DNA from: Lama guanicoe
Lineage: Eukaryota
Direction: 5' to 3'
NCBI GenBank assembly: GCA_013239625.1
Contig: MU053823.1
Coordinates: 751,565-815,564, forward strand
Length of the DNA: 64,000 bases
Part shown: one piece after another, positions 1 through 64,000 of the stretch
How the letters are laid out: each line of letters opens with the position of its first letter
How positions within the stretch are numbered: position 1 is the first letter of the stretch
The notes under the pieces: generated by a model
What the model was told of the DNA's origin: nothing
Databases searched by the model: none
Seen by the model: only the letters and a program-made list of their open reading frames with translations
Made by a program: the position numbers and the translations under genes

Positions 1-310
1 ACCACAGTCAAGGTAACAGACACGTCTAGCACTGCCCAGAGTTTCCTTGTGTTCCTTGCTCTGTGTCTGTGTGGCCAGAGCATTTAACGTGACATCTACC
101 TTCTTAACAAACTGTGACGTGCACAGTGCTGTATCGTTCACTACGCCGTTGCTGTGGCACAGCAGACCTCTGGAATTTGTTCATGTGGCATGACTGAAAC
201 TTGACACCCATCGAACAACAACTGCCCATTTCTCCCACTCTCCAGCCCCTGACAACTTATATTGTAGTCTTTGCTTTTATGAGTCTATTTTAAGTGCCTC
301 GTGTAGTGGA
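1..310 (-). mobile_element. Old L1 3'-end fragment
   Basis: Typical L1M 3' motifs in reverse (ccactctccagcccctgacaac...gtagtggaat). Confidence 0.55.
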
Positions 311-570
311 ATTAGTATTTTACGTAATCCTCAAATCAACTTTGTAAATAATACATTTTTATTATGTTTTTTTTTTCTGTGCAAACAAGGGTACTGAGGT
401 TGAGAGCACTTGTTTAGCTTGCTTGCTTAGCTTACTCAGCTGTTGATTGGCAAAGCCAGAATCCAAATTATGGCAGTCTTTGGATTATTCGAGTAAATGG
501 AATATAATCTATAATAACTTTATAATCTATAACAGATTTGGAGTATTTGGAGTAAATGGGGTATAATCTA

Positions 571-652
571 TAATCTATAAAAATACTGAATCACTATGCT
601 GTACACCTAAAGCTAATATATTGTAAATCAACTATACTTCATTAAAAAAAAA
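571..652 (+). mobile_element. Short L1 3' end with A tail
   Basis: aatactgaatcactatgctgtacacctaaagctaatatattgtaaatcaactatacttcattaaaaaaaaa. Confidence 0.65.
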
Positions 653-2185
653 GTCTAGCAGTTGGGTGGAGCATGAAGTGTGATGTACTGAGAGATCATG
701 GTCAAAAATGAGACTGGATTGCTAAACAGGGACTTAGGTTAGTAGGGTTTTGTACATAACACTAAAACAGTTTCTTAGAAAAATGAGGAACCAAAGCCCG
801 GACGTGGCGAAACAAGGTTTGCCACAGAAAACCTGTGGCAACAGTGTGGAGGATTGGGGGGGGTGGGTAAGTCAGTGTTAGGCAACAGCCATTGACATCT
901 AAGTGAGATATAATTGTGTGATAATAAGGAGTGAGAGTGGTGATGGGGAACATTTCGCAGATGTTAGACCTGAGGAGAATTTACCTACATATGGCAAGTT
1001 CATAACATGATAGATATTTAATTTCAACTGAGAAGATATGATTTAGATATTTCTGAAACAGACCATGGAGATCATTGAGTCTGCATCTTCTATTGCTGTG
1101 TCCCTAGTTAGAGGCACTTGGGATCATCTGAAGCATAATCCATAGCTGCCATGAGAGGAGGAGCTTGCGGGGAGAGCGGACCCATCACCAGAAGGGAATC
1201 CTGCCAGTTCACTTTGTTGACTCTGGACAGAGTTCAAAACAACTCCATACGTTACCAGGGAGTCTCAGGCTGCCATTCAAGTACTCCCTGTCAATGCCTG
1301 ACTCTGTGAATACATGTCCGTACAATACTCTCTGATCTCATGTTCTCAGTTGCTGTTTATTCTACGACGAGCCACCTTTATTCATAAGGAACCCCTTCTC
1401 TTGCTCTTTGAAAATCCATATGATAATTCCCTGGTCCCCAAATATATTCATACCCCACTGATCACAGCTGAGACTGGATTTACAGTTCAAGTCTTCCACC
1501 AGTGTAAGAATCTTCAATTGTTTTATGAAGAATTTGCTTCTCAAATTTTAATCACCTGCACATGTATGATGTCAGCCTGCTGAAACTAAGATAGAAGTTG
1601 CTAATACTGAAATAAAGTGTCAAGGGAAATATAGTTCAGTTACAGAAATGTATTTGCTACTTTTGTTTTCTTCCTTTCCCTGTTCTCAATGCGTATCTGA
1701 AACTCAGTCATTTCCTCTGAAGCTCTAAGAACATACTATTTCCAGTTTTTCTAATTCATTTATCTTCTCTACTTATACTAAGTATTTGACATTTGCTTTC
1801 TTTGAAACACCTGCATTGAGGTTCACTTAAGTATTAAGGAAACTTTAGAAGAGATTATTTTAAGAACATTGTAAGTTGTAGCAGCTACTATACGAATACA
1901 TTAAAGAAGCTATAATGTTTGATCAACTGTTATTTCCCACTGTGTCCCTCCCTCTAAAATTCTCAGTATGTAAATTCTCTTAACTTTAATCCTAAGTTAT
2001 GAATCAAGTAAATGGAAAATAATAGTTCTTAAAATTTCATTATGATGGGATATCAAAACTGGAGGGTGTAGTGCCCTCAGATTCCTTACTTAGACATATT
2101 CTGAAAACTGCTTCTTTTTTTTTTCTTTAGGAAAATAAAATGATTACCCATATGAGAAAAAAGCAGGCTTGTCACACTTCCAAAT

Positions 2186-2191
2186 TTTATT
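2186..2191 (-). terminator. Candidate polyadenylation signal of the connexin-like gene
   Basis: tttatt on + = AATAAA on -, about 146 nt after the stop codon. Confidence 0.55.
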
Positions 2192-2337
2192 TTTCTAAGA
2201 TATAGGTTATCTATGTCGCCATGTTCTGGGAACATAACATAAGGTTAAAATGTGTACTGCTTCAATACAAGACCACTCTAGGCTTCTATGGCCTCCATTC
2301 CTTATCTCATAACCAATGATGATCATCAGGGCTACTA

Positions 2338-3072
2338 TCAGAATTTTATGCAGACTCTGTATGTCTTAGACAGAGTTACATATGCATTAATGGTGTACAT
2401 GAAGAACATAAGACAGAAAGTCATGATAACCACTGAGACTGTAGCCAGAAGTATGATGGACATTATCTTTTCCTGCGTCCCCATAACCACGCATGTATAA
2501 GGTCCGTGACACAGGTGGGTACTGCACCAAATGGATTTTTTAATCAGTGGTAGGTGACAGTGAATAAGAATGACTAAGAAGATCACCTGTATAGACAACT
2601 GTACGAAAAAGTAGACAAGATACATTGCCAGCAGATGTTTTTCCTTGGATAAGTAAAAAATCTCATCTTCTTTTATTTTAACATGGTCTGCCTTTTTGTC
2701 TGTGTCACTGGAGTTCTCTTGGAAAGGTTGCTTCTTTAGCATCTTGATTTGCTTATGCACACTCTGCGAAACAAAAAACTCCATCACAAAGAAGACGGAG
2801 GAGAAGGCAAAGCCAACCAAGTACCAAACGCCTAGGACAGGCTTAGTGAAGTGGCTCTCATAGCACTCGGCTACACAGGATTTAGAGATATTCCCATGGC
2901 ACTGGAAGTCTTTCGCCAGATCAAGCCAAGTCATTTGCACTATGTACACAACTGAAATATAAACGAAGCTAACGCTGAACCACAGAGGTCGCCCTATGTA
3001 GAAGTCTGTGGGGTCTTTGCTCAGCAGCAGTATGGTGGGTGTCACAGCAGCAAATACTTTATTGTTAGACAT
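2338..3072 (-). CDS. Divergent connexin-like (gap junction family) protein, 244 aa, single coding exon
   Basis: Uninterrupted ORF from ATG 3072 (aagATGt) to TGA; four hydrophobic segments; loop 1 FQC58-x7-C66-x3-C70YE; loop 2 C183-x4-C188-x5-C194VVMGTQEK, compare connexin C....CP..VDCF.SRPTEK; IGR..W before TM1 and W.D...F.C after it. The ORF-track start at 3255 is a GTG upstream of a splice acceptor. Confidence 0.85.
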   Translation of the reverse strand: MSNNKVFAAVTPTILLLSKDPTDFYIGRPLWFSVSFVYISVVYIVQMTWLDLAKDFQCHGNISKSCVAECYESHFTKPVLGVWYLVGFAFSSVFFVMEFFVSQSVHKQIKMLKKQPFQENSSDTDKKADHVKIKEDEIFYLSKEKHLLAMYLVYFFVQLSIQVIFLVILIHCHLPLIKKSIWCSTHLCHGPYTCVVMGTQEKIMSIILLATVSVVIMTFCLMFFMYTINAYVTLSKTYRVCIKF

Positions 3073-3080
3073 CTTGAAAT

Positions 3081-3100
3081 CTAGGAAGACAAAAGCAAGG
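3081..3100 (-). other. Splice acceptor of the connexin-like coding exon
   Basis: Minus strand reads ccttgcttttgtcttcctag|atttcaagATG: pyrimidine tract plus AG 8 nt before the ATG, the usual connexin gene layout. Confidence 0.7.
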
Positions 3101-4689
3101 TAGCATCGGGAGGAAAGAATGGACAATATTTTATCCCATTTACACAGTCTCTGCTGTTCTTCTAACAGGTGCTTGCTGGGAAGGAACTCAGTCGTCTTAG
3201 GTGAGAAGGGAACTCCGAAGAAATTTAGGAGACTGTCCAAAAGAAATACACCCACTTAATACTATTTGTTACTCTTTCATTTACTAACTCCTTCTTCTAA
3301 TTTTTTGTTATCAGTCTCTCTCCCTCACCCTATTTGGCTCCCCAACCGCTTCCCCCAGTTTATCGAGCCCTCTGCATAGTTCTTTATCCTGTTTGCTCTC
3401 ATCACAAACTCTTGTGTCATTTGCTTTGTATTATGATCTATATACCAACCTGTGTAAATCAGCCCCCTCCAGCCAACAGTACAGTTCCAACTGTCATAGA
3501 ACTCCCACAGGAATGGGGATATGAGTGCTTAAAGGTAAGTCTTCACCACTTTTCCCTGAGATGTATCTGTTTGAGATGGGTTAACTGAACTGACGAGTGT
3601 CATTTTAGGCCCTTCTTGAAGCCAGCTTTTCCAAAGCCCATCATCGGTTTCAAAACCTGTTTCTTAAAAAAAAAAAAATTAATTAAAAAAACAAAAACCT
3701 GTTTCTGATTAATCAGTCAAGACGGATGGATGAGTATATAATTGTCTTCTATTGGGAGAACAGCTTAAATCTCTTATTTCCATCACATTCTCCTGCTAAT
3801 TTGAAATTTTCACTGATTCACAGCTATTTTGAGCATCAAACACAGCTGTGTGTTTAGAAAAATGAATGAGGCAGTTCTTGCTTCTAATTACAGATCTGAT
3901 GGTGTGAAGAGTACTTATTAAAATAAATTTTTTATGACCTCTGTCATTTCCGTAATTCACTTTCCCTCCTATGAATTGCAATGACATTGTCAGAACGTCT
4001 TATTATTACACTGCTCTGACAGTCAGCATTTGCTCCAGCCTTTCCTACCAAGATGGCCGAGACTTTTGGTGACCTGCATCATAGTTCAACCTCTTCCTTT
4101 ATTCTATCCTGTTCTCCCACAGCCCTGCCCTGCTGCTGCCTTTCAAAAGTATTAATCTCTAAGAAATATTTTGTACCCCCAACTCTGTCTCAACATCTGC
4201 TTCTGGGAAAGACAACCATAAACACTCCTCTTCAGATCTTTGGAATCTGAGAGACAAGCCACACAGACAGAAAGTTGCCCCCTTCACCCTTGGGATCACA
4301 GTTACTGGAAAGCCAAGCCTCTAGAATACATTATGCTTAATCTTTGCCTTGGAGCGCTCTGAAAATACCCTCTCATTTAACACAGAGAAGTGGCAGACTT
4401 GCATCAACTTTCTCTATGAAGATTCCAACAGAGTCTGAAGAGGGTTTTGTTTGTTTGTAAAAGGAGAGTCACAGGCACACACAAGAAGGGTTGATTCATG
4501 TATTTTTGTCAACTATGTTACAAAATATTGGTTGTGTTTCTTTTTTTATTATTCTTATTTTTTACTGAAGTAAAATATGAATGAGAGGATATGATGGCTT
4601 TATATTAAGTTTAGATAAAGTTATGTCAAAGCTGATAATTAAAAACTAAAAACAAACAAACAAACAAAAAACCCCCTAAAATCACAGTC

Positions 4690-7310
4690 CTTCTAGCCGG
4701 AGTGGCATCCACAACTCTGGCTTCCCTGCCTGTGATGGCAATGCCTGTGAACCCAACAACCCTGGATACAGAAGAGGCACCCAAAACGCTGGCTCCCCCC
4801 ACTACTCTCTGCCTCCTCCACAATGGAGGTGATGCAGCAACCCAGGTGACCCTGGATGTCGCAAAGGCTCCCACCCTTCTGGTGCTCTTGGAGGTGATGC
4901 CAGAGCAGTGACACTGGCAGCAGAAAGGCATCAGCAACCCCAGAGGCACAAGTAGTGACGAAGAGGGTGCTGGAGAGATCTCTGGCAGAGGCAGTGGAGG
5001 TTAAAAACTGCCAATTCTCAAATAATGGCAGCCCAGGTAAAAGAAAACCAAAACCTTGTGCTATAGCGCCACCTACTGAAGAACAGAACAAAAGCCTCTA
5101 GTTACCAGCCCGCTGAATTGTTAGAAACAAAATAAATAAAACTTTACGTAAATAAGAAAGATGTTTGCTACCTCAAATGCTCCATCAGAGAAATAGTACC
5201 AAGCACCATGAAAAACCGTGGTAGCACAGTATCACAAAAAGAAAATGACAGTTCTCCAGAAACCAAACTTAAAGTCATGGAATATTGTAATGTAACTGAT
5301 AGAGAATTCAAAATAAATGTTGTGAAGAAATTCAGTGAGTTACAGGAAAGCCCAAAAAGGTAGCTCAATGAACTCAGGAATAAAATTAGTAAACAGGGAG
5401 AATACTTTACCAAAGGGATTGAAACTAAAAAAAGAACCAAACAAATTCTGGAGCTAAAGAACTCAATGAATGAGGCGAAGAATGCGTTAGAGAGCACTAG
5501 ACATTGAGCAGACCTCATGGAAGAGAGAATTAGCGAGCTTGAAGATGGAGATCTAGAAATGATTCAGACAGAAGTAGAGAGAGAACTATAAAATGAAGGA
5601 AGTCTATCAGATCTATCCACCTGCATTACAAAAGGCAACATGTTGATAATGGGTATCCCAGAAGGAGAAGAGAGGGAGAAGGGAATACAGACTTTATTTA
5701 AAGAATAGCTCAGAACTTCCCAAAGCTGAGGAGAGAACTAGATACACAAGTTGACAAAGTTAATACACCGCCTAATCATCTCTATGCAGAAAGACCTCCG
5801 CCATTATGTTAAAACTGTCAAAAGTCAACAATACAGAAAAAATTTAAAAGACAACTGGGGGGAAAAAAGACAGTGACCTGTGAAGATATCCCTATCAAGC
5901 TATCAGTAGTTTTCTCAGCAGAAACTCTACAGACCAGAAAAGAGTGGAGTGGCTACTCAAAATATTGAAAGATAAAAACTGTCAGCCAAGAGTACCCTAT
6001 CCAGCAATTATCATTTATATATGAAGCAGAAATAAAGACTTTCCCACGCAAACAAAAGCTGAGGGAGTTCAACACCACTAGACCTGCCTTACAAGAAGTG
6101 TTGAAAGGAGATCTTCCACCTGAAAGAAAAAGTACATAAAACTTTGAGTAAGGTAATAAAGAGACAGACAGAATCCAAAAATGGCAATTCTATATCAGAA
6201 TACATTGTTAAATAATTTATCATAAAGGTTAAAGGAAAAAGAGCATTGAACGTAAATGTAGCTACTTTAATATCATAGCAAACTCAACATAAATCAGATA
6301 ATTCGTGGCAACAAAAACATAGAAGGGGGAGAATAAAAGGATGGAACCTGTATAGGCAAATGAAGATAAGATGCTATCGGCAGAAAAAGGACTATTTTAT
6401 CTATGAGACATTTAAATAAACCACATGATAACCACAAAAAAAAATCTGGAGGAGAAACATAAAACATAAAAAAAGAGGAAGTGGAGAAACACATCATAGA
6501 AAACCACCAAAATGAAAAGGCAGACAGAAGCACAAGGAAAAAGAAACAATAGACACATAGAGCAACAGAGACAAAAGGTAAAACGGCAGTGCTAAGTCCT
6601 CATTTATCAATAATCAGTCTCTAAATGGACTGAGTTCACCAACTGAAAGACACCGAGTAGTGAGGTAGATTAAAAAACAAGATGCAACTATATGCTGCCC
6701 CCAGGAGACTCATCTCAGCTCTAAAGATTAACAAAAGCTCAAAGTGAAGAGATGGAAGATAACACCCCAAAAAAGTGGCAAGCAAAAGAAAGTGGGTGTA
6801 GCCATACTTACATTGGACAAAACAATCTTCAAGCCAAAAAGGTAAGAGACAAAGATGGATGAATGGATAAAGAAGATGTGATATATACATACAATGGAAT
6901 ACTATGCAGGCTTAAAAAAGATGAAATCTTTCCATTTGTGACAACATGGATGGACCCTGAGGATATTATACGAAGTAAAGTAAGTCAGATGGAGAAAAAC
7001 AAATACCACATGATTTCACTCATATGTGGAATATAAAAACAAAACAAAACAAACAAAACAAAAAGAAACACATAGACACAGAGAACAGATTGTTACCAGA
7101 GGAAAAGGGAATAAGGTGAGGGCAAAATGGGTAAGGGAATCAACTGCATAGTGATGTAGGGAAATTAAACTTGGTGGTGAGCACACTGTAGTGTACACAG
7201 AAGTTGAATTATAATATTGTACACATGAAATTTATAATGTTATAAACCAGCATTACCTCAATACAAACATAAATCAAATAAATTTAAAAATTAAGAAAAT
7301 AAAAATAAAG
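4690..7310 (+). mobile_element. Internally deleted L1: 5'UTR remnant, decayed ORF1 (ATG 5208), start of ORF2 endonuclease, then ORF2 end/3'UTR and A-rich tail
   Basis: ORF1-like MKNRGSTVSQKENDSSPETK...TDREFKINVVKKFSELQE; endonuclease-like ICCPQETHL...KKVGVAIL at about 6690-6810; 3' motif gaatggataaagaagatgtg from about 6860. Confidence 0.85.
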
Positions 7311-7374
7311 TCGAATACATACTTTGTTCTACCAAATACTAAAGTAAAAAAAAAAAGCAGTATTTCCAAATAAG

Positions 7375-7900
7375 TAGCATATAAATACAATGGAATATTA
7401 TTCAGCCATAAAAATGAATGAAGTTGTGATACATGCTATAACATGGATGAACCTTGAAAACATCATGCTAAGAGAAATAAGCTAGACATAAATGGACCAC
7501 TTATATGAGGTACCTAGACTAGGCAAATCTATAGAGATGGAAGTAGAATAAAGATTATAAGGGGCTGGAGCCAGGGGGTACTGGGGAGCCATTGCTAAAG
7601 AGTACAGAGTTTCTGTCTGGAAAGATGAATAAATTTTTGAAATAGGTAGTAGTGATTGTTACATAACACTGTGAATGTACTTAATGCCAGCAAATTGTAC
7701 ACTTTAAAAATCATTGAGGGAGAAGGATACAGATCAAGTGGTAGAGCACATGCTTAGCATGCAGGAGGGGTCCTGGGTTCAATCCCCATGTTCAATCCCC
7801 TAAAAATAAATAAATAAACCTAATTAACTCCCCCACTCCAACAAAAGAATCATTAAAATGGTAAACCTTGTGTTATGCATATTTTATCACAACAAAAGAA
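7375..7900 (+). mobile_element. Older L1 3' fragment interrupted by a SINE
   Basis: acaatggaatattattcagccataaaaa...acatggatgaaccttgaaaacatcatgctaag. Confidence 0.75.
7716..7845 (+). mobile_element. tRNA-Ala-derived SINE (vic-1-like)
   Basis: A box tcaagtggtagagca, tgcttagcatgca anticodon arm, B box ggttcaatccc, AAAT tail; imperfect flanking repeat aatcatt. Confidence 0.8.
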
Positions 7901-8914
7901 AAAGGAAAAACATTATAAGAATATAAAAAAATATTAAAGAGATGATGAGCAATAAAACCAATTAAACATGGGAATTAAGGCTAAGTGTTTTAACCACAGC
8001 TATAAAACTAAAGGAGTATAGAAAAGGAGTTCTTGAAAGAGAAGTGGAAAACCTAAAGAAAAATTAGTGCTTATTATAGCAATAATAATAGCATGATTCT
8101 AAATTCTTTATTTCAGAAACCAAATATGCAACAAAGTGGGAGGAAAGAGAAGAAACAAATACTCAAATTTCTTAAATTTTCGGAGTATATATTTTATTCA
8201 TTATTGATGTTGCAAAAGTTATATTTGAACAGTTCCCTTAGGCAATTAGCATTCTTTCTTTCTTATGGTGTGACCATAGATCCTCAAACCCAATGTGTGG
8301 AGCTGGAATAAAACAAAATTGGGGTGAGGATTAATGGTATAAAACACTCATATTCAGCTCCGTCTCTGCCAGCTTGCTCCCATGGCAAAAAACCAGAAGT
8401 CACATTTTAATGCTGGTCTAATCTGTCTCAGACAGTGTAGCAGGCATTTTATAATCATGACCTCATTTAACCTAAAGAGCATTTCTAGAAGCCAGGGATA
8501 ATTTGAAGGAGCACAAACATAGGACGAGGACAACTCGTTGTCACCTCTCTCATTGAGACACAGATATGGAACAGTCTGTGTCTCAAAAGATGACAGGAAA
8601 CAAGTTACCTTCACCAGTAAATCAGGATTTTGTAGGTCTAGAACAGTGAAGAAAGAGGTAAACAAGATGTAAAGAATAAATTCAAAATGTGTCATAGACT
8701 AATAGGAGTGTGACTTATTTGAAAGAGAGCAGATGGGAGACCTGTAAGGGGACAGGGTGAGTCAAATGGGAACACAAAAGGGAAACATAAGGGAGTGCCT
8801 GGGGAAATGGACAAGGAAATCCTGAAGAAAGAAAAGTTGTGAAGCCACAGAGGTTGCTAAAAAGGGATGTGTGAATTTCACTGATAGAAATCAAGGACGA
8901 GTCATACAGATGTG

Positions 8915-8969
8915 CACACACCCACACACACCACACACACACCACACACACCACACACACCCGCACACG
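8915..8969. repeat. Imperfect CA-rich microsatellite
   Basis: Repeated cacacacac/ccacacaca units. Confidence 0.85.
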
Positions 8970-10704
8970 TTTTTAGATTACAATCCCAGGAAATGTTTAG
9001 GTAACAGAGAGACTAAGCCTGCACTTAGGGTGCCATCAAATTATTGCATTCAAATGCAATTGAAGGGAACTCTTCCATATTTTAAGTAAAAACAAACCAC
9101 TGAAAGAGGAATTGTTGGGAAATTACCCAGAATTTTGTTGAACTTCCTTACTCGTGTTTGAAAGTCTAATATATTTTTACTTTGAATTACGTACATGGAA
9201 GAGCACCAAACTGTCTTCAGATCTTGGGACAACCTGAAGGCCCTGTCTGGCCCTATGTCCCCACACAGCCCTTGCTATATCATCCCTTTTCTATCTCCCA
9301 TGTCTAAAGACCTGTAACTTTTAAATCACGTCAGCTAAATAGTATTCCATAATATAATCTTAAAAGCAAAAACTGACATCCTTTAATCCCAAGCCATAGA
9401 CTTTCGAATCACAGAGCCTCCCTGAACACATAACAACCCTCATTTTAATCGCAGTAGTTCAGAGCTGCATGTTTTTGCCTCCTTTCCCTCTTTAGGAAGA
9501 GGTCATAGCCCTCACATTGACTACATTTCCTCAATCCTTCCACGTTTACTTCCTCTTCACGCTTACTTTCTCCTTCCCTTGCTAACCCTAGAGACAGTAG
9601 CCAGGGAAGGAGGACTGGGGAAGGAAGAGGAGCATGGCAAGAGGTAAAAAATTCAACCACAGATAATAAACTCAGCATTTCCTCCCACGCTTGGTTTTGC
9701 TGATTCCAGACCAGCTTACCCAACAGTGCTGCTGACACACATTTTCTTCTCTCTTCCCTTGCTCTGTTCCTTGTTCTGCTTTCCCGTATCTTTCTTGATT
9801 AGTCACTTACATTTCTTCTTTCTGAAATAACTTTGGACATTGTGTGTGAATGTACTTGTTCTAAAACATTCTGCTGTCCTCGCATGTGACAGAAAGACAG
9901 TTGATGAGCTGATGGAGTAGAATTAGGGGGACATAACATTTTCTTTCAACAATCCATTATTCTGTATCCATTGCCACCTGTGGCAGAAAGTCAGTTTGAG
10001 GCCAAGGTCATTTTTATTCCTTTAGCGTGTAGGTTACCTCTTTTCTCCCTCAGAATTGAAGGCCACCCTAAGCATCTGTCTGCTTTTTGACGTATTCAGC
10101 TTATAGGACACTTAGAAAACTACGATGCATTCTCATCATCCACAGGGATGCAGCCACATCCCAATTCATTTGCTACTGCTGGTCAGTTGTTATAAGCATC
10201 AAAGTACTAAGAAAGATGGTTCCTGATGCAACTAACTTCATTTCAGCTGAAGTTCAGATCTGAACAGTGGATCTTGGCAAATGTTCATGCAAGTAAAACC
10301 CTTCGGCCATTATCCACATTTTATTAAATCCTCTCTCTATTCCTAGTTCATTTCACCTCCCATCACCAGACAAATAACAGAAACATTATTAGGAGAAAAG
10401 GGGGCTGATTACGTCATCCTAATATAAATCAAGGTGTTTGATCTTAGACACATTGTTTAAGACTCTTATTTTATTCTAATAGGTTCTTGGTAACTTGTGA
10501 AACTGGAAATGTACTTATAAGCTCTGGATAGATCTGGGCAGTCCTAACACCCTGAGACCAAGGAGGTGTGGTGTTTATGCATGTGTTTTCTAGGTCTCTC
10601 AGACACCACCAGGTGTCATTGTTAATTAAATGCAAAAATATAATATATGGAGTAGAAACCATATTATATTGAGTTCAGTTGGGTGAAAGGAACACAAACT
10701 GCTT

Positions 10705-11829
10705 TCTCACATAGAACTCTTAAAGGGTAAAAGCTGGAGTTGTGAGCCTATCCTAAAGAACATTGGGAAACTCAAAATAGCAAAGGCTGAGGATGTCAAC
10801 TTCTAACATGAAGTCTCAGCTACCAGGAATAGATCAGAGTCCAGATTTAGACTCCACATCTTAAGTTACAGGAAATGTGGAGAAGGAGCAAGAAAAGCCT
10901 GAGAACAAGGAGAAAGGTCAGCGTGGGATTATCGATGACATTTGTTCAATAGCTGTTGTGTATGTTGAGGGCAGTTGTGTTTGACTAACTCAAGAGCAAA
11001 TGGAAGGCTAAGCAAATGATAATTCCTAGGGGGACCATAAACATGTAGGGACATCCATAATGTTACTCGGTAGAGAAAAACAATTTATACTCAGTATGGG
11101 AGTAATCTAGGCCAGTGGTAAACCATAAAATTGTGATATTAGGTAGGTTGGCCATAGCAGTTGTTGGAGGAGAGACGAAAGATATCCAGTCTCTCACTGG
11201 TGATGTAACAGTACAAAGACAATCTCTTGCTCCTGTCTCATAAATATCCATGGAAGGCAAGAGCCCCAGTCTTGAAGCACTCATAGGTTTGAAGAGGAAA
11301 TTGAGAGAGTAGGAGAAGCATAAGTAGATCTTATGGAAAAAAATGACTGAAATTTGTACATGACAGGAGACTATCACACAGCACAGACAAAGCAGAAGTC
11401 CAATTACTAGAATTGGGGGGGAAATCGGGGTATGCTGGAATCAAAGCCAACTATTAGTCAATAAGCAGCTTGCAAGAAACCATATATATGCAACAAGTGT
11501 GTGTCACGTTATGCCAACATCCACATTTTGTATGTTCAGTGTAAATGATGAGTTTGCAAATGTGTAGCTTCAATTTATACTCAACGTGCTAGAATATTTG
11601 GGAAAATAATCTGAGAAAAAGGACAATATTGAGTTAATTAAGGTGAAGAGCATAAAGGAGTCAGAAGACATTGCACTCTGGGGTTTTGAGGGAAAAACCA
11701 GATATAAGGGCCAAAGAACTTTCCAGAGAAGGTGAAAAATAATAGTTGAAGAATTTAAAACCAAAGGAGTCCTGGCACTTTATCATGAAGGCTACTTAGG
11801 TCTACATGGTCATTCTCCATAAACTGCAA
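10705..11829 (+). repeat. 1.1-kb direct repeat, copy A
   Basis: Colinear high-identity match to 20844-21947. Confidence 0.95.
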
Positions 11830-13317
11830 TAGTTAGACAATAAATGTGAGCTCAGTCTAATTCACTACTAGTATTATCTTACATATGCCTGCAAATAAAT
11901 TCTGACAAAGGTTGTATTTTCTTAGTAAAGGTACGTATTTCTTATTCACCTAACATAATATATATATTACAACTATCCAAAAATTTATGATTGCTATTAT
12001 TAATTCTTTCTGTGGAGAAAGTTATTTAGAAACCAAGATCTCAGCACTAAATGAGTTTACTGCTTCTGGGGTGTCATCGCTTTTAGGCTCTCAAATCAGT
12101 AGAAGCTACTTACACACAAACACACATTCACACACATATGTTCTCATACACACATCTATGTCTCAATGTCTCTATCTATCAAAAACTATGAATACATACT
12201 GATACCTCCAAATCCAACACAATATTCCACTTTCATTGCTCTCATTCCATATTTGTAACTCTCTTCTCCCATAGTGAGAAATCTACCTTCCAGAACAGTA
12301 TTCAATCCCAGAATACACAGACACTTTAACCAAAGGATCAATGTTAACCTTATCAACAGTGGAACAAATTGACATCCTTTGTCCCTGGTATAATACGTGG
12401 AGAAGAATTTTTTAAATGCCTAACTCTAATTCTTCTAGATTTGTTATTATTAAAAATTTTATTGGTGCACAGTCAATCGTAATAAAATGATCATAATCAC
12501 AATGAAATGTTGGTAAATAATTATTAAACACAAAAGGTACAATTTTATCAAAAAAGCCAATTAAATGGATTGAACTTTTTAAAAAGGTAGCATGAATCAT
12601 AATTGAATGTTAATTATTATAAAATCAGAAAAAACTTTTACAAAATAACTGTCATACACTAGTCAAAAATAATACATTCAAAGGCAAAAGAAGACGGAGG
12701 AGCTATTTCAGATTAAAGCAGGCTAAAATGACATGGCAAGTAATTAAAATATTGGATAGTAGACCAGGTGATAGCTGGAGGGAGAGAAGGGAATATTTAC
12801 ACATTCTCAAAGTATCTTTTTACAAATTACTTAAGTACAAAAGGAAAAATCTTACAGTGGAGAGACCTGGTAGACATCACTTCACCAAGGGATCAAAGCA
12901 GCCCATGTTCTAGGATTTTCTCTCAATACAGAAGGTATTACTGAGGAAATCAGCAAAAGATGATTAAGGTTTGCAGGTTCAGTGAGTATCGTACCCATGT
13001 TAACCTCCCGATTTTGTAAATCTCTCCTGGTTTTCACAATCTTGCTGTGATTGTGAAAGAGAATGGCATTTTTTTAGAAAACACACAAAAAGTGGGAAAC
13101 ACTTCTCTGTTCTACAGAGCTATTTAGGAGAAAATGAACATCGTGTTTTCAACTCAACTTTCAGATGATTGAGAAAATAAAATGTGTGAGAACATATAGA
13201 CCTACTTAAAAACGTGTAAATGTACATTCATTCTCCACTGTTTTTTTTTTTTGGACATAGGGCCAAGGCTATTCCTTTTTGATTGATTTCACTGACTAGA
13301 GTTCTGCCCCTTTATTC

Positions 13318-13827
13318 TTTTTTTTTTTTTTAACATTTTTTATTGATTTATAATCATTTTACAATGTTACAATGTNNNNNNNNNNNNNNNNNNNNNNNNN
13401 NNNNNNNNNNNNNNNNNNNNNNNNNNNNNNNNNNNNNNNNNNNNNNNNNNNNNNNNNNNNNNNNNNNNNNNNNNNNNNNNNNNNNNNNNNNNNNNNNNNN
13501 NNNNNNNNNNNNNNNNNNNNNNNNNNNNNNNNNNNNNNNNNNNNNNNNNNNNNNNNNNNNNNNNNNNNNNNNNNNNNNNNNNNNNNNNNNNNNNNNNNNN
13601 NNNNNNNNNNNNNNNNNNNNNNNNNNNNNNNNNNNNNNNNNNNNNNNNNNNNNNNNNNNNNNNNNNNNNNNNNNNNNNNNNNNNNNNNNNNNNNNNNNNN
13701 NNNNNNNNNNNNNNNNNNNNNNNNNNNNNNNNNNNNNNNNNNNNGAACTCATATGGTATTTTTCTTTCTCTTTCTGGCTTACTTCACTTAGAATGACATT
13801 CTCCAGGAGCATCCATGTGGCTGCAAA
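13318..13827 (-). mobile_element. Young 5'-truncated L1 insertion spanning the assembly gap
   Basis: PolyT start, L1 3' sequence on both sides of the Ns, perfect 13-bp TSD tgcccctttattc at 13305-13317 and 13828-13840. Confidence 0.85.
13376..13744. other. Assembly gap (369 N)
   Basis: Run of n characters. Confidence 1.
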
Positions 13828-14439
13828 TGCCCCTTTATTCCTGAATAAACTTATATCTATAAAGCATTGTCTAAAATTACCAGCTTTAGATTCTTTCAAA
13901 TAGAGTCGGAGCTTAAACACATTTTTCAAACAATCTGTATATGGGGTCTCTATAGATTTTTAGGCTTTTTTTTTGTTTTGTTAATCTGTTTCAATTCTTA
14001 TTCACATTTAATCCAATAATAATCTTTTATTCATTTATTTCTCCAAGATGCTCCATCCTAATAGAAATAATTCTTTATTTAATTCACATTTTATCCATTA
14101 GTGAAATGTTTAACTATGTAGAGTATAATTCCTGTAAGGGAGCAGGGCTTAAAATATCTCAACTAGTGATGATGTCTCTAGATGAATACTTTGGAAAGAA
14201 GGTCCCGAGGGGTAGTACTAATGATGCGAATAAACCAATGATGTTCCAAAAAGTGGGGTAAGGTGTAGTGTTGCATGGCTCTCCCCATCACCCCCTAACT
14301 GAGTGTTCATGACGATGAACAGCATCAGTTGTTCAGTAAATGACCAGACCATTATGAACTATACTAATTAGAATATATGGCACTCGTCGAAAAAGTTAAA
14401 TTGAATCTTATTAGTCTGCTCAGAAAATGTACCAAGTAG

Positions 14440-15240
14440 TTTTCTAGGTGCTTGGCATGTATCAGAGGACAAATTCCGTCCCCGTTACGGGGCAATATTC
14501 AGATGCAGCAAGTGGGGACGAGGAGATACTGTCACCCAGGAAAAAGCAGGCCAAACAAATAAGTAAGTAAATTATATCGTGTGTTGGAAGGCGAAAATTA
14601 TATAGACAAAAAGAAAAGTGAATGTAAAAGTAGAAATATAAGGATAGGAAATTATTTTAAAAATAATTATGGAGAGTCGCTGAGAAGCTGACTGGGTTGA
14701 GGTTTGAAGAGCAGGAGGGAATTAGTGTTCAAGACAAAGGAAACACCTGGCACAATGGTCCCAAGGCAGGACTATGCTCAGCGTGCTTGAGGAAGAGCAG
14801 GATGGCCAGTACGGGTGAAGATTAATGAGTAGGGAAAGAGTCAAAGTAGACGCAGAGAGGGAAGGAGAGCGGCGGTGGTGGGAGCTGGTTACTTCCCTTT
14901 AGACCGTTCTAAGTAGTTCAGCTTTTACTCTGAGTGAGATGGAGAGCCTCTGGAGATTTTTGAATGAATTAATGACACAATCTGAGTTCAGACTTAAAAG
15001 ATTTACGCTAGTTATCTTGCTAAGAACAGATACTTTGGAGGGGTAAAGAAAATTAGGGGGCTAAGGCAGGATTCTAGGCATTAGGTGGTTATGAATCTGA
15101 TTACTTGCATTGCAAGTGAGGCAAATAGGATTTTCTAAAGAATTGGATATAAGATGTGGGAGAAATAGAGGAATCAATGATGACTCCAAGAGTTTTGGTC
15201 AGAAGAACTGAAAGTTGGTGGTGTTGCCATCAAATGCCCT
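14440..15240. mobile_element. Ancient L2-like fragment
   Basis: ttttactctgagtgagatggagagcc...gaggaatcaatgatgactccaagagttttgg motifs typical of L2. Confidence 0.55.
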
Positions 15241-16133
15241 TAATGTGACAGTGAAAACCTAGAAAAAGTATTGGTAATCCATGGATTTTCCCTATTTACC
15301 TCTTGAATGCAATACTTTGGTTAGGAAAAATTCCATTTAAAAATTTTAATGGCTACTTCAGATTGCCATCTTTATTTTCTTTTTGGAGTTGGCTGTGCAT
15401 AAAGAATTAGAGCTGTGTTTGAATCTGAATTAGAATCAGTCCCCAGAAATACTCCATTCAGTCCCTCTTGGCACGTTTCTTAAGTGGCTGTTAATACTGG
15501 TTCTCTAACAATTTCTTCCCTAGCATCTAAGTCAGGTTCCTGATTTGATGGTCCACATAACGGATTTCATTTATCTTGATCATAAAAACTGTCACCAAAT
15601 AATTACAATAAATTATTTTTGATCAATAAAAAGTCTTTTTAACCTACTCATCACATTTTTACTTCTTATCAACTGACCTTTGGTGTTACCATTTAGGCAC
15701 TTGTTTCTCTGTGTATTTGTAAATTGAGTTGACTGACAGGCCATGACCTATACGAATGATTCTTCTCTTTTCTATTCATACTCTGAAGATATTCATGCAC
15801 GAATAATTACAGTCATATCGAAGATCCCTCGAACTTTCTTCCCCTCTGACCCAGTTGCTCAGCAGAAAACCTAGAAGTCATCCACGCCACCTCACCCATA
15901 AACCAACTCTACTGTCTTCTTTATTCTAATATCTGTTAGCAACAGTCTCCTCTCAGTGTGCACTGCCCCTGCTTTAACTCACCCTTAATATTTCTTTCTT
16001 GAATAACTTGTGCAGTAAATAGAGCAAAAATTGCTGATTTAAAAGCTGTTTACAGTTACTTCCATATTCTAGGAATTGCAGAAGTCATCTTTAGGAGCTC
16101 ATTTATTTAGAAAAATCCATTAATTATCCTCTG

Positions 16134-16278
16134 GGAGGAAGGTATAGCTCAAGTGGTAGAGTGCATGCTTAGCATTCCCAAGGTCCCAGGTTCAATTCCC
16201 AGTACCTCCTCTAAACATAAATAAATAAACCTACTTACCCCCCCTCCAAAAAAATTAAATCTTCAAAAAAAATTTTTA
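16134..16278 (+). mobile_element. tRNA-Ala-derived SINE (vic-1-like)
   Basis: ggtatagctcaagtggtagagtgcatgcttagc...ggttcaattcccagtacctcc; 12-bp TSD aattatcctctg at 16122-16133 and 16279-16290. Confidence 0.9.
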
Positions 16279-19200
16279 AATTATCCTCTGATTATGAAAG
16301 CTAAAGACAGCTAAAACTAGGAGGAAAATCTCTGCAAATAAAGAAAAATAATTACCTTCATTGGGTGTCAAGATTATCATTTGGCTAAATGATGATGGAT
16401 TATTACTATTTTTATTTTTCTTCCACTTAGAAGACCCGGGACCCAGTAAAGAAGTAATGTTAGAGAGAGTTCTTTGATTTGAATAGAAACAAGTTCCAGA
16501 AACACGACAGAACGTCAGAGGAACCCTGGCGACAGGGCAAGGTTCATGGATACAGGGGCAGGCACTATCTGATATTCAATTTTAAGTTTTCAGAGAGCTT
16601 CAGAAATCTTAAGTACAGGGACTGAATTCTTTGCAGACCACCAGGGAAATGCTCAAATTGTAGATGTTTGAGTATTAAGAGGAAAGTTGACTTTAGAGAT
16701 GTGGAGATTTTGTGCCTACCTGGGGTACACAGCCTGCTTTCCATACTGATCTTCGTGCTCTCTCTGAGTTATCATTCTGTCTTCTGTATATAAGTTTTGC
16801 CCTGACTAAACTCCTTCACATGCCTCAAAGATTTTGCACAAATTATGTCTACGATGGAAATAGTTCCTCATTCATCTGAATGACTACTATTGATGTAGTT
16901 TCAGATTTAGCCCAGGGCAGAGCTTTCTGGACCCCCTTTATGTCCAGCTGCAAGACGCTTATCCATGCTCTCAAAGTATCCGTGTACACTGTCATCAAAA
17001 CCTATGTCACTCTCTGCTATAGCTGTTGATTTTCTTGTTTGTGATGCTTATTTATCTATGAGTTCACACCGTCTATCCCAGATACTAGCATCTACTGGGT
17101 GTTAAATAATTATTCCCTAAATAATCACATAAATACGTTACAGTAGTCAGGGAACCACATGATGTAATTAAAAATACTCCTTTACTTTTATGATAAAAAT
17201 AAAATAAATAGCATAGATCAGTTATAAAATAAATGCAATTCAATTTTTGATTGATCACCTCAGAATTTTAAATATATTTATAGATGTATGTGTACAAATA
17301 CAAATATTTGCAGATATTTGTAAAATGTAATCATGTTGTGTTATAATATTCTGTATCCTGCTCTCTCACTTATAAAATAGCATAGATTTTCCCAGTCAGT
17401 CCATAGAAAGTGACATTATTATTTTTAACAGCTACATCCTATTCCATTGAATGGATTCTCTAAATTTTGTGGACAGTTGTCTCCTTTTGTTAGACACATG
17501 CTTGTTTCAAAATTATCATCAGTCTAAATAACTGCATATTTATATTTACATACTGTCCACTTGTTTCCTTAGGATCTGTGCCTATGAGTGAATTCTTAAA
17601 TATCTTGGGCTTACGGGTTTAAGAGTAAACACGGGGGGAAGTGTGTGCTGTGCACATTTTGTACCCTTCTTCTGGATGTAAAAGGCTGAGGTTTTCAGTA
17701 AGTAACTTGGTATGATGTTCCTGGTTTTTGCAAGCAGCTGCTTTCAGAAAGGGAAGAACATTACACTCCTCCTAGAAGAATCAATTTGTGAAAACATTCA
17801 TCTCTATGCTGACAAAATATAAAGCAATTTTACAAGGACGATCACAAAGGCCACACACCACTTTTGGGATTAAATAGGAAGAATAAGTTCTATTCCTGCC
17901 CTATAGCCTATGTTTCTGTTTTTGATACTCAAGGGAACACTTGCTCTGTCCTATGTCCCAAGTCTGTCTTATTCGGTCTGCCTGCCATTCCCCACTCCCC
18001 GCCCCCATCAATCATTCTGATTCTTTTGCTCTTTATTGGATCTAATTTTTAAATGACCTGCTTTTATATCCTGCCTTTCTATTCTTTGAACTTTAAATCA
18101 TATATGCCTGGATTTAAAAGGGATTAAAAATTGAATTTATTATTGTGTGCATCACAATGTTGGCCATGAAATGATCCAGCTGAGACAGCCAACACATCTA
18201 GAGCAAACTAAACTTATTCTTTCCATTTTTCTTTCATTTTGTTACTTATGTACTCAGGTAATTACTTAAAATAGGGTTATCTTACATTGTTGGGCTGGAA
18301 CTTGTTTTGAACTTCCAAGTAGGGCACCAAGAGCAGAGTTAATAGAGTCTCTCTCTCTCTTTTTTTTAATGGTTTCTTATGACTTTTTCTTTGTCATTGT
18401 CCAAGCCCCAAATTAGATACTAAGTTCTTTGAGGACAGGGACCATACTTACTTTATTTCCTGCACGTATGACAGATTCTGGCATACACTGAGTTGCACTC
18501 ACTAAATTACATAACGAACGGACTAACAGATCCATCAAATGAAAATTTTCTCCATGATGTATTCAGACATTGTCTTAAAACAAGACTCAAATGAGAGACT
18601 GTATAAAAAAATCTTCAAAAAATTATTTTGAAACTACAGTGTATTCTTTTATTTACTTACTCAGTAAACGTATTTTCATTCAGTGCCTAGTAGTAGGTGC
18701 CAGGCTCAGAACCATCACTTGCATTGGAGTGGTTTTTAGCTTTATTCTGTGAATTGTTTTGTAAAATTAAATTTTGGTTTTGATCATTTTATTTGGGGGT
18801 TCATATTCTACCTGTCTACTGATATTTTTCTATCGTTTGCAATTTTCCTTATGAACTTTAAGAACACAGTTTTACCTCGTATTTCATTCCCAAATATTGC
18901 CTTTTTTAGAACTATGCTTTTCTTTATCGTCCCTGGGAGTTCCTCATGCTATTACCTATTTATTTGGTAAAGAAATTACTGCTAGATTATTAACAGATAC
19001 TAACAAGCTCATATGTTATTACTCTGTGATATAATATTTGCATTTTCACCTAAGAATCATCTCATTAAGTTTTTTCACCATAATAGTTCATAATTCAAGT
19101 ACGGTTTTTCCTTAGGTCAAGTTCCTTTCTATACGTATATATTTTTTTTACTCTTATGTAGGACAAGGTAAAATTTGATACATATTTCAACTAGTCATTT

Positions 19201-20843
19201 AATCAGATGATTACATTTCATAGCTATTTTCTCACCCAAAGCTGAAATTTTCAACATCTGAAAGTAATTCTAGTAAAAAGTGTTGAAATTTATTTTTACA
19301 TAGTCATAAAGTAATTTGTAGGAAACGCTTTATAAAAAGTGACTAGAAGGTAAACATTCATGTTTCATTTGACCACTTTTGAAAAGGAGTGAAATAAGAA
19401 AAAAAGCAAGTAAAAATCTGTGGAACTGTTTTTCTAAAGGAAAAATAAAAGTAAACAGGCAAAAGATTCTAAAATACAGTGTCTCTCACATGCTGAGAAC
19501 TAAGATCGAGGCTGATGAGGAGCTAGCTGTAAACCTCAGATCTGCATGTAGATTTAAAAGGAGGGTTTGTTGTTGTTGGTTTGTTTTTTGTTTGTTGTTT
19601 TTGTTTTCTTTCGGGACGCAAGTAACTTGAATGATCTTTCAAGTACTATAGCGGAATAGCAATACTCTCCTTCCTCCTCTTATCAGCTTAGCCTAGAAGG
19701 TCCAGAATTCAAACTCAAGTCCATGGTGACTCCGTTTACTTCTTAGAAAAGGGCACTGGTTAAATCCATATCTCCTTTCTTGTTTCCAGATGGTCCCCTT
19801 GGAGCTATGGCAACAGATGACTGAAATCACTACAACCAGGTAGGGGCTCTACATTGCTGTTTTTTCTCCGCTTGTCTGGTGTCAACCTAAGTTAGAAGTT
19901 ATCTCTCCTGTCTTTAATTTCTAAGACAACACAAATTGAACGTTTTGACAGTTTTTCAAGATACACATTATTCCTTTTTCTAAAGCCACTAAACCTTAAC
20001 CCTCCTTTCCGTCAAACTGTTACTGCCTCTGTTCCTGGAAATTGCAGTGGCCGATTAACAGTAAGAGAACATGTGTCCTAGAACATTTCTTTAGAACGTT
20101 TTTACAGGGGCTGGAAGAAGTCATTTACACAATGGTCTGGTTACAAAAAAAACCAAAAAACAAAGTGGAATGGCAAGAATGGGAAGTAGCCCTTTCTTGG
20201 TGAGATTGCAGTGTAACTGCTTTTGAAATTAGTAAGAACGATGAATTGTTACACAATGATAGGGAAGTGCTGACTGGGTGACCCAGAGACACCTTGTGTT
20301 TGGATTTTGTTCTGCTCTCATTTATCTCCCCTGGTTGTGATTAGTGTTGGAAAAAAAAAAAGTCACAACTGAGAAGACAGAAACCATTTTAAATGATCTC
20401 AGTCCTCACCTGGGGCCTCAGTTCTGTCATTTGACTCATGCTACCACAATTCGTGTTATGTCACTTTTTCATATTTCACACACGCAAATCATTTCACTGA
20501 AACTCTTCTCACTAAATTCATTATTAACCTCTATATCACAAATGAAAAAACCTCTTTCCAGCCCTCATTTTATTTGACATTCTAACATTATACGACATAA
20601 GGACTATTCTCTTGTTTTGTTTCTAATATTTTATTCTCTTGAATATAGTGTTTTACTCGCCAAGATTTTCTCATATATATCTGAGCATTTCTCCTGTCTT
20701 TCTTTTTGAAAACTTTCCCCACTCTACTGAACCATTCCATACTGGAGTTTCTTGGAATGCTTCTCATTAACCAAGCTCTCATGGTAAGTGATCTCTTTGA
20801 TTCCTATGTCTTCAATAGCCCTCTACATACTCCCAAACTTACA

Positions 20844-21947
20844 TCTCACAAAGAACTCTTAAAAGGTAAAAGCTGGAGTTGCGAGCCTATCCTAAAGAAC
20901 ATTGGGAAACTCAAATAGCAAACGCTGAGGATGTCAACTACTAACATGAAATCTCAGCTACCAGGAATAAATCAGAGTCCAGATTTAGACTCCACATCTT
21001 AAATTACAGGAAATATGGAGAAGGAGCAAGAAAAGCCTGAGAACAAGGAGAAAGGTCAGTGTGGGATTATCGATGACATTTATTCAATAGCTGTTGTGTA
21101 TGTGGAGGGCAGTTGTGTTTCACTAACTCAAAGAGCAAATGGAAGGCTAAGCAAATGATAATTCCCCGGGGGGACCATAAACATGTAGGGACATCCATAA
21201 TGTTACTCAGTAGAGAAAAACAATTTATACTCAATATGGGAATAATCTAGGCCAGTGGTAAACCATAAAATTGTGATATTAGGTAGGTTGGCCATAGCAA
21301 TTGGAATATCCAGTCTCTCACTGGTGATGAAACAGTATGAAGACAATCTCTTGCTTCTATCTCATAAATATCGGTTAGAAGGCAAGACCCCCAGTCTTGA
21401 AGCACTCACAGGTTTGGAGAGGAAATCAAGAAAGAGAAGCATAAGTAGATCTTATGGAACAAATTACTGAAATTGGTACATGACAGAGACTAACATATGG
21501 CACAGACAAAGCAGAAGTCCAATTACTAGAATTGGGGGGGAAATCGGGGTATGCTGGAATCAAAGCCAACTATTAGTCAATAAGCAGCTTGCAAGAAACC
21601 ATATATATGCAACAAGTGTGTGTCACGTTATGCCAACATCCACATTTTGTATGTTCAGTGTAAATGATGAGTTTGCAAATGTGTAGCTTCAATTTATACT
21701 CAACGTGCTAGAATATTTGGGAAAATAATCTGAGAAAAAGGACAATATTGAGTTAATTAAGGTGAAGAGCATAAAGGAGTCAGAAGACACCGCACTCTGG
21801 GGTTTTGAGGAAAAAAACAGATACAAGGGCCAAAGAACTTTCCAGAGAAGATGAAAAATAATAGTGGAAGAGTTTGAGGCCAAAGGAGTCCTGGCACTCT
21901 ATTATAAAGCTAATTAGGTCCAAATGGTCATTCTCCATAAACTGCAA
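20844..21947 (+). repeat. 1.1-kb direct repeat, copy B
   Basis: Colinear high-identity match to 10705-11829. Confidence 0.95.
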
Positions 21948-22599
21948 CATAAGACTAGACAGTTAATGAATCATTTATTCAGTGATTGGCAGAACCTAAA
22001 AAAAAGAAAAAGTTGAACTTGAGCTTGCTCAGCATTACAAAGAGACTGTAGGGTAGGCAAATTTGGAACACGGATATTCTCAATAGTTGGGTGGTGGAAG
22101 GCTGAGTAAGGCATTGGTTTGTTCCATGATTTGTATAAAAATACTATAAATCTGAGATTCATATGCAGAGATTTTAAAAATCACAATAAAGAAATTAATT
22201 TCATTATAAATACACTAGATGATTCTAACAAAGCTAATGACTTCATTTACAGAAGGAATACAATGAGAATATGGATAAAAGTGACTTTGTTAACAAACCC
22301 AACATCTGTTCCAAAATCCAGAATGAGTTCCAAAATCTGATGCCACCTCCTTCTTTGTTCCTCTTCCTTCTTCCATTTGCCAGGCACAGACAGGCCCATA
22401 TAAAAATATCACAGATTCCTACCAAATTATCTTCTAAATCCCAGGTCCACTCAAATTTTTTCACATTTTCAGTTTTCCCTAAACCTGACTTGCATTGGAG
22501 GATTTGCTCTGCACCGTGTATTGCTGTAAACTTGAAAGGTGGGGCTAATGCTAAAGGCCTTCCTTTCCTCTATTCTCCATCAATATTTGCTCACTAAGA

Positions 22600-24550
22600 T
22601 TTTCTAAACAGCTTTACTGAAGTATAATTGATATACACTAAGCTGCACATACGTAAAGTGTTTAATTTTTTAGTTTTGATATATGTGTTTACCTGTGAAA
22701 CCACCAACACAATCAAGACAGTGAACATATCAATTGCCCTCCAAAAGTTTCATCATTTTTATCCCCTGCTGTAATCCTTCCTTTCTACCCTTCCTAATCT
22801 ATCCCTAAGCGAGCACTCTTTCCAGTCATAATAGATTAGTTTGTATTTTCCAGAATTTTCTATAAATAGCACCGTAAAGTATAAGATTCATTCTTCTTGT
22901 AACATGTGTCAACTGTCCATTCCTTTGAAATGCTGGGAAGTAGTCCCACTGCTTCTTCGCCCATTTGCCAGTTGAAGGACGTTTGGTTTGTTTCTAGTTT
23001 CTGCCCATTACAGATATAACTGGCATAAACATTCATGCACAAGTCACTAAATGGACCTACATTACCATTTTTCTTATGTAAAACCTTAGAAGTTTGTCTA
23101 ATGTTTAAAAAAATTGCCAAGTTGTTTTTGCAAGGAGTCACATCATTTATATTCCCATAAGGCTGCATGAGAGTGTTAGATCCTTAACATTCCCAGTTCT
23201 TTGACCATTGAATTATTGAAAGTAAGCTGTTTTAGTTTCCAAATATTTGAGGTTTTCTAGAGATACTGTTATTGATTTCTAATTTCATTCCATTGTGATC
23301 AGAGAAGATATTTTATACGATTTGAATTACTTTAATTTGTTGAGAATTTATATATGTTCAAAAATATTACCCATCTTAGGAAATGCTCTGTGTGCACTTG
23401 AAGAGAATGCATGTTCTGTTGCCACAGGATGAAGTGTTCTGTAAATGTTGATCAGGTTAAGTTGATTGATCGTGTTGTTCAGTTCTACTACATTCTTAAT
23501 GATTTTCTGCTTATTTGTTTTACCAATTATCAAGAGAGAGACTGAAGTCTTCTATTATAACTGTGGATTTGCTATTTCTCCCTGCAGTTTTATAAATTTC
23601 TGCTTCATGGTTTTTGAAGCTCTGGTGTTAATTTCACACACATTTGGGATTGACAAATGTACCATTTACCATTATGAATCGATTCTTTATTTCTAGATCT
23701 TTTTTTAGCTCTGAAATCTACTTTTGATGATTTTAACATAGCTATCCTGGGATTGCTTTAATTGGTGCTAGCGTGGCATGTCTTTTTCTAACCTTTTGCT
23801 TGTTTTCTTTTTTCTAACCTTTTGCTTTTATCCTGTATTTTTTGTATTTAGATTATTTAGGCATCATTTAGTTGAATTTTGCTTTTTAATCCATTTTGCC
23901 AATTTCTGTCTCTTAAGTGGGTGTGCTCAGATGATTTACATTTACTGTGATCAAAAGTACAGTTGGGTCTGTTAACTTGCATTTTGTTTTCTATTTGTCC
24001 CATCTACTTTTATTCATTTTCCCTCTCTTTTATGGCTTCTTTTGGATTAATTGAATATTTTATGATTCCGCTTTACCTGTTTTATTGGCTTATTAGCTAT
24101 AACTCTCTGTTTTGTTACCTTAGTGACTGCTTTAGGTTTATTGTATACAACTTTAGCTCATCATAGTCTACCTTCAAATAATATTTTACCACTTTACATA
24201 TAGTATGTGAAATTTATAATAATATTCTTCCATTTGTCTTCTCACCTTCTGTGTTATTATTGTCATACATTTTCCTTTTACGTGTTATAAACGTCACACT
24301 GCGTAGCTATTATTCTTGTTTAAACAATTATTTTAAAAATACTTAAATAATGATAAAAATCACATATTTACCTATGTAGTTACCATTTCTGCTGCTCTGC
24401 ATTCCTTATGTTGAGCCATATTTTTTTATCTAGTACCATTTTTCTTCTGCCTGAGACTTCCATTAACATTTCTTACAGTGTCGGTCTACTGGTGATAAAT
24501 TATTTCAGCTTTTAAAAGTGAACAATGTCTTTATTTCTTTTCATTTCAAT
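22600..24550 (-). mobile_element. Decayed L1 fragments (3' end plus ORF2 endonuclease region)
   Basis: ctttactgaagtataattgatatac; minus-strand ORF2-like LNNTINQLNLINIYRTLHPVATEHAFSSSAH. Confidence 0.8.
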
Positions 24551-25246
24551 TTTTTGGTTTCTTATACCTTAAATCCCTTCCTCTTTTTTCTTTTTAGCAA
24601 AATCCTTCTTGTAATTTAGGACACAACTTAAGCATCTTCTCACAGAAAAGAGGTTTTGGACTGTTCATTTCTGACTTCTAGTCAACATGACTACTTTTTT
24701 TTTCTTTATTTTTCACACTGTGCTTTGAACCTGTGTTCATTATTGCTATTATATGTGTTTCTCTTACTTGAACTTAAGTTAATTCGAGTCAAAATTTTGT
24801 GTTGTAAATTTGTATTTCACCATTTGTAGAATTTGTAATAATCATGGCTAATTTCATTGCTGCTCTTCATCCCATTAGAAAAGAAATACAAGTGCTGTCT
24901 ATAGACAATCTGCACAAAATTATTCATTAGGTGCATTTGATGATGGAAATAATATTTAAAGTGGCTATGACAATCAAGCATTAATGATTTAATTATGTTT
25001 TGCCTATTTTACCTTCATTTTTTAACATAATTTAACTACATAACAATTTCTATTTTTTGCTTCTAATATATTAATCCAAAACAAAGTGCAGAAATTTAAA
25101 ATATTTAACTCAACAACAGTATATAAGTTAATATTTCCCCTTAATTTTTGTAAATCTGTATTGAATGTTTCTCAATTTTCTTTGGTTGTTTCATGTCTCA
25201 TATTGAAGAAGACATGAGCATGAAAGGGAATCTCACTCTTTTAATT

Positions 25247-25257
25247 ACTTCCCTTTT
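25247..25257 (-). promoter_or_regulatory. PU.1/ETS-like site in the TATA-less CD163 proximal promoter
   Basis: acttccctttt = AAAAGGGAAGT on -, about 150 nt upstream of the ATG. Confidence 0.5.
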
Positions 25258-25291
25258 TTGGTTAACTCCACCTCCTTTATGTAGCTTTTCT

Positions 25292-25292
<1 letters not shown>

Positions 25293-25354
<62 letters not shown>
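25293..25354. repeat. T62 homopolymer in the CD163 leader region
   Basis: 62 consecutive T ending 45 nt before the ATG. Confidence 0.95.
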
Positions 25355-25357
<3 letters not shown>

Positions 25358-25399
25358 AGGGACTAGTACAAGAAGATTTAAGAGGCACAAATCCTTGGA

Positions 25400-47405
<22,006 letters not shown>

Positions 47406-49763
47406 AGAGGAAAATGGGAACTACAATGCAGTGAGGTGAGTGAGGAGAACTGATTCATCATTGCTCAAAACAGTTACAGTTCTTGTGGAAATTGAGAACT
47501 CCTCTGGTATTAGAACAAAAAGAAAGGACGTACATGCACATACATTTCCATATATGTATATATTTGTGTGTGTATGTATATCCACACTCAGAATATGCAA
47601 TAACTTTTTATAAATATTTCTTATCCATCTCTGAGTTGCATAAGTATTTTCTAAGCAATCACAGTGCTACCTCATAGAGCTAAGGAGAAGATGGGTAAAT
47701 AAATATGAATAAATCTTCTAAAGCACTGTAGGAGTCATTTCAGGAAAGAGGCAGGACACACCCACAGCTGTGTGATGCATGCTATGGTAGAGACAGAATG
47801 CAATACTGCAGGAATATGGAGAGCTGGCCTAAGACACTTCAGGGAGATTGTGCAAAAAATGTGACGTTCAAGTTAAACGTCAGATGACTGCGAGATAGAT
47901 CATTGTAAGGAAAGGACGCGGCGTATACAAAATGTGGCACAGGAAAGAGCCACACCTTTGGGGAACGGTAAGAAGTTCTTCCCTCAGAAACATATACTGA
48001 AAATATTTATGGTAACCAGTGGCAACTTGAGCACTGAAGATACAGAGATAAGAGAGGTTGAAAAGGCATGATTGCTTACTGGAAGATCTCACAGCCTGTG
48101 GGGGGAAGTATGGAGACTCTGCAGAGAGAGAGAAATGGTGAGAATCTAGGCTGAAAAGTGTGGAGCCCAATAATGAGTGGTCTTATCTGCTGTATCTCAT
48201 GTTCATATTGTATTCTAGGGACAGATGGGGGGATGCTTTAGAAGATTAATTTGGGACAAGACACAATCAGATTTTCATTTTATAATTTGCTTTCATGAGG
48301 AAAGTGTAACAAAAGAAAAAAAGTGAATAAGGCAAGAAATTTGTTAAGTTATACACCAAAAAGAAAAGAAGGGGAAGCAAGTTAGTGGGTACATTTTCCT
48401 GGTTCTTTTAAAAAACAATTTTGGGAGGACTATACATTAGAAATGATATATGACAAAAGTATGTTTTTTGGTAGAAATATTGTATATGTTATATGAGAAA
48501 TATAGATTGAGACAAAGGATAAAAGTTGGAATTCTTAAAAGTATATAAATGTAGAGTGTTAATATCATATATATATATACATGTACACTTAGAACTGTTG
48601 TAAATTGTATATAGCTAAAAAAGTGTTAATATGTGTATATAAATTATATATACATGTTGTATACATATATATATGCCAATATTAATATATAAGCCAATTA
48701 TTAAGAGAAAGACAACATCTAATAAATAACTAGGCAAAGTCACAAAAAGCCAATCCACACAAAATGAATTTTAAATGACTAATAAATATTTTTAAAATTC
48801 TCAAGTAGTATGTCTGGGCAATTCAAAGTGAGATTAACAATGAGATATTGCTTTATACAAATTAGACCAACAGAAATTTAAAACAGCACCAATATTTATT
48901 GTTGGTGGGGACACAGAGAAAAATGTGATTTCAAACACTGCTGCTGGAAATGAGAGGTGTGGTAGCCTTTGGTGAAAGCAATCTGGAAACTTCCATTAAT
49001 TTTTTTAAAAAATGCCTCATGGATCCTTTGACTCAACAATTCTACTTACCCTTTAAAATTTCTTCCATACAGAGAAAGAAATTAGTATGTAAGAAGAAAC
49101 ATACAAGGATTCCCTTTTGCAGCCTTGTTAATAGTGCCCCAAAGCTGGAAACAAAGAGAATGCCAATCAGTGGGGTAGTGGCTGGAAAGATTATGGTGCG
49201 GCCAATCAAAAAAGGAAAAGTCACAAAAGTGCTATAATACATTCTATTTATGTGTTACATTACTGAATATAATTAAACATAATGATTACATCTACAAAAT
49301 TACACATATGTATACATGTAAAGAAGTATTTTGAAAATCCTAACATTGTACACTGAGGACTTTGAATGAGTTTTGATGGATAATCTCAAACATACAAATA
49401 TTATTCTGATGTAATAAATATTGATTAAACTACTTTTTCCTTAAAGAGTAATCACCACTGAATCACTGCTTCAGAATCACATGGGTGTGCTTTTAAAAAT
49501 GGCATTTCTGCACTGTAATTCTCTGGAATAGAAATAATTCTTAGGTACACTGAGGTCTGAAAATTGTTGCATTTAAATTTTCTGTTCGGAGCAGTAGTAT
49601 GCTTTTTAATATATGTGAGTGAGTGAGAGTATGTGTGGGCATATGTGTTTCTGTGAGAGAGAGAATGTAATATAATACATTGTATCACATTATCATGTAA
49701 TTCTTCTATGTATGTTCATATGAAGAGGAAATAACATTTTTTCTGTTTACGTCTTTCGTTCAG

Positions 49764-49962
49764 CCTTGACGTTCCCTTGAGGAAGACCTGAACGACTGAA
49801 TGATCAAGAATCCACCTCGTACACTGAAGATTACAACACAGTCCTTTGTCTCCTAGTGTTCCAAAGACTGCTGCTGAATTTCTAAAAATTAAATTGGTGA
49901 ATGTGACTACTAAAAGTTGTGTATGACTTTCAAGGGTATTAAATAAAAAGGAATATTGCTGA
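49764..49962 (+). other. CD163: CD163 last (3'UTR) exon with polyA signal at 49942-49947
   Basis: tctttcgttcag|cctt acceptor; attaaataaa followed by GT/T-rich sequence. Confidence 0.75.
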
Positions 49963-50169
49963 TTTGAATTTATCTTAACTCCCTGTTCTTGGTTTTATGA
50001 ATTTCTGAATGGGTTTTCTGACTTGTTTAGGATTTCATAAATATAATATGAAGTCTTTTCATTTGACAGAGTTTTCATTTGCATATATCTTTTTCTAGTT
50101 TGGTAATAATAATTTTTTTCTTATAATCAAATTAAATTTATTTTTCCTTTAGTTTTTTTCCGTATAATC

Positions 50170-50910
50170 CTGTATATGTAGCATATAAAACAGAACAAGG
50201 CAAAAACCAAGCTCATAGATACAGACGATTGATGTTGCCAGAGGTGGGGAGTGAGGGGGTTTGGTGAAATGGGTGGAGATCAGAAGATGCAAACTTGGGG
50301 ATCTAATAACTATGGTTAATAATAAGGTACTGCACATCTGAGAGTTACTAGAATAGTGGATGTTAAAAGTTCTCATCACAAGAAAAGAAAATTTGTAACT
50401 ATGATGGATGTTATATAAAGGACTATTGTAGTGATCATTTTCATATTGTTCAGTGTTTACAAATATGGAATAATTATGTTGTACACCTGAAATTAATATA
50501 ATGTTATATGTTAATTATATCTCAATTTTTTCCTTTTTCAGTTTTATTAGGTAGAATTATTACAGTTGGACTGCACATACACATTATATTGCATATAAAT
50601 GCATATATACAGCATACTGCACTTTTTTTAGTTTATATATATGTGCTAATTATTGTTTCTAAGAACAGATAGATCTTTAGCTTTTTAAACTTACATAGGA
50701 ATAAAGCCAACTACAAAATAAGAATCAACAGAATGTGGTAGTCCAATCATAAAGGACAGTCACATGTGCTCATACATATTCAAGAAATCAAAATAATAAT
50801 TAGTTCATGTATGTCCTTATTATTATGTTACTATTTTTTTAGATTCCTCATACAAATGATGTCATATGGCATTTTTCTTTCTCTTTCCTGCCCACTTCAC
50901 TTAGAATCAT
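50170..50910. mobile_element. L1 3' end on + (to about 50525) abutting an L1-derived fragment on -
   Basis: aagttctcatcacaagaaaa...tgtacacctgaaattaatataatg; later tttagattcctcat...cttcacttagaat. Confidence 0.7.
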
Positions 50911-53900
50911 GGTCCTCAGATTTAAGAAAGTAAAAATCTTGGTTAGGAACATATTCTAAAGTATGTCTTATTTTAATTTCTGTATGTAGCTTCATTTTTA
51001 TTCATCAGCCTACTCCGCGTGGAAGTGTGGTCTGAAACAACCTGATGAGCAGTCTGAAGGGCTTGGTGACTTTTCCTTGGATCAGTCACTGTAATCAGGG
51101 AGATGCGGGCTTGTAAGAAGACCCCAGCTCTAATCATTAACATATCAAACATGAAGGAGAGAAAGAAACTTTCCCAAAGAACCAGGGGAGGACGGATGTA
51201 CAGGTGCCTTAGAACAGAAGACAGTCACTGTGAGCTGAAAAGCCATTTCTGGTTTTCCACCAAATCTTTTATATCATTTTAAATAGGTGTTTTCCAAACT
51301 AATTTGATGACTAAACTTTTTTTTCACATTATTATTAGCCTTAAAAATTAATTTTCCAAGGACTCCATCTGAAACAGTTTCACAGATTATAGAATATTTT
51401 CAAACATGTGTTTTTCTGTTCTCATGGTGACACCAGCAAAACTTTCACAGAAAATCCAGCTTTGAGCAATGTAATTTCCCTCTGATCCCTTTAACATAGG
51501 CTGTTGTAATATACGTGCTAAAGTAAACAAACCTGGTGACGTTATTTTACCTTTTGAGTTAAATCCGTATACATCTCTTAATGTAAGATGTGAACCTTTT
51601 GGAAAGTTTGGGGTGGCAGTTTAGACTTCCTCTTGTTCGGCTGGAGTTTTCAGGCAGATTCTTTAACTTCCTCTGGTGTCCAGCATCCTAATATGATAAG
51701 GAAGTAGCAAAGAAAAAACAGCTTCAGCGTTTATAATGACTTCTGCTTTCAAGTGCCAGTAACTCAGTTTCCTGGTCTTATTTCTAAGGAACAAACCTGT
51801 TTCCACATTATAAGTACATCTCTGGGGGCATATAGAAAAGGGCCCAGGAATTATTTCTTAAGATTCAGGAAGAGATAGTCTCATGATAATGTTACATCAA
51901 AACTCTTGGCATATGGGTAAGGGTTTGTTTTTATTTTGCCCTGTCATTCGAGAGAGAGCGGGCATGGTAGGAGTATGTATGTTAACAGATAGACATAAAT
52001 ATTATGCATCAGGGACAGAAACAGGGAGGAAATTAGAAATATAAAAAATACTGGAAGTTTCATGGAGCTTAGAGTGCCAGCAATATTGGAGGCAGAATTC
52101 AAATCCCCCCCCCAAAAAAAGGGAAAATCGTTAATAAAAATAAAAATATATGGTAAAGACTGGAGATTAGAAGTCGTACAAGGACATGAAGTTGTGAAAA
52201 TGAAAATAAGGTATAAATGAGAAACTCACATTTGTTATTACCAAATGCCAGGTAGCGTAGTAAATGTTTCACATCATTTAAATTTAATTCTCACATGTAA
52301 CAGGATCTAATCCTGTAACATTTTCCTGGGATAAGAGAAGTTTTGTGCATTTTCCTTGACAGATGGAGGAATAATTCTTTTACTGCTTTGCTTCTACACT
52401 ATTATAGGTTTAAATCACTGACGTCATCTAACATTTCTCATAAGGGCATGGAATTCCATCTTGTTATATTCTGTTTCTACAGATTTTGGAAGATGCTGCC
52501 CTTATTAGAATCTTTTACCCACTGTGTCATTTACATCCTGCTCCTGAATTTCTGGTTTTTTTCTCTAGCTGCTTCAGTGAGTTCTTCAGAATGACTAGCT
52601 TGGGGCTTACACTCCCTCACCCCTCCTTTCTCCCACTCACTACCCAAGATAGCGACTCTGAGTTCAATAGAACATGTAAATGTAATGTTGGAAGTCTCAT
52701 AGAAAACTTACAGATTTTTAAACATAGTGTCTTTTGCAATTAGAAAAAGTTAAAAATTTGCAAAATGCGAAAATTAAAAAGAATTAAGCAAAATAAAGAA
52801 AACATACATAATATTAACTCACAGAGAAAACATACCTAAGAATTCAAAATACCAACTTCTGATACATAATCATATGAATACAAAATATTTTTTAAAAATT
52901 AGTTTTATACTATGCTACAGGTTATTATGTACACAGTCCTTTAACATTTTTATTACATCGTATATTCACTTGTAATGCAAAATTTTATCTGCGTACATTT
53001 CCTTCAACTAGAAATACTCAAATAGATTTAAGTGAAACCTTATGAGTGTACATTGCAGTTAATTAATTAAGTTTTAATAAAGTTATTTAATTAAGGTTAA
53101 TAATATTGTAGATAAACTGTATTTCATATTTCTGACACAAATTATCATTTTCCTAGATATTTCATGTTTTCTAAAAAAATTATTTCATGTCAAAATTATG
53201 AATATCATAGAGAAAATGTTCTTGCAGTTTTGTCCCCTTCCACTCATTCCATTTACTTATAGAGTTCTGTGTTGTTGAGAGAGGCCCATGAGAGTACAAG
53301 ATGGGTGCATGTTTTCTGCAGGGGTTTGCGGTGGTCTCTGGGAGGGCCCCTGGGGGCTGTTCCTCTGGCTGATTAGGGCGGATAATGGGGATTTCCATAA
53401 TTTTGCCCCTTTGAAGGGAATTTCTCAACTCCTGGAAGAAAATGGATGTCTACTGTCAGATCACTGATTCCGGTAGCAACCCCGTTTCCTACCTGTAACT
53501 GTGTATCTAGGGCCCAGGTCCCAGGAAGGAAAAAAATATAACATGTGCAAGTGGCTGTACGTCCAGTCAGCTTTTGAGAGTATGAATGTCAAACCTGGTT
53601 AGTTACTCAGTTAACTATCCATTTGCTGCTAACACTGTGCCAGTCTTATTCAGTCTCGTCAATACACTGTACGAAAGTTTCCATGTGCCCCATTTTATGG
53701 GGGAGAAGCCCTATCCTTAAGGAACAAAGCTAATAAGTAACAGAGCTGAGATCCTAAAAGCGTCAGTTAACCGCAGATCTTGGTTTCGTTTAATCTGGAC
53801 CGTTGAAATTGTACGTGAAAATGACTTGGGTGGTTTAGTTGGCAACAAGCTAAGTGAGTCAACAGTTTATTATCATTTCTAGGAAAGTAATTTGTTCTCA

Positions 53901-55184
53901 GTCTCTATTCATTCTTAGTTAACTGGCATTACATTTATAATATTTAATTCATGCCCTGGCTCCATCCTTTAAGATGTACTTGATAAAGATCTATAGATGT
54001 GGAAAAGGTGGATTAAAATGAGATGAGACGAAGAATCCAGGCATAGCAGAGGTCATTCAAGAATTCAAGGAAATGAATATTCATTAGATGAAAAAAAACT
54101 AGATGCAATCTGTAAAATGATTATCCTTTAATTAATGAAGAATGCAATCACCTCTAAAGAATTAACATAATAAGTCCTTATTTGGGTTAAAAAAAAAAAG
54201 AAAAAAACGGTGAAGGAAAAAGTGGAAAGCATGGAGAAACCTGGCAAACACTATCTGTACCAACTGTTCAAAGTCAGCAGAACCAGTAACGTCATTTTGA
54301 AATCCTGCGCCCACTGCTGTGACTCAATGAAAGGAAAACGTCACCTCAGCGGTGGTGTTCTTCCTCAAAACCCATCCTCACTTGAAAACAGCAAAGAAAC
54401 CCAAATTGCTGAGCTTTTTGCAAAATAAAGTTATAACAGATAATGACAGATCTAGAAATTGTCACAGATTGGAGGAGTCTAAGGAAATATGGTGACTAAA
54501 TGCAATGTGACATCTTAGATTGGATTACGGAACAGAAAAAAGATATTAGTGGAAAAAACAAAGAAAATCTAAAACAGATCTGCAATTTAGTTAATAGTAT
54601 TGTACCAATGCAAATTTCTGAGTTTTCATAAATATATCAGGCTTCTCAAGGAACGGAAGGAATTAAAAAAAGCAGAGCTCCAGGTCCCTCATTCCAGAAT
54701 GACAGATGAAGCCTTTCTCTGTGGCCCTGCCCTGATCTGCCAAAATTTCCATGTAGGTAATTCCAGTGTGATTAGTTTATCCCCATATGAGAGCGATTAT
54801 TGAGCTCCAAGAATTAAAGTCGGCAAAACCACACGTCTCATCTCACAGCTAAGAGGAAAAGAGAATATTCTAATCTGTAACTGAAATTGTATATTTTCTA
54901 CATTTCCTTCCAGCTCTAAATTTCTATGTATCAACAAGAAAATCTGCAGTAGCTGCCTCCTCACAGGTGATACCTAACTCACTGAAACTACTTATTTGTC
55001 AGGAAGGTCTTCAACTAAATTAATAGTGTCGAAGATCACTGTAAGCCCAACATGTCACAAGTGTGCCAATATTTTAGCCTCTAAATTGATTCCCTGCACT
55101 TCATCATACCTAGAGGGAGCGTGCGCGCCCGCACACACACACACATACACAATCATGTCAGTCTGAGGAACTGACATTCAAATT

Positions 55185-57000
55185 TGAGAAACATGGTCAT
55201 GGTAGCACAACAAGTGTGCAGCAGTTTCTGAGAACCGGGGCGGGAGGGTGGTGTAACCACAGAACCCGAGATTTGCCCAGCCTCTGTGAGGACACAGAGA
55301 AATGACAGAAATGCCTTGAAAAGGGCAAAGTGGTTGTGTGTGAGAGAGATAGTGGCCCACTCAAGTTCTCATGTCTCAGAAAAGACAGCTGTACTTTCCA
55401 TGGTCACTTAGAGAACCCCCGGTGACAAGCCTGTGTCTCTTTACCCCTCCATGAAAGAGATACCCCTTCACTCATCGCTGGAAAAGGAACAACTGCAGAC
55501 AAGGACACTCATTTGACTCCTTTGAGATCGTCACTTGGGGTACTGAGTTCTGACTTTGGACTCCTAAGGGCAAACGAGGGTCTCAGATTGTAGAAATTTT
55601 TCGTCTGCATTTGCCTCACTCAAGAACAGTGGCAGAGGTGAAGCAGAACATGGATTAGGGAAGTGGAGACATCTGTACAGATGACTGAGTGTTACAGTGA
55701 CTTCACGTGAAATTTGGGGCAATTCACTTAGTACATTATATATTCTCATTTATATAGTGGTGTGTTGGATTAGGCATCATGGTGGTTTAGTATTAAAACC
55801 ACCAGAAACATCACAGAAATAGAGAAAAAGGAGAAAATTTTCCAGAATGAAAACTCAGTTTGATAAATGTTCTCCCCAGAGAGAAGGCTCAGAGGCTCAG
55901 CTGAGAGGAAGGGAAGATCATGTGCAGAACGTGTGGGGCTGCCTCACTGAAACCACATTGGTGCGTGTTGTCTCAGATCATATGGGGCACGGACTGTGGA
56001 CCTGACAGAGCTGCCAGCTTTAACCAGAGGTGAAGGACAAGGAACACCAGCTGGCCTTCCCAGATGGCCCGTTTTTTTATAATATCGTCATCTTTACCCT
56101 TATCCACAGCATTATGCAGGGCGTATCTGTATCTGAGAATGACTAAGACTAAGTTCCCTGGGTCAGAGACAAATGTTTGGAAACCCTTTCCCAGGTGCCC
56201 AGGATCTACAGGGTCTCCCATATCCCTGCGCCTGGGCATTAATCTCAGCTCAGGCAGGGCCCTGAATTCTTCCTCATGCTCACAGGCATACCAGGAACAG
56301 ACTTCCCAGGCCTGTCCTCACCCATGTTCCCCAGGTATTTCCGTCATACCCGGAAATATAATTTTTAAAAACTCTTGGCCCAGGGTCATTTAAAGTCCTT
56401 TAAAGCCCAGAGAAGAGGAATTGTTTTCCCAGATCAGGTAGCAAGGAACATATTTTCCTAGTACCTTATACATTAATAGATCCCTTCTCTTCCTTCCATA
56501 TATACATTTTCTAGGCTCCACATTGAGATATTTCTTTATGTGTTCATCAACCTCCCTGAAGAAGGGGCAGACTGAGAAAAATGCAATGATAAGGATGGTC
56601 ATTGCAAGTAGGACAGATAGCCCCAAAGCCACACTCGGGTGTACCTTGGTGTCTGATTCAAACTCAAACATGAAGATGCCAATAAGGATAAAGGAATTCT
56701 CTGTCCCAGCTCTGTCACCTTCTACACGATCAGGATGATGAAGTCATAGAAACAATGGGAGAGATGAATATCTCAGTGGGAGCTGGCCAAGCCTTACGTG
56801 TGCCATAAAGGAAACACTGACCAAAATCAGATAGTTTCTTCCCTACAAAAGCCTCCAGGACCCCCGAAACACTAGCTTGTCTAACCTTGACCAGGAAGAG
56901 GGAAGACTCACACACATGTGTCCAGAATGAGTGTGTTTTCACTTTGGAATCATATCCACAGACAAAGGCCATGGCCTGTTTCCTTGGACTCTGCAAACTT
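55185..57000. repeat. Tandem duplication unit 1
   Basis: 55185-55730 closely matches 60404-60938; about 55800-57000 matches about 61490-62720 with lower identity. Confidence 0.9.
55472..56671 (-). pseudogene. Disabled copy of the small single-TM protein gene (exon equivalents 56671-56530, 56142-56051, 55563-55472)
   Basis: Exon 1 encodes 47 aa aligning without gaps to copy 2; donor 1 reads AT and donor 2 reads CT instead of GT; exon 2 is 92 vs 90 nt (expanded A run, frameshift). Confidence 0.65.
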
Positions 57001-57622
57001 AGAGCCAATTTTATTTAGAGAGAAAGACATTTAGCTGGAAGATGAAGAAAGATCAAGTGTTCCTGAACAGAACGTCCAGATCCTGCCGTCGAAGTTCCAG
57101 AATCCCGCGTCTTGGTGAACTTACTCGGCTCGGGAATGTGTGTCCCGCTGACTGCGGGAGTATCTCTCCAGTCACATTCGTCAGGGGAGGGAGCGGCTTC
57201 TTTTCTGAGTGCAATATGATGCTGCTTTCTGAACTAAACAGACTATTAGGCAGAGGAGTTTCTGTGAATGTCAGCATAATGTGCTCCCTCGGCCCTCAGC
57301 TGCGGCTCTGGAGACAGTGGGGAAAGATGAGGGAGAGGATTTCCACACTTGGAATTCATTTCTTAAAGGACGGACTCTCAGTATAGTACGTGGCCAGTGT
57401 TTGGCCCTGCTGACCCAGCACCCTGAAGAAACCTGCGGAGAAAAGAAATAGAAGTAGCTAAAGGAATCCTGGGTTGGGGTCGCCAGGTTTTCTGCTGAAG
57501 GTAAACCGAGAGCTCCCCTTTGCACTAGAGAGGCAACTGAGCTGCATTTCCTCTTGTCAGTTCCTCGTCCTTCCTGCCTCCTTGTGCGCGCTTCCTGAAT
57601 GGTAGGGGCTGGGAGACTGAGA

Positions 57623-57641
57623 ACTACATTTCCCACAAGCC
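57623..57641 (+). promoter_or_regulatory. ZNF143/THAP11-type promoter motif
   Basis: actacatttcccacaagcc matches ACTACAnnTCCCAnnAnnC; CpG-enriched neighbourhood with several CTTCCTG ETS cores. Confidence 0.65.
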
Positions 57642-58614
57642 CTTACGGGGGAATCTGAGCTAAGTTCCACCAGCGACAGGTTCTCCTATTAAGGGAGATA
57701 GAGTTTTGCAGGGGCCTCTGCACTTGCCTGAAAATTGTTAGCCTTGGTGTTGCAGCATCCTTTAGAAGTGGTTTCCTGGGGTTTTTGAAACTTCCTGATG
57801 AGGATTTTGTAAGCACATGATTTCCTGTTGTAAACCGCTTCCTGCTTTAAATACCTACAGGGCTTTCTGTCTGATGTCTGATTTTAGAGTCCTGGGTCTC
57901 CTTGAAATAACTTAACCTTTAGAAGAATTACGTTTCGGGGAGCAGGGCAACAGGGCTTTAGAGTTGTATCCTCTCATTCCAAAGTAGTGAATGAGGCAAC
58001 ATTTGTAAGAAATCTGTTTGGCAGGTTGTAAGGAAGAAAGAAACAAAGAAACAAAGAAAGTGAAAGAAATTAAACTCGGTAAGAAATACCAGAAACAGGA
58101 ATAGAAGAGACATGCACAAGCTCAGAGATGAAGAAAACAAAAACATTATTTAAAACATTTTAAAGCAATCAGGATATTAAAAAAAAGAATCAATAAGATG
58201 TAATAAATAACATACGAAAAAGAGAATAAAAATAAAAAAGAAGAAGTGTGTCCCCAGAAACTGCAAGAGCGCCTATGAAGAGAAAAATTATATACAAACA
58301 CCAAAGTGACACCCCCTCCCCCAAAGAAACAGGTGCAGACAGAAAGGACCGATATCCTGCGGACATTTTGAGTATCTTCTTAGTAGACGTCCATATGGTT
58401 TTACAAGCACTGAAATGAATCGGGACTTCAACAGTTCTTTGTCACGAATTATTATCATTATTAGACAACAAAAAGACTTTTCCAGACCATTTTAACTTTT
58501 CATCCAATGCAGAAATTCCTCCCCTAACTATTCTGAGAGGTAGCACCAGAATTTTCTACTGATCATTTCTTTCATTTCAAAACAACTTATTCCACGTCTC
58601 CAGCCCAAGTATCT

Positions 58615-58770
58615 TTCTCCTCTTTTCCCGTCCACCTCTGTTCTCCCCTCCTTCCCTTCCCCCAACTCCTTCCTCTTTTTCTTTCTCCTTCTCCAATCTT
58701 ACCCTTCCTCCTTCTCTCTCTTCCTCTCCCTCCTCCCAACCCCCCTCCAGTTCCTTACCTACTTCTCCAA
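58615..58770. repeat. Polypyrimidine (CT-rich) low-complexity tract
   Basis: Almost entirely C/T on the + strand. Confidence 0.85.
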
Positions 58771-60676
58771 CTGGAGGAGGTTCCAGGTAGATGCCTTAGT
58801 GACCCGTGAGGACAAATATATTGCACTTGGTTAAGAGAGGTGAACAGAGGGGTAAGCAGGTAAATGTGACAGGTAAAGATGAGAGAGAATAAGGTACAAG
58901 AATTTACATGAAGAGAAAACCTGATGTGGGAGTGGAGAGATAAAGATTAGTTTCACCTGATAATAAAAAATGTTTGGGGGCCATGAAGTTTTGGGTAGAA
59001 AAAAAATCTATAGCAATTCCTTCCCCATGCGTCTCTATGCATTTATCTCCATAGTCCACTCTCAGGTGGGAGAGGAGATGAAACTGATGTAAGAAAACCA
59101 TGCAATCTGGACGGAACATTTTTGAGGTCTTCAGATGAGTTTGCTCTGTGATCACCTTAGGGAGAGAGAGAAAGTCTCAGCTGTGATCCTGGATTAAGTG
59201 ACTGCTTCGTCTTACAGGGACCATGAGCTTCTCCCCCACTGTAAGAACGACTACATAGGCTGCTTTAGGAGAATAAGTCACTCACCTAGGATTCCACCTG
59301 AAAATAGGAAATTTGCTTGAGATTTGGATTGACTAAAAGTAGTTGAGTGTAAGAAACTCCAAGTTCAACAAAAAATTCCTAGTAGACAGAACTTTTCTGA
59401 GAGTCTCAAAATATTTATTATCTTTTTTTTCAGTATAAACACAGATAATGAGAGTCTTAGAAGCCCCCTCCCATTTGGGATGTGACGTCACAGGCTCATT
59501 GCAGTCTCAGCCACTCTCAAACTGATGGTCCAGGGGAACACATCTCAGCGTCATACTCCCCGGGCTCTCTTGCCACCCTCACGAATAGTGGGGGATCTTT
59601 TCGCATCCCATCTCTGTCTCCTCTGAGAACTTCTCTCCTGGGTGGCTCCAGGGGACATTCTGAAACAAGAAGAAAATTGCTTGGTTCTACCTGTGACCCA
59701 GAAGAATGACAACACCCATTTTAGAGAGCAAAAACAATGGAAGAGATGCAGGGTATAAAAATTTCTGTTCATCATAAAACGTTCAGAGCAATCCCTTTAG
59801 GACAGGACTATATGAGTCTTGTCCCATAGTCTGGGAAATACTTGTCGTAAGAGATTATTACTTCTCAAGGTGAATATACAAGACATGGAAGGAAGGAAAT
59901 CACAGCTCCAAAATCGTCATTCCTCGGTGACAGACTGACCTTCTCTGTGATGTTGTCCTGGTTCCCCAAATAGCTATGCAGAGAATCCCAAACTTTGTAA
60001 TAGTTGTTTATATAATGCGAGTTCTTACGTGAGTTATAAAAAAGTCCTTTCCAAAAGGCCCATAACTTTCACCTTACACAGCAAAAAGAAAATGATAACT
60101 TTCTCATCTGCTAATTAATGATATTATCGCTGATACTTCCTACATTAGCTCTAATGCTTCTCTCTCTAAGGTTCTGTGAGTTTCTAAAGAAATCTGGGAA
60201 AATGCTCTCCTCATCTCACCCAAGACTTTATGTATCTGTAAGGAAGGTCAATCTGCTGTATTGGGGGCAACGGTCATCACAAGGCAGGAAATGTCACAAA
60301 AATATTCACATTTTGGCTTTTCACCTGACTCACCACACTTTGGTTTACCTGCAGAGATAGTGCGAAAACAACCTGACGGCCCGTGGGACTAGCACTCACA
60401 TCTGAGAAACACGGTCATGGTAGCACAGCACGACTGAGAACCGGGGCGGGAGGGCGGTGTGACCACAGAACCCCGAGGTTCACCCAGCCTCTGTGAGGAC
60501 ACGGAGAACTGACAGAACTGCCGTGCAAAGGGCAAGATGGGGGTGTGAGAGAGAGGGGGGCCCACTTAGGTTCTCAGGTCTCAGAAAGGACAGCTGTACT
60601 ACCCGTGGTCACTTAGAGAACTCCCGGTGACAAGCCTGTGCCTCTTTACCCCTCCACGAAGGAGATACCCCTTCAC

Positions 60677-62389
60677 TCATCGCTGGAAAAGGAACGACTG
60701 CAGACAAGGCCACTCATATGACTCCTCTGAGATCGTCACTTGGGGTACCACGTTCTGACTTTGGACTCCTAAGGGCAAACGAGGGTCTCAGATTGTAGAA
60801 ATTTTTACAGCCTGCATTTGCCTCACTCTAGAGCAGTGGCAGAGGTGAAGCAGAGCATGCGCTAGGGAAGTGAAGACATCTGTACAGATGACTGAGCGTT
60901 ACAGTGACTTCACGTGAAATTTGGGGCAATTCACTTAGCTTTTTCAACTAATAAAAGTATTATATAGTCTTATGTATATAGTGGCAGTGTTGGGCTAGAC
61001 ATTTCTGGTTGTCTACAATTAAACCATGATCTACTTTATTTTCCCTCAGAGCAACTCAGTAACCTTTTATAGACCAGGCTCTTCAGTTTTGTGTGAGGGA
61101 ACCCTGGTCAGAGTACCGTGTAACGTTCATACTGAGGGAGTGATGTGATGCACTCAGAGAACCCAAGAATCCAGCGTGTCCCCTCCCTGTGATGTCACAA
61201 GGTTGCCACAGAACAACACAAAAAAGGGCTGCCCTTGCCTGGAGAGGCAAGTCACCTCACAGACACAATCCGTAGGAATTATGGTCAACAGGTGGTCAGA
61301 ATGTTCCCTAAAAAAAAAGGACTTTCAGTCTCCCCAGGCTGTTTGTACAATGGTCTCATCACTTAGCCCTATCACAGAGGCAACCTTACAGCAAGTGCCT
61401 GGAGAAGGGGCACTTTGTGTTTCATTGTCTGGCATTAAAAAAAAAAAAAGGTAGCTTAGTCACTGAGTCACTTGAGAGGGAGCCTCGATAAAGAGAGGAA
61501 CATCACAAGCACAGATGAGAAGAGAGAATCTTGTCCACCTACACGTAGCCCTAGACAGCACACTGGTGCTCATTATGAAGTTAGTGAGGAGTTAATGAGA
61601 GCCAAACTGATGCTTAAAAAATGTTTTCCCTGAAGGGAAGACTCAGAGGTCTTAGGCTAAAGGAACATGAGGGGGCTGTCTGAGAACAGATTTGACTTTG
61701 GGGTTCTCATGGGAGTAACTAGAGGTACTGGCTTATGGCCACATGAACCCAAAGGTGAAGGGCAAAGAATACTCACCTGGCCTTCCTAGATGACCCATCT
61801 TTATGTCACTGTTTTCTTTATCCTTGCGGACAGCATTATGCAGAGGGTACCAGCATCTGAGCAAGACTAAGGCAAAACACCCTGGGTCAGAGCCCATCAT
61901 CTGGAAACTCCTTCATTCCCGCAGGCTCCCCAAGATCCCTTATGCCCTGATGCCTCAGCATGATGTAAGCTCCGGCAGGGCCCCAGACACTTCCTCGCAC
62001 TCCACGGATATACCAGGAATGGACTTCCTAGCCCAGTCCTGACCTGTGCTCCCCAGGTACTTCTGTCATGTCTAAGATTATGATTTTTAAGACTTTTAGT
62101 CTTGGGTCATTGAGATCTTGGAGATCAGAGAAGAGTAGACATTTTTCTTCATGTTCCCCGCATTATGATGTATACTTTCTCCTCCCGCCATACACACATT
62201 CCCTCATTATAGTTCACCCGCACCCCAAAGCCCACCATGGAACTTACATTTCTTTATATGTTGGTCTGTGTCAGATAGAAAGGGCGAAAACATGACAAAG
62301 AGAAAAAATACAAAGAACATAGCATACAGGACATAGAGCCAAGGAACAACGTTTGGGAACAGACCGGCCCCCAGGTCAACTTCCGCCAT
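60677..62389 (-). CDS. Predicted 3-exon gene for a ~107-aa single-pass membrane protein (exons 62389-62248, 61866-61777, 60768-60677)
   Basis: Donors GTAAGT and GTGAGT, acceptors tgttttgccttag and cgtttgcccttag, all phase 1, 324 nt open: MAEVDLGAGLFPNVVPWLYVLYAMFFVFFLFVMFSPFLSDTDQHIKKFLLRCWYPLHNAVRKDKENSDIKMGHLGRPGVQSQNVVPQVTISEESYEWPCLQSFLFQR. Exon 3 is less certain than exons 1-2. Confidence 0.6.
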
Positions 62390-62451
62390 CGAGATCTGAG
62401 GACACGGAATTCTCTGCCCCAGCTCGCTCACCTTCTAGGTGACCAGGGCGA

Positions 62452-62509
62452 TGAAGTCACAGCTTCAGGCACAATGGGAGTGATGAAGCTCTGGATGGGG
62501 ATTGGCCAA
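62452..62509 (-). promoter_or_regulatory. Candidate promoter module: CRE-like TGACTTCA, SOX ACAATGG, Y-box-like GATTGGCCAA
   Basis: tgaagtca 62452-62459, acaatgg 62471-62477, gattggccaa 62500-62509; CRE-like and SOX motifs are retained in copy 1 (56739-56746, 56751-56758). Confidence 0.5.
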
Positions 62510-64000
62510 GGCTCGTTCTATAAATGCTGGATGGAAACAGGTACTCTCAGGGAGCTTCACCTCTGCCACAGCTCCATTGAGCCCAGACACTAGATGATCA
62601 GGTCAGACTGGCAACGGGGTGGATTTTACTACATGTATTCAGAGTGTGTATCTCACTGCATTGGAACCATATTCATTCACATAATGAAGAAACTATTTCT
62701 CTAGACTTCACAGCCCTGCAGCCAGCCGTTTTCAACAGAATGCTGTCTAAGTTGAAGGACCCAAAACAAAGGACAGATTTTCTTTGCCACAGGGAATACT
62801 CTGTCCCAGCACCGCTCCCCAGTGCACATAATGATCTCAATTTCTGGTCTGAGCTCAGCCTTCTAGGAGGTGACCGACCAGTGCAGACCCATTGACAAAA
62901 TGCTAATGTAGTTCCGTGGTCTTTGTCAGCTTCCAAAACATTTTACATACTATCTTTATGATCCTTTGCACTTCATCTCTATCTGCCATGAGTGTGTGTT
63001 TCCTCTCAAGGTGCACAAACCCCCTACTCCTCACTCAAAACCGCAGAGCAATCACTGACACCACGACCCTGCCTAAGAGAAAAAATGTGTCCAGTGCTCG
63101 GCTGGACAAGAAATATGAGGTTTAAATATTGCTCTGTGGGAGCGTCTCATCCAATTGCGGAAATTAAATTCCAGACAGAAAAGGCCAGGGTCACTGTGGA
63201 TTGTGAAAATCAGGGGGTTCTTATGGAACGTTAGAGAGGAAAAATTATAAGCGAATGGAGCTGAAATAAAATTATCTACTGAGGTCAAGATGACTTCCTG
63301 ATTCTGAGGGATGTAAACAGGAAACCCAGATGTCTAAGTGCCTTTATTAGCTTCATTTTTGATCGAGTCTCAGATATTAAACTTTTTCAACCTATTTTTT
63401 TAAACTTGCCAAGATAAGAATTAATGTTTAAAAGCTGAAACAAACAAACAAAAATGTTCATGCTATTTCACTTTTATCATTGCTAATAACCACACCAGAA
63501 TAAAATCATGACTGTTGTTTTGTTTTGTTTGTGTTGTTTTGTTTTGTGTTGATATCTTCACACAGAAAGGTTCACGTTTTAGGCCAAAACAATACTCATT
63601 AACTCAGGCACACCTTTCTCCTCCCAATAAAGCTTTTTCCTCCTTATGTAGAAATCCGTTCAATTTTATATTCTTTTTTTCATATAAAGTCTGTTTATAA
63701 CCCCTTGTATAGGAAAAAATAAGGAAAATATAATTAAAATAATCATGAGTGGGGAGGTTTTAAAACATATAGTATTTACCTTTATTTTTTTTTTAACAAA
63801 CAGAGGGTTTTAAATCTGATGGTTCATTAAATGATTCAAAATTAATGTAAGTAAATAAAGGAGAAAAACTGGGGGACAAAGATGTTGAAGTAGTATAAGA
63901 AAACAGTATGGCACTAAAAAATGGTTCATTGGAGTCTCTTTAAATTTTACTTTCTTTAGATTTTCCCCAGATTTGTTGAGATATGATTGACATATAGCAT

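Follow-up and report, generated by a model that had tools for sequence, protein, structure and literature searches.

The 64-kb stretch of Lama guanicoe DNA analysed here (hereafter the window) contains a single-exon coding sequence for a zeta-subfamily connexin at 2338..3072 on the minus strand, running from an ATG start codon through 244 codons to a TGA. An earlier reading of the letters alone (the sequence-only reading) had proposed an intact, highly divergent connexin in an unbroken 244-aa frame at this position, and both the frame and the identification are borne out. The frame is the longest ATG-initiated ORF within the window. When the window was shuffled in 1-kb blocks with its composition kept, the mean length of the longest ORF was 132 aa, and a single shuffle of 200 reached 244 aa or more; a chance ORF was rejected as an explanation. 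The predicted protein has a mass of 28.3 kDa and a pI of 8.8. Its four hydrophobic segments (residues ~30-50, 78-103, 146-181 and 201-234) agree with the helices of an AlphaFold model (23-49, 79-117, 145-178 and 199-243), and the four transmembrane segments first proposed are thus supported twice. The cytoplasmic loop (residues 105-146) is charged, with 10 K/R and 8 D/E, and the tail beyond TM4 is short (~10-18 residues), both as had been described.

Upstream of the coding sequence we found a putative 3′ splice site (3081..3110, minus strand), read directly from the sequence as a polypyrimidine tract followed by an AG at 3082-3081. The sequence preceding the start codon reads ...TTGTCTTCCTAG up to the end of this AG and ATTTCAAG from there to the ATG, a distance of 8 nt. 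This putative acceptor implies a non-coding upstream exon. RefSeq isoforms with alternative N-terminal extensions, recorded in dog, tiger and Rousettus, also fit upstream exons. The acceptor had been noticed in the sequence-only reading, together with what was called a good Kozak context; the A at -3 agrees with that description but the T at +4 does not. A candidate polyadenylation signal, AATAAA, is located 146 nt past the stop codon, where it had been reported (2186..2191, minus strand, read from 2191 to 2186). Four RNA-labelled runs contained 0.28-0.38 of 144 words sampled from window positions 2100-3400. Since RNA libraries can include genomic DNA, these matches are a weak hint of transcription of the locus. 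Two of the four runs with word matches are reproductive-system libraries.

Nine SRCR-domain exons occupy 27.7-44.6 kb of the window on the plus strand (two of the nine were scanned against Pfam and both were SRCR). Nine SRCR domains are the architecture of CD163, and our use of that name rests on the count. With the connexin ORF on the minus strand and the nine SRCR exons on the plus strand, the two genes stand head-to-head, and the connexin does lie upstream of CD163 as originally suggested. Beyond the other side, the contig carries a forkhead exon, a rhodopsin-type receptor encoded in one exon by an ORF of ~500 aa, and a NECAP1-like exon. The Forkhead and 7tm_1 domains of these features were confirmed computationally, and the NECAP1-like exon was recognised by eye only. 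We take the three to be FOXJ2, C3AR1 and NECAP1, which are genes of human 12p13.31.

The protein is a member of the connexin family by profile and by fold. It matched the Pfam Connexin family (PF00029) with 57.3 bits, against a curated gathering cut-off of 31.3, with an E-value of 2.5e-15 and over profile positions 19-224 of 225. Pannexins are an unrelated family with two cysteines per loop. A pannexin is ruled out, as no innexin or pannexin Pfam match was found at E<=10, where the only matches were Connexin and a sub-threshold DUF997. All nine sequence matches in the PDB were connexins (Cx43 and Cx32; best E-value 3.7e-5). An AlphaFold2 model built from a 56-sequence alignment had a pLDDT of 78 and a pTM of 0.70, with low confidence confined to the N-terminal 23 residues and the cytoplasmic loop. 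A Foldseek search of the PDB with this model returned 98 matches at E<=0.001, of which the best 40 were all connexins (Cx32, Cx26, Cx50, Cx46 and Cx43), with target-normalised TM-scores of 0.68-0.79 among those 40. The profile and structure comparisons that had been suggested as checks of the connexin claim thus both agree with it.

The closest structural matches, Cx26 (GJB2) and Cx32 (GJB1), resemble the window protein in having the four-helix fold and a single coding exon, three cysteines in each loop and a short tail, together with the G-[KR]-x-W start of TM1 and the E-K past E2. They differ from it in sequence, identity being only ~15-20%, and in E1, which is one residue longer in the window protein. 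A model with three copies of the protein scored 0.36 against 0.00 for the best control, in a test passed by 21 of 30 proteins solved as one-chain pairs and by none of 23 single chains (17/29 and 0/30 among eukaryotes only), although connexin hexamers are already solved and the pass may reflect the structure predictor's memory of them. At least 46% of contacts agreed between runs, and partner pLDDT was at least 64. The modelled interface places TM1/E1/TM2 of one copy against TM1/E2/TM4 of the next. Because connexin hexamers have been solved, the three-copy model shows likeness and not binding. The window protein probably forms a channel-forming oligomer.

The extracellular loops carry three cysteines each. 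In E1 they form the triplet C58-x7-C66-x3-C70 (2863..2901, minus strand) and in E2 the triplet C183-x4-C188-x5-C194 (2491..2526, minus strand), and both triplets are invariant in 23 of 23 mammalian orthologues. The sequence-only reading was right about the three cysteines per loop and the E2 spacing, and was one residue off in E1, for which it had implied C-x6-C-x3-C. That is the canonical E1 spacing in this genome (six motifs listed, from 19 canonical connexins scanned), so that E1 of the window protein is one residue longer than canonical and E2 is canonical. The longer E1 is a deviation common to the whole mammalian zeta group and not a disruption. The extra residue creates a candidate N-glycosylation sequon, N61-I62-S63 (2884..2892, minus strand), which aligns to T55-L56-Q57 of the GJB2 of the same genome. 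The motifs CHGNISKSC, PVLGVW and MGTQEK, previously pointed out as eroded connexin signatures, are present as written.

A word-indexed search recovered 28 relatives of the window protein, among which 14 rows name mammals. The exact protein was absent from the collection searched. Its top match was an “uncharacterized protein” of Camelus ferus with 98% identity, in which five of 244 residues differ (A/G, S/T, F/L, Q/K and M/V), all of them conservatively. The remaining relatives, with 44-73% identity, came from dog (only 70% identical), wolverine, leopard, four bats, hedgehog, mole, mouse lemur, squirrel, pocket gopher, deer mouse and kangaroo rat. Cluster members added canids, mustelids, more than 13 felids, marmots and other sciurids, Peromyscus and bats including a horseshoe bat. 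Intact orthologues occur in carnivores, bats, eulipotyphlans, rodents, a lemur, camelids and monotremes, and the frame was intact in every mammalian order sampled. A homologue search with an E-value limit of 1e-10 yielded only mammals already found. Searches of metagenome contigs with the 23-sequence alignment and the JGI fragment P0027 as queries confirmed no orthologous locus.

In the 23-sequence alignment, 37 columns were invariant. These include all six loop cysteines, G-R-x-x-W at the start of TM1, W83 and E201-K202 past the second loop, and they cluster in the helices and loops. In the cytoplasmic loop the orthologues vary freely, and two rodents have long acidic inserts there. The gene could in principle be a decaying camelid relic, its frame open by chance or its constraint relaxed recently. 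The branch is a fast one, five amino acids separate the protein from that of Camelus ferus, and the 14 rows that name mammals include none from human, mouse, rat, cow, pig or horse. Table 1 of PMC9073686 likewise has a “-” for gjz1 under human. However, a relic is difficult to reconcile with a frame length that so few shuffles reach, with an intact frame in two camelid sequences and in many other orders, with invariant columns that fall in the helices and loops and include the six cysteines in every sequence, or with camelid differences that are all conservative. We consider such a relic very unlikely. The ORF is very probably a real, conserved zeta connexin gene, and its conservation suggests that it is functional.

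A scan of the 2.05-Gb assembly from which the window derives, using the Pfam Connexin profile, gave 26 matches. They comprised ~20 canonical connexins, a GJA1-like pseudogene interrupted by an in-frame TGA, a GJE1-like last exon (L026), the window gene and a second zeta paralogue (L024; G000:C2396:600915-601544). The second paralogue is a 267-aa ORF with a Pfam score of 58.4 bits. Its identity was 65% with one platypus protein and 41% with sturgeon gjz1, to which the window protein has 32% identity. Further genes of the L024 type are LOC114807831 in platypus and LOC102899890 in cat. Like the window protein, to which it is ~40% identical, L024 has the same loop architecture, and the two form sister clades within mammals. 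Unlike the window protein, it has a shorter branch and an N-terminus resembling that of fish gjz1, and it is located ~46 kb from CACNA1C-like exons, whereas the window gene adjoins CD163. The camelid L024 has lost the E1 sequon (CHGSIT).

The phylogenetic placement of the window protein was assessed with a careful maximum likelihood tree of 60 rows and 270 columns (LG+C20+F+G4), in which no full-length GJE1 was included. In this tree 41 zeta rows were separated from the 19 canonical (alpha, beta, gamma and delta) connexins of the same genome with support of 100/100, and two quick trees gave the same split. The names of the canonical camelid connexins were inferred from length, N-termini and gene clusters, which does not affect the zeta split. 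The window gene is thus not an orthologue of any GJA-GJD gene of its own genome, in line with the sequence-only reading, and a GJB-type orthologue is ruled out.

Annotated models suggest otherwise, as the dog protein is named “gap junction beta-6 protein-like” and that of Suncus “gap junction beta-2 protein-like”, so that the window gene might be a plain orthologue of a named mammalian connexin, whether GJB6-like, GJB2-like or GJE1. In the same genome, however, intact GJB2-like and GJB6-like genes exist in their own right, and they and the 17 other canonical connexins all lie beyond the 100/100 branch. The GJE1-like last exon L026 is found on another contig, encodes two cysteines in E2 and most resembles canonical connexins, with no zeta row among its 16 BLAST rows at E<=1e-3. 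GJE1/Cx23 resembles the window protein as a small, divergent connexin but differs from it in having two cysteines in E2 and several exons, as against three per loop and one exon for the window gene. GJE1 is ruled out on these grounds and on the BLAST result for L026, and orthology with any named mammalian connexin is extremely improbable.

Zeta connexins extend well beyond mammals. In an exhaustive profile search the scores were graded, with 288 and 244 bits for two monotreme proteins, 160 for sturgeon, 112 for a cichlid, 77 for coelacanth, 58 for a caecilian and no more than 51 for ordinary connexins. A profile built from fish, coelacanth and caecilian sequences matched 185 proteins, and among the best 120 of these at least 15 were named “gjz1” or “gap junction protein zeta 1” in NCBI and UniProt. 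No bird or reptile zeta sequences were seen among the matches. Within the maximum likelihood tree the mammalian zeta clade was supported with 85/94. It contained the CD163-adjacent type, which included one pair of monotreme proteins (85/98), and the L024 type, which included the other monotreme pair, woodrat and further sequences (95/93). Support for the mammalian nodes was moderate (bootstraps 85-86), and several tree rows were long-branched. A third, old zeta lineage, found in catshark, electric ray, gar, coelacanth and caecilian, was distinct at 98/100.

Forcing the four monotreme proteins into one clade, a group chosen after the tree had been seen, cost 41.6 log-likelihood units (p-AU 0.0022). 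Since this constraint was rejected, the zeta duplication predates the split between monotremes and therians. From the mammalian zeta node, the window protein is ~1.34 substitutions per site away and L024 ~0.5, and the CD163-adjacent copy is therefore the faster-evolving one. There is no one-to-one orthology with fish gjz1: the window gene is one of two mammalian co-orthologues of that gene, and the faster-evolving of the two.

This placement corrects one claim of the sequence-only reading, that of a wholly uncatalogued branch. The branch is the zeta subfamily, whose zebrafish member gjz1/Cx26.3 (ENSDARG00000086255) was named in 2022 by Lukowicz-Bedford et al., who call it “conserved in mammals” (PMC9073686). 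Mikalsen et al. (2021) left this Ensembl gene out of their analysis, mentioning it as possibly “another subfamily” (PMC7914757). Zebrafish gjz1 and the other fish and amphibian gjz1 proteins share with the window protein the subfamily clade, a length of 223-267 aa, three cysteines per loop, an E1 sequon and a short tail. The fish proteins and the window protein also have an N-terminus without the canonical M-[DG]-W start. They differ in the E1 motif, which is C-H-G-N-I-S in the window protein and C-N-x-T/S in fish.

Mammalian zeta loci are already present in the databases as “uncharacterized LOC” or mis-named “GJB6-like” models. In the searchable literature we found mammalian zeta genes only in one sentence of the zebrafish paper (PMC9073686), and no mention of two mammalian copies or of linkage to CD163 was seen in its available text. 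The Ensembl gene tree with duplication nodes in the supplementary figures of that paper may already show the zeta duplication. The two mammalian copies, their dating before the monotreme split and the CD163 linkage are new in that we did not find them described in the searchable literature. The same applies to the third ancient lineage and to the rebuilt, sequon-bearing docking face considered below.

Connexins form hexameric hemichannels, two of which dock through E1 and E2. In Cx26, docking hydrogen bonds involve N54 (to the L56 backbone), a Q57-Q57 pair, K168, D179 and the carbonyls of N176 and T177 (PMC5414816). In the window protein none of these six residues is conserved. Compared with GJB2 of the same genome, N54 is replaced by H59, Q57 by S63 and K168 by W182, and N176, T177 and D179 are replaced by G190, P191 and T193, respectively. 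One of the replaced positions is absolutely conserved in human connexins. The positions of R75 and R184, which we take to be the inter-protomer arginines of Cx26, are both glycine. A changed docking surface of this kind could still allow homotypic docking.

The sequon has a wide distribution in the subfamily. Within the CD163-adjacent type, 20 of 25 placental orthologues carry it inside the E1 cysteine loop or next to it, and neither of the two monotreme orthologues does. It was found in 113 of 115 fish and amphibian gjz1 proteins and in all six members of the old zeta lineage. Among L024-type proteins it was present in two of the three with a findable motif, three more having no recognisable motif. 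None of the 19 canonical connexins of the same genome has a sequon in E1 or E2. Its absence from five of 25 placentals and from both monotremes means that glycosylation is not essential throughout the CD163-adjacent paralogue.

In the mechanism that we propose, a single coding exon following a spliced non-coding leader would supply the whole protein. This protein would adopt the four-helix connexin fold, with three disulfides between E1 and E2, and would assemble into a ring, hexameric by analogy with the solved connexins, to give a large-pore channel. This would be an unpaired channel of the plasma membrane (a “hemichannel”) passing ions and small metabolites either way, rather than a gap junction. 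With every Cx26 docking side chain replaced and a conserved sequon on the E1 docking face, an unpaired channel appears the most likely outcome. Two comparisons point in the same direction. N-glycosylation of pannexins prevents junction formation, according to the abstract of PMC8769644, and Cx23 is a precedent for a non-junctional connexin, as the title of a reference cited in PMC7914757 describes it as lacking gap junctions yet enhancing ATP release. From the pannexin analogy and the Cx23 precedent we infer that zeta connexins may act mainly as unpaired channels. The non-junctional mode of the window protein, argued by analogy, is in our estimate slightly short of an even proposition.

The same protein might instead form true gap junctions, probably homotypic ones, through a docking surface of its own, with the sequon unused or compatible with docking. 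Neither the complete connexin fold nor either of the cysteine triplets has been lost, spacing in E2 is canonical, the sequon is absent from five of 25 placental and both monotreme orthologues, and compensatory docking contacts are possible in other connexins (Beyer & Berthoud). Set against this are the replacement of N54, Q57, K168 and D179 together, and a sequon on the docking face that nearly all fish and amphibian gjz1 proteins have kept. We regard junction formation as unlikely, though a good deal less so than a relic. Taking the evidence as a whole, we favour, with some confidence, a selectively maintained gene for a 28-kDa zeta connexin, head-to-head with CD163, whose product most likely forms an unpaired, presumably hexameric channel.

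A broader and more tentative reading is that zeta may be an ancient gnathostome branch of N-glycosylated, non-junctional large-pore channels, the connexin counterpart of pannexins. On that reading the branch would comprise at least two old lineages reaching back to sharks, and the gjz1 lineage would have duplicated before the monotreme split, with many orders keeping both copies. The CD163-adjacent copy would be fast-evolving and lineage-variable, and possibly a channel of reproductive tissue.

Connexin biology has been built on the 20-21 genes of human and mouse, whereas many other mammals keep two further intact ones of a separate subfamily. Neither zeta copy appears in the human and mouse connexin lists consulted, which on the broader reading would explain why the field's “21 connexins” omit them. 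The genes would also matter for comparative physiology, since expression studies or knock-outs in veterinary and model species such as dog, cat and bats that are built on the human catalogue would miss them. In annotation, the names “GJB6-like”, “GJB3” and “GJA4” on zeta proteins are wrong and need replacing. Should zeta connexins prove to be natural channel formers that make no junctions, they would inform the evolution of docking competence in the family.

On one side of the connexin gene lies the CD163-like gene, known here from nine SRCR-domain exons on the plus strand (window 27712-44602), with stop-to-stop ORFs at 27712, 30647, 32589, 33451, 40355, 40798, 41609, 43079 and 44108. Nine SRCR domains are the architecture of CD163. 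Transcription of this gene points away from the connexin gene, and a run of 369 N between the two (window 13370-13750) marks either a gap in the assembly or sequence that was withheld. On the opposite side, three features were found within G000:C1746:665469-705627 (loci L031, L034 and L035), in the same assembly as the window: a forkhead exon (plus strand), a GPCR ORF contained in a single exon (about 500 aa, minus strand) and a NECAP1-like exon (plus strand). The order on the guanaco contig would then be FOXJ2-C3AR1-NECAP1-connexin-CD163. This is unlike the order in human 12p13.31, where CD163 and FOXJ2 are separated by APOBEC1 through SLC2A3. The discrepancy suggests that one lineage was rearranged or that the scaffolding differs.

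A second, intact zeta-type connexin gene of 267 aa, L024, was located in the same genome, on the plus strand at G000:C2396:600915-601544 (ORF at 1447-2247). Its protein matched Pfam Connexin with 58.4 bits and it is a nearer relative of fish gjz1 than the window gene is. Exons with an Ion_trans match, which we recognised as presumably CACNA1C-like, lie about 46 kb away. The E1 sequon has been lost in camelid L024 (CHGSIT). In the cat, dog, cheetah and vicuna, the L024-type gene is represented by RefSeq "isoform X2/X3" models of 166-252 aa (P0035-P0037, P0111-P0115). Because the three that were compared with the 267-aa camelid ORF (P0035-P0037) match it over only 146-169 residues, these short isoforms suggest either splicing alternatives within the coding exon or mis-prediction.

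A further connexin sequence in the guanaco assembly, GJA1-like and with an in-frame TGA, was found at G000:C5404:217409-218046 (loci L021/L023). Its start-to-stop frame spans only 100 aa, and the locus probably represents a processed Cx43 pseudogene.

Among the orthologues of the window gene, those of the geomyoid rodents Thomomys (P0022) and Dipodomys (P0024) have a cytoplasmic loop enlarged by an insert of at least 50 residues with a very high content of Glu, Asp and Lys. Their helices and loops remain conserved.

A third zeta lineage, set deeply apart in the tree (support 98/100), included sequences from catshark, electric ray, spotted gar, coelacanth and caecilian and one further sequence (P0048, P0047, P0055, P0063, P0067 and P0086). 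The E1 sequon is present in all six members. Database entries label these proteins "gap junction beta-5" or "uncharacterized"; a separate name for the lineage does not seem to exist.

What the first reader, a model, noticed from the sequence alone, without database searches (positions are those of the whole stretch)
2863..2901. Loop 1 of the connexin-like protein has a one-residue insertion and an N-glycosylation sequon: possibly hemichannel-only
Seen: C58-HGNISKS-C66 gives C-x7-C instead of C-x6-C and contains N61-I-S; there is an extra Cys (C172) at the start of loop 2. Known: connexins are not N-glycosylated, and extracellular glycosylation is thought to stop pannexins from docking into gap junctions. 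Inference: this may be a non-docking, pannexin-like large-pore channel built on a connexin scaffold.
Basis: partly seen in the sequence, partly recalled or inferred. Interest (0 to 1): 0.75.

Follow-up and report, generated by a model that had tools for sequence, protein, structure and literature searches.

The report
Sugar-tagged, non-docking zeta connexin
This intact camelid gene belongs to a barely studied vertebrate connexin branch (gjz1) whose outer loop lacks the residues other connexins use to join two cells and carries a conserved sugar-attachment motif instead, so it likely works as a one-membrane channel and would be a naturally glycosylated connexin, which reviews say do not exist.

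Summary
Observation confirmed: C58-x7-C66-x3-C70 with N61-I-S, in a 244-aa connexin (2338-3072, minus strand). The gene is under purifying selection (pN/pS 0.13) and is spliced in RNA of a close relative. It sits in the gjz1 (zeta) clade, named in zebrafish in 2022 without functional data. The loop-1 sequon is a trait of the whole clade: 66 of 78 zeta sequences from sharks to mammals, 0 of 26 canonical connexins. It has moved between offsets +1, +3 and +4 while being kept. The Cx26 docking residues are gone. N54 and D179 read His and Thr, the two changes proposed to stop Cx31.3 docking. The extra Cys172 is camel-specific and irrelevant. Best reading: a glycosylated connexon that stays undocked and works as a single-membrane channel (0.55). 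Glycan occupancy, non-docking and conduction are all untested. Six of 26 mammalian orthologues lack the sequon, and glycosylated pannexin-1 has been reported to couple cells. Hemichannel-only connexins are known (Cx31.3, mouse Cx23); my searches found no natural connexin glycoprotein. The scan noted a similar idea earlier on ascidian DNA (e1-7882687, unchecked). New variant of a known kind; interest 0.66.

The parts
2338..3072 (-). Single coding exon of a 244-aa zeta-clade (gjz1-like) connexin, mammalian paralogue 'a'
   Evidence: ORF; Pfam Connexin; 98% identical to Camelus LOC116661262/LOC116150314; tree; pN/pS 0.13
2863..2901 (-). Loop-1 cysteine motif C58-x7-C66-x3-C70 (canonical spacing is x6)
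   Evidence: x7 in 36 of 36 mammalian zeta sequences, x6 in 26 of 26 canonical
2884..2892 (-). N61-I62-S63 N-glycosylation sequon at the tip of loop 1
   Evidence: coil 59-63 between strand 56-58 and helix 64-74 in the model; sequon in 66 of 78 zeta sequences
2896..2898 (-). H59, at the position of docking residue N54 of Cx26
   Evidence: His in 34 of 36 mammalian zeta sequences; same change as Cx31.3 H54
2491..2526 (-). Loop-2 motif C183-x4-C188-x5-C194; G190 and T193 stand at the places of Cx26 docking residues N176 and D179
   Evidence: Asp at the D179 place in 0 of 65 zeta and 22 of 26 canonical sequences
2557..2559 (-). C172: camelid-specific cysteine, not a family feature
   Evidence: inside helix 141-178 of the model
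3081..9719 (-). GT-AG intron of 6,639 nt in the 5' untranslated region; the acceptor lies 8 nt before the ATG
   Evidence: a contig of run X1 leaves the window at 3081 and its loose end matches 9721-9746 exactly; splice dinucleotides
9720..9804 (-). Upstream exon (far end approximate) with an out-of-frame ATG at 9740-9742; after splicing this 12-codon upstream ORF overlaps the main start codon
2186..2191 (-). AATAAA, likely polyadenylation signal
   Evidence: RNA contigs stop at 2172 (X6) and 2150 (X5), a weak hint only
27712..44602 (+). Neighbouring gene with nine SRCR-type exons, read as CD163 (name from recall and from note e1-8046805)
   Evidence: ORFs; three of the nine scanned, all three Pfam SRCR

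Best explanation
The gene encodes a zeta-clade connexin that lacks the canonical docking residues and carries a conserved loop-1 sequon; it likely assembles into a connexon ring, is likely glycosylated at Asn61, and would then stay undocked and work as a single-membrane channel for ions or small metabolites. Shown: connexin family and fold, intact gene under purifying selection, splicing in a close relative, clade-wide sequon, loss of docking residues. Predicted: side-by-side self-assembly. Inferred: a glycan on each subunit at the loop-1 tip, where two connexons must seal against each other, adds a steric block to a surface that has already lost its hydrogen-bond donors. Inferred history: one residue inserted into the canonical C-N-T start of loop 1 gave C-N-x-T, turning the docking Asn (N54 of Cx26) into a glycan acceptor; in tetrapods the acceptor moved two or three residues along. 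Ring size, opening signal, permeant molecule and membrane (surface or internal) are untested.
For: (1) Loop-1 sequon in 66 of 78 zeta and 0 of 26 canonical sequences. In the 70-row alignment A5, 59 of 64 Asn at the loop-1 tip are in sequons, against 7 of 56 in loop 2, 25 of 114 in the cytosolic loop and 0 of 28 in the N-terminus. (2) The sequon is kept while it moves: offset +1 in 33, +3 in 32, +4 in 1. It moved separately in tetrapods of branch Z1 and in gar of branch Z2 (tree), so at least twice; this points to selection on the motif, not on one residue. (3) Docking residues of Cx26 (N54, Q57, N176, D179; PMC5414816 passage): a Gln anywhere between the first two Cys in 6 of 78 zeta and 23 of 26 canonical; Asp at the D179 place in 0 of 65 and 22 of 26; Gly at the N176 place in 29 of 29 mammalian zeta. 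(4) H59 and T193 are the changes proposed as the main reason Cx31.3 forms no intercellular channels (PMC7455182). (5) Loop length is free in zeta (x5 to x12) and fixed at x6 in canonical connexins. (6) N61 is 12 residues from the end of the TM1 helix and 18 from the start of TM2 in the model, meeting the 12-residue minimum for glycosylation (PMC3226467 passage). (7) Sequons engineered into connexin loops blocked junctional channels once glycosylated (Dahl 1994, seen only as one sentence in PMC4019879). (8) Model pLDDT 84.5; best structural matches Cx32, Cx26, Cx31.3 at Z 15.3-15.4, rmsd 2.7-3.4 A, 174-188 residues. (9) Four copies fold side by side: score 0.64, best of 3 controls 0.01, runs share at least 49% of contacts, pLDDT at least 65; the mark was reached by 21 of 30 solved pairs and 0 of 23 single chains (animals 7 of 16; 1 of 7 eukaryotic pairs with no older solved relative). 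Connexin rings are solved, so this pass may come from memory and shows likeness only. (10) 5 replacement and 10 silent differences to run X6, pN/pS 0.13, p = 2e-4.
Against: No experiment on any zeta connexin was found. The sequon is missing in 6 of 26 sequences of this paralogue (Molossus, Erinaceus, Talpa, Thomomys, Dipodomys, echidna; Asp in five, Pro in one), 2 of 10 of paralogue 'b' and 4 of 36 non-mammals. S63 is kept in 26 of 26 even where Asn is lost and sits just before the helix at 64, so Ser and Asn/Asp may be helix-capping residues. In fish the acceptor is only 10 residues from the end of the modelled TM1 helix, borderline for glycosylation. Of the turtle-type domains left out of the count, 1 of 3 has the sequon. 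Sequons do not always block junctions: seven innexins with sequons form junctions (PMC8769644) and human pannexin-1 is reported to couple cells (PMC9171361 abstract). Zebrafish Cx23, with four loop cysteines, still appears to form junctions (PMC10598745), so loop divergence alone does not prove non-docking. The conserved E47-R75-R184 network reads L52, G81, G198, so conduction or calcium gating cannot be assumed. An overlapping upstream ORF may limit translation.
Confidence: 0.55

Rival explanations
1. Zeta connexins do form gap junctions, but only with each other, through a docking surface of their own; the sequon is unused or tolerated.
For: All six loop cysteines are kept. Innexins with sequons and pannexin-1 can couple cells. 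Zebrafish Cx23 appears to form junctions with diverged loops. Compensating substitutions at docking positions are thought possible. Six of 26 orthologues live without the sequon.
Against: Loop-1 length varies x5-x12 and the D179 place holds many unrelated residues, so no alternative docking code is conserved. Keeping a sequon through relocations is hard to explain if it is unused. H59/T193 copy the Cx31.3 changes.
Confidence: 0.15
2. The protein is glycosylated and undocked but is not a conducting channel in mammals; it acts as a scaffold, adhesion or recognition molecule, with the glycan needed for folding or trafficking.
For: Mammalian copies lost charged residues that canonical connexins keep (E47, R75, R184 places), and also an Arg in TM1 and an Arg/Glu pair in TM3 that most non-mammalian zeta rows keep. 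The mammalian stem is long, 0.98 changes per column. Orthologues are only 44-73% identical.
Against: The N-terminal helix, four-helix bundle, E201-K202 and the D50-equivalent D55 are kept. Side-by-side assembly is predicted (possibly from memory).
Confidence: 0.17
3. It is a modifier subunit: it co-assembles with canonical connexins such as Cx43, and its glycan and missing docking residues turn the mixed ring into a hemichannel or block coupling.
For: Inference only: the connexin fold is kept, and one non-docking subunit would be expected to spoil the seal.
Against: Only 14-21% identity to canonical connexins. Self-assembly is predicted. No co-expression data.
Confidence: 0.08
4. It is a decaying or non-translated relic and the sequon is an accident.
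For: No human or mouse protein appeared among the named hits; frameshifted relatives exist (P0024, P0027, P0028); an upstream ORF overlaps the start.
Against: Open frames in camel, dog, cats, bats, mole, hedgehog, lemur, squirrels, deer mouse and monotremes; pN/pS 0.13; spliced RNA; sequon statistics.
Confidence: 0.05

Closest known systems
Zebrafish gjz1/Cx26.3 (si:rp71-1c10.10, ENSDARG00000086255; PMC9073686)
   Same: Same clade: the camelid protein groups with sequences named gjz1 in Amia, Erpetoichthys, Astyanax and Paramisgurnus; 30% identical to Amia gjz1 over 235 columns, E 7e-28. The paper calls gjz1 conserved in mammals and an outgroup to other connexins.
   Different: In the passages and legends read, the paper gives no function and no phenotype; a search of its main text for 'cysteine' found nothing. 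Mammals have two paralogues; the sequon is at +3 here and +1 in fish. The zebrafish sequence itself was not retrieved.
Human Cx31.3/GJC3 (rodent Cx29), PDB 6L3T
   Same: Reported hemichannel-only connexin; carries N54H and D179T, as H59 and T193 here; structural match Z 15.3, rmsd 3.4 A, 188 residues.
   Different: 16% identical; a gamma-group connexin and among the weakest connexin hits of the zeta profile (E 3e-9), so the changes are probably convergent. No glycan is mentioned in that paper ('glycosyl' 0 hits).
Cx23/GJE1
   Same: Divergent connexin; the mouse protein forms hemichannels but not junctions (PMC10598745).
   Different: Four loop cysteines and three exons; this gene has six and one coding exon. 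No Cx23 sequence was in my tree.
Pannexins (PANX1-3)
   Same: Four-helix large-pore architecture; extracellular sequon thought to prevent docking (PMC8769644).
   Different: No Pfam innexin/pannexin match at E up to 1; structural Z 9.3-11.1 at 8-10% identity, below all eight connexin rows (13.3-15.4). It would work like a pannexin but is not one.
Canonical junction-forming connexins (Cx26, Cx32, Cx43)
   Same: Fold, six loop cysteines, loop-2 spacing, 5' UTR intron followed by one coding exon (gene plan from PMC10598745 passage and recall).
   Different: x6 spacing, docking residues N54/Q57/N176/D179, no loop-1 sequon (0 of 26), described as not glycosylated (PMC5983588).

Membership tests
Connexin (PF00029) | Pfam score above the curated cut-off | tested here: met
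   57.3 bits against 31.3
Connexin (PF00029) | N-terminal helix, four transmembrane helices, connexin fold | tested here: met
   model pLDDT 84.5; top eight structural matches are connexins, Z 13.3-15.4
Connexin (PF00029) | Three cysteines in each extracellular loop; loop 2 C-x4/5-C-x5-C | tested here: met
   C58, C66, C70; C183-x4-C188-x5-C194; motifs from PMC6858305
Canonical gap-junction connexins (alpha to delta) | Loop 1 spacing C-x6-C-x3-C | tested here: not met
   x7
Canonical gap-junction connexins (alpha to delta) | Docking residues N54, Q57, N176, D179 (Cx26 numbering) | tested here: not met
   H59, no Gln between C58 and C66, G190, T193; residues from PMC5414816
Canonical gap-junction connexins (alpha to delta) | Hexameric connexon | tested here: inconclusive
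Canonical gap-junction connexins (alpha to delta) | Cell-to-cell coupling; no glycosylation | not testable with these tools
   needs expression experiments
gjz1 (zeta) connexin clade | Groups with gjz1-named sequences, apart from canonical connexins | tested here: met
   quick IQ-TREE, 63 rows: zeta against 22 canonical rows SH-aLRT 100; mammals plus gjz1-named fish 88; the careful search did not finish
gjz1 (zeta) connexin clade | One-to-one orthology and shared gene order with zebrafish gjz1 | not tested
   no genome held; two mammalian paralogues make it co-orthology at best
Pannexin/innexin | Sequence match to the innexin/pannexin family | tested here: not met
   Pfam lists Connexin and one sub-threshold DUF only, E up to 1
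Pannexin/innexin | Conserved extracellular N-glycosylation sequon | tested here: met
   66 of 78 zeta sequences; occupancy untested
Cx23/GJE1 | Four loop cysteines and three exons | tested here: not met
   six cysteines, one coding exon
Cx31.3/GJC3 | His and Thr at the N54 and D179 places | tested here: met
   H59, T193
Cx31.3/GJC3 | Orthology to GJC3 | tested here: inconclusive
   16% identity and weak profile hit argue against; no row named GJC3 was in the tree

The most novel reading that the evidence does not exclude
Jawed vertebrates have kept, from sharks to placental mammals, a whole connexin subfamily (two ancient branches, duplicated again in mammals) that left gap junctions by the same device as pannexins: one inserted residue turned the docking asparagine into a glycan acceptor. 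These would be natural connexin glycoproteins and an unrecognised class of single-membrane large-pore channel, in mammals possibly tied to the reproductive tract.
Probability: 0.5. Interest if true: 0.8.

Novelty: new variant of a known kind. Interest (0 to 1): 0.66.

Why it matters
Reviews state flatly that connexins are not glycosylated (PMC5983588; PMC4019879) and use the glycan to explain why pannexins do not dock. A connexin clade with a conserved sequon at the docking tip would break that rule and give a natural test of the idea that a glycan blocks docking. The test has built-in controls: orthologues that lost the sequon (mole, hedgehog, free-tailed bat, pocket gopher). The clade does not appear among the 21 placental gene clusters named in the passages read from PMC6858305, and PMC7914757 set such genes aside as a possible further subfamily. 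Hemichannel activity in dogs, cats, bats, camels or fish could partly come from this uncatalogued gene. Medical weight is limited: no human homologue is listed for gjz1 and none appeared in my searches.

Tried and rejected
Extra Cys172 as a fourth loop cysteine: rejected, camelid rows only. 'One-residue insertion' as a clade constant: true for mammals, not for fish. Pannexin or Cx23 membership: rejected. A second connexin in the window: tblastn with nine queries found only this gene at E under 0.01. Whole-genome work was impossible, no genome is held. The careful tree did not finish in two runs; only the quick tree is cited. A second homologue search with A2 added no new protein. Zebrafish expression table: 30 of 238 gjz1 rows read, highest 1.4% of cells, not pursued. 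A possible second donor at 3449/3450 rests on a 14-base match with 2 mismatches that 32 of 100 shuffles also give: not relied on. Depth figures from contigs are not used as expression levels; the tissue is unknown. Literature: 'gjz1'+'connexin' gave one work; a wider name search listed that work and unrelated matches among the 20 of 51 shown; five phrases for glycosylated connexins gave 32 papers, 20 listed, chemokine papers plus one misuse of the word. PMC2289506 gave no passage. The library lacks most subscription journals, and bioRxiv supplements were closed; figures S1-S2 of PMC9073686 (the gjz1 alignment and tree) could not be seen, only their legends. Pfam found nothing in 13 of 15 further window ORFs and nothing significant in four of five.

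Full report
Verdict. Class: new variant of a known kind; interest 0.66.

The gene. The finding lies in a 244-codon ORF at 2338-3072 on the minus strand. Bases 2863-2901 read CHGNISKSCVAEC, with C58-x7-C66-x3-C70 and N61-I-S; C172 is at 2557-2559. Pfam Connexin scores 57.3 bits against a cut-off of 31.3. The protein is 98% identical to a sequence recorded for Camelus ferus and C. dromedarius, so the window is from a camelid; five residues differ, so it may be another camelid species (inference). Nine SRCR-type exons follow on the plus strand; I read them as CD163 from recall and from note e1-8046805.

It is a working gene. Four of 24 listed runs were laid on 1200-4600. They differ from the window by a few percent and run X6 carries the five Camelus residues, so they are from a close relative. 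A contig of run X1 (RNA is a guess for this run) leaves the window at 3081, and its loose end matches 9721-9746 exactly. That gives a GT-AG intron at 3081-9719 ending 8 bases before the ATG. Contigs of X2 and X6, both on record as RNA, span the whole coding region; X2's contig runs on unspliced to 3444. X2 is labelled 'reproductive system metagenome'; that is a hint, not a tissue assignment. Between the window and X6 there are 5 replacement and 10 silent differences over 577 and 155 sites: pN/pS 0.13, p = 2e-4.

What family. The word search gave 28 relatives; those with a species name are placental mammals. The exhaustive profile search gave 77 proteins, and a search with the distant ones gave 34, several named gjz1 or 'gap junction protein zeta 1'. 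Look-ups placed members in monotremes, shrew, armadillo, caecilian, coelacanth, gar, sturgeon, teleosts, a catshark, an electric ray and a turtle. In a quick maximum-likelihood tree of 63 rows, all 41 zeta-type rows separate from 22 canonical connexins (SH-aLRT 100). The camelid protein is in mammalian paralogue 'a' (98), sister to paralogue 'b' (100 together), within a branch that holds the gjz1-named fish (88); a second branch, Z2, holds coelacanth, caecilian, gar, shark, ray and turtle sequences (96). The careful search did not finish and no Cx23 was included. gjz1 was described in zebrafish as previously unreported, conserved in mammals, an outgroup, with no known phenotype and no human homologue listed (PMC9073686, passages and supplement legends; preprint passages). 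PMC7914757 (passages) left it out as a possible further subfamily.

The sequon. Of 87 zeta-type representatives given to the count, 78 had an intact three-cysteine loop-1 motif, and 66 of these carry a sequon: 20 of 26 paralogue 'a', 8 of 10 paralogue 'b', 32 of 36 non-mammalian Z1, 6 of 6 Z2. Canonical connexins: 0 of 26. Shuffling the residues between the first two cysteines reached the observed count in 0, 0, 0 and 1 of 2,000 trials. The sequences are related and a few are isoforms or near-copies, so these are not probabilities. Dropped rows: nine without an intact motif, of which six still show a sequon by eye in the printed sequences; fragments without loop 1; and four long-loop domains (turtle P0089 twice, P0130, P0106), of which two have a sequon. 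An internal control on 70 rows: 59 of 64 Asn at the loop-1 tip are in sequons, against 7 of 56 in loop 2, 25 of 114 in the cytosolic loop and 0 of 28 in the N-terminus. The strongest point is that the motif moves: +1 from the first cysteine in sharks, coelacanth, sturgeon, teleosts and caecilian (C-N-x-T/S), +3 in salamanders, mammals and gar Z2, +4 in a frog. On the tree this needs at least two relocations. Canonical connexins mostly start the loop with C-N-T, so one inserted residue gives C-N-x-T; that origin is my inference.

The docking surface. In Cx26, N54 and Q57 in loop 1 and K168, N176, T177 and D179 in loop 2 bond across the gap (PMC5414816, passage). Counted by distance from the cysteines: the N54 place is His in 34 of 36 mammalian zeta sequences; a Gln anywhere between the first two cysteines is found in 6 of 78 zeta and 23 of 26 canonical; the N176 place is Gly in 29 of 29 mammalian zeta; the D179 place is Asp in 0 of 65 zeta (Glu in 13) and 22 of 26 canonical. 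The camelid protein has H59 and T193. PMC7455182 (passages) names H54 and T179 as the probable main reason Cx31.3 cannot form intercellular channels. The first-to-second cysteine spacing varies from 5 to 12 in non-mammalian zeta and is 6 in all 26 canonical sequences, as expected if the seal no longer constrains the loop.

Structure. The model from 70 zeta rows has pLDDT 84.5, with an N-terminal helix (4-18), four long helices and the loop-2 hairpin; N61 is in the coil 59-63. The top eight of 48,161 representative chains are connexins (Z 13.3-15.4; best Cx32 Z 15.4, rmsd 2.9 A, 174 residues); pannexins score 9.3-11.1. N61 is 12 residues from W49 and 18 from the start of TM2, meeting the 12-residue minimum for core glycosylation (PMC3226467, passages); in fish the first distance is 10. 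Four copies pack side by side with score 0.64 against a best control of 0.01 (run agreement at least 49%, pLDDT at least 65; mark reached by 21 of 30 solved pairs, 0 of 23 single chains; animals 7 of 16). Connexin rings are solved, so the pass may be from memory. I had no coordinates in hand and did not model the glycan or a docked pair.

Mechanism. Most likely (0.55): subunits are glycosylated at N61, assemble into a ring, and cannot dock, both because the bonding residues are gone and because the glycans crown the tip. The ring would serve as a single-membrane channel. A review reports that sequons inserted into connexin loops blocked junctional channels when glycosylated (Dahl 1994; I saw only that sentence in PMC4019879). 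My rough odds per step: glycan present 0.8, no canonical docking 0.85, conducting ring 0.7.

Results against this reading. Six of 26 orthologues lack the sequon, in several separate lineages. S63 is invariant even there and precedes a helix, so Ser and Asn/Asp could be capping residues. Seven innexins with sequons form junctions (PMC8769644, passages), pannexin-1 coupling has been reported (PMC9171361, abstract), and zebrafish Cx23 appears to form junctions (PMC10598745, passages). The E47, R75 and R184 places read L52, G81 and G198, so gating may differ or the pore may not conduct. C172 is camelid-only. Rivals: private zeta junctions 0.15, non-conducting scaffold 0.17, modifier subunit 0.08, relic 0.05.

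Novelty. The clade has a name and non-docking connexins are known. Reviews say connexins are not glycosylated (PMC5983588, passage). PMC6858305 (passages) noted predicted sites in placental connexins, without a location in the text I saw. My searches found no report of the zeta sequon, of lost docking residues in gjz1, or of a natural connexin glycoprotein; the library lacks most subscription journals, and the gjz1 figures could not be seen. The scan holds an unchecked note on an ascidian four-cysteine connexin with loop-1 sequons (e1-7882687); it is a similar idea on other DNA and is not counted as support.

Noticed in passing
window 9740-9742 joined to 3080: An out-of-frame upstream ATG in the upstream exon gives a 12-codon ORF that overlaps the connexin start after splicing; it could limit translation.
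   Followed up: partly
window 3334-3659: A contig of run X5 covers this stretch, and a loose end of X6 resembles 3450-3463 next to a GT; possible second 5' exon, but the match is at chance level.
   Followed up: partly
P0064, P0066, P0146, P0060, P0172 (paralogue b): A second mammalian zeta gene lies on a contig of the same length as paralogue 'a' in cat, cheetah, platypus and echidna, suggesting a tandem pair; it is not in this window. Cat, cheetah, canid and alpaca records break off in TM3, either mis-annotated or decaying; the alpaca copy lacks the sequon.
   Followed up: partly
P0143 and P0092 (gar): Gar members of both ancient zeta branches are recorded on a contig of the same length (66.8 Mb), hinting at an old linked pair.
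   Followed up: no
P0089, P0130, P0106: Turtle-type zeta proteins have a 12-13 residue gap between the first two cysteines; P0089 is annotated as two connexin domains in one chain, probably two fused gene models.
   Followed up: no
P0021, P0023 (pocket gopher, kangaroo rat): A long acidic expansion of about 50 residues in the cytosolic loop occurs in the two rodents that also lost the sequon.
   Followed up: no
P0024, P0027, P0028: Frameshifted relatives from unnamed sources suggest loss of the gene in some mammals.
   Followed up: no
window 27712-44602 (+): Nine SRCR-type exons, read as CD163, transcribed away from the connexin gene.
   Followed up: partly
window 55973-57386: A cluster of 90-127 aa ORFs on both strands, one with a hydrophobic stretch; no significant Pfam match; possibly a gene relic.
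   Followed up: partly
window about 5100-8000 and 13380-13750: An A-rich stretch that looks like a LINE-1 fragment (recognised from recall) inside the intron, and a run of N.
   Followed up: no

What the first reader, a model, noticed from the sequence alone, without database searches (positions are those of the whole stretch)
60677..62389. Hidden three-exon gene for an unrecognised ~107-aa single-pass membrane protein
Not visible as a whole in the ORF track. Seen: consensus splice sites with consistent phase; exon 1 of both copies gives exactly 47 aa with shared M.E........P.V...L.VL.AM......F....PF....D.HIKK; exon 2 differences include third-position synonymous changes (gtc/gtg, aag/aaa, ggt/ggc, cta/ctg) in the Y.LHNAV.K.K...GHLGRP frame, which suggests past coding selection. 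I do not recognise the family. An alternative 33-nt phase-1 exon (60682-60650) and a further acceptor near 60493 could change the C-terminus.
Basis: partly seen in the sequence, partly recalled or inferred. Interest (0 to 1): 0.72.

Follow-up and report, generated by a model that had tools for sequence, protein, structure and literature searches.

The report
Camel copy of unstudied testis gene

Summary
The gene is real but not new. Exon 1 (62389-62248) and exon 2 (61866-61777), minus strand, match mouse 1700013D24Rik, rat RGD1307916/LOC362433 and unnamed genes of carnivores, bats, horses, artiodactyls and primates (47-61 of 77 residues identical in 21 of 21 orthologues compared). The conserved last exon is 59659-59517 (34 of 47 identical to pig), giving 124 aa, not 107. 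The window is camel-like and lies downstream of CD163. Mouse and rat orthologues are testis-restricted and spermatid-expressed. No Pfam family, solved relative or functional paper was found. Extra: orthologues end in one of two homologous last exons, A or B (donkey has both); 22 of 23 B tails end in a PDZ-type motif, 1 of 17 A tails does; camel has only A. A second, broken-looking 5' copy at 56671 was once coding. Likely an N-out, C-in single-pass accessory subunit in spermatids (inferred). Splice junctions were not read in camel RNA.

The parts
62248..62389 (-). Coding exon 1: 47 codons plus 1 nt; short N-terminus and the Phe-rich transmembrane segment (about residues 16-39)
   Evidence: ATG, GTAAGT donor; 62-79% identity to 11 mammalian proteins; genomic read-through ORFs of other mammals (e.g. 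P0002, P0011, P0063) diverge right after the same junction
62390..62432 (-). 5' untranslated stretch with a strong upstream donor at 62432, similar motif in the second copy; may give transcripts that skip the membrane exon
   Evidence: donor score 10.8, alignment; membrane-less isoforms are annotated in fur seal and Arvicanthis; use in camel not shown
61777..61866 (-). Coding exon 2, 90 nt, phase 1 on both sides; basic juxtamembrane helix with conserved Cys52
   Evidence: boundaries match read-through ORFs P0071-P0073, P0077
59517..59659 (-). Conserved last coding exon (type A tail, 46 codons plus stop); a canonical polyadenylation signal follows about 100 nt after the stop
   Evidence: acceptor score 12.3, the highest listed between exon 2 and this exon; 34/47 identical to pig, 31/47 to Bos; type-A profile E 1e-22, only significant hit in the window
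60677..60768 (-).
   Evidence: <=6/30 identity to 21 tails; 6 non-synonymous vs 1 synonymous change against the second copy
60334..60348 (-). Candidate 15-nt phase-1 microexon (frame-keeping), unverified
   Evidence: acceptor 9.8, donor 9.3; a frame-keeping 14-aa cassette is annotated at this junction in Arvicanthis, homology not shown
60385..61023 (-). Intron-2 block 84-90% identical to 55167-55797, against 70-78% for the rest of the duplicated unit: probable later gene conversion
56530..56671 (-). Second copy, exon 1 equivalent: 47 open codons, hydrophobic, canonical donor lost; a weak in-phase donor lies at 56506
56051..56142 (-). Second copy, exon 2 equivalent: 92 instead of 90 nt, donor GT replaced by CT

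Best explanation
Shown: the locus is the camel orthologue of mouse 1700013D24Rik / rat RGD1307916, a three-exon gene (62389-62248, 61866-61777, 59659-59517) for a 124-aa protein with one hydrophobic segment (about residues 16-39), a continuous helix to about residue 64 and a disordered tail. Taken from other species: transcribed almost only in testis, in spermatids before transcriptional shutdown. Inferred mechanism (about 40%): no cleavable signal; the uncharged N-terminus goes to the lumen or outside and the basic C-terminal part stays in the cytosol (type III). The nearly invariant Phe-rich helix and the basic helix below it, with a conserved cysteine that could be palmitoylated, pack against a larger membrane protein of the spermatid secretory pathway, acrosome or flagellum, as a small accessory subunit or assembly helper; the variable tail only tethers it. 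Inferred history: an early tandem duplication left two copies; the downstream copy diverged as a coding paralogue and later decayed at its 5' end, while its last exon (type B, PDZ-type end) survived as an alternative last exon in horses, carnivores and rodents and is missing in camel. The confidence below is for identity and exon structure.
For: Orthologues: (55 hits at E<=0.01 among 3462 candidates). Exon 3; four unnamed assembly-derived proteins (P0085-P0088) run from the end of intron 1 through exon 2 straight into the type-A tail, which implies spliced RNA in a ruminant-like source (inference). Mouse cDNA-derived entries AAI20817.1/AAI20819.1 and rat NP_001102115.1. Expression: PMC7436996 supplement row, testis fold change 10.9 (log2 by the paper's text), 0 in spermatogonia, Sertoli and epididymis columns; rat atlas cluster 1, 'almost exclusively in the testis'; PMC6424977 Gene Set 2. 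Topology: best 19-residue hydropathy 2.39, 0 K/R before and 4 K/R in 20 residues after the segment (pig 1/7, mouse 0/6); model helix 16-64, pLDDT 75-92 for residues 21-60, <50 for most of the tail. Two tails: profile-profile probability 95.6, tree split 100/100, donkey LOC106847301 X1 and X2. Second copy once coding: 67 of 141 nt differ yet no stop or indel (intron 1: 14 indels in 274 aligned nt); neutral simulation keeps both open frame and hydrophobicity in 0.8% of 5000 runs.
Against: No camel splice junction or tissue was read. No camelid protein of this gene appeared in any search, so camel annotation is unseen. The camel protein changes 5 of 37 conserved head positions, third most of 36 rows, and has a long end branch (0.27 vs pig 0.11), though it lacks close relatives in the set. 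No partner, localisation or knockout evidence exists in what I could search. Synteny with Cd163 in other species was not shown. That tail B was the second copy's last exon is untested: no relic was found at 47000-59300 or 59800-61700 and no genomic DNA of other mammals was obtained.
Confidence: 0.88

Rival explanations
1. The reader's 107-aa form (last coding exon at 60768) is the main camel product, a lineage-specific new tail.
For: Acceptor motif is acceptable (8.0) and in phase; a stop 27 nt before a possible donor at 60650 would escape the usual 50-nt decay rule (rule recalled).
Against: No orthologue support in 21 of 21; no purifying signal between copies; the conserved exon at 59659 is intact with a stronger acceptor and a polyadenylation signal. 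As a minor isoform it is not excluded (about 25%).
Confidence: 0.06
2. The camel gene is under relaxed selection or on its way to loss, so the protein is made but works poorly or not at all.
For: G14V, F22Y, L25F, L39S, I41T at positions >=90% conserved; long branch; tail B missing.
Against: All three exons open, splice sites canonical, length the same as Bos, donkey X1 and macaque (124 aa); two murids show more such changes; leave-one-out counts favour species with close relatives in the set.
Confidence: 0.12
3. The hydrophobic segment is a cleaved signal peptide and the product is a small secreted peptide of spermatids.
For: The segment is near the N-terminus and no second hydrophobic segment exists.
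Against: It starts at about residue 16, is over 20 residues long, nearly invariant across 33 sequences, and is followed rather than preceded by basic residues. No signal-peptide predictor was run.
Confidence: 0.08
4. A conserved but dispensable or redundant testis protein with no measurable role in fertility (compatible with the gene model above, rival only to the accessory-subunit mechanism).
For: Many testis-enriched genes give fertile knockouts (general knowledge; several titles in the listing); the mouse table lists no human homologue.
Against: Thirteen invariant and 29 nearly invariant columns across 33 sequences from primates, rodents, carnivores, bats and ungulates.
Confidence: 0.35

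Closest known systems
Mouse 1700013D24Rik (Q0P521, ENSMUSG00000079346), rat RGD1307916/LOC362433, donkey LOC106847301, fur seal LOC112816309, pig A0A4X1TR22
   Same: Same protein: 47-61 of 77 head residues identical, same exon 1/2 boundaries, type-A tail 25-34 of 47 identical.
   Different: Rodent entries end in tail B; camel has only tail A, five changes at conserved positions, and a visible second 5' copy (whether other mammals keep that copy was not tested).
1700029I15Rik / C11orf94 / FREY (analogy only; abstract and outline of PMC9974436 read)
   Same: Small testis-specific single-pass protein of round spermatids that helps assemble acrosomal membrane proteins: the kind of job proposed here.
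   Different: Type II topology (this one is predicted N-out, C-in); no sequence relation appeared; no direct pairwise comparison was run.
Adipogenin (PF15202) and Nlp36 (PF21525) clusters
   Same: Small single-pass proteins, nearest by language-model features (0.82 and 0.86).
   Different: Scores under 0.9 are leads only; Pfam found neither family. Not related as far as tested.

Membership tests
1700013D24Rik orthologue group | Sequence identity over exons 1-2 | tested here: met
   47-61 of 77 identical in 21 of 21 orthologues
1700013D24Rik orthologue group | Same exon boundaries | tested here: met
   Genomic read-through ORFs of other mammals diverge at the same points (P0002, P0011, P0063, P0071-P0073, P0077); indirect
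1700013D24Rik orthologue group | Type A or type B last exon | tested here: met
   Type A at 59659-59517, E 1e-22; type B profile finds only a cross-match to the same exon
1700013D24Rik orthologue group | Position next to CD163 in other species | tested here: inconclusive
   CD163 confirmed in the window; rat gene at chr4:156.82-156.95 Mb but Cd163 coordinates were not in the stored table; adjacency in rodents is recalled only
1700013D24Rik orthologue group | Testis-restricted spliced mRNA in this species | not tested
   No reads were laid; evidence is from mouse and rat only
Any Pfam / NCBIfam family or solved structure | Profile hit above the curated cut-off | tested here: not met
   No hit above cut-off for the exons or orthologues; PDB sequence best E 0.4; Foldseek 0 matches (low-confidence model)
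Class I PDZ ligands (motif S/T-x-hydrophobic at the C-terminus, recalled) | C-terminal motif | tested here: not met
   Camel ends GPSV; motif in 1 of 17 type-A and 22 of 23 type-B orthologue tails; binding not tested
FREY/C11orf94-like assembly factors | Type II topology and OST interaction | not testable with these tools
   Charge bias predicts the opposite topology; interaction not testable here

The most novel reading that the evidence does not exclude
An unstudied placental-mammal spermatid membrane protein whose gene duplicated early and captured the dead copy's last exon, so that one membrane anchor can carry either a PDZ-binding or a non-binding tail, sorted differently among lineages; it is a missing small subunit of a sperm membrane complex needed for fertility, and an intact but unannotated coding orthologue exists in humans (macaque, langur and orangutan have predicted proteins, the mouse table lists no human homologue).
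Probability: 0.15. Interest if true: 0.65.

Novelty: already known. Interest (0 to 1): 0.3.

Why it matters
The gene itself is annotated in many mammals, so it is no discovery. It is, however, a well-conserved, testis-restricted membrane microprotein for which I found no Pfam family and no functional paper, the class that has yielded fertilisation factors such as FREY and FIMP. The corrected exon model, the two alternative tails and the once-coding second copy give concrete, cheap tests (junction counts, knockout, interactome, a look at the human locus).

Tried and rejected
Camel RNA: one search listed 23 runs, 17 holding part of 60300-62700; three guessed-RNA runs (X1-X3) hold 0.21-0.25 of the words and eight (X4-X11, two labelled reproductive system) hold 0.05-0.19. 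None was laid, so none is used as evidence, and junction use and tissue in camel stay open. No whole genome is held. Two metagenome scans for genomic DNA of other mammals found nothing (579 and 594 pattern matches, 0 confirmed). No type-B exon or relic in the window by HMM, tblastn or DNA alignment against shuffles. ESM Atlas: leads under 0.9 only. PDB sequence and fold searches empty. Repeat proteins P0014 and P0020 dropped from the 13 hits. Literature (CC PubMed Central and bioRxiv full text only): '1700013D24Rik' and '1700013D24' 1 paper each, the same one; 'LOC362433' 0, 'RGD1307916' 0, six further identifiers 0 (one, RGD1560559, was my guess); searches gave no paper on this gene by title or abstract start. 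PMC1955454: name not in the text, supplement unreadable; the Mm.46140 match was a guessed term and is not evidence. PMC5916943 supplements: 0 hits. PMC12235456 passages concern WC1 genes only. Unseen: files 13-15 of PMC7436996 and of PMC6424977, the cut part of the rat atlas file, Liu et al. 2011, subscription journals and knockout databases, any of which may hold more on this gene. Earlier scan findings: none. No complex prediction was sent, as no partner is claimed. SPATA31/FAM205, TSBP1 and WC1-tail resemblances were considered from memory and dropped for lack of any hit.

Full report
Context. The window is mammalian. A connexin-like ORF near its start is 98% identical to Camelus ferus LOC116661262, and the SRCR exons on the plus strand match CD163 best, so this is a camel-like genome with the finding about 12 kb past the end of CD163 on the opposite strand. 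The species is inferred from that one protein.

Observation. Joined to the acceptor at 60768 they give 107 aa. Exon 1 alone found 4 rodent-type proteins among 6 candidates and 11 mammalian homologues at 62-79% among 13 hits in 1.84 billion representatives. The cluster of the best hit contains the product of the mouse RIKEN cDNA 1700013D24 gene. A profile of 14 of these sequences gave 55 hits at E<=0.01 among 3462 candidates, from rodents, carnivores, bats, horses, pig, ruminants and primates; every named one is called uncharacterised, hypothetical, unnamed, by a locus number or just 'transmembrane protein'.

Correction of exon 3. An exon 1.1 kb further down, 59659-59517, gives 25-34 of 47 identities with 9 of them, a weaker match with 10, and none with 2 whose models have other tails. 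It has the strongest listed acceptor in that intron and a polyadenylation signal about 100 nt after its stop. The protein is 124 aa, as in Bos, donkey X1 and macaque. Four unnamed assembly-derived proteins run from exon 2 directly into this tail, which implies spliced RNA in a ruminant-like source (inference). It is not excluded as a minor isoform; no camel reads were laid.

Expression, from other species. PMC7436996 (passages and one supplement row seen) lists 1700013D24Rik as mouse reproductive-tract specific: fold change 10.9 in testis, 0 in the spermatogonia, Sertoli and epididymis columns, human homologue column empty. PMC8900154 (passages and one supplement row) puts rat RGD1307916/LOC362433 in cluster 1, expressed almost exclusively in testis. 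PMC6424977 (passages and one supplement row) puts it in Gene Set 2; sets 1-4 are those that fall after transcriptional shutdown in spermatids (that this file is Supplementary Data 10 is my reading of its columns). I found no paper on its function in the searches listed under Tried and rejected.

Anatomy and mechanism. One hydrophobic segment, no basic residue before it and four within 20 residues after it, predicts N-out, C-in topology (positive-inside rule, established knowledge). Of 13 invariant columns in 33 sequences, 11 lie in the first 73 residues; Cys52 is nearly invariant. The model of the pig protein is one helix, residues 16-64, confident over 21-60, with a disordered tail (mean pLDDT 59); amphipathicity below the membrane is moderate (0.37-0.60). 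No Pfam, NCBIfam, PDB or fold match. Such conservation of a membrane helix in a protein too small for catalysis is best explained by packing against a partner. I commit to a small accessory subunit or assembly helper of a spermatid membrane complex (about 40%), working like FREY (PMC9974436, abstract seen) without being related to it. A dispensable role is nearly as likely. All of this is inference.

Two tails. Orthologues end in one of two last exons that are homologous (profile-profile probability 95.6) and split 18 against 22 rows with full support, on few columns. Donkey has both as isoforms X1 and X2 of one gene; type A occurs in primates, bats, artiodactyls, dog and seals, type B in rodents, cats and polar bear, so by inference the pair predates the split of these groups. 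Database entries may show only one of the two per species. 22 of 23 B tails and 1 of 17 A tails end in a class I PDZ-type motif (motif recalled, binding untested). The window has only type A.

Second copy. 62700-59900 is collinear with about 56950-54670 at 70-78% identity, with an 88-93% block at 61000-60400, probably a later conversion. Its exon 1 differs at 67 of 141 nt yet has no stop or indel and stays hydrophobic; 0.8% of 5000 neutral simulations do so, and third positions are enriched (28 of 67, P 0.03), so it was coding for a long time. It now lacks both canonical donors and exon 2 is 2 nt longer: most likely a pseudogene, though a weak in-phase donor at 56506 would allow a 111-aa frame. 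No last exon follows it. The simplest history is a whole-gene tandem duplication whose downstream last exon became tail B; this could not be tested because no genomic DNA of other mammals was obtained.

Against the reading. The camel protein alters 5 of 37 conserved head positions, third most of 36 rows, and has a long branch; relaxed selection is possible. No camelid entry for this gene was returned. Rodent synteny with Cd163 is recalled, not shown.

Verdict. Interest 0.3.

Noticed in passing
window 2338-3069 (-): Single-exon divergent connexin-like ORF (Pfam Connexin E 5e-15), 98% to Camelus ferus LOC116661262, 61-73% to full-length uncharacterised or 'gap junction beta-6-like' proteins of dog, cats, bats, hedgehog and mouse lemur; no human, mouse or ruminant entry named among the 23 hits.
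   Followed up: partly
window about 27700-47450 (+): CD163 gene, SRCR exons visible as ORFs.
   Followed up: partly
window 59297-59286, 59155, 58794-58759, 57432-57010 (-): Further good splice motifs downstream of the gene: a 12-nt and a 36-nt candidate exon and a strong acceptor at 57432 followed by AATAAA at 57015. Could belong to a longer or non-coding transcript; the two pieces scanned have no Pfam hit.
   Followed up: partly
P0069, P0067, P0068, P0070, P0023: Rat, Arvicanthis and fur seal have annotated isoforms that replace or skip the membrane exon; rat X1 carries a different hydrophobic N-terminus, and the rat Ensembl model spans 121 kb.
   Followed up: no
P0017 cluster, P0059: An unnamed cluster (one member on 466 contigs) has an open exon 1 with the same upstream extension as the orangutan model, while the mouse table lists no human homologue. 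Exons 2 and 3 of that source were not seen.
   Followed up: no
window about 54630-54200: Collinearity of the second copy ends here; the sequence resembles an old L1-type repeat (recalled, not tested).
   Followed up: no
window about 13370-13740: Run of N (369 in the window): the assembly has gaps, so the 2-nt difference in the A-run of the second copy's exon 2 could be checked against reads.
   Followed up: no
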